Source: an uncultured Prolixibacteraceae bacterium (GTDB lineage: Bacteria; Bacteroidota; Bacteroidia; Bacteroidales; FEN-979). From it: a DNA stretch of 24,668 nt. Below the pieces are notes generated by a model. The model had not been told where the DNA came from and did not search any database. It worked only from the letters and a program-made list of their open reading frames with translations. The translations under genes were made by a program, and so were the position numbers. Positions 1-24,668 of the stretch are shown one piece after another. Position 1 is the first letter of the stretch; every line of letters starts with the position of its first letter. Location of the stretch: contig CAZUYY010000001.1 in assembly GCA_964624935.1 (NCBI GenBank), positions 5,775 through 30,442 on the forward strand. The letters run 5' to 3'.

Positions 1-5
1 ATCCT

Positions 6-3000
6 CTATTTATCAACCTTCACCCTTATTCCTTCCGAATGTGCGCCAAATTCAGGAGCATATATACATTGTACTGTTGTAATGCCATTGGAGAATTCCC
101 CGGCTGCATTCACAATAAGCGGGTATTCAAAAATCCATGTCCCTTTTGGAAGGTAATCAAAGAAAAAGTTCGTTGCAACATCCGTCGTGGATTGATAATA
201 ACCCAATCCTCCCTGATAACGATAACCCGATAACTGTTCAGAGGTTGGCGGTTCGAATGCTGATGCCCTCATATCTTTCATGTGAACAAATTCCAGATTC
301 CGGTCAACGGAAATGATGATTCTTACAATGATCCTATCCCCTACTCTGATATCCTCACTTGATCCATTTTGTCCCTTCGTAATTTGTAATTCGTAATTCG
401 TAATTGGTTCAAGAACTTTCCCTTTTCCTGTCACTCTTTCAATGAACAGTTTCTTCTCAATTTTTAGCGGAGTCTGGTGTGGTGTGATCTTGTCAAGATC
501 TTCAAAATATTGCCAGTAAAGAGCTCCCCAGGCAATGCCTTCATTGGATTTGGAGACCGTGACATTTCCCATCTCAGGGTTGATTTCCTTTCCATCACGA
601 AATACCTGGAAATAACCAGTGCCTGCTTCTACTTTGGTATCTGTTAATTTCAGGGGATCAATCCTTTCTTTTCCCAAATCGATTTTTATTTCCGGCTGCA
701 CCGAAAGAAGATTAGTTCCCCTGAGGAGCAATGCATAACAGGCTTCAGCCGTAGCACGTCCTGTTTTCCAGTCCTGAGTCTGTTTTTGTTTCAGTAACCA
801 AACTTTCATATCATCGACCGGCTTCGGATCGGCAGTAATTTCTTCATAGGCCTCGATCATAAGTGCTTGTGTTTCTATTGGAGCCTGGTACCATTTATAG
901 CCATTTTGCGAAGCCCAATACATTCCCATTTCCGGAGAATGAAGAGCTTTTTCGGAAAGCGATTTAAGGATAGCGTCAGGGACGGTCTTGTTTCCCAGAC
1001 GGTTTAGCGCTAAAGCAATCATTCCCTGGAAATAAGGATCATTCTGTAGCCAGTATTTTTCTGCCTGCTCCAGGAAATAATGAAAAGCTGTATTCACTTC
1101 AACCTTGTTTTTTATAACCGGAATATCATTGAAATAATAGCTTCGGGCATAGAGGTACTGGATTTGGGTTGCACCGAGATGATTTTCATCTATCTTTTCC
1201 GGATACAATCTTATGATGTCGTTATAATCTTTTACGAGTTCTCCATCAAGATATTCTACTGCTTTGTTCAATATAATCCAGGTATCCTTGTCATCCCTGA
1301 TATTTTTAATTCCAAGATGATCGAGATGCCCGAGACCAGTTACGATATTCTGTGTGATATAGCGGCTTTCCTGCATTCCATCGAACCATGGCCATCCGCC
1401 GGAAGGCGCCTGCATTTTTTGCAGCTTTTTCAGATTCTGATCAAGCTTTGCTTCCATGTTATTCCGGTCGAAAAACAAAGCCAGCCGGTGTTTCCGTTGC
1501 GTTTCGTCCTGTGCTTCCATTACCCAGGGTGTCTCCTGCAAAAGTGTTGATTTCAATTGTTCATTTTTAATCAGGTTTGACACCAATGCATCAGTTGAAA
1601 TGGTTTTCCAGCTTTCGAAGACTTGTTTAATCGCCGGGTTGGAATTCGCAAGAAAGAACGCAATGCTGTTGGTATAATAAGAATTAAAAATATTATCTGC
1701 GTTGGGATATTGCGGATCATCCATGGTTGGCAGTGCTTGTACGGCATACCATACCGGATTCGATGCAAATTCAAGGGTCAGCTTATAATTCTTCAGGGTC
1801 TTGTCCGCAGAAGAATTCAGCAATTTATCAAATTTGAAATCAAAAGTGCCTTTATCATTCACAGGAAGTGGCAGGGATTCTGTCACCAGCATGCGGTTTG
1901 TCAGGACAGGGAAGGCTTTTTCTTCCCCATCACTGAAATCACCCGCCCTGGCGGTGATTCGATACTGGAGAAGTGAAAGGGATGGATCGTTTGGAATGGC
2001 CAGCTTCCACTGGAATGCTGAACTTTGCCCGGTAAGCAGGGTAAAGGCCTGGTTTTGATTGTCTGAAATCACAAGGTTGACGGTTTTTTGCGAAAGTGCA
2101 TCCGATAGTTCCAGCACCACTTCTCCGTTCAGAGCACGCTCACTAAGGTTAACCACTTTTGCGCTGAAGATAAGTGTATCGCCCTGGCGGACAAACCGCG
2201 GTGCATTCGGAAATACCATCAGGTCTTTATGGGTAATAACCTCTTTTTCAGTCAGTCCATAATCCAGTTGTTTAGTATAGGCGAACCCGAGAATTTTCCA
2301 TTTGGTAAGGGATTCAGGCACGGTGAATTTCATATCAAGATTTCCTGCCGAATCGGTGACCAGTGAAGAAAAGAAGAATGCTGTTTCCCGGAAATCCTTT
2401 CTTATCTGCACTGTTTCTTGAATTTCGACTTTAGGCGTTTGTTTTTTCTCTTCCGTCTGGCTCACCAGGTGTTCAGTCATACCATCTTTTGGTTGAGCGG
2501 ATGTGGTTGAAATTACTTCTGGTTGTGGTTGTCCTGAAGATAAAGTACCGGCTAACATCGGAGTGTACAATTTCCCACCGCCAAGCCTCCGGTCACTTCC
2601 ACCGAAACCCAATCCGAACCAATTTAATTTTTCATAGGAATGTGAGATATATTCCCCACTGGTAAAATGCAACGGATAATATACCCCTGACGTGGTGTTG
2701 AATCCCCCGCTGACTTCCCAGGGAAGCGAAGAATAATATTCCTTTAAAACCGAAAACGCCCATTTATTGGACTTAAACGCATCTAAGGATGCATCATACA
2801 TGGCTGTAAGATATTCAGCAATTACGCCTTTTTTTGCGGCATCGCTGATCCTGATCCTCCATTCTTCATTCTGTCCGGGATTGATTTTATCACGAAACGT
2901 GTCAAATTTGATGTCCAGCTTCTTGTTGTTAAAAGGAACACGTACCAACACGTTATGCTGGAAAGACCTGTTTAACCTGATAAATATAAAATTCACTGAA

Positions 3001-6000
3001 AAATTACCGCGGAATTGTTCCTGTATCGGAATCTCCACCAATTCCTGGTTATTGCTGAGCTTTATCCATTGTCTTGAATAAAGCGTATCATGAACCCTGA
3101 TCTCATATAAAACATTGACATCCTCTGCTTTTGAGCCGATCAGGAATTCAGCCTTCTCCCCGGGTTCTCCACTTGTTTTCACCGGAACAAACCAATCCAT
3201 TTCCTGCACAGGTATTCGTGCAGAGGAAGGATCATAGATCACAAAAGGGATCCTTTGTTCAACATCTTCACCAAAAGGATCCTTTGCTTTCAGGGTTAGC
3301 AGATAGTTTCCTTCCGGAAGTATCTTTCCATTCCCCATCCTCCAATCTCCATATACCGACTTTGCTGCAATCTGTGAAAACCGAAATATGGAATCTGTCG
3401 CTGTATTGATATCTTTTTTCAGGATTTCCTGGTCAACCGGCCAGTTGATCACGATATTTTCATCCGCATAAAGGTCGTTTGGGAAATCGGAATGAAATTC
3501 CTTTTCTGTCATGCCCGTCATATCGGGTTTATCCCATAAACGCTTTCTGTAAAACCGGTCTGGTTGTTTCAGTTTTTGAATGTTCAGGGTGACGGCAGTG
3601 GGTGTTTTCCTGCCATTTAAATTAGTAGCCGTCAGGTGAAATACTGTATCTCTTGCAGGATCAAGATTCCCGGGAATATCCATACCCAACAAAAGAGAAA
3701 CATATCCCACGGAGACATTTTCGTTTGAAGATTGTGTTTCTCCATTGATATCGGTCACATCAGCATAAATCATATAATCGAAAACCGGTTTTGTTGATTT
3801 TTCGAACGAAAGATCAGGAACTGCTTTGAACTTTAACTTAAAGCTGCCATCAGCACTTGTTTTCGACATGCCCTGCATGATTTCAGTTTCTGTAACCGGG
3901 TGTACAGGCATCCACCAGCCACTTTCCCAAAAAGGAAATCGTGCCGAACGCACTACCCTGTATTTTACGTCTGCGCCATTAATGTTAATTCCTGCATATG
4001 CTATAGCTTTCCCTGTTACTGTCACACTGTCGTTCAGATGATAATTTCCTTCAATGGGATCGAAAGTAACTTCAAAGGTTGGACGTTTATATTCTTCAAC
4101 GGAAAATGTCACTGAACCTGAACCATCCGAAAGTTTCATGGTTCCTGGCAGCAATCCTTGCGGGATCTCAAAAGACCCGTTAAAGGAACCAAATTCACTG
4201 GTGGTGAAAGTTTGTTCAGCAATCTTTTGATCATTTACATCGGTAAAGTTCACAGTGATCTTTATTCCTGGTTTAATGTTATGGATATCAGCAGTTTCTT
4301 CGATAAGAACACCTTTGAAATAAACAGTTTGTCCAGGCCGGTAAATTCCCCGGTCTGTGAAAAAGAATGTTTTCAGGGTCGTTTTTTCATTGGGTTCGTT
4401 TACAGGATAACGGTAATAATATCCTGTCACCAGGAGGTCGTCTTTTAACTTTAAACGAAGGAACACGTTATTGTTGGATCCATTCTGCAGGACAGCAGGC
4501 AGTAAAAAATGACCATTTTCATCGGTTACATACTCCCCTGACTTCTGATTCTCAGACTTTCTTGTAGTGTAGTCGAAAACATTACGAAAGGCTTCTGCCG
4601 TAAGGCCATTCAGCGGAAGTCCGGTTTCCCTGTCGAGGATATAGAAATCTTCTTCACTTTTTTCATTCCGCTGGCTGATGTAACTGATCCGGGTGGAAAA
4701 GAAAGGCACCCAGGCAATAACCTGGCCGGTATCTTTAAAATCCGGGAAAGAAGATGCGATTAGAATATAATATCCGACCGGTAACCCGGGTATGCGTATC
4801 TCCATCCGGTGTGACTGGTAATCTCCATCGTTGGGAAGGTTTAGCGACCAATCCTTTTGAAATTCAAGGCTGGAGTAGTAAGATATCTGTTCTTCCCTCG
4901 GGCGGTTTAGGGTTCTTTCCTTGTCGATATCCGGGTCTGATTTTGCAAGCCTGAAATAGAGGGTTTTCATATTCCTGAATTCGATCACTCCGAGAGATGG
5001 TTTTTGGGGCACGACAGCATGTTCAGTTTCAATTTGCAATGCAGGTTTTTCAATATCGGCAGCCAGTAGCTTGCAATTGGCAGCCCCTACGCTCTCAGGA
5101 AATCGTTTTTTTGCCTGGTTGCAATAATCAATTGCTTCCTTTAATTCCCATTTATGTCTTTGTGATTCGGCAGGATGGTACTGCGATCCCTGTTCCTTCA
5201 GATAAGCAGCAATTGCATAGGTAACATCGGTGGAATATGGCGATGAAAGACTGGTTTGTTCCAGCTTTTTCATGGCATTCAGATACAAAGTGTCTTTCCC
5301 ATCCATCATGGATTTATCCTTCAGGAATTGAAAACGATGGATTTCTTCATCGATCAGTGCATGAGGATCTTTATCTTGGCAGTGAAAGCCCGCAAGATCC
5401 TGGTAGATCTTCAACGAAAAGGCAAGAAATGAGGAGGAATCTGAAGGTAATTCCAGCTTCAAAGCAGCGAATTCACGTGCCTGTGAGAAATACGACGGTT
5501 GATTGAGTGAAAAGGGGATAGCAACTGCCTTATCCGGGCTTTCATTTCCGGAGAAATATTTTAGTACACGCCAGCATAAAAAGTCGTACAGTGTAGGCCG
5601 GTAGCTGGTCTTGTTTTTCTCCATCATTTTTACAGGTTGCTTTCCCTGTGATTCCGGCTTTTCAAGTATATCTTCAAAGGAGCCGATCGGCAAAGATTTT
5701 AACAGAGACGGATCCTGAATTGAGAGCAGCCAGGTTTTTACTGTTTTTCGGGCCAGGGTTTTCAGATCCCAGGTCTGAATGCTATCGGATGTGGTATTCA
5801 TGACTTCTGTTCTGTTTCCAAACCGGTAGCGGTTATTCAGGTAATACGACTGATACATCTCAGCCAGAATGGAATTCAGGATTTGACGGGCCGGTTCATG
5901 TGATCCTTTGATCTCAGCATTGACTTCCCTGATGGATAATGCTACGGCATCTTCCATAAAATCTGCTTTCAGTTTCAACCTATAAATGAAAGCCTTGATA

Positions 6001-6260
6001 TACTGAGGATCATTCTTCTCTTTCTTTGCCTGGTCATAGATTGTATTCACGATCTCCAGGGCCGATTTAGGAAGACCCAGGTTTGACAGGGAATCGACTT
6101 TTTTCCACCGAAATGAATAATAATTGGAGAGCTGGTGAGGTGGCGAAATATTTAATTGGTGAACTGGTGAACTGGTGAACTGGCGAGTAAGATCAAGGGC
6201 AAAGATGGAAGAACATCTTAGTAAAAAAATAAACCCAAAGATCACAGGTTTTGTTTTCAT
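6..6260 (-). CDS. Bacterial alpha-2-macroglobulin family protein (MG2 domains, bait region, A2M C-terminal region), secreted; no CxEQ thioester motif
   Basis: About 2084 aa. A2M-family segments include FFFTDRGIYRPGQTVYFKG (MG2), FSVEEYKRPTFEV, IRKDFRETAFF, FTVPESLTKWK, LMVFPNAPRFVRQGD and YIYAPEF-like CIYAPEFGAHS. The ORF track starts at 6284; ATG 6260 (MKTKPVIFGFIFLL...SSIFA) gives a cleaner signal peptide, so the start is inferred. Confidence 0.93.
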   Translation of the reverse strand: MKTKPVIFGFIFLLRCSSIFALDLTRQFTSSPVHQLNISPPHQLSNYYSFRWKKVDSLSNLGLPKSALEIVNTIYDQAKKEKNDPQYIKAFIYRLKLKADFMEDAVALSIREVNAEIKGSHEPARQILNSILAEMYQSYYLNNRYRFGNRTEVMNTTSDSIQTWDLKTLARKTVKTWLLSIQDPSLLKSLPIGSFEDILEKPESQGKQPVKMMEKNKTSYRPTLYDFLCWRVLKYFSGNESPDKAVAIPFSLNQPSYFSQAREFAALKLELPSDSSSFLAFSLKIYQDLAGFHCQDKDPHALIDEEIHRFQFLKDKSMMDGKDTLYLNAMKKLEQTSLSSPYSTDVTYAIAAYLKEQGSQYHPAESQRHKWELKEAIDYCNQAKKRFPESVGAANCKLLAADIEKPALQIETEHAVVPQKPSLGVIEFRNMKTLYFRLAKSDPDIDKERTLNRPREEQISYYSSLEFQKDWSLNLPNDGDYQSHRMEIRIPGLPVGYYILIASSFPDFKDTGQVIAWVPFFSTRISYISQRNEKSEEDFYILDRETGLPLNGLTAEAFRNVFDYTTRKSENQKSGEYVTDENGHFLLPAVLQNGSNNNVFLRLKLKDDLLVTGYYYRYPVNEPNEKTTLKTFFFTDRGIYRPGQTVYFKGVLIEETADIHNIKPGIKITVNFTDVNDQKIAEQTFTTSEFGSFNGSFEIPQGLLPGTMKLSDGSGSVTFSVEEYKRPTFEVTFDPIEGNYHLNDSVTVTGKAIAYAGININGADVKYRVVRSARFPFWESGWWMPVHPVTETEIMQGMSKTSADGSFKLKFKAVPDLSFEKSTKPVFDYMIYADVTDINGETQSSNENVSVGYVSLLLGMDIPGNLDPARDTVFHLTATNLNGRKTPTAVTLNIQKLKQPDRFYRKRLWDKPDMTGMTEKEFHSDFPNDLYADENIVINWPVDQEILKKDINTATDSIFRFSQIAAKSVYGDWRMGNGKILPEGNYLLTLKAKDPFGEDVEQRIPFVIYDPSSARIPVQEMDWFVPVKTSGEPGEKAEFLIGSKAEDVNVLYEIRVHDTLYSRQWIKLSNNQELVEIPIQEQFRGNFSVNFIFIRLNRSFQHNVLVRVPFNNKKLDIKFDTFRDKINPGQNEEWRIRISDAAKKGVIAEYLTAMYDASLDAFKSNKWAFSVLKEYYSSLPWEVSGGFNTTSGVYYPLHFTSGEYISHSYEKLNWFGLGFGGSDRRLGGGKLYTPMLAGTLSSGQPQPEVISTTSAQPKDGMTEHLVSQTEEKKQTPKVEIQETVQIRKDFRETAFFFSSLVTDSAGNLDMKFTVPESLTKWKILGFAYTKQLDYGLTEKEVITHKDLMVFPNAPRFVRQGDTLIFSAKVVNLSERALNGEVVLELSDALSQKTVNLVISDNQNQAFTLLTGQSSAFQWKLAIPNDPSLSLLQYRITARAGDFSDGEEKAFPVLTNRMLVTESLPLPVNDKGTFDFKFDKLLNSSADKTLKNYKLTLEFASNPVWYAVQALPTMDDPQYPNADNIFNSYYTNSIAFFLANSNPAIKQVFESWKTISTDALVSNLIKNEQLKSTLLQETPWVMEAQDETQRKHRLALFFDRNNMEAKLDQNLKKLQKMQAPSGGWPWFDGMQESRYITQNIVTGLGHLDHLGIKNIRDDKDTWIILNKAVEYLDGELVKDYNDIIRLYPEKIDENHLGATQIQYLYARSYYFNDIPVIKNKVEVNTAFHYFLEQAEKYWLQNDPYFQGMIALALNRLGNKTVPDAILKSLSEKALHSPEMGMYWASQNGYKWYQAPIETQALMIEAYEEITADPKPVDDMKVWLLKQKQTQDWKTGRATAEACYALLLRGTNLLSVQPEIKIDLGKERIDPLKLTDTKVEAGTGYFQVFRDGKEINPEMGNVTVSKSNEGIAWGALYWQYFEDLDKITPHQTPLKIEKKLFIERVTGKGKVLEPITNYELQITKGQNGSSEDIRVGDRIIVRIIISVDRNLEFVHMKDMRASAFEPPTSEQLSGYRYQGGLGYYQSTTDVATNFFFDYLPKGTWIFEYPLIVNAAGEFSNGITTVQCIYAPEFGAHSEGIRVKVDK
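376..403 (+). repeat. Heptamer tandem array (TTCGTAA)x4, inside the A2M CDS
   Basis: TTCGTAA TTTGTAA TTCGTAA TTCGTAA; translated on the - strand as ITNYELQIT. Confidence 0.85.
3323..3357 (+). repeat. Degenerate heptamer array (period 7, units ending in CC), inside the A2M CDS
   Basis: TCTTTCC ATTCCCC ATCCTCC AATCTCC ATATACC; - strand GGTATAT GGAGATT GGAGGAT GGGGAAT GGAAAGA, translated as VYGDWRMGNGKI. Confidence 0.55.
6125..6190 (+). repeat. Octamer array family A (TGGYGANN), inside the A2M CDS
   Basis: TGGAGAGC TGGTGAGG TGGCGAAA TATTTAAT TGGTGAAC TGGTGAAC TGGTGAAC TGGCGAGT AA; the 8-nt register holds over 64 nt. Confidence 0.9.
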
Positions 6261-6320
6261 AAGATGAAGCATTTTAATATGCAATAATAATTGAAACGGT
6301 AGAATTTTGCAAAGATTGCG

Positions 6321-7136
6321 TTATTTCGAAGAACCAACCAGCGAAGTAACCGGGTTGGCGAGTCCTTTGTACTCGATCAGTTCAAGTTTCACTGATCCTA
6401 TAGTGACGTCTGATTTTGCGAGGACCGGGATGCGGTTCTGATCGTCAGTAATCCAGACATCCATTGGATAGGGTTGGCTGAATACATAACCCGTCGCTAC
6501 CATTGGTTTAAATTTCAAACAGCGGAACGTTCCAAGGTCGGTTTGTACTTCTTCACGTCCGGCAAATTCAATCAGGGAGACATACATTGAATCGTCGAGA
6601 ACGAAGTCCACAGGAAAACGCTCTCCAATTTTGAGATTGGAGAAATCAAGCGTCCGGCAATAGAAAAATGCAGAAAGAATATCATAGGTGCCAACATTCA
6701 TTTTTTTGTTAGCCTTACGGCTTGAATAATTTCCTGAATATTGATTGAAACGTATTTCATCATTCACTGAGTAACTGCCCTCATGTGTATTTCTGATAAA
6801 CAACCATGGGACGAGATATTCTTCATCCATGTATGATTCAAAACAGTCGTTGACCTTATAAAAAAGGTTAAATGCACCTTTCGATTTTCCTTCACCGATT
6901 ATGTGAAAAGTACTTCGTCCATCGAATATTTTATCCTCAAATTTAACTTCCAGCGAAGCCAGGCCGGCTGTGACTTTCCCGGTCACAAAAGAATCATAAT
7001 ATGCTTTAAATCTCAACCTTTCTCCCCGGATGAATGCAGTATTCCGGACAGGAGTCAATGATTGGGCAGGAAGAATGAAAAATGAAGAATGAAAAATGAA
7101 AAATACAATTAACAGGAAACGGCAAACAGGCTTCAT
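6321..7136 (-). CDS. DUF3108-like periplasmic/secreted protein
   Basis: 271 aa with a signal peptide. The segments FIRGERLRFKAYY, VQTDLGTFRCLKFKP and DVWITDDQNRIPVLAKSDVTIGSVKLEL match my recollection of Bacteroidota DUF3108 proteins. The ATG is 1 nt after the leuS stop. Confidence 0.75.
   Translation of the reverse strand: MKPVCRFLLIVFFIFHSSFFILPAQSLTPVRNTAFIRGERLRFKAYYDSFVTGKVTAGLASLEVKFEDKIFDGRSTFHIIGEGKSKGAFNLFYKVNDCFESYMDEEYLVPWLFIRNTHEGSYSVNDEIRFNQYSGNYSSRKANKKMNVGTYDILSAFFYCRTLDFSNLKIGERFPVDFVLDDSMYVSLIEFAGREEVQTDLGTFRCLKFKPMVATGYVFSQPYPMDVWITDDQNRIPVLAKSDVTIGSVKLELIEYKGLANPVTSLVGSSK
7074..7101 (+). repeat. Heptamer tandem array (AATGAAR)x4 in the DUF3108-like signal peptide
   Basis: AATGAAA AATGAAG AATGAAA AATGAAA; translated as FFIFHSSFFIL. 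Confidence 0.85.
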
Positions 7137-7137
7137 T

Positions 7138-9951
7138 TCAAATCACAATGTTGATTATTTTTTTCGGCACCACGATTATATTTCTGGGAGGTTTGCCCTG
7201 AAGCCATTTCTCAGTTTCAGGGGCTTTCAGCACAGCTTGTTCGATCGCAGATACCGTAAGGTCAAGCGAAAGTTCCAGTTGGAACCGCATTTTACCATTA
7301 AACGAAACCGGGTAATGAAAAGTATTCTCAATAATATATTCTTCAATAAATTCGGGAAAAGGAGCATAGGTTACAGACCCGGAATGTCCTGAATGTTCCC
7401 AAAGTTCCTCAGCTAAATGCGGAGCATATGGCGCGATCAGGATCACAAGGGGCTCAAGGATTGCCTTTTTATTACATTTTAACTCAGAAAGTTCGTTCAC
7501 ACAGATCATGAAGTTTGAAACGGCTGTATTGAATGAAAACCATTCGATGTCTTCCTGGGTCTTCTTTATGGTCTTATGGAGGATCTTAAGCTCATCTTTT
7601 GTCGGTTCTTCACCGGTCACAGAAAATTCATTTTCCCGGTCATGGTACAACCTCCAGAATTTGCGTATAAAACGGAATACCCCTTCAATGCCGTTGGTGT
7701 CCCATGGCTTCGATTGCTCCAGCGGACCGAGGAACATCTCATAAAGCCTGAGTGTGTCAGCTCCGTAATGATCGATCAGGTCATCGGGATTCACCACATT
7801 ATGAAGTGATTTCGACATTTTTTCTATTTCATACCCGCAGATGTATTTCCCATCTTCGAGAATAAATTCAGCATCTGCAAGATCGGGACGCCAGTTTTTA
7901 AACGCAGCAAGGTCGAGCACATCATTCTCCACGATGTTTATATCGACATGCATTTCCGTTGTTTCGTAATCCTTTCTCAGATTATAAGAGACGAAAGTAT
8001 TTGAGTTTTTAACCCGGTAAACAATATTCGAGCGTCCCTGGATCATTCCCTGGTTGATGAGTTTCTTATAAGGTTCATCTTTACAAACCAGTCCGATATC
8101 GTAAAGAAACTTATTCCAGAACCTTGAATAGACCAAGTGTCCTGTGGCATGTTCGGCACCGCCAAGGTAAAGGTCAACATCCTGCCAGTATTGGTTGGCT
8201 TCTTTTGAAAAATATTCTTTATCGTTGAGGGGATCCATATAGCGAAGATAGTACCCGCTCGACCCTGCAAAGCCCGGCATGGTGCTTGTTTCGTAAGGAT
8301 AACCTTCTTTCGTCTTCCAGTTTTTGGCACGGGCCAGTGGTGGCTCGCCGGTTTCTGTCGGAAGATATTTATCCACTTCCGGCAACAGCAGTGGCAGTTC
8401 GGATTCATCCAGAACATAGGCAGTGCCATCCTTGTAATAAACCGGGAAAGGTTCGCCCCAATAGCGCTGACGGCTGAAGATGGCATCACGGAGACGGAAA
8501 TTCACAGTCCCTTTGCCTATCTTTAATTCTTCTACCTTGCGGATGACTGCCGAAACGGCTTCTTTCACATGCATTCCATTGATGAATTCCGAATTCACCA
8601 GTATCCCGTCCTTGGCATCATAGGAGCTTTCTGAAATATCCCCTCCGGAAACTACTTCAATAATGGGCAGATTGAAATGCTTTGCGAAATCATAATCCCT
8701 GCTGTCGTGAGCCGGAACTGCCATGATAGCGCCGGTTCCGTAACCGGCAAGCACATAATCGGCAACCCAGATTGGGATCTTTTTACCGTTCAGTGGATTA
8801 AGGCAGTAAGCGCCGGTAAATTCACCGGTGACTTTTTTAACTTCTGCCATCCGTTCACGTTCTGAACGGTTCTTTGCCCAGTGAAGGTAATCCTTTACAG
8901 CAGGTAGTTGCACCTGAGTCGTAATGGCTTCAATGAGTTCATGTTCGGGTGCAATGACCATAAAGGTCGCCCCGAAAATTGTATCGGGCCGTGTTGTAAA
9001 AATATCCAGTTTGTAATTTGTATTTTCAATGGGAAATTCAATTTCAGCCCCTTCTGAACGACCGATCCAGTTCCTTTGAATCTCTTTCAAAGATTCAGTG
9101 AATTCTATTTTATCGAGTCCTTCCAGCAGACGTTGTGCATAGGCGGTAATACGTAAAAACCACTGGCGCATGAGTTTTCGTTCAACAGGATGGCCTCCGC
9201 GAAGTGAGACCCCATTGGAAACCTCATCATTGGCAAGAACAGTACCCAGTTCCGGGCACCAATTCACCATGGCATCGCTCTGGTAAGCGAGTCTGTAATT
9301 CATCAGAAGTTCCCGCTGCTCTTTTACAGGAAAGGATTTCCATTGAGCGGCAGTAAAAATGCCGTTCCAGTTAACGCCGAGAAAAGGATATTTATTCCGG
9401 AAGCCTTTGAACCAGTCGGTCGTCATAGCTGCATGAACTGTTGCATTTCCTGAAGATTCAAAAACGCTGATTAGGCTATCAATTGATTCTGCTCTTTGCG
9501 TTTCTAAATTGTACCAGTGATTGAAGAGCTGAATAAAAGTCCATTGCGTCCATTTATAATATCCCGGATCACAGGTCTTGACTTCACGATCCCAGTCATA
9601 AGAAAACCCGATCTTATCCATCTGTTCACGGTATCGTGCAATATTCTTTTCCGTAGTGATGGCGGGATGGGTGCCGGTTTGAATAGCATATTGCTCGGCC
9701 GGCAGTCCGAAAGCATCATATCCCATGGGATGCAAAACATTGAATCCCTTCAGCCTTTTGTACCGTGAATAAATATCAGATGCAATATATCCCAAAGGAT
9801 GCCCCACATGCAGACCTGCTCCGGAAGGATAAGGAAACATGTCGAGGACATAGAATTTCGGTTTTGAAGAGTTGTTATCTGCTCTGAATGTTTTATTCTT
9901 CATCCAGTATTCCTGCCATTTTTTCTCGATCTCTGAAAAGTTATACTCCAT
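7138..9951 (-). CDS. leuS: Leucine--tRNA ligase
   Basis: Class I aaRS motifs: [19 protein letters not shown] (HIGH), EKMSKS (KMSKS), editing-domain [13 protein letters not shown] and [15 protein letters not shown]. Start placed at ATG 9951 (MEYNF); the ORF-track extension to 9996 is a translated repeat array. Confidence 0.98.
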
Positions 9952-9958
9952 GATTAGG

Positions 9959-9993
9959 TGGTGAAGTGGTGTAGTGGTGAACTGGCGAGTTAA
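9959..9993 (+). repeat. Octamer array family A in the leuS 5' leader
   Basis: TGGTGAAG TGGTGTAG TGGTGAAC TGGCGAGT TAA. Confidence 0.9.
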
Positions 9994-10032
9994 CAATTGA
10001 TAAATGCCAGTAAACCACTTGCAATTTTTCTG

Positions 10033-10040
10033 CGAAGTTA
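10033..10040 (-). promoter_or_regulatory. Putative Bacteroidota -7 promoter box for leuS
   Basis: TAACTTCG on the - strand (1 mismatch to TAnnTTTG), about 80 nt upstream of the leuS ATG. Confidence 0.5.
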
Positions 10041-10089
10041 GGAAAAACCGTGGAAATGTTAAGAGGTGAAGGCAATTGATGTCAGATAA

Positions 10090-10130
10090 CTTAGCGCTTT
10101 TTTGTGTCTTTGCTCTTACGTGGTGAAAAA
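10090..10130 (+). repeat. Degenerate CTTTGTG-type 9-10-nt repeat remnant
   Basis: CTTAGCGCT TTTTTGTGT CTTTGCT CTTACGTGGTGAAAAA; resembles 23117-23150. Confidence 0.35.
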
Positions 10131-10154
10131 AACAGTTCTAATCAAAAAAACCAT

Positions 10155-10162
10155 TAAATTCG
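10155..10162 (+). promoter_or_regulatory. Putative -7 box for ftsX
   Basis: TAAATTCG (1 mismatch), 18 nt before the ATG. Confidence 0.5.
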
Positions 10163-10180
10163 CCTTTTCATTTTATCGCT

Positions 10181-11059
10181 ATGGCCCGACAGGAGGAGAA
10201 ATATTATAACCGGAAGATCAGGACATCTCATGTTTCAACTGTTATCAGCATTACCCTTGTGCTCTTTATGCTCGGCTTATTAGGGCTGCTGCTTCTGCAT
10301 ACAAAAAAACTTTCAGATTATGCCAAAGAGAATATCGGGTTTTCCATCATGATCAAAGAGGGCGTTAAGGAGGCTGAGATCATAGCCTTCCTGAAAAAAC
10401 TCGATACTGAGAACTTTGTCAAATCTGCGGAGTATATCCCCAAAGAAAAAGCTGCCATTGAGCTGAAGAAAGAACTGGGTGAAGATTTCATCGGATTCCT
10501 GGGTTATAACCCTCTTCTTCCTACCATAGATCTTCGTTTGAAGGCAAATTTTGCCAATCTTGAAAGTGTGAGCAGGATCGAGAAGAAACTCCTGTCCGCC
10601 CCGGAAGTTAAGGAGGTCTTTTATCAGAAAGACCTGCTGGAAATGGTCAACCAGAATATGGAACGCATCAGTTTGATCATTCTTGGTTTTAGTGCTGTCC
10701 TGATGATCATCGCCATAGCACTGATCAACAATACCATCCGGCTTTCTGTTTATTCGCGCCGTTTTAACATCCGTACTATGCAACTGGTGGGTGCGACCCG
10801 TCATTTTATACGCAAACCTTTCATCCGTAACGGTATCGTAGATGGTTTCATCAGCGCATTATTCGCTATCGGTCTCCTGATGACTGTTATCTATTTTCTC
10901 TTTCAGGAAATCCCCGAACTCACGCAGATGGTTGAACTGCCATACTATATAGCCCTTATGATCGTTATTCTTTTGCTGGGTATCCTCATTTCCTGGTTCT
11001 GTACCTGGCTGTCTGTGAGGAAATACCTCCGGATGAAAACTGATGAATTATATACCTGA
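10181..11059 (+). CDS. ftsX: Cell division permease-like protein FtsX
   Basis: 292 aa with an N-terminal TM helix, a periplasmic domain, the INNTIRLSVYSRRFNIRTMQLVGAT..FIRKPF motif and three C-terminal TM helices. Confidence 0.93.
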   Translation: MARQEEKYYNRKIRTSHVSTVISITLVLFMLGLLGLLLLHTKKLSDYAKENIGFSIMIKEGVKEAEIIAFLKKLDTENFVKSAEYIPKEKAAIELKKELGEDFIGFLGYNPLLPTIDLRLKANFANLESVSRIEKKLLSAPEVKEVFYQKDLLEMVNQNMERISLIILGFSAVLMIIAIALINNTIRLSVYSRRFNIRTMQLVGATRHFIRKPFIRNGIVDGFISALFAIGLLMTVIYFLFQEIPELTQMVELPYYIALMIVILLLGILISWFCTWLSVRKYLRMKTDELYT

Positions 11060-11073
11060 TTGAAAAAATTCTG

Positions 11074-11081
11074 TAATTTTG
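11074..11081 (+). promoter_or_regulatory. Putative internal -7 box for DUF3098-uppP-truB
   Basis: TAATTTTG, a perfect TAnnTTTG match, 20 nt before ATG 11102. Confidence 0.6.
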
Positions 11082-11101
11082 AACCGAATTTGAACCATAA
11101 A

Positions 11102-11410
11102 ATGGAAAAGAAAGTAAAAAAACCATTACAGAGCAAGCCTTCAGCACCGGCTGCAAAACCCCAGCCTGCTCCTTCTGCCCCGGTGAAAACCGGAGAATTT
11201 GCCTTCGATAAAGAGAATTACCGTTTACTCTTTATAGGTCTTGCATTCATTGTATTGGGCTTTATTCTCATGATCGGCGGCGGATCAAAAGATCCTAAAG
11301 TGTTCAACCCCGCTATCTTCAACTTCCAGCACATTACTCTGGCTCCGATACTGGTGCTTACCGGGTATGTGATCGAGATCTTTGCCATCATGAAGAAACC
11401 AAAGGATTGA
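11102..11410 (+). CDS. DUF3098-like small membrane protein
   Basis: Contains FAFDKENYRLLFIGLAFIVLGFILMIGGGS...F...ITLAPILVLTGYVIEIFAIMKKP with two TM helices, in its usual position between ftsX and uppP in Bacteroidota. ATG 11102 is preferred over the TTG at 11060, which lies upstream of a -7 box. Confidence 0.85.
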   Translation: MEKKVKKPLQSKPSAPAAKPQPAPSAPVKTGEFAFDKENYRLLFIGLAFIVLGFILMIGGGSKDPKVFNPAIFNFQHITLAPILVLTGYVIEIFAIMKKPKD

Positions 11411-11411
11411 T

Positions 11412-12230
11412 ATGTCCCTTATACAGGTCATCATCCTTGGCATCGTTGAAGGAATTACAGAATTCCTGCCGATTTCTTCCACGGGTCATATGGCGCTGGT
11501 GGCCTCGTTCATGAATCTTTCCAAAGACAAGCAGACTCAGGAATTTATCAGTCTCTTTATCGAAAATATCCAGTTTGGAGCAATCATCTCCGTGCTCTTT
11601 ATTTACTGGCGGAAATTCATCGATTTCAAGTCCTACCGGTTTTACCTTAAATTACTGATTGCTTTTATCCCCTCTGTCATCGTTGGACTTCTTCTCAAAG
11701 AGCGTATCGATGAAATTCTTCATCAACCTCTATTCATTGCCATTGTGATGTTCCTGGGTGGGATCCTGCTGATATTTGTGGACAACTGGTTCAAGAATTC
11801 AAACCTTGAAGAAGAAAGGCAAATAACCTATAAAAATTCACTTATAATTGGTTGTTTTCAGCTCCTGGCTATTGTTTTCCCCGGTTTCAGCCGCAGCGCA
11901 GCAACCATCATCGGTGGGATGCAGCAAAAGCTGACCCGGAAACTGGCAGCAGAATTTTCTTTTTTCCTGGCTGTTCCAACTTTGGCCGGAGCATTTGCTA
12001 AAAGTCTTTGGGATGCCTGGCGGAAAACACCTGAAATCCTTAATCATCATAATGTGATGATGCTTTTAACCGGGAATATAATTGCATTTATCATTGCCAT
12101 CATCGCCATCAAGGCGTTCATCGCCTACCTCACCAAGCACGGATTCAGGGTTTTCGGTTATTACCGTATCATTGTCGGAATGTCAATTATCCTTCTTCTT
12201 CTTTTCGGGAAGAATCTAATAATTTTTTAA
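11412..12230 (+). CDS. uppP: Undecaprenyl-diphosphate phosphatase (BacA family)
   Basis: Motifs GIVEGITEFLPISSTGH, PGFSRSAATI and AAEFSFFLAVPT; polytopic membrane protein. Confidence 0.97.
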   Translation: MSLIQVIILGIVEGITEFLPISSTGHMALVASFMNLSKDKQTQEFISLFIENIQFGAIISVLFIYWRKFIDFKSYRFYLKLLIAFIPSVIVGLLLKERIDEILHQPLFIAIVMFLGGILLIFVDNWFKNSNLEEERQITYKNSLIIGCFQLLAIVFPGFSRSAATIIGGMQQKLTRKLAAEFSFFLAVPTLAGAFAKSLWDAWRKTPEILNHHNVMMLLTGNIIAFIIAIIAIKAFIAYLTKHGFRVFGYYRIIVGMSIILLLLFGKNLIIF

Positions 12231-12247
12231 AAACAACTGCCATATCC

Positions 12248-12937
12248 ATGAATTTTAACTTTGAACAGGGAGAGATCTTCCTTGTCAACAAGCCGGTTAA
12301 ATGGACTTCATTTGATGTGGTAAACCTCGTCCGGAATTATATACGGAAACAAACGGGGATTAAAAAGCTTAAGATCGGCCATGCCGGCACGCTTGATCCA
12401 CTTGCCAGTGGATTACTTATCCTATGTACCGGCAGGATGACCAAACGCATTGAGGAATTCAAGGAATACGATAAGGAATATACCGGGACATTTGTCCTTG
12501 GAGCTACTACGGCTTCTTTCGACCTGGAAAAAGAAATCGATTGTCATTATCCCTGGGAACACATAACAAAGGAAGATATTATCGATGCCGTGAAGAACCT
12601 CACAGGCAGTTACGACCAGCTCCCTCCTGTATTTTCAGCAAAGAAAATCAAGGGTAAAAGGGCTTATGATTATGCACGGAAAGACCAGGAAGTCGTCATG
12701 CAGCCCAAACACATTACTATTTCAGCTTTTGAAGTCCAGGGAATAAACATGCCCGAAGTCCATTTCAGGGTTTCCTGCAGTAAGGGGACTTACATCCGTG
12801 CACTGGCGCGCGATCTTGGGGTGGCTTTAAAAACGGGAGCTCATCTCAAAACACTGTGCCGGACACGCATAGGACCTTACCATCTGCGCGATGCTTATGA
12901 TATCGAAGACCTTAAATCAATGCTGAAAGAAGAATAG
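12248..12937 (+). CDS. truB: tRNA pseudouridine(55) synthase
   Basis: Motifs NKPVKWTSFDVV, KIGHAGTLDPLASGLL (catalytic Asp), PPVFSAKKIKGKRAYDYAR and CSKGTYIRALARDLG. Confidence 0.97.
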   Translation: MNFNFEQGEIFLVNKPVKWTSFDVVNLVRNYIRKQTGIKKLKIGHAGTLDPLASGLLILCTGRMTKRIEEFKEYDKEYTGTFVLGATTASFDLEKEIDCHYPWEHITKEDIIDAVKNLTGSYDQLPPVFSAKKIKGKRAYDYARKDQEVVMQPKHITISAFEVQGINMPEVHFRVSCSKGTYIRALARDLGVALKTGAHLKTLCRTRIGPYHLRDAYDIEDLKSMLKEE

Positions 12938-12952
12938 ACTCATTGATTTTTG

Positions 12953-12960
12953 TATCTTTG
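12953..12960 (+). promoter_or_regulatory. Putative -7 box for the Asp-box/T9SS gene
   Basis: TATCTTTG, a perfect match, 39 nt before ATG 13000. Confidence 0.65.
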
Positions 12961-12999
12961 TTCATTGCCGTCAGGCAGTTCTTATTAATTCCAACCTCG

Positions 13000-15732
13000 A
13001 TGAAAAAACAAATACTTTTCCTCTTACTTGTGTTCCTTGTTTCAGCTTTTTCCCTCGTGGAATATAAACACTCAAAAGCCTTCAGGAGGGCACGATATGA
13101 ATCGTACCTGAAACAAGAATGCCGCCAACTGCCTCATGTAAATCTCAAGGAAGATAATGAGGCTGAGGCCGATCAGCCTGATATGGCAGCCTTGCAGGAC
13201 TATTTTATGACTGTCGATCCTGCTACGGGCAACGTTCCGCGTGAACGTCTTTATCTGGCTTACCTTGAAACTCGCAGTCTAATGAGACAAAAGAGCACCG
13301 AATTCACTGTCAACTGGACAAGTTATCCCTCCAACATGGGAGGGCGCACCCGCGCCATTATGTTTGACCCCAACGACCCCTCGCATCATAAAGTCTGGGC
13401 AGGCGGTGTAACAGGAGGTCTCTGGTATAATTCCAATATTAACGATACAAGCCAGTCATGGGTGCCTGTAAGCGACTTTTGGCCCACGCTTGCTATACGT
13501 TGTATCACTTACGACCCGAACAACCCTTCTATCTTTTACATTGGAACGGGAGAAGCTGAAACAGCCATCCAGACTTACCGCGAATCTTCTGGTCTGGGTG
13601 ATGGAATCTGGAAATCCACTGACGGCGGGGTTACCTGGAATCTTTTAAGCTCGACCACGGGTTTTGCCTATGTTCCAAGGATCGTAGTACGAAATGAAAG
13701 CGGCACCAGTGTTATTTACGCCGGCGTCGTTTCCGGCCTTTATCATGGCATACATAACAGCCTGCCGTCTGATGGTCTCTTCCGTTCGACTGATGGTGGA
13801 TCGACCTGGACACAGGTATTGCCGGATATTTATGGTTTCACTGTGCCATATTCTCCTTCGGATGTGGCGTTGGGTGCTGGTGGAAGGATATATGTGGGCA
13901 CTATGCCTAATCTCGATGGCAACGGTGCAGCCGTATTGCTTTGGTCAGATACAGGTCTCTCCGGATCCTGGAATGTTGATACGACTTACCGGCATGAGAT
14001 CCTTATCGATCCCCAGTATAATATACCCGGCCGGGTAGTTTTCGGGTGTGCCCCATCAGACGAGAATATAGTTTATGCCCTTGTGGCTTCCGGACTGATC
14101 AGCTCAGTTAACAACTTCAAATATTTTTATTGTTATCATATCCTCCGTTCGGCAGATAAGGGTGTTACCTGGACTGAACAAAACCTTCCAACAGATTGTA
14201 ACGGGCAATCGAATTTCGCTACCATCGCATGGCATGCACTGGATATTGCAGTTGACCCGAATGATCCAAACACTGTGTTTATAGGTGGACTGGATGTTCA
14301 GAAGACCACCAACGGCGGGTCATCATGGACCCGTGTAAGCGATTGGTCATTGATGTATTCTGGAGGAGGAAGTGAGTATGTTCATGCCGACCAGCACATT
14401 ATGGTATTTTTGCCGGGTTCATCCAGCGAACTGTTGCTGGGATGCGACGGGGGTGTATTCTATACCGCCTCTGCCAATACTACCTATCCGGTTTTCGAGC
14501 TACGGGATCATAATTACAACACCCTTCAATTCTATTCGGCCGACCTGAAAAATCTGCCCGGATCAAAAGAGTTGATTGGAGGACTGCAGGATAACGGATG
14601 TCTTTACTATAATAATTCCCCTGTTACCATCAACGATATGGTGAGCGGAGGAGACGGGGCCTATTGTTTTTTCGACAAGAATGACATTATGTATTCAATT
14701 TCTTCTCTTTATTACAACTCCTATTATCTCCAGACCAACGGCATTACCACCGGCTACCTTACAAACTGGTCGAGCGGGATCTTTGTGAACCCGGCAGACT
14801 ATGATTACCGCGATAAGGTAATCTATGCCAATGCCTGCGACTTCATCAATGATCAGCTTGATTATTATCTGATGCTGGCCAATGTTACCAGTGGGGGTTC
14901 CGGTGCATTTAAAAAGGTGGGAACCACCACACAGGTATATTTTTCAGCCGTGAAATGGTCTTCTTTTTCGCCTTCCGGTAATGCAAATCTTTTTCTGGGC
15001 ACAGAGTCCGGGCGACTGTTCAGGGTGACCAATGCCGCATTCACCCCGGCCTATACGGAGATCACAGGATCTAATTTCCCGGTAGGGAATATTTCCTGCA
15101 TTAATATCGGAAATTCAGAAGATACTTTACTGGTTACCTTTTCGAATTATGGAATACCCTCAGTATTCACCAGTTACGATGGAGGTCAGAACTGGACAAA
15201 TTGCGTAGGCAACCTTCCCGACATGCCAATCAGGTGGGGGATGTTTCACCCTAGGTACTTCCGTCAGGTTATGCTTGCCACCGAGACCGGGACCTGGACT
15301 ACAATTGACATCGATGCCTCACCCGTCGTCTGGACGCCGAACGTGACCGGAATGGCCAATGTGAGGGTCGATCAATTGAATTTCCGCACCAGTGATAACA
15401 CTGTCATTGCTGCTTCTCACGGACGGGGTCTCTTTACTGCCACATGGGATGTCGTGGAAAGTATAAATAATCTGCATTTTTCGGCTTTCAGAATGTATCC
15501 AAATCCGGTAAACGATCTTTTGAATATCTCTCTTGAAACGAAAGGAATACAGAATATCCTCTTCAGGATTTACGATTCATCCGGAAAATGCCTGGCAGAT
15601 GAAAACCAGGAAACCATTGACGGAAATGCACTAAAGCAAATGAACGTTTCAAATCTCGCTCCCGGAGTTTACTTTATGAGTATTTATGAAGACGGAAGGA
15701 AGGTTAAGACGGAGAAGTTTATCAAGAATTAA
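13000..15732 (+). CDS. Secreted Asp-box/BNR beta-propeller protein (sortilin/GH74-like fold) with T9SS type A C-terminal domain
   Basis: Signal peptide from ATG 13000 (MKKQILFLLL), downstream of a TATCTTTG box. Asp-boxes: KSTDGGVTW, RSTDGGSTW, RSADKGVTW, KTTNGGSSW, TSYDGGQNW. CTD: MYPNPVNDLLNI...LAPGVYFMSI...KTEKFIKN. The substrate cannot be assigned. Confidence 0.88.
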   Translation: MKKQILFLLLVFLVSAFSLVEYKHSKAFRRARYESYLKQECRQLPHVNLKEDNEAEADQPDMAALQDYFMTVDPATGNVPRERLYLAYLETRSLMRQKSTEFTVNWTSYPSNMGGRTRAIMFDPNDPSHHKVWAGGVTGGLWYNSNINDTSQSWVPVSDFWPTLAIRCITYDPNNPSIFYIGTGEAETAIQTYRESSGLGDGIWKSTDGGVTWNLLSSTTGFAYVPRIVVRNESGTSVIYAGVVSGLYHGIHNSLPSDGLFRSTDGGSTWTQVLPDIYGFTVPYSPSDVALGAGGRIYVGTMPNLDGNGAAVLLWSDTGLSGSWNVDTTYRHEILIDPQYNIPGRVVFGCAPSDENIVYALVASGLISSVNNFKYFYCYHILRSADKGVTWTEQNLPTDCNGQSNFATIAWHALDIAVDPNDPNTVFIGGLDVQKTTNGGSSWTRVSDWSLMYSGGGSEYVHADQHIMVFLPGSSSELLLGCDGGVFYTASANTTYPVFELRDHNYNTLQFYSADLKNLPGSKELIGGLQDNGCLYYNNSPVTINDMVSGGDGAYCFFDKNDIMYSISSLYYNSYYLQTNGITTGYLTNWSSGIFVNPADYDYRDKVIYANACDFINDQLDYYLMLANVTSGGSGAFKKVGTTTQVYFSAVKWSSFSPSGNANLFLGTESGRLFRVTNAAFTPAYTEITGSNFPVGNISCINIGNSEDTLLVTFSNYGIPSVFTSYDGGQNWTNCVGNLPDMPIRWGMFHPRYFRQVMLATETGTWTTIDIDASPVVWTPNVTGMANVRVDQLNFRTSDNTVIAASHGRGLFTATWDVVESINNLHFSAFRMYPNPVNDLLNISLETKGIQNILFRIYDSSGKCLADENQETIDGNALKQMNVSNLAPGVYFMSIYEDGRKVKTEKFIKN

Positions 15733-15733
15733 C

Positions 15734-15773
15734 AAAATGGTAAAGTAGTAAAATGGCAATATGGTAAAATAAT
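15734..15773 (+). repeat. Octamer array family B (AAAATRGY)x5
   Basis: AAAATGGT AAAGTAGT AAAATGGC AATATGGT AAAATAAT. Confidence 0.85.
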
Positions 15774-15800
15774 TATCAATTATCCATTGTCAACTATCAA
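15773..15800 (+). repeat. Heptamer array (TTATCAA)x4
   Basis: TTATCAA TTATCCA TTGTCAA CTATCAA. Confidence 0.8.
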
Positions 15801-15802
15801 TT

Positions 15803-15837
15803 CATCCAGTATCCAGCATCTAGCATCAAGTATCGAT
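15803..15837 (+). repeat. Heptamer array (YATCCAG)x5
   Basis: CATCCAG TATCCAG CATCTAG CATCAAG TATCGAT. Confidence 0.85.
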
Positions 15838-15838
15838 T

Positions 15839-16300
15839 ATGCCCCCACCCAAATCTTTTCCTCTCTACTCGCCTGAGTATTTTATGAACGAAGCGGTGAA
15901 CGAGGCAAAAACTGCTTTAGAGAGAGATGAAGTTCCAATCGGTGCAGTGGTCGTTTGTGAAAACCGTATCATTGCGCGTGCCCATAATCTTACCGAAACC
16001 CTTAATGATGTGACTGCTCATGCCGAGATGCAGGCATTCACGGCTGCTTCGGGTTATCTTGGCGGCAAATACCTCGACGAATGTACACTATATGTAACTG
16101 TCGAACCCTGTGTCATGTGTGCGGGTGCTTCATTCTGGGCACAACTGGGAACGCTGGTCTATGGCGCCGATGATCCCAAAAGAGGATATCGACTGATAGA
16201 TAGGCAGATCCTTCATCCTAAAACAAAGGTCATTTCAGGTATTCTCACTGCCGAATGCAGTGAATTAATAAGCTCATTTTTTCAATCCAAAAGAAAATGA
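15839..16300 (+). CDS. tadA: tRNA adenosine(34) deaminase / nucleoside deaminase
   Basis: Motifs EVPIGAVVV, AHNLTE, TAHAEM (HAE), TVEPCVMCAGA (PCxxC zinc site) and LVYGADDPKRG. Confidence 0.88.
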   Translation: MPPPKSFPLYSPEYFMNEAVNEAKTALERDEVPIGAVVVCENRIIARAHNLTETLNDVTAHAEMQAFTAASGYLGGKYLDECTLYVTVEPCVMCAGASFWAQLGTLVYGADDPKRGYRLIDRQILHPKTKVISGILTAECSELISSFFQSKRK

Positions 16301-16400
16301 AGGGAAAATTACAATGCCCTGTCACTATTGCAGGCAACCGGATGCTAAATCTTATAAAAAATCCGTGGGATTATCTTTGTCTTTTTTAAAAGATGGTGAG

Positions 16401-17144
16401 TTATCTTTCTTTCCATTTAACCCTGGCTTTGAAGATCGTCTTTCCATCCCCTGCGCGTATTCCTTTTACAAGGGATTCATCAATGTTGATTGACGCAAAT
16501 AGTTTGATCTCTTCAGCATACCTGACCTCTGACAAAAATTCAATGAGGAAATAAGAAATGCTGAATTTGCGGTGCATTTCTTCGGGAAAAAGGTTCAGTA
16601 TCCAGTCGATATAACGGGCATTATTAACATGCATGTACATGTCAAGATCGGTATAGCCTGCAATTACGTTATGGATCAATGGCAGATCATGATGAATAAG
16701 AATGCGACCGGGTTGCTCTTCCATCACAGCTACCGGCCAAACTGAATTTACAGCTTTATCGTTGATCTCCGGGACCACGGGTTTGCGTGTTTCCGGGTCG
16801 AGCAGGAACCAATTCGACGAGACGGCACCCAACTTCTTTCCATTTGCATCGCTGATCTCATAATCGCGTATTGCAACAAGTCCTTCTGCGCCCCGATGCC
16901 ACGTTTTTACCTCGATTTCTTCATTCCATGCCGGATACGCATCCATATGAATGAGCATCCTGATCAATACCCAGAGCGCGTCAAAGCCATCCTTATGCGC
17001 ATAATCAAACCCAAGGCTGTGAGCATGTCTGAAAGCTGTTACCTGAAGGAAATTGCAGATGGAGACAAGGGAAGCACAATTGTTGGCATCGGCTTCGTAC
17101 CAGTTTATACGGTAACGGTCAGTCCAGATTAGTTGGGAATCCAT
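16401..17144 (-). CDS. Acyl-ACP thioesterase (double hot-dog fold)
   Basis: Segments YEADANN, LQVTAFRHAHSLG, WVLIRM, YPAWNEEIEVKTW, RDYEI, DLDMYMHVNNARYIDW. ATG 17144 (MDSQLIW) is preferred over 17189. Confidence 0.88.
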   Translation of the reverse strand: MDSQLIWTDRYRINWYEADANNCASLVSICNFLQVTAFRHAHSLGFDYAHKDGFDALWVLIRMLIHMDAYPAWNEEIEVKTWHRGAEGLVAIRDYEISDANGKKLGAVSSNWFLLDPETRKPVVPEINDKAVNSVWPVAVMEEQPGRILIHHDLPLIHNVIAGYTDLDMYMHVNNARYIDWILNLFPEEMHRKFSISYFLIEFLSEVRYAEEIKLFASINIDESLVKGIRAGDGKTIFKARVKWKER

Positions 17145-17148
17145 GGCG

Positions 17149-17156
17149 TAAAGGTA
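17149..17156 (-). promoter_or_regulatory. Putative -7 box for the thioesterase gene
   Basis: TACCTTTA on the - strand (1 mismatch), only 4 nt before the ATG, with TTTG 18 nt upstream (17175-17178). Confidence 0.35.
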
Positions 17157-17165
17157 ATAAGATTG

Positions 17166-17197
17166 GCGGACAAGCAAACGCGCGGACAAGCGGATGA
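17166..17197 (+). repeat. Octamer array family C (GCGGACAA)x4, degenerate
   Basis: GCGGACAA GCAAACGC GCGGACAA GCGGATGA. Confidence 0.65.
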
Positions 17198-17262
17198 ATA
17201 TTTATTTAGATGATAATTACGTTAAATTTTATATCGGGAATTGTGTGTTCATGATGGTGAAT

Positions 17263-17279
17263 TAACTTTGATAACTTTG
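17263..17279 (+). promoter_or_regulatory. Two tandem -7 boxes for the M28 peptidase gene
   Basis: TAACTTTG A TAACTTTG; both are perfect matches. Confidence 0.65.
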
Positions 17280-17297
17280 CATCCCTAATAACTTTTT

Positions 17298-18671
17298 ATG
17301 AAAAATTTCATTTGGATTATTGTTTTCTATTTATTTTCCACCGTGTTTTCCGGATTGATGGCACAGAACAATGACAGTCTCGTCATCAAGCGCATTTTCA
17401 ATGATGCCCTTACAGATTCCAGCTCTTATCATAACCTCAGGAATCTTACCAGTCATTACAGTAAGCGTCTTGCAGGATCGGAACAATCTCTGAAAGCAGT
17501 CACCTGGGCAGAACAACTATTGAAGAGTATAGGATCCGACACCGTGTGGCTCCAGGAGTGCAAAGTCAGGCATTGGGATAGAGGTGAAAAGGAAATCGCT
17601 AAAGTTATTTCAGTAAAGTCGGGTAATCACAATTTAAGCATTTGTGTTTTGGGAGAATCGGTGGCAACCGGCGGGAAAGGCATCACTGCAAAAGTAATTG
17701 AGATCAAAGATTACGAAGAGCTAAAAAAGCTTGGCAGGGATAATGTAAAAGGGAAGATCGTCTTCATCAATCATCCTGCCGATCCTACCCTGTATAATAC
17801 CTTTGCCGCTTATGGTGGTGTAGTAGGTTATCGGGGCCGTGGAGCAGTCCAGGCTGCTTATTATGGAGCTGTAGCCATGATCGATCGTTCCTCGACCACC
17901 ATCCATGATAATTGCCCCCACACAGGTATTCAGCATTACGCCGATACCGTAAATAAGATACCTGCTGTGTCAATAAGTACCAATGATGCCGATAACCTAA
18001 GCCACTGGCTGAAAACAGATCCCGGTCTCTCAATATTTCTTAAGACCTCCTGCCGGGAACTACCAGAGATTGTTTCGCACAATGTCATCGCCGAGATCCA
18101 CGGAACTGAACATCCTGAAGAAGTCATTGCTTTTGGCGGTCATCTTGATTGCTGGGATATCTGCCAGGGTGCACATGATGATGGAGCCGGTGTTGTTCAA
18201 ACCATAGATATATTGCGGCAGTTCAGGTCCCTGAACCTGAAACCCAGGCATACTATCCGGGTTATTCTTTTTATGGATGAGGAGACGGAACAACGTGGAG
18301 CAAAAGCCTATGCTGAAGCGTCGAAAAACACAAAACACATTGCCGCTATCGAAGCCGATCGTGGAGGGTTTACCCCCTTTGGATTCTCCATTGATGGTAC
18401 ACCCGAACAGGTACAGAAGGTCCGTTCATGGAAAAACCTGTTGCTCCCTTACGGATTGTTTTATTTCGAGAAAGGCGGAAGCGGGGTCGATGTCGGATTT
18501 CTTAAATCACAGGGTGTTCCTTTGTTAGGCCTTGTCCCCGATTCGCAACGCTACTTTGATTATCATCATTCCATCAACGATTCGTTTGACAAAGTCAATA
18601 TCCGTGAACTGCAACTGGGTTCGGCTGCAATGGGAGCGATCGTGTTTTTAATAGATGAGTATGGACTTTGA
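17298..18671 (+). CDS. M28/M20 family metallopeptidase with PA domain (carboxypeptidase Q-like), secreted
   Basis: Signal peptide, PA-domain KGKIVFIN, and the zinc-ligand series GGHLDCWD, HDDGAG, MDEE, EADRGG, YHHS. Confidence 0.9.
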   Translation: MKNFIWIIVFYLFSTVFSGLMAQNNDSLVIKRIFNDALTDSSSYHNLRNLTSHYSKRLAGSEQSLKAVTWAEQLLKSIGSDTVWLQECKVRHWDRGEKEIAKVISVKSGNHNLSICVLGESVATGGKGITAKVIEIKDYEELKKLGRDNVKGKIVFINHPADPTLYNTFAAYGGVVGYRGRGAVQAAYYGAVAMIDRSSTTIHDNCPHTGIQHYADTVNKIPAVSISTNDADNLSHWLKTDPGLSIFLKTSCRELPEIVSHNVIAEIHGTEHPEEVIAFGGHLDCWDICQGAHDDGAGVVQTIDILRQFRSLNLKPRHTIRVILFMDEETEQRGAKAYAEASKNTKHIAAIEADRGGFTPFGFSIDGTPEQVQKVRSWKNLLLPYGLFYFEKGGSGVDVGFLKSQGVPLLGLVPDSQRYFDYHHSINDSFDKVNIRELQLGSAAMGAIVFLIDEYGL

Positions 18672-18676
18672 AGACG

Positions 18677-18708
18677 TGGTGAACTGGTGATGTGGTGATG
18701 TGGTGAGT
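18677..18708 (+). repeat. Octamer array family A between convergent genes
   Basis: TGGTGAAC TGGTGATG TGGTGATG TGGTGAGT TT. Confidence 0.9.
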
Positions 18709-18716
18709 TTTTTCAA

Positions 18717-21700
18717 TTATGGCCTTTTTTGAAGGAACACCTTTCCATTGTAAATTCCATCTTTTGTAATTACTTGTACCAAATAATATCCTTCAACTTT
18801 ATTAAGGTTTAATCTGTTCAGGGTTTCGTTGATCAAGGTGCCTTGGTAAAATTCTTTTCCAAGAAGGTCATATACAAAAACCTTTCCTTCCCTTAGAATT
18901 CCATCCTGTGATTTGACGCAGATGTTATCTCCAAAAGAATAGATTTGAACAGGCGGAATATTTTTTGAACCGTTTACCCCAAATGCTGCATCATCAAAAT
19001 GAAGGATAAAACGGGTGGGATCATCACGGGTATCATAGATGAAGGAATATAAAGGATTAAGCCTGAGATCCTGTGTAACATTTAACTTCAGGTCTTCAAG
19101 TGATATCGTTATATTACTGGTGAAGGTTCCGATGCTGTCAGCCTTAAGCATATATTGCCCGTTTAAATCGCAACGGAATCCCATTGGGATCAACATGTTC
19201 TTTTTATCAAATGGTAAAGAATTGCAGGTTACATTGAGGTTGCCGATCCGGGTGTAGAGTTGCGGTGCTTTGCTTAATCCCCAGAGTTTATAAGCATCGT
19301 TTCCTGGATCGTATTCTGATGTTGTATTCGGATCGAAATGAACGGAGATTTTGTCGGTATAATTGTTTACCTGACTATTAACGGTAATTAATAGTCCGTT
19401 GGTAATTGATCTTGCAGGTTTAAGAAAGGCAGCACTGCTGTGCACTCTTGCTGAGGCTGGGATCGTGAACGTGGTATTGCCGGATGGATTATGAATAAAA
19501 AATCCTTGTGTAGCAGGCGCATACTGGTCATGTGTTCCCCAGGCTCCGAATGCAGGGTAAACATCGTAATTTCCTTCAATATTATAGGAATTAGGTGTTG
19601 TATCGGATTGATTCCAGAAATATGCTGTATGTTCAAAAGTTCCCCAATCAATAACTGCAGAAAGATCGACGGCGCTGGGAAAAGGGTTACCGACCAGGTG
19701 CCAGCCTTCGAATGTACCGGACCCATTATTATTGACTATAAAAGTTTGATCTCCTGTGTTCAGATTCCCATTAAATGCATCTGAGGCAGAATTTCCGGAT
19801 GGTTTCCAGCAAGCATATCCCCGCATAACCTGGAGTGGTGTTGTGGTATTTATGATCCATCCGCTCCATCCGCTCAATGTTGAAGGATCGGAAGTCATCA
19901 GATAATCACCTGAAAATATATCTGCAGTAGCATTGCTTACCGGCGATGAAATATAATGCCAGGCATTGGGGGATAAATAACGTTCCATTTTGATTGTGCC
20001 TGAACCTGTAATGCCATGATCAATGAAAGAAGCTGTTCCAGTGACATCGGATTTTAGAATGAGACATTCGGAGCCGTTTAATATCGTGGTTCCTGAGACA
20101 GTCATTCGCTTATTGGATTCAAGAGTAAAGAATTTTCCGTTATTAATGGTCAGTGTTCCATTTATTGTAAGATCTGTGTTGGAAAGTGTCAAGCCTGCTG
20201 CATTATCCACACTAAAATTGTTAACCGCAGCAGGCAGCATGGTTCCGGTAACCTGTACGGAGCTGCCGTTAAATACGTAATTTGATCCCGTATCTAATGT
20301 TTTTGTTCCCGATACAGCAATTGAACCATTAATTCCTGCCGGATTGGCTGTCTTTATTGTTGCACCGTTGTAAATTGTAAATGCACCTGATCCGCTGATT
20401 GATTTTGTGCTACAATCCAGCGAACCGTTGATGGAAAAATTTCTGCCGGATGCTACAGATATATTGTCATCCAATGTGAAAACAGCACCAGAATTGATAG
20501 TCCAGTTGATTTGATCATTAGTCAATGTACCTGCTGAATGAGAGAATACTTTACCAGAACCTGAAAAATTAATTGAGAGGGTTGATGAAGCATTAAGGTT
20601 TGGCGTGAATATTCCCCCCGTTTGAATGTAGGAACCTCCTATGTTTAAAATAAACGTATTTGTTGATGAACCACAATTTGAAAAGTTCAACAATCCTGAG
20701 ATAATATTCAAATCACCATTAATTGTCAGTGTTAAACCGGCATTTCCTGTAAAGCCAAATCCATATAATGAAGAATTATCAATAGTAAAGTTACCTGCAA
20801 TACTGGTTATATTTCCTGCCTGGTTCCATTGGGCACCCGGGCTGTAAGTTATTCTTAAATTACCCCATGATCCACTGATACATGGAATTGACGTTGAAGT
20901 ATTCACCCAATTTCTTATTTCAACCGTACTATTTCCTGAAAGTGCTTCAGTCCCCGAAAATATTGTGACCGTCGAATTATTGTTATGAATATAAGTTCCG
21001 CCGTTATCAATCTGGAATATGGTTGCAGACGATAAGGTCAAGGCATAACTCGCATTAAGAGTCCCGCCATTTTCGATCTGCAGTTTGGAACTGCTACCAG
21101 ATATTGACCATAGAGCTGATGTTGTCATTGTGTGCCCGTTCTGGATTACAAATATTGATCCGCTTGTAAAATCTGACGGAACATTTCCGCTGTTTCCATC
21201 CCTGTTTGAATTCCAGCTTGTCGTAAGATTTGGAGCAAGATTTCCCCTGGAATAATAGCTTGTAGGTGTATATGCTGATGCAGGAACAACCTCTCCGGTA
21301 TTTAATATCAGAGCACCCGCAGGAAAGCTGGTAAAAGTGATTTTTGCTAATTGTGCCGCAGTCAAACCACCGATATTTGTTCCTACAAATATTTTTCCGG
21401 CCGTTCCGCTTGACCCGGCTGTTCCTGTCCAGCCTGTAATTGTCAAAGTTGTTCCAATCCAGGAAATGGCATTACTGGCTGAAAATTTAAGGGAATGAAC
21501 ATTACTCCCCAAGGTAATGGCAGAGTTTGCATAAAGTTGCAATGTTGAAGTACTCGTAATAATTGTGTTCACATCTATATTTATTGTACTCAGCGTGCCA
21601 CCGCTCAACACTACCTGGGAAGCGAATGTAGCTGTCGGGGAAGCTGGATTTAATCTTAACTCACCCTGGTTGATTGTAGTTGTTCCCGAATATTGGTTGG

Positions 21701-22253
21701 CCGGATTTTTCAATATTAATACACCGGTACCGCTGCCACCTTTAGTAAGATTTTTATTACTTCCGCTTATAACTGAACTGATTATGATCCCGCCTGAACC
21801 ATCAATATTTATTATATTATTTGTCACATTACCAAGAACAATCTGCAGTGTGGAACCGGTTGTCCCCTGCAGATCTTTAAGCGTTAACGTTTTACTACTG
21901 TTATTATAGATTATAACATTCGATACACTGTTGATTATTTCTCCATTGATCTGCAGTTTACCTATATTATTATTGTTGCCACCATTACCAATCGAGATAT
22001 CATAGGGGCGGGTAGAAGCAATTTCAATTGCTCCGACCTGTTGGGTGACACTGGTGGATATACTTATAGCTGCAGGATCTGGTGTTGGATTTGAGGTAAA
22101 TACTGCAATTTGTGAACCCGACGGTACGATGCCTCCGGTCCAATTTGTGCCTATTAACCATTCAGATCCTGCAGGTGCAAACCATGGAACCTGACCAGAT
22201 GCTAAATTGCTTATCGTCAAGCAAATAATAAAAAGTAAAATCAAATTTTTCAT
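18717..22253 (-). CDS. Large T9SS type A cargo protein with an autotransporter-associated beta-strand repeat and a G/S/T/N-rich beta-helix-like region
   Basis: 1178 aa with a signal peptide. It carries LTKGGSGTGVLILKNPANQYSGTTTINQGELRL (passenger-associated repeat) and the module ERYLSPNAWHYISSPV...GWHLVGNPFPSAVD...APATQGFFI, common in Bacteroidota T9SS cargo. The CTD reads VQIYSF...VYDLLGKE...GYYLVQV...KVFL. Confidence 0.82.
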   Translation of the reverse strand: MKNLILLFIICLTISNLASGQVPWFAPAGSEWLIGTNWTGGIVPSGSQIAVFTSNPTPDPAAISISTSVTQQVGAIEIASTRPYDISIGNGGNNNNIGKLQINGEIINSVSNVIIYNNSSKTLTLKDLQGTTGSTLQIVLGNVTNNIINIDGSGGIIISSVISGSNKNLTKGGSGTGVLILKNPANQYSGTTTINQGELRLNPASPTATFASQVVLSGGTLSTINIDVNTIITSTSTLQLYANSAITLGSNVHSLKFSASNAISWIGTTLTITGWTGTAGSSGTAGKIFVGTNIGGLTAAQLAKITFTSFPAGALILNTGEVVPASAYTPTSYYSRGNLAPNLTTSWNSNRDGNSGNVPSDFTSGSIFVIQNGHTMTTSALWSISGSSSKLQIENGGTLNASYALTLSSATIFQIDNGGTYIHNNNSTVTIFSGTEALSGNSTVEIRNWVNTSTSIPCISGSWGNLRITYSPGAQWNQAGNITSIAGNFTIDNSSLYGFGFTGNAGLTLTINGDLNIISGLLNFSNCGSSTNTFILNIGGSYIQTGGIFTPNLNASSTLSINFSGSGKVFSHSAGTLTNDQINWTINSGAVFTLDDNISVASGRNFSINGSLDCSTKSISGSGAFTIYNGATIKTANPAGINGSIAVSGTKTLDTGSNYVFNGSSVQVTGTMLPAAVNNFSVDNAAGLTLSNTDLTINGTLTINNGKFFTLESNKRMTVSGTTILNGSECLILKSDVTGTASFIDHGITGSGTIKMERYLSPNAWHYISSPVSNATADIFSGDYLMTSDPSTLSGWSGWIINTTTPLQVMRGYACWKPSGNSASDAFNGNLNTGDQTFIVNNNGSGTFEGWHLVGNPFPSAVDLSAVIDWGTFEHTAYFWNQSDTTPNSYNIEGNYDVYPAFGAWGTHDQYAPATQGFFIHNPSGNTTFTIPASARVHSSAAFLKPARSITNGLLITVNSQVNNYTDKISVHFDPNTTSEYDPGNDAYKLWGLSKAPQLYTRIGNLNVTCNSLPFDKKNMLIPMGFRCDLNGQYMLKADSIGTFTSNITISLEDLKLNVTQDLRLNPLYSFIYDTRDDPTRFILHFDDAAFGVNGSKNIPPVQIYSFGDNICVKSQDGILREGKVFVYDLLGKEFYQGTLINETLNRLNLNKVEGYYLVQVITKDGIYNGKVFLQKRP

Positions 22254-22274
22254 GCCGCCTTTAATTATCAGAAT

Positions 22275-22340
22275 CCTACCCCCAATCCCTCTTTATTCAT
22301 AAGACCCCTCCCCCATCCCCTCCCCCAAAAGAGAGGGGAG
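22275..22340. repeat. C/G-run palindromic element, about 1.5 copies
   Basis: CCTACCCCCAATCCCTCTTT followed by ACCCCTCCCCCATCCCCTCCCCCAAAAGAGAGGGGAG; stem CTCCCC (22320-22325) / GGGGAG (22335-22340). Confidence 0.7.
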
Positions 22341-22412
22341 TTTTGAAAACAATTGTTTAATCGGCTCTGATGCAAAAAGGTAATATGGAGTAAGAATAAA
22401 AATTTAATAATT

Positions 22413-22443
22413 TTATCCACCGATAATTGTTTCAAGTGGATAA
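22413..22443. promoter_or_regulatory. Inverted repeat of DnaA-box-like 8-mers
   Basis: TTATCCAC-N15-GTGGATAA; each half is an 8/9 match to TTATCCACA. Confidence 0.5.
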
Positions 22444-22477
22444 TGTGATTTTTGTCAAACATAGAAAAACCAATAGC

Positions 22478-23038
22478 ATGAATCTAACGCATGACAAGGC
22501 CCTCGAGATCCTGCATCAATATGTAAAGAATGAAAAAATGATCTATCACTGCCTTGCCTCGGAAGCCGTGATGCGATTACTGGCACAACGTCTTGGTGAA
22601 GATGAGGAAAAATGGGGTTTAGCCGGACTACTTCACGATCTCGATGTGGAAACCACCAATGCCGATCCCCTTGTTCATGGCACCCAGACAGAGCTTTTAC
22701 TGAAAGAATTTGAGATAGATCCTGATATACTCGATGCGATCAGGATGCACAATGAGGTTTCAGCAGGAAAAGAACGCAGTACGAAATTCCAGCATGCCCT
22801 GGCAGCCGGTGAAACTATCACGGGGCTGATCTTTGCCACCACCTATGTCTATCCCGACAAAAAAATTGCCAGCGTAAAATCCAAATCCGTAGTTAAGCGG
22901 ATGAAGGAAAAAATGTTTGCTGCTTCGGTGAAACGCGAAAACATCCTCGAATGTGAAAAGATTGGCATCCCGATCGAGGAATTTGCAGCGCTTTCAATAC
23001 AAGCATTGGTACCTATTGCTGAGAGCATAGGACTTTGA
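22478..23038 (+). CDS. HD/HDIG-domain metal-dependent phosphohydrolase
   Basis: Motifs YHCLASEAVMR, WGLAGLLHDLD, H.TQT, AIRMHN and VKRMKEKMFAASVKRENI. ATG 22478 is preferred over TTG 22427. Confidence 0.88.
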   Translation: MNLTHDKALEILHQYVKNEKMIYHCLASEAVMRLLAQRLGEDEEKWGLAGLLHDLDVETTNADPLVHGTQTELLLKEFEIDPDILDAIRMHNEVSAGKERSTKFQHALAAGETITGLIFATTYVYPDKKIASVKSKSVVKRMKEKMFAASVKRENILECEKIGIPIEEFAALSIQALVPIAESIGL

Positions 23039-23042
23039 TAAC

Positions 23043-23077
23043 TGGTGACCTCGTGAATTGGCGAAGTGGCGAGTTAA
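23043..23077 (+). repeat. Octamer array family A
   Basis: TGGTGACC TCGTGAAT TGGCGAAG TGGCGAGT TAA. Confidence 0.88.
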
Positions 23078-23115
23078 AAAATGGCAATATAGCAAGATTG
23101 CAAAATAGTAAAATT
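23078..23115 (+). repeat. Octamer array family B
   Basis: AAAATGGC AATATAGC AAGATTGC AAAATAGT AAAATT. Confidence 0.8.
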
Positions 23116-23116
23116 C

Positions 23117-23150
23117 CTTTGTGATACTTTGTGTGTACTTTCCGGTTAAA
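23117..23150 (+). repeat. CTTTGTG-type 10-11-nt repeat
   Basis: CTTTGTGATA CTTTGTGTGTA CTTTCCGGTTAAA. Confidence 0.55.
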
Positions 23151-23171
23151 TACAGAAAAAATACAAAACAC

Positions 23172-23768
23172 TCAGATCAACGCGATGGCGTAAGACATGG
23201 GGATGATAAAATTCGTTCTTCCCTTATACTCTTTAATCCTTTCAATTGAGGTGGAGCCCTGGGGTTTTACTTTTTGATAGAGTTCTTCATAGTCATGAAA
23301 GAACTGGACAGTATCAAATTTTTGAAATTGTTTCAGTTGAAATTGTTTGAGTGTTTCCCAGCTTTTTATAATTTTTTCTTCTTCGTTACCAATAAATGCC
23401 CATTCTGACCCTGGCAAGTGATCTACAACAATTATATCCGGAGCCATTGTCAGCGCATGTTTTAATGCAATTTCAGGATCTTCCATCTCATGCAGGCAAA
23501 ATTCAAACATGACGAGGTCACCCTGTAAATGACAAAGAGTAAAATCAGAATGAATAAGTGTGAATTTATTCTCCAGACCTGATTTTACAAGGTTATCCTT
23601 CAGCTTATCCAGGGCGTCTTTATCATAGTCAATTGCCAGGACACTTTTTAATTTGTGTCCATAATCAATAATTTGTCCTCCACCTGCACAGACTGTAATA
23701 ATTGTCCGGTTGGTAAATTCATAAAATTCATACAGGTGATTCAGTATTTTGCCGATATCTGTGGCCAT
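23172..23768 (-). CDS. Class I SAM-dependent methyltransferase-like protein
   Basis: Motif I-like IITVCAGGGQ, followed by LAIDYD (motif II acidic residue), IHSDF and FEFCLHEM. ATG 23768 is preferred because the track's TTG start at 23804 overlaps a -7 box. Confidence 0.7.
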   Translation of the reverse strand: MATDIGKILNHLYEFYEFTNRTIITVCAGGGQIIDYGHKLKSVLAIDYDKDALDKLKDNLVKSGLENKFTLIHSDFTLCHLQGDLVMFEFCLHEMEDPEIALKHALTMAPDIIVVDHLPGSEWAFIGNEEEKIIKSWETLKQFQLKQFQKFDTVQFFHDYEELYQKVKPQGSTSIERIKEYKGRTNFIIPMSYAIALI

Positions 23769-23801
23769 AATATTGTTAAGAAGGTTAACATGATCAATTG
23801 T

Positions 23802-23809
23802 CAAATTTA
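23802..23809 (-). promoter_or_regulatory. Putative -7 box for the methyltransferase gene
   Basis: TAAATTTG on the - strand, a perfect match, 33 nt before ATG 23768. Confidence 0.55.
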
Positions 23810-24121
23810 CATTAATTCATAATTTTTCATAAAAATATGAGTCTATTCTGAAAAGTCTTTTATTTCCACGAAGGCAGTAAAAAGCTAAGTTCGCTAATAA
23901 GAATAAGGTTGAAATTGAACATAACTGACCCCCACAGAACATAAAAAAAGAGGCAGGCCAAAGCGTGTAGTTACTTCCACAGCAACGGAAGTTACGACCA
24001 ATGCTATTATCGACTAAAAACTTGCATAACAACCGATTTATCCTTATTATTGTATTAGTTTTACAAGTAGAAGGTACTTTGCCTGCCAATATTGATATTT
24101 CACTATTCGCAAAAGTATTGT

Positions 24122-24668
24122 ATGAAAAAATTATCCTTTTTGACTTGCTTCTCGCTTGTTTCCGCATTTGCTTTTTCACAATGGACATGGCAGAACCCTT
24201 TGCCGCAGGGGAATATGTTAGTATCAGTTTTCTTCCCCGACACCAGTACGGGTTATTCTGTGGGACCTTTTGGGACTATCATAAAAACTATCGACGGAGG
24301 CATTACATGGGCTAATGTTCCAAGCGGAACAACTTATCAATTAAATTCGGTTTTCTTTACGGATGCAAATACCGGGTATGTTGCTGGTGGTAATGGCATC
24401 ATCTTAAAAACCATTAATGGAGGAATGACGTGGACTACATTATGGAATGATACAAATAGTTGGTTAAATTCAATTTATTTTACGGATGCTAATATAGGTT
24501 ATGCTGTTGGCAGTAAAAGTTATACTCCATCTGTTAATGTTGGCATCATCTTAAAAACCATTGATGGAGGTTTGACGTGGAATTATGTTTTGAGCGGGAC
24601 GACTGGTTATGCGTTCGAATCAGTCTGTTTTCCTAATTCCGATACTGGTTATGTCGCTGGTGACCAAG
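24122..24668 (+). CDS. Secreted YCF48/BNR-repeat beta-propeller protein, 3' truncated by the window edge (missing from the ORF track)
   Basis: Translated by hand; open to the end of the window: MKKLSFLTCFSLVSAFAFSQWTWQNPLPQGNMLVSVFFPDTSTGYSVGPFGTIIKTIDGGITW...LNSVFFTDANTGYVAGGNGIILKTINGGMTW...LNSIYFTDANIGYAVG...GIILKTIDGGLTW...SVCFPNSDTGYVAGDQ. Confidence 0.9.
   Translation, partial: MKKLSFLTCFSLVSAFAFSQWTWQNPLPQGNMLVSVFFPDTSTGYSVGPFGTIIKTIDGGITWANVPSGTTYQLNSVFFTDANTGYVAGGNGIILKTINGGMTWTTLWNDTNSWLNSIYFTDANIGYAVGSKSYTPSVNVGIILKTIDGGLTWNYVLSGTTGYAFESVCFPNSDTGYVAGDQ

Follow-up and report, generated by a model that had tools for sequence, protein, structure and literature searches.

The window, that is, the whole 24.7-kb stretch of DNA that was analysed, contains on its minus strand a gene of the alpha-2-macroglobulin family, with a tandem array of octamers close to the start of its reading frame. 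The features at this gene start are:

6–6260, minus strand: alpha-2-macroglobulin family gene, 2084 aa, with MG2, A2M_BRD, A2M and bMG10 domains
6198–6260, minus strand: putative signal peptide coding region, MKTKPVIFGFIFLLRCSSIFA (in orthologues conserved as MKTKPVILGF...; predicted helix at residues 7–15, AlphaFold2)
6186–6188, minus strand: ACT 'head', directly 5' of unit 1 of the array
6122–6185, minus strand: octamer array of eight units in one register, encoding approximately residues 24–45 (TRQFTSSPVHQLNISPPHQLSN) of the macroglobulin precursor
Unit order of the array on the sense strand: CGCCAGTT CACCAGTT CACCAGTT CACCAATT / AAATATTT (degenerate) / CGCCACCT CACCAGCT CTCCAATT

Anatomy of the octamer array and its place in the protein

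Four Pfam families (PF01835, PF07703, PF00207 and PF17973) are all matched over cut-off in the host protein. A CxEQ thioester was not found, with no C.EQ motif anywhere in the 2084 residues. The host protein is a thioester-less alpha-2-macroglobulin, which has no bearing on the repeat. By inspection, the putative type I signal peptide is composed of MKTK, PVIFGFIFLL and SSIFA, taken as a basic n-region, a hydrophobic h-region and a c-region of small residues, and that of orthologues ends in ...SLFAQ or ...SLSAQ. The translation across the junction of signal peptide and array reads MKTKPVIFGFIFLLRCSSIFA/LDLTRQFTSSPVHQLNISPPHQLSNYY, in agreement with the initial annotation. The signal region also holds a cysteine (in LLRC), which is not conserved and does not form a canonical lipobox.

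In the plus-strand register (6125–6188), the array reads TGGAGAGC TGGTGAGG TGGCGAAA TATTTAAT, three copies of TGGTGAAC and TGGCGAGT, with TAAT ahead of both sub-arrays (6121–6124 and 6153–6156). TRF reports period 8 at 6157–6183 (3.4 copies, 100% matches). The array lies where the initial annotation put it. The 13-mer CACCAGTTCACCA occurs 12 times in the window with ≤2 mismatches, against 0.37 expected, and a count of 12 was reached by none of 100 shuffles. The tract is impure: six distinct unit sequences are present among the eight units, and at most three identical units follow one another. It begins 73 nt downstream of the ATG and, with a unit of 8 nt that is not divisible by 3, occupies about codons 24–45 of the 5' coding region. 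The 8-nt register is continuous across the spacer unit AAATATTT, a degenerate unit that cannot be derived from the normal one via a few point changes. Folding of the sense 5' region yielded an RNA structure no better than chance (z = −0.33), with the array unpaired, and a reading as structured RNA was dropped on this result.

The two strands of the repeat differ in their coding properties. On the sense strand, (CACCAGTT)n contains no stop codon, and whichever of the three frames is read, the product is one cyclic octapeptide, HQFTSSPV. The array is tolerated in a gene because this strand is stop-free and gives the same S/T/P/Q/H-rich octapeptide in every frame. In the antisense strand of (CACCAGTT)n, every frame contains TGA, and an array inside a gene is thereby confined to one orientation.

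In an AlphaFold2 model of the macroglobulin (59-sequence alignment, mean pLDDT 84), residues 18–40 have pLDDT < 50 and no secondary structure, and a helical domain with pLDDT > 90 begins at about residue 42. Because of this low confidence before a confidently modelled domain, the array is predicted to code for a disordered linker, which would join a putative Sec-type signal peptide to the first helical domain; this agrees with the tolerant position that had been proposed for it. Residues W52–A67, immediately after the array, are invariant in orthologues, and the linker before them is hypervariable. A true start downstream of the array was considered and rejected: the first in-frame candidate, a GTG (V71), would lose the invariant W52–A67, and the conserved MKTKP start and signal peptide of the orthologues also rule it out. 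The start does not lie downstream, and the proposal that the array is translated as the N-terminal stretch after the signal peptide is upheld by the conservation of MKTKP, the signal peptide and W52–A67.

Repeat families in the window and in related genomes

Five further arrays are found in the window, three of the octamer family and two of heptamers:

9956–9987, minus strand: octamer family array (CGCCAGTT CACCACTA CACCACTT CACCACCT), with 4 nt between its end and the true leuS ATG (9951–9949)
18674–18707, minus strand: octamer family array in the spacer between convergent genes
23040–23071, minus strand: fourth, more degenerate octamer array (CGCCACTT CGCCAATT CACGAGGT CACCAGTT), preceded by AACT
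377–404, minus strand: in-frame heptamer array, ATTACGA x4 (ITNYELQIT), in the C-terminal loop of the macroglobulin gene
3325–3352, minus strand: degenerate in-frame heptamer array (ATGGAGA TTGGAGG ATGGGGA ATGGAAA; YGDWRMGNGK) in a mid-gene loop

The octamer family thus has four loci in the window, all on one strand. Its leuS 5' array is read through by an over-long TTG ORF, and the peptide LTRQFT is present in the resulting spurious extension; relatives carry an array at the equivalent place, where it is orthologously conserved. The initial annotation was right to place the macroglobulin and leuS arrays in one family, and the two in-frame heptamer arrays that it reported in the macroglobulin gene do exist. 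The one at 3325–3352 scores under the TRF threshold in this window, and its mid-gene loop segment is missing from two orthologues (L167 and L168). In the C-terminal loop (377–404), orthologues hold arrays of other families, the loop being occupied according to lineage by ATTACGA, AGTACGA, AAGTACA or GCATCCA (the last in L167) and in two lineages also by CACCAGTT. Two of the orthologues, L165 and L166, also have in this loop an octamer array, headed by ACT/ATT, that adjoins the heptamer array.

Assembled metagenomes point to a family with many members. The assembler word depth at 6157–6188 reaches 145 (summed over contigs), against 4.8 alongside, in contigs from four metagenomes that carry many different flanks; such a pile-up indicates a dispersed family. 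Close relatives have ~105 arrays of period 6–11 in 244 kb of sequence (one per 2.3 kb), mostly outside long ORFs. By our own tally, the ACT head begins approximately 20 of the 27 family arrays in the window and close relatives, and an ACT-C(G/A)CCAGTT head is common to family arrays at many loci. The consensus unit CACCAGTT is retained even in genomes with macroglobulins just 53–58% identical to that of the window. In relatives, arrays of the family are also found behind stop codons, and at neighbouring loci they point either way. A Chi-site-like, replication-oriented element was considered as well, given that the units resemble GCTGGTGG and that the four arrays of the window are on one strand; the two orientations in relatives led us to set it aside. 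Unit variants appear to go with the genome, with CGCCARCT in L081 and L084 and CACCAGTT elsewhere, in coding and intergenic arrays alike, a pattern seen in too small a number of arrays to carry weight.

When the array peptide of orthologue L081 was compared by phmmer with 1.84 billion representatives, 100 matches were obtained, most of them < 300 aa. A run of at least two units of SPx[HR]Q[LF] type is present in a quarter of them (25 of 100), and a single protein has as many as 11 octapeptide units. A Pfam scan of 10 matches gave no domain for eight, an unrelated eukaryotic domain for one and a sub-threshold disordered-repeat match for one. These matches show that the arrays are widespread, without showing their presence in other real proteins. 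Within this uncultured Bacteroidales clade of peat, wetland and lake, most intergenic spacers, together with a few tolerant coding positions, probably hold arrays of the family.

Alleles, inheritance and alternative readings

Close orthologue DNA was obtained by finding contigs that encode orthologue proteins. A scan of genome contigs gave two close relatives (L001 and L002); among the full-length matches listed in a scan of metagenome contigs, identity was ≤58% and the array was present in almost none. Furthermore, 14 runs were examined as assembled Logan contigs. Eight orthologous loci (L081–L084 and L165–L168) have octamer-periodic DNA at the position of the array, with CCA every 8 nt, so that orthologues carry the peptide together with its nucleotide periodicity. 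The unit number ranges from ~3 to 16. An octamer array is present at this site throughout a core clade of 25 rows (proteins 65–87% identical to that of the window) and patchily in deeper branches (53–58%), and it is eroded or missing in several in-clade orthologues (e.g. P0025, P0028 and P0014). Given this distribution, the array is not a recent insertion into this genome.

The four closest alleles, which have common flanks (ACT...ATTAT), contain 5 (L083), 8 (L082), 8 (window) and 11 units (strain in run X4) and differ solely in 24-nt steps. Only frame-preserving changes of length were seen among them, as the initial annotation had anticipated. The X4 allele belongs to a sister strain sampled in a lake metagenome; it differs from that of the window by one 24-nt insertion behind 6129 and point changes, is in frame, and shares with the window the two sub-arrays along with the odd spacer unit. 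The window allele is 24 nt longer than that of its sister L083, and the surplus contains the non-repeat-like AAATATTT; L082 has eight uninterrupted units between the same flanks. An array-spanning allele without any difference is present in an independent wetland sample of 2018 (X2 record 9). Every one of the ~45 listed orthologues is called at full length with the frame kept, and no frameshifted allele was found among them or in both strains, as represented by assembled contigs, which drop rare variants. Runs X5, X6, X7 and X12 yielded no further alleles, and metatranscriptome X13 covers just 5540–5740 of the macroglobulin gene.

Taken together, the array is probably an inherited, coding-embedded copy of a 7–8-nt tandem repeat family, which gains and loses units with the frame kept and encodes a disordered linker. 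Under this reading, (i) the macroglobulin array would be a coding-embedded member of a clade-wide family of the LSSR/STRR class; (ii) it would have been inherited rather than recently inserted; (iii) whole units would be gained and lost, most likely by replication slippage or unequal exchange, as the differences in unit number suggest; (iv) selection on the 6.2-kb reading frame passes only net changes of three units (24 nt, 8 residues) or compensated ones, as the alleles show; and (v) the encoded peptide would most likely be just a flexible spacer of variable length. The persistence of the array in the gene is attributed to a stop-free unit with a frame-independent peptide, to the disordered linker and to the survival of three-unit changes only. 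Slippage alone leaves unexplained the common head at many loci, the retention of CACCAGTT in diverged genomes, the unit AAATATTT and the different families in the C-terminal loop.

An on/off switch of this envelope protein, as proposed in the initial annotation, would make the array a phase-variable contingency locus, in which a change of one or two units shifts the frame after the signal peptide and turns the macroglobulin off or on, comparable to the CTCTT repeats of the Neisseria opa leader. A unit length that is not a multiple of 3, a tract in the 5' coding region and a unit number that does vary between strains are in keeping with such a locus, as is the enrichment of SSRs near N-termini in the account given in PMC4692102 (citing Lin and Kussell 2012). 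However, the impurity of the tract, with no more than three identical units in a row and six unit sequences among eight, argues against it, as do the listed orthologues and both strains that are all in frame, the closest alleles that differ by 24-nt steps alone and the identical allele in an independent sample. Also, the family adjoins housekeeping genes such as leuS and its arrays fill spacers generally, which means that, taken together, the family does not act as a switch. We regard phase variation at this locus as highly improbable, and the proposed switch finds no support. Alternatively, the octamers could be a functional cis element, i.e. binding sites or an unstructured C/A-rich leader near gene starts, with the peptide as a by-product of expression control. 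The typical initiation footprint does not reach 73 nt downstream of an ATG, where the macroglobulin array begins; moreover, unit number and sequence vary freely, the array is eroded or absent in the in-clade orthologues P0025, P0028 and P0014, and family arrays lie after stop codons too and, in relatives, in the opposite orientation. These observations make a cis element unlikely, despite the conservation of the consensus unit and ACT head across diverged genomes, the leuS array 4 nt before the ATG (with an array just upstream of leuS in relatives too), the absence of structure beyond chance in the sense RNA with its unpaired array, and the proposal that TAACTGA heptamer repeats directly upstream of start codons act as post-transcriptional regulator sites (PMC4679880).

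A further question, raised by the two successive additions suggested in the initial annotation, is whether the two sub-arrays are copies added separately by copy-paste (e.g. template switching between array loci) or a single array in which one unit has decayed. Both sub-arrays open with a CGCCA unit and close in ...CCAATT followed by A, like stand-alone arrays (e.g. CGCCAGTT CACCAGTT CACCAATT in L168), and several intergenic arrays end in ...CCAA(T/C)T AATAT..., which resembles the sub-array junction. The 24 nt, including AAATATTT, by which the window allele exceeds L083 would fit two additions, as would the octamer array beside the heptamer array in the C-terminal loop of L165 and L166 and the GCATCCA family in that of L167. 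Nevertheless, both sub-arrays and the spacer unit are common to the X4 strain, so nothing in the window array is recent. The spacer does not interrupt the 8-nt register, the eight units of L082 run without a break between the same flanks, and a donor locus for CCAATTAAATATTT was not found in ~3.3 Mb of sequence. Separate addition of the two copies is very unlikely in our view. More broadly, and still improbably, the 7–8-nt arrays of the clade might be products of an active, sequence-specific copy-paste (e.g. fork stalling and template switching to another array locus) instead of passive slippage debris. Such a process would explain (i) the common ACT-C(G/A)CCAGTT head and consensus unit at unrelated loci in genomes with ~55% identical proteins; (ii) arrays of different families that abut one another; (iii) the repeated colonization of the same tolerant protein loops by different families; and (iv) the 24-nt gain of the window allele with its non-repeat-like octamer.

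Relation to known repeats and implications

The Neisseria opa genes are a known case of SSR phase variation, with CTCTT repeats in the leader-peptide coding region and tracts that are long, perfect and vary by single units within populations. The macroglobulin array resembles opa in two respects: its unit is not divisible by 3, and it is situated within the 5' coding region for a protein that is exported. Unlike opa, its tract is short and impure and varies only by three units among the alleles seen. Closer counterparts are the long simple sequence repeats (LSSRs) and the STRR heptamers of cyanobacteria, the latter reportedly described by Mazel et al. in 1990. Like the octamer family, LSSR/STRR repeats consist of head-to-tail 7–8-nt units that belong to a few recurring families, with strain-variable unit numbers and no established function; they occur at many loci, mostly in intergenic positions near gene ends, which probably holds for the octamer family too. 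The macroglobulin copy differs from them in general by being intragenic and translated. LSSRs have units of 5–11 nt in the survey of Mrazek, Guo and Shah (2007) that PMC4679880 summarises; in the same summary, units that are multiples of 3 are the likeliest in coding regions, in contrast to the 8-nt unit here, which stays in frame across the clade by three-unit steps.

Direct repeats of the heptamer TAACTGA are present in Beggiatoaceae, cyanobacteria and some Bacteroidetes (MacGregor 2015, PMC4679880). They share with the octamer family arrays directly upstream of start codons (cf. leuS) and stop codons in one orientation, which limit the sites in genes, and tolerated in-frame copies at protein ends are also considered in that study. 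Unit length and sequence differ, and the octamer copy is orthologously conserved and length-variable, with a peptide that is predicted to be disordered. The GGGAATC repeats of Xanthomonas and the GGGGAYT repeats of Nostoc are G-rich heptamers (Rehm et al. 2015, PMC4692102). These are dispersed 7-nt arrays, typically of ~4 units, <50 bp from ORF ends and under-represented in coding DNA. They can form G-quadruplexes, whereas G-runs are absent from the CACCAGTT unit and from its complement, and the sense RNA is no more structured than chance at the z-score given above. No published description of the CACCAGTT family in Bacteroidales was found in literature searches.

In brief, the array is one of the short tandem repeats of a class already known (LSSR/STRR-like) and reveals no new regulatory system. 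It is an example of a non-triplet tandem repeat that persists for long inside a gene. For genome annotation, N-terminal peptides of SSPxHQ(L/F)T type that derive from the repeat can be real in these Bacteroidales MAGs, and the same arrays also produce spurious 5' extensions, with leuS called at 921 to 1000 aa in relatives. If active copy-paste were true, it would mean a continuous remodelling of the linkers and loops of exported proteins.

The macroglobulin gene and its octamer array

The minus-strand ORF at 6..6260 encodes an alpha-2-macroglobulin (A2M) family protein of 2084 aa with MG2, bait-region, A2M and bMG10 domains; a motif search of the whole sequence found no CxEQ. The N-terminus of the product reads MKTKPVIFGFIFLLRCSSIFA-LDLTRQFTSSPVHQLNISPPHQLSNYYSFRWKKVDSL. 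Three short-unit arrays lie within the gene, including the two in-frame heptamer arrays that the initial annotation had listed.

Repeat arrays in the A2M gene
Window 6188-6122, minus (sense) strand: octamer array, ACT CGCCAGTT CACCAGTT CACCAGTT CACCAATT AAATATTT CGCCACCT CACCAGCT CTCCAATT, then ATTATT
Window 377-404: in-frame heptamer array (ATTACGA)x4, encoding ITNYELQIT in the C-terminal loop
Window 3325-3352: degenerate in-frame array (ATGGRRA)x4, in a loop segment missing in orthologous loci L167 and L168

The octamer array consists of eight 8-nt units in a single unbroken register, the fifth of which (AAATATTT) is degenerate; its perfect part (6157-6183) has period 8 with 100% matches (TRF). 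The plus-strand array described initially at 6125-6188, as two sub-arrays each after TAAT, is the same object with a 3 nt offset.

About 120 homologues of the macroglobulin were found. Those closer to the window's protein share the start MK(T)KP and a hydrophobic signal peptide; eight columns are invariant within W52-A67, and the stretch between these two regions varies in both length and sequence. A start downstream of the array was considered and rejected: the first in-frame alternative there would cost the invariant W52-A67, so the true start lies upstream and the array is translated as an N-terminal coding stretch, as had been proposed. A 201-nt contig of metatranscriptome run X13 matches the gene at 5540-5740 with one mismatch, a slight hint of environmental transcription of the gene.

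AlphaFold2 modelling of residues 1-331 (59-sequence alignment; mean pLDDT 84, pTM 0.80) gives residues 18-40 a pLDDT below 50 and no secondary structure, and a confident all-helical domain from about residue 42. The array is thus predicted to encode a disordered linker, which across the clade is composed mostly of S, T, P, Q, L and H. The helical domain (the first ~330 residues) lies outside all four Pfam matches, the first of which begins at residue 639. Because 8 and 3 have no common factor, each of the three sense frames of (CACCAGTT)n translates into one and the same cyclic peptide, HQFTSSPV, and is free of stops; its complement contains TGA in every frame, so that only the observed orientation is possible inside a gene.

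The linker site in orthologues and its alleles

Members of the closest clade have between 1 and 5 octapeptides of type SSP[VTI][HR]Q[LF][TA] at the linker site, each equal to exactly three octamers. We compared DNA from eight orthologous loci of relatives (L081-L084 and L165-L168), in which the synteny of ftsX, leuS, DUF3108, A2M and aspS is kept. Octamer-periodic DNA, with CCA every 8 nt, occurs at the linker site in all eight; the case that would have refuted the initial reading, orthologues with the same peptide but no nucleotide periodicity, is therefore not what is seen.

Linker arrays in the orthologous loci
L081: 16 units, CGCCARCT type
L084: about 9 units
L082: 8 units
L083: 5 units
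L167, L168, L165: 3-5 near-perfect CACCAGTT units
L166: CAATTAT heptamers, then octamers

In more distant orthologues (e.g. protein rows P0029, P0034 and P0053-P0057), the signal peptide is directly joined to the conserved WKKVDSL. On a FastTree tree of 900 residues from this anchor, directly past the linker, the octapeptide motif is found nearly throughout a 25-row clade, is patchy in the wider 44-row clade and is absent outside, which requires at least eight state changes. These sequence comparisons indicate that the array at this site is either old or recurrent, and can erode. In locus L166, the region upstream of leuS (3015-5984) contains genes for a DDE transposase and a ParE toxin; ftsX occupies this position in the window and in the closest relatives, L081-L083.

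Unit number varies between lineages. Four alleles share the flanks ACT ... ATTATKC and have 5 (L083), 8 (L082), 8 (window) and 11 units; the last comes from lake metagenome X4, where it lies on a contig of 11.4 kb from a strain of roughly 95% identity. Its length differs from that of the window array by one 24-nt insertion behind 6129; the array also has eight point changes, with further ones in the flanks, and it reads in frame (...LTRQFTNSPVRQLSNPPTNQLTTSPPHQLSNYY). Record 9 of X2, a contig from an independent wetland run of 2018, covers the array with zero differences from the window. All observed changes are multiples of three units, in agreement with the earlier proposal that only frame-preserving events survive; such steps are the changes expected to remain if selection maintains the reading frame of this 6.2-kb gene. 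No frameshifted allele was seen in the assembled contigs of the runs, which drop rare variants.

Repeat families beyond the linker

With up to two mismatches allowed, a 13-mer of the octamer family has 12 matches in the window, where 0.37 would be expected; this count was reached by none of 100 shuffles.

Other octamer-family arrays in the window
9956-9987: stops 4 nt short of the leuS start codon (ATG, 9951-9949)
18674-18707: in the spacer of a convergent gene pair
23040-23071: octamer-family array

L081, L082, L084, L167 and L168 all keep the leuS 5' array in its position. As initially reported, an over-long TTG ORF translates through it; this ORF has 952 aa and places repeat peptide before the start at MEYNF. 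Such upstream arrays (window 9949-9996; leuS of L081-L084 and L166-L168) make ORF finders and gene callers over-extend leuS, whose called lengths in relatives range from 921 to 1000 aa.

In four metagenomes, assembler word depth summed over all contigs aligned to the window rises to 145 at 6157-6188 versus 4.8 alongside, and the contigs stacking there continue into many different flanks. When 1.84 billion representatives were searched by phmmer with the array peptide of L081, 100 matches came back, most of them short; 25 fit a pattern of at least two consecutive repeat-derived units, one protein reaches 11 octapeptide units, equal to 33 octamers, and eight of ten scanned with Pfam lack a domain. 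Octamer-family arrays are widely distributed in metagenomes, where they are frequently mistaken for ORFs. In relatives, octamer-family arrays in the opposite orientation lie at or overlap the 3' end of aspS or of a 124-aa gene, both on the plus strand (L084:16605-16636, L081:18682-18713 and L167:18535-18566); there the TGA-containing strand is sense and may supply the stop codon.

Across 244 kb from close relatives, about 105 arrays of period 6-11 are detected by TRF, an average of about one per 2.3 kb, and most of them fall outside long ORFs. Nearly all close macroglobulin orthologues carry an in-frame heptamer array in the C-terminal loop, with a lineage-dependent unit family; in L165 and L166, a CACCAGTT octamer array encoding LTSSPVHQFTSS adjoins the heptamers. 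In all close relatives, the signal-peptide region of the adjoining DUF3108 gene likewise consists of a heptamer array, whose units differ between them (ATTTTTC, CATTGCT, CATTCTT, CATTTTT and CGTATGT).

Heptamer arrays at the two sites
C-terminal loop of A2M: L165 AGTACGA (8249-8313); L166 (15859-15914); L168 AAGTACA (15877-15903); L167 GCATCCA (15846-15878)
Signal-peptide region of DUF3108: window 7070-7103; L081:9083-9115; L082:9039-9068; L083:9048-9075; L084:7645-7683; L167:8493-8524; L168:9162-9190

Slippage, phase variation and known repeat classes

The same few repeat families recur at the same tolerant sites, which simple slippage does not explain, and this recurrence is the basis for a further, less probable reading in which the arrays would be products of an active copy-paste process. 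By our own tally, ACT precedes the first C(G/A)CCA unit in about 20 of 27 octamer-family arrays from the window and close relatives, usually after an A/T run (in the window at 6186-6188, 9988-9990 and 23072-23074), and several arrays terminate in ...CCAATT. The arrays thereby have a common polarity, which would not be expected from slippage alone; the origins of the shared head and of the degenerate unit are unexplained in a slippage picture. Opa-type phase variation resembles the A2M array in position and non-triplet unit, but the array departs from it in tract purity and observed alleles. The initial annotation is borne out in its observations (array, gene and leuS copy) and supported in part in its interpretation; of the on/off switch by unit gain or loss that it suggested, no sign was found.

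Long simple sequence repeats with 5-11-nt units form a known class, as far as the work of Mrazek et al. (2007) is summarised in PMC4679880. In Beggiatoaceae, cyanobacteria and some Bacteroidetes, TAACTGA heptamers immediately precede start codons (PMC4679880), and Xanthomonas and Nostoc have heptamer repeats near ORF ends (PMC4692102). The A2M array is not a new mechanism; it is a member of this short-unit class and a tidy, tolerated coding copy. Particular to it are that (i) a unit that is not a multiple of three is kept in frame across a clade; (ii) its alleles differ solely by three-unit steps; and (iii) an identical peptide is encoded in every frame.

Follow-up and report, generated by a model that had tools for sequence, protein, structure and literature searches.

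A stack of short tandem repeat families headed by a polar four-unit octamer element between convergent genes of an uncultured peat Bacteroidales lineage

Tandem families of short, 7-8-nt units have been known in intergenic DNA for decades, the cyanobacterial STRR since about 1990, while their origin and role are unexplained. REP/BIME elements of Proteobacteria are approximately 35-40 nt long, occur in many copies just past the stops in convergent and co-directional spacers, are lineage-specific and frequently grouped in clusters; whether they are present follows the presence of a trans-acting gene. Each REP is an imperfectly palindromic sequence, the GTAG-type head of which is recognised by RAYT transposases (IS200/IS605-type TnpA). 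Phase-variable SSRs usually have units of 1-5 nt (7 nt in a few); they occupy promoters or the 5' part of coding regions, and their switching takes place within populations.

The closest described systems are tandem heptamers. Rehm et al. 2015 described GGGAATC in Xanthomonas and GGGGA(C/T)T in Nostoc, both of unknown function (PMC4692102). The G-rich strand of these repeats lies at most approximately 50 bp past stops, where it is the coding strand, or upstream of ORFs, where it is the non-coding strand; it is always nearer to its 5' neighbour, four units are preferred, and four-unit GGGAATC was shown to form a G-quadruplex (PMC4692102). Related species carry the repeats at the same intergenic positions, in differing lengths and sequences (PMC4692102). 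Long simple sequence repeats with units of 5-11 nt (Mrazek, Guo & Shah 2007), in the accounts given by PMC4679880 and PMC4692102, form a statistical, motif-agnostic class with a non-coding bias and a sporadic phylogeny, for which polymerase slippage was proposed. MacGregor 2015 treated cyanobacterial STRR and TAACTGA as tandem 7-nt families with many intergenic sites near starts and stops, and found some Bacteroidetes spacers to hold composite heptamer stacks, which close relatives lack at the corresponding position (PMC4679880). The TAACTGA sets are mostly forward and directly upstream of starts, and neither a four-unit rule nor a terminal unit was reported for them (PMC4679880).

Repeats of this kind are present in an uncultured peat Bacteroidales lineage, in a stretch of 24,668 nucleotides from a Prolixibacteraceae bacterium (GCA_964624935.1, contig CAZUYY010000001.1, positions 5,775 to 30,442), referred to below as the window. 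A 133-bp spacer (23039-23171), nearly all of it short repeat blocks, separates two convergent genes, an HD-domain hydrolase gene on the + strand (22478..23038; Pfam HD, E=1e-10) and a SAM-methyltransferase-like gene on the - strand (23172..23768; weak matches to Pfam methyltransferase domains). The reading that we favour, with moderate confidence, is that short-period repeat modules have piled up in this spacer in a lineage-specific way, by insertion or expansion between stops that lie 2 nt apart in a related clade, and that its stop-proximal block A is a discrete dispersed element with a fixed gene-boundary polarity. Block A is a little-described octamer counterpart of the unexplained heptamers of cyanobacteria and Xanthomonas.

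The repeat stack is anchored by the HD stop TGA (23036-38), directly followed by an in-frame TAA. The lead-in TAAC (23039..23042, + strand, as for all blocks here) forms the end of a degenerate, A/T-rich unit found ahead of most A arrays. Block A (23043..23074), one copy of a dispersed polar 4x8 element, comprises four 8-nt TGGYGAnn units, read directly as TGGTGACC TCGTGAAT TGGCGAAG TGGCGAGT from 5' to 3', the last of which, TGGCGAGT, is the terminal unit of the family and is followed by TA. A 7-nt A-run linker, TAAAAAA (23075..23081), shifts block B one base out of phase with A; its counterparts are TATTAAA in lineage L286 and TAATGAGG in L005. Block B (23082..23113) is made of four 8-nt TRGYAAnA units, TGGCAATA TAGCAAGA TTGCAAAA TAGTAAAA (5' to 3', read directly), of an A/T-rich sister family. 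Block C (23114..23150) contains weak 10-11-nt repeats of the CTTTGTG type; after B come TTC and then CTTTGTGATA CTTTGTGTGTA CTTTCCGG (23114-45). An A-rich tail with two AAATACA copies (23151..23171, read directly) extends to the stop of the convergent gene. The first-pass annotation, made from the letters alone, had seen a stack of a 4x8 family A, 8-nt B units and CTTTGTG repeats after the HD stop, and this stack was confirmed, with B comprising four units and C being weak. An identical 186-aa HD protein was called on four independent contigs, and a 198-aa methyltransferase-like protein on L001/L002. Since the same spacer was recovered in four independent assemblies (ENA, JGI and two Logan), it is not an assembly artefact.

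Blocks A and B were significant against dinucleotide shuffles, and C was not significant by itself. The lag-8 autocorrelation gave z=4.7 for A, z=4.2 for B (23075-23113) and z=6.6 for both together, and the observed lag-8 maximum was matched in 0/500 shuffles. When the whole window was scanned at lag 8, the signal exceeded the 95% null maximum at five places only, 23051-23119 among them, and all five were gene boundaries. Head-to-tail 5-11-nt units beyond chance length, as in long SSR and STRR, are thus represented by A+B, and within approximately 25 kb of the source genome the repeats are found at many, mostly non-coding loci. As far as the two accounts of long simple sequence repeats go, A and B resemble that class in their short head-to-tail units, whereas one dominant motif, defined ends, polarity and a fixed copy number set them apart. 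For block C, which has two exact CTTTGTG copies and a partial one, lag 10/11 gave z ~2 (P ~0.1), and TRF made no call on it. The second copy reads CTGTGTG in two of the four independent assemblies. Block C is probably related to the TYTGYG decamers that trail A arrays elsewhere; C-like blocks follow A in L005, L286 and L132 and at a metagenome loose end, TACTTTGTGACTCTGTGACTCTGTGA.

Element A has a consistent layout, namely a lead-in (T)TAAC, usually exactly four TGGYGAnn units, and a terminal TGGYGAGT followed by TA. Unit numbers of 34 arrays were distributed as 2:2, 3:5, 4:19, 5:1, 6:3, 7:3 and 8:1, with the mode at four (19/34); approximately 10-25 kb were sampled per genome and several orthologous arrays enter the count from more than one lineage, which makes these and the following array statistics overstate independence. 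Upstream of the arrays, position -3 was A in 30/32 and (T)TAAC was the commonest 5-mer. The final unit ended in GT in 25 of the 32 arrays, compared with 12 of 111 inner units (Fisher 6e-13). Beyond it, position +3 was T in 21/32 and position +4 was A in 18/32 (GTTA in 10/32). Positions 7-8 and position 4 of the units vary freely. Two A copies at different loci of L286 differ at only 2 of approximately 38 positions.

The window contains five A arrays, compared with nine per 20 kb in L005, and roughly one third of its gene ends, no more, bear an array. Four units and a T6 run fill the convergent spacer after an M28 peptidase stop (18672..18716, +). Another four-unit array, ending in TGGCGAGTTAAC (9959..9990, +), has its C-rich strand as the sense strand and lies 6 nt upstream of the ATG of a LeuRS-like gene (- strand). 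At 6125..6188 (+), 3+4 A units, again with the C-rich strand as sense, are in frame just past the predicted signal peptide of an alpha-2-macroglobulin-like ORF. Some A arrays other than that of the HD spacer end in a T6-T9 run, yet without a hairpin. A literature search with the motif strings returned primer sequences only.

Family B occupies a second composite spacer (15733..15838, +), where four B units come straight after the stop of a T9SS-protein gene and are followed by AATTATC-type and CATCCAG-type heptamers up to the tadA start. As had been noted from the sequence, B is thus found in both composite spacers with different partners (read directly in the window), and the 15-mer that it has in common with 15750-15764 is real, with 14/15 bases alike and 0 matches expected by chance. 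A and B are sister families that fit one register, with T1, G3, Y4 and A6 in common; position 5 tells them apart, being G in every A unit (14/14) and A in every B unit (8/8). B as nothing but decayed A was ruled out, since the G5-to-A change is found in all eight B units and the T9SS B block is kept in three lineages.

The G-rich strand of A points outward from the gene end closest to it. Of 22 arrays that were informative with called or curated genes, 17 lay nearer to the gene located 5' of the G-rich strand (17 vs 5, p=0.017), and the median distance to a gene was 8 nt on this side and 99 nt on the other. In low-GC metagenome loci, among the matches listed, a sense stop was located 5' in 20 arrays, an antisense stop 3' in 7 and both in 5, giving 15 exclusive cases (5' sense) vs 2 (3' antisense). 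Just past stops the sense strand is thus the G-rich one, and just ahead of starts it is the C-rich one. The C-rich strand contains no G and no start codons and folds with an MFE of 0; the G-rich strand supplies TGA, TAA and TAG in all three frames after the stop. The preference for four units, the nearer 5' neighbour and the occupation of the same gene ends in relatives, with differences in length, are features in common with the heptamers of Rehm et al., whereas A differs from them in its 8-nt unit, the lack of a GGG tract and of a predicted canonical G-quadruplex, its Bacteroidota host, the conserved terminal unit and lead-in, and stacking with sister families in a fixed order. Compared with STRR and TAACTGA, the motif and period of A are different, while tandem families near starts and stops and composite stacks are alike.

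At least 120 TGGYGA x4 stretches were found in a metagenome scan, with a GC of 0.27-0.69 among the matches listed. In viral contigs TGGYGA x4 was not commoner than permuted cores (23 vs 29 and 21), and because of this lack of excess a universal role, such as 16S 3'-tail pairing or a Chi-like function, was dropped. A replication-oriented, Chi-like role is also disfavoured by the mixed array orientations within 10 kb of L005. A Rho/rut insulator as the general cause of the polarity is weakened because Nostoc obeys the same rule and cyanobacteria are described in PMC12642595 as being without Rho. Pairing of C-rich and G-rich arrays between 5' and 3' UTRs is not general, as by inspection both flank the same gene in only approximately 3 of 14 array-bearing genes.

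Among the relatives, an A array follows the M28 stop in six of six clade I/II lineages, including L281 with its inverted M28-thioesterase pair, and the HD stop in five of the six, with orthologs in L281, L284, L005 and L286. Identity at 4-fold sites between the window and clade II is approximately 0.40, which is saturated, so A has been kept at the same gene ends across saturated synonymous divergence. The number of A units past the HD stop is two in L284, three in L005 and four in the window, L281 and L286. The T9SS-tadA composite spacer is orthologous in L278 and L281, with 21-nt (3x7) and 16-nt (2x8) indels; such whole-unit changes in copy number between relatives are STRR-like. By hand count of the alignment, the identity of this spacer is approximately 90% in L278 (4-fold sites 0.69-0.83) and approximately 83% in L281 (4-fold sites 0.55-0.65).

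Clade III, the sister of clade I with 100% bootstrap, is different. No A arrays were found in three 20.5-kb loci of this clade, where the spacers are 2 and 5 nt long and the stops of the HD and methyltransferase-like genes lie 2 nt apart. Since the same two stops are 2 nt apart in a sister clade without arrays, the 133-bp spacer is net added, lineage-specific DNA. The absence of the A family from the three sampled clade III loci also indicates that it is dispensable for these genes. Presence in clades I and II with absence in III needs either loss of the whole family or two gains at the same gene ends. Comparison of the filled sites with the empty clade III sites revealed no target-site duplication or insertion signature of the kind expected from a MITE or transposon. 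The tetramer TTAA occurred within 6-7 nt of the ends in 8 and 6 of 32 arrays (background 0.016-0.021).

The first-pass annotation had regarded the locus as a hotspot that also borders a compositional shift, and both proposals held in part. The 3' end of the HD gene is rearrangement-prone, being followed by an IS630-like element in L278 and by other neighbours in L281, L005 and L286, and whole-unit differences between relatives show that the locus varies at the species scale; four near-identical strains, however, differed by only three substitutions and a 1-nt deletion and showed no copy-number change. No unit-number variants were found in the four assemblies and the contigs of three metagenomes, contigs being a form of data that drops rare variants. 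The compositional shift is real (GC 0.46 to 0.35-0.37), but foreign DNA was ruled out as its source, since the methyltransferase-like gene is simply a lower-GC ortholog, 69-71% identical in amino acids from end to end to the L288/L285 genes that abut HD in clade III.

Several known repeat classes could be set aside. The units of the stack are 8 nt long and contiguous, whereas CRISPR arrays have repeats of 23-50 nt with unique spacers of similar length. A contingency SSR was rejected by location, since the spacer is flanked on both sides by the 3' end of a convergent gene and does not lie in a promoter, a 5' UTR or a reading frame; the whole-unit change is like that of contingency loci, whereas the same copy number was found in four assemblies. 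Element A resembles REP/BIME in size, number of copies and post-stop sites but consists of four direct octamers and lacks a conserved hairpin; the one predicted at 23039-23085 does not persist in L004, L281 and L284, and a REP/BIME-like structure was rejected on this basis. In our view the stack is neither a contingency switch nor a structured RNA nor a canonical terminator.

The first-pass annotation had proposed that modular blocks are combined independently at hotspots, so that any family may be shuffled beside any other. That the blocks are genuine modules was borne out, A and B each having about four 8-nt units with an A/T-rich lead-in of their own. Free shuffling is in line with the different partners of B in the two window spacers, with the presence of an A array in L281 and of 11-mer arrays in L285/L288 in one and the same spacer, and with the downstream neighbour of the HD 3' end, which differs in most other lineages sampled. 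The block after A also varies among lineages: the window has B+C, L284 has GCGGACRA units, L005 has a T-run and TCTGCG decamers, and L281 shows decay. Independent combination nevertheless failed, because the blocks keep to an order. In every composite tabulated by eye A was the block next to the stop, and the order A4-linker-B4-decamer recurs co-linearly after a different gene in clade II (56/82 identical, 68%, ungapped). The A/B junction itself is repeated at other loci, other contigs of the same peat metagenomes aligning over it at approximately 85% or more, and in low-GC loci, among the matches listed, variant cores with G-to-A were more frequent 3' of A than 5' (39 vs 15, p=0.03). The combinatorial proposal is therefore very improbable. 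Given the co-linear order in clade II and the junction-spanning contigs, the stack behaves as an ordered, partly co-inherited unit. A stronger competitor holds that A is a functional cis-element, with four DNA or RNA binding sites for a lineage-specific factor, acting as an insulator, roadblock terminator or mRNA-end protector, factor and sites being gained and lost together. The sharp four-unit mode, the conserved terminal unit and lead-in, the retention of the motif at the same gene ends through saturated divergence and the L281 M28-thioesterase inversion, and the presence or absence of the family by whole clades would all be expected of it, and by hand count the composite T9SS-tadA spacer of L278 and L281 appears to have changed less than 4-fold sites, although repeat alignments inflate apparent identity. 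However, spacers of 2-5 nt suffice for clade III at these genes, only about one third of the window gene ends bear arrays, positions 7-8 and 4 vary freely, and in the viral-contig control the motif was no commoner than permuted cores. We regard a functional cis-element as a serious but rather unlikely explanation.

Two structural explanations fared worse. That the four G-containing units fold as a DNA or RNA G-quadruplex, itself the selected feature, is suggested by a four-unit mode and G-strand polarity like those of the proven G4-forming heptamers, and the GGYG of each unit could serve as a bulged G-tract. Yet the units have GG runs only, with 6-nt loops, and the second unit here, TCGTGAAT, has no GG; B blocks also have four units and contain almost no G. 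With G4 energies, ViennaRNA predicted that (GGGAAUC)4 forms a G-quadruplex, whereas neither the octamer consensus nor the window arrays gave one. A canonical G-quadruplex was rejected in this way, the positive control having worked; selection for a G-quadruplex fold is highly improbable. Least credible, and already largely refuted, is a structured RNA or intrinsic terminator of the HD gene. The + strand of 23039-23085 can form an interrupted 13-bp hairpin of -15.4 kcal/mol (z=-4.15), a stability reached by 0 of 200 shuffles, but an A-run (A6) and not a U-run comes after it. In strain L004 the hairpin drops to -9.6 kcal/mol (z=-0.9), the L281 and L284 orthologs do not have it, and other A arrays are unstructured (z +0.1 to +1.1). 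A scan of 22800-23400 for intrinsic terminators and sigma-70 promoters yielded none in the spacer, and Rfam (gathering thresholds) and tRNA scans of the whole window gave no matches.

In the reading that we favour, a lineage-specific pile-up headed by a dispersed polar element, B is an A/T-rich sister family in the register of A, and C is a weak decamer family often trailing A. The unit-sized gains and losses between relatives are as expected from slipped-strand mispairing. Because near-identical copies with shared termini are found at different loci, we infer that A copies spread by some copy mechanism. The copies may then be retained or weeded out according to how their orientation affects transcripts. 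Being G-free, start-free and predicted to be unstructured, the C-rich strand would suit Shine-Dalgarno-independent leaders, and the G-rich strand could supply backstop stops in three frames past the stop codon. Both the leader and the backstop arguments would be weak selective forces. Slippage alone does not account for a mode at exactly four or for the conserved terminal unit, and a motif-specific factor may be needed. In a more speculative extension, which we consider unlikely, A4/B4 would be marks written and maintained at gene boundaries by a lineage-specific trans-acting factor, as a non-palindromic, direct-repeat analogue of REP/RAYT or as a four-site binding platform. Such a system would be gained or lost whole (present in clades I and II but not in the intervening III), and the A4-linker-B4 stack of approximately 80 nt would itself be propagated. 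If this were true, complete sister-clade genomes could reveal the long-sought factor behind STRR/LSSR-type families.

Since an octamer that is not G4-like keeps the four-unit and gene-end polarity rules, the G-quadruplex explanation of those rules may be incomplete. Very close clades with and without the whole family, in which the same stops lie 133 nt or 2 nt apart, offer a clean comparative handle on any trans-acting determinant. There are practical consequences as well. The stacks break short-read assemblies, Logan contigs ending at the array, and the stop-free C-rich strand inflates ORF calls.

The 133-bp spacer (23039-23171) lies between two convergent stop codons, that of an HD-domain gene (22478..23038, + strand) and that of a methyltransferase-like gene (23172..23768, - strand). 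Directly after the HD stop codon TGA the sequence reads TAAC, followed by block A of TGGYGAnn octamers (23043-23074; TGGTGACC TCGTGAAT TGGCGAAG TGGCGAGT), the linker TAAAAAA (23075-23081), block B of TRGYAAnA octamers (23082-23113; TGGCAATA TAGCAAGA TTGCAAAA TAGTAAAA), block C of CTTTGTG-type repeats 3' of block B (TTC CTTTGTGATA CTTTGTGTGTA CTTTCCGG) and an A-rich tail with two copies of AAATACA. Compared with dinucleotide shuffles, the 8-nt periodicity gave z=4.7 for A, 4.2 for B and 6.6 for A+B. This A/B signal exceeded the whole-window threshold for lag 8, which only five peaks in 24.7 kb passed, each at a gene boundary. The resemblance of B to 15750-15764 reported in the first-pass annotation was recovered at 14 of 15 positions, above chance, and the CTTTGTG block that it described was present but weak (P ~0.1, no TRF call), its second copy being CTGTGTG in two assemblies. 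The same spacer occurred in four independent assemblies, which excludes an artefact. The source organism is an uncultured Bacteroidales bacterium from peat and wetland metagenomes; a permafrost MAG is the nearest representative in GTDB, and related genomes carry the labels Prolixibacteraceae or Draconibacterium.

Relatives were retrieved via the HD protein and placed in a neighbor-joining tree of two proteins (HD and an M28 peptidase) rooted with five outgroups. Clade I comprised the window and the related loci L278 and L281. Clade III (L285, L287 and L288) was sister to clade I with 100% bootstrap, and clade II (L284, L005 and L286) fell outside both.

Block A is a discrete element of ~40 nt, as indicated by its polarity, its copy-number mode, its defined ends and the similarity of its copies. 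Besides block A, the window contains TGGYGAnn arrays at 6125-6188, 9959-9990 and 18677-18708; in L005, the nearest GTDB relative, nine were counted over 20 kb. Clades I and II were surveyed over 10-25 kb per genome, with gene calls partly made in this analysis and array counts inflated by orthologous arrays. Of the 22 arrays informative for polarity (called or curated genes), 17 had the G-rich strand reading outward from the closer gene end (p=0.017), with medians of 8 nt (5' side) and 99 nt (3' side) to the gene. The sense strand was G-rich past stop codons and C-rich ahead of start codons. An ORF-based count in low-GC metagenome loci gave the same polarity (15 vs 2). There were 2, 5, 19, 1, 3, 3 and 1 arrays of two, three, four, five, six, seven and eight units, respectively. 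The last unit ended in GT in 25 of 32 arrays, compared with 12 of 111 inner units (Fisher 6e-13). It was usually followed by T at +3 (21/32) and often by A at +4 (18/32), the full GTTA occurring in 10 of 32, and on the 5' side the arrays were preceded by a degenerate A/T-rich unit, most commonly ending in TTAAC, with A at -3 in 30 of 32. Given these defined ends, the A ending pointed out earlier, TGGCGAGTTAA, proved to be a signature of the family. Two arrays of L286 (at 10569 and 15402) differed at 2 of ~38 positions. A free-running microsatellite was ruled out by the polarity, copy number, defined ends and similar copies.

The spacer had been called a hotspot; unit number was constant in near-identical strains and variable only at deeper divergence. 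Over 756 nt, L004 differed from the window by three substitutions and one 1-nt deletion, all in the A/B arrays (23041-23088), a clustering suggestive of a higher local mutation rate or of ectopic conversion among the array copies. After the HD stop, L281 (90%) had A4, L286 had A4 followed by T6, L005 had A3, a T-run and TCTGCG decamers, and L284 read TGATAAC TGGCGAAC TGGCGAGT, that is A2 with first and last bases as in the window, followed by GCGGACRA units. The array was absent from L278 (96% aa), where an IS630-like element right past TGATA takes the place of the repeat stack and the methyltransferase-like neighbour. This small element (L278 10563-11322) carries a 160-aa DDE_3 ORF and 35-nt terminal inverted repeats of 80% complementarity. 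Past the M28 stop, an A array was found in all six clade I and II lineages, including L281 with its inverted M28-thioesterase pair. Since four-fold sites are saturated between the window and clade II (identity ~0.40), the presence of A at the same gene ends indicates that the motif is maintained there by some process, whether slippage-driven renewal, copying or selection.

No A arrays were found in the three 20.5-kb loci of clade III. Per kb, clade III had 0-0.10 arrays of any kind, clade I 0.29-0.36 and clade II 0.53-1.22. To account for this distribution, the A family must either have been lost in clade III or have been gained twice at the same gene ends. Clade III is strikingly compact compared with its sister clade I (e.g. 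L288 10561-10564 and 6190-6196), with only 2 nt from stop to stop between the HD and methyltransferase-like genes and 5 nt between M28 and its neighbour. The methyltransferase-like protein aligned end to end with clade III at 69-71%. Judged by the 2-nt gap and this alignment, the stop codons are conserved and the 133 bp that separates them in the window is a net gain of repeat DNA. The compositional shift noted earlier was seen as a GC drop after 23000 and is due to the lower-GC, vertically inherited methyltransferase-like gene; a foreign insertion was rejected because the ortholog aligns end to end. Bounded by the start of the acetyltransferase gene and the stop of the Fer4 gene, one spacer held an A octamer array in L281 (13982-14014) and two unrelated 11-mer arrays in L285 (13983-14058) and L288 (13979-14049). 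Some spacers appear to attract repeats regardless of the active family.

A and B have a common period and register (T1, G3, Y4, A6). All 14 A units had G at position 5, where all 8 B units had A, and position 8 was A in nearly all B units and in no A-family unit. Both B blocks of the window had four units. That B is merely decayed A was rejected, as the B block past the T9SS-protein stop could be aligned across the window, L278 and L281. The first-pass annotation proposed that blocks combine independently, but the order was not free: A was stop-proximal in every composite tabulated by eye (window spacers at 23043 and 18677; L005 and L286 after M28 and after HD; L284; L281; metagenome loci L163, L132, L166, L123 and L188). 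B occupies the stop-proximal slot in the other composite spacer (15733 and orthologs), which is without A. Past M28, L286 and L005 had A4, GTTA with an A/T linker, four or five B-like units of TAGCGAAA/TGGTAAGT type and TCTGCGnAAA decamers. The HD-downstream stack of the window was co-linear with this spacer and identical to L286 at 56 of 82 positions, ungapped, a figure to be read with the forgiving nature of repeat alignments, despite the different gene and the four-fold-site identity of only ~0.39 between the genomes. Contigs of other loci from the same peat metagenomes spanned the A/B junction at ~85% or more, and one ran on into a clean array of C type, TACTTTGTGACTCTGTGACTCTGTGA. Cores with a G-to-A change were, in low-GC loci, more frequent 3' of A than 5' (39 vs 15, p=0.03); control cores with G-to-T had no 3' bias (13 vs 14).

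Composite "assemblages of heptamer repeats" missing in close relatives were described in Bacteroidetes spacers (MacGregor, PMC4679880), and an upstream regulatory effect was reported for Nostoc heptamers (bioRxiv 10.1101/2022.06.06.494920). The A family differs from the known heptamer families in its 8-nt unit, lack of G-tracts, other phylum, conserved terminal unit and ordered stacking with a sister family. A literature search on the A/B motif strings found no paper mentioning them, and in a permuted-motif control on viral contigs the octamer was not globally special.

A hairpin was predicted at 23039-23085 (z=-4.15). Conserved RNA structure was rejected, because this hairpin was not retained in L004, L281 or L284 and arrays elsewhere were unstructured. 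No canonical G4 was predicted for the arrays, with a working positive control, and the spacer yielded no terminator, promoter or Rfam match. The arrays are dispensable, lack a conserved RNA structure, vary by unit-sized indels and have polarity, a four-unit mode and defined ends. Modules may spread via some copy process, array length would change through slipped-strand mispairing, and orientation might be filtered by transcript effects. Leaders in Bacteroidota are unstructured and independent of Shine-Dalgarno pairing. The C-rich strand (no G, no ATG/GTG/TTG, no stop, MFE 0) would suit such leaders; the G-rich strand would introduce start codons and an SD-like GGTGA there, and past a stop would offer a stop codon in all frames. 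These forces on orientation are weak and leave the four-unit mode unaccounted for; a motif-specific factor behind the arrays therefore stays a serious rival, albeit a rather unlikely one.

Repeats were also present in and beside genes. The 6125-6188 region comprises two in-frame A-type arrays (3+4 units, C-rich strand sense) directly past the predicted signal peptide of a 2088-aa alpha-2-macroglobulin-like ORF and encodes ...TRQFTSSPVHQLNISPPHQLS..., indicating that the C-rich strand is tolerated after a signal peptide. Within the same alpha-2-macroglobulin-like gene (ORF 6..6272, -), a heptamer array at 356-429 (sense-strand AATTACG x4.3), one of the whole-window lag-7 peaks, lies in frame just upstream of the bMG10 domain. 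At 7052-7137, ATTTTTC x5 (sense) forms the hydrophobic core of the DUF3108-gene signal peptide (MKPVCRFLLIVFFIFHSSFFILPAQS), indicating that repeats invade coding margins too. In the methyltransferase-like gene, a 15-nt in-frame tandem duplication (23322-23352; TTGAAATTGTTTCAG x2.1) encodes KQFQLKQFQ, and the L285 and L288 orthologs had unrelated residues at the matching position. Upstream of HD, the divergent region contains a C-rich direct repeat (22305-22345; CCCCTCCCCCAT x2) that pairs with GAGAGGGGAG and is followed by TTTT, which makes a terminator-like hairpin on the + strand; L278 has a similar sequence (~9830-9870). High-GC soil contigs (GC 0.61-0.69; L089, L093, L096, L099, L105, L107, L109, L112, L113 and L115) had (TTGGTGAR)n, an A/T-rich loop and (YTCACCAA)n, forming long hairpins of inverted octamer arrays in the gap from a stop codon to the following start, and these may be a separate lineage's variant of the same theme.
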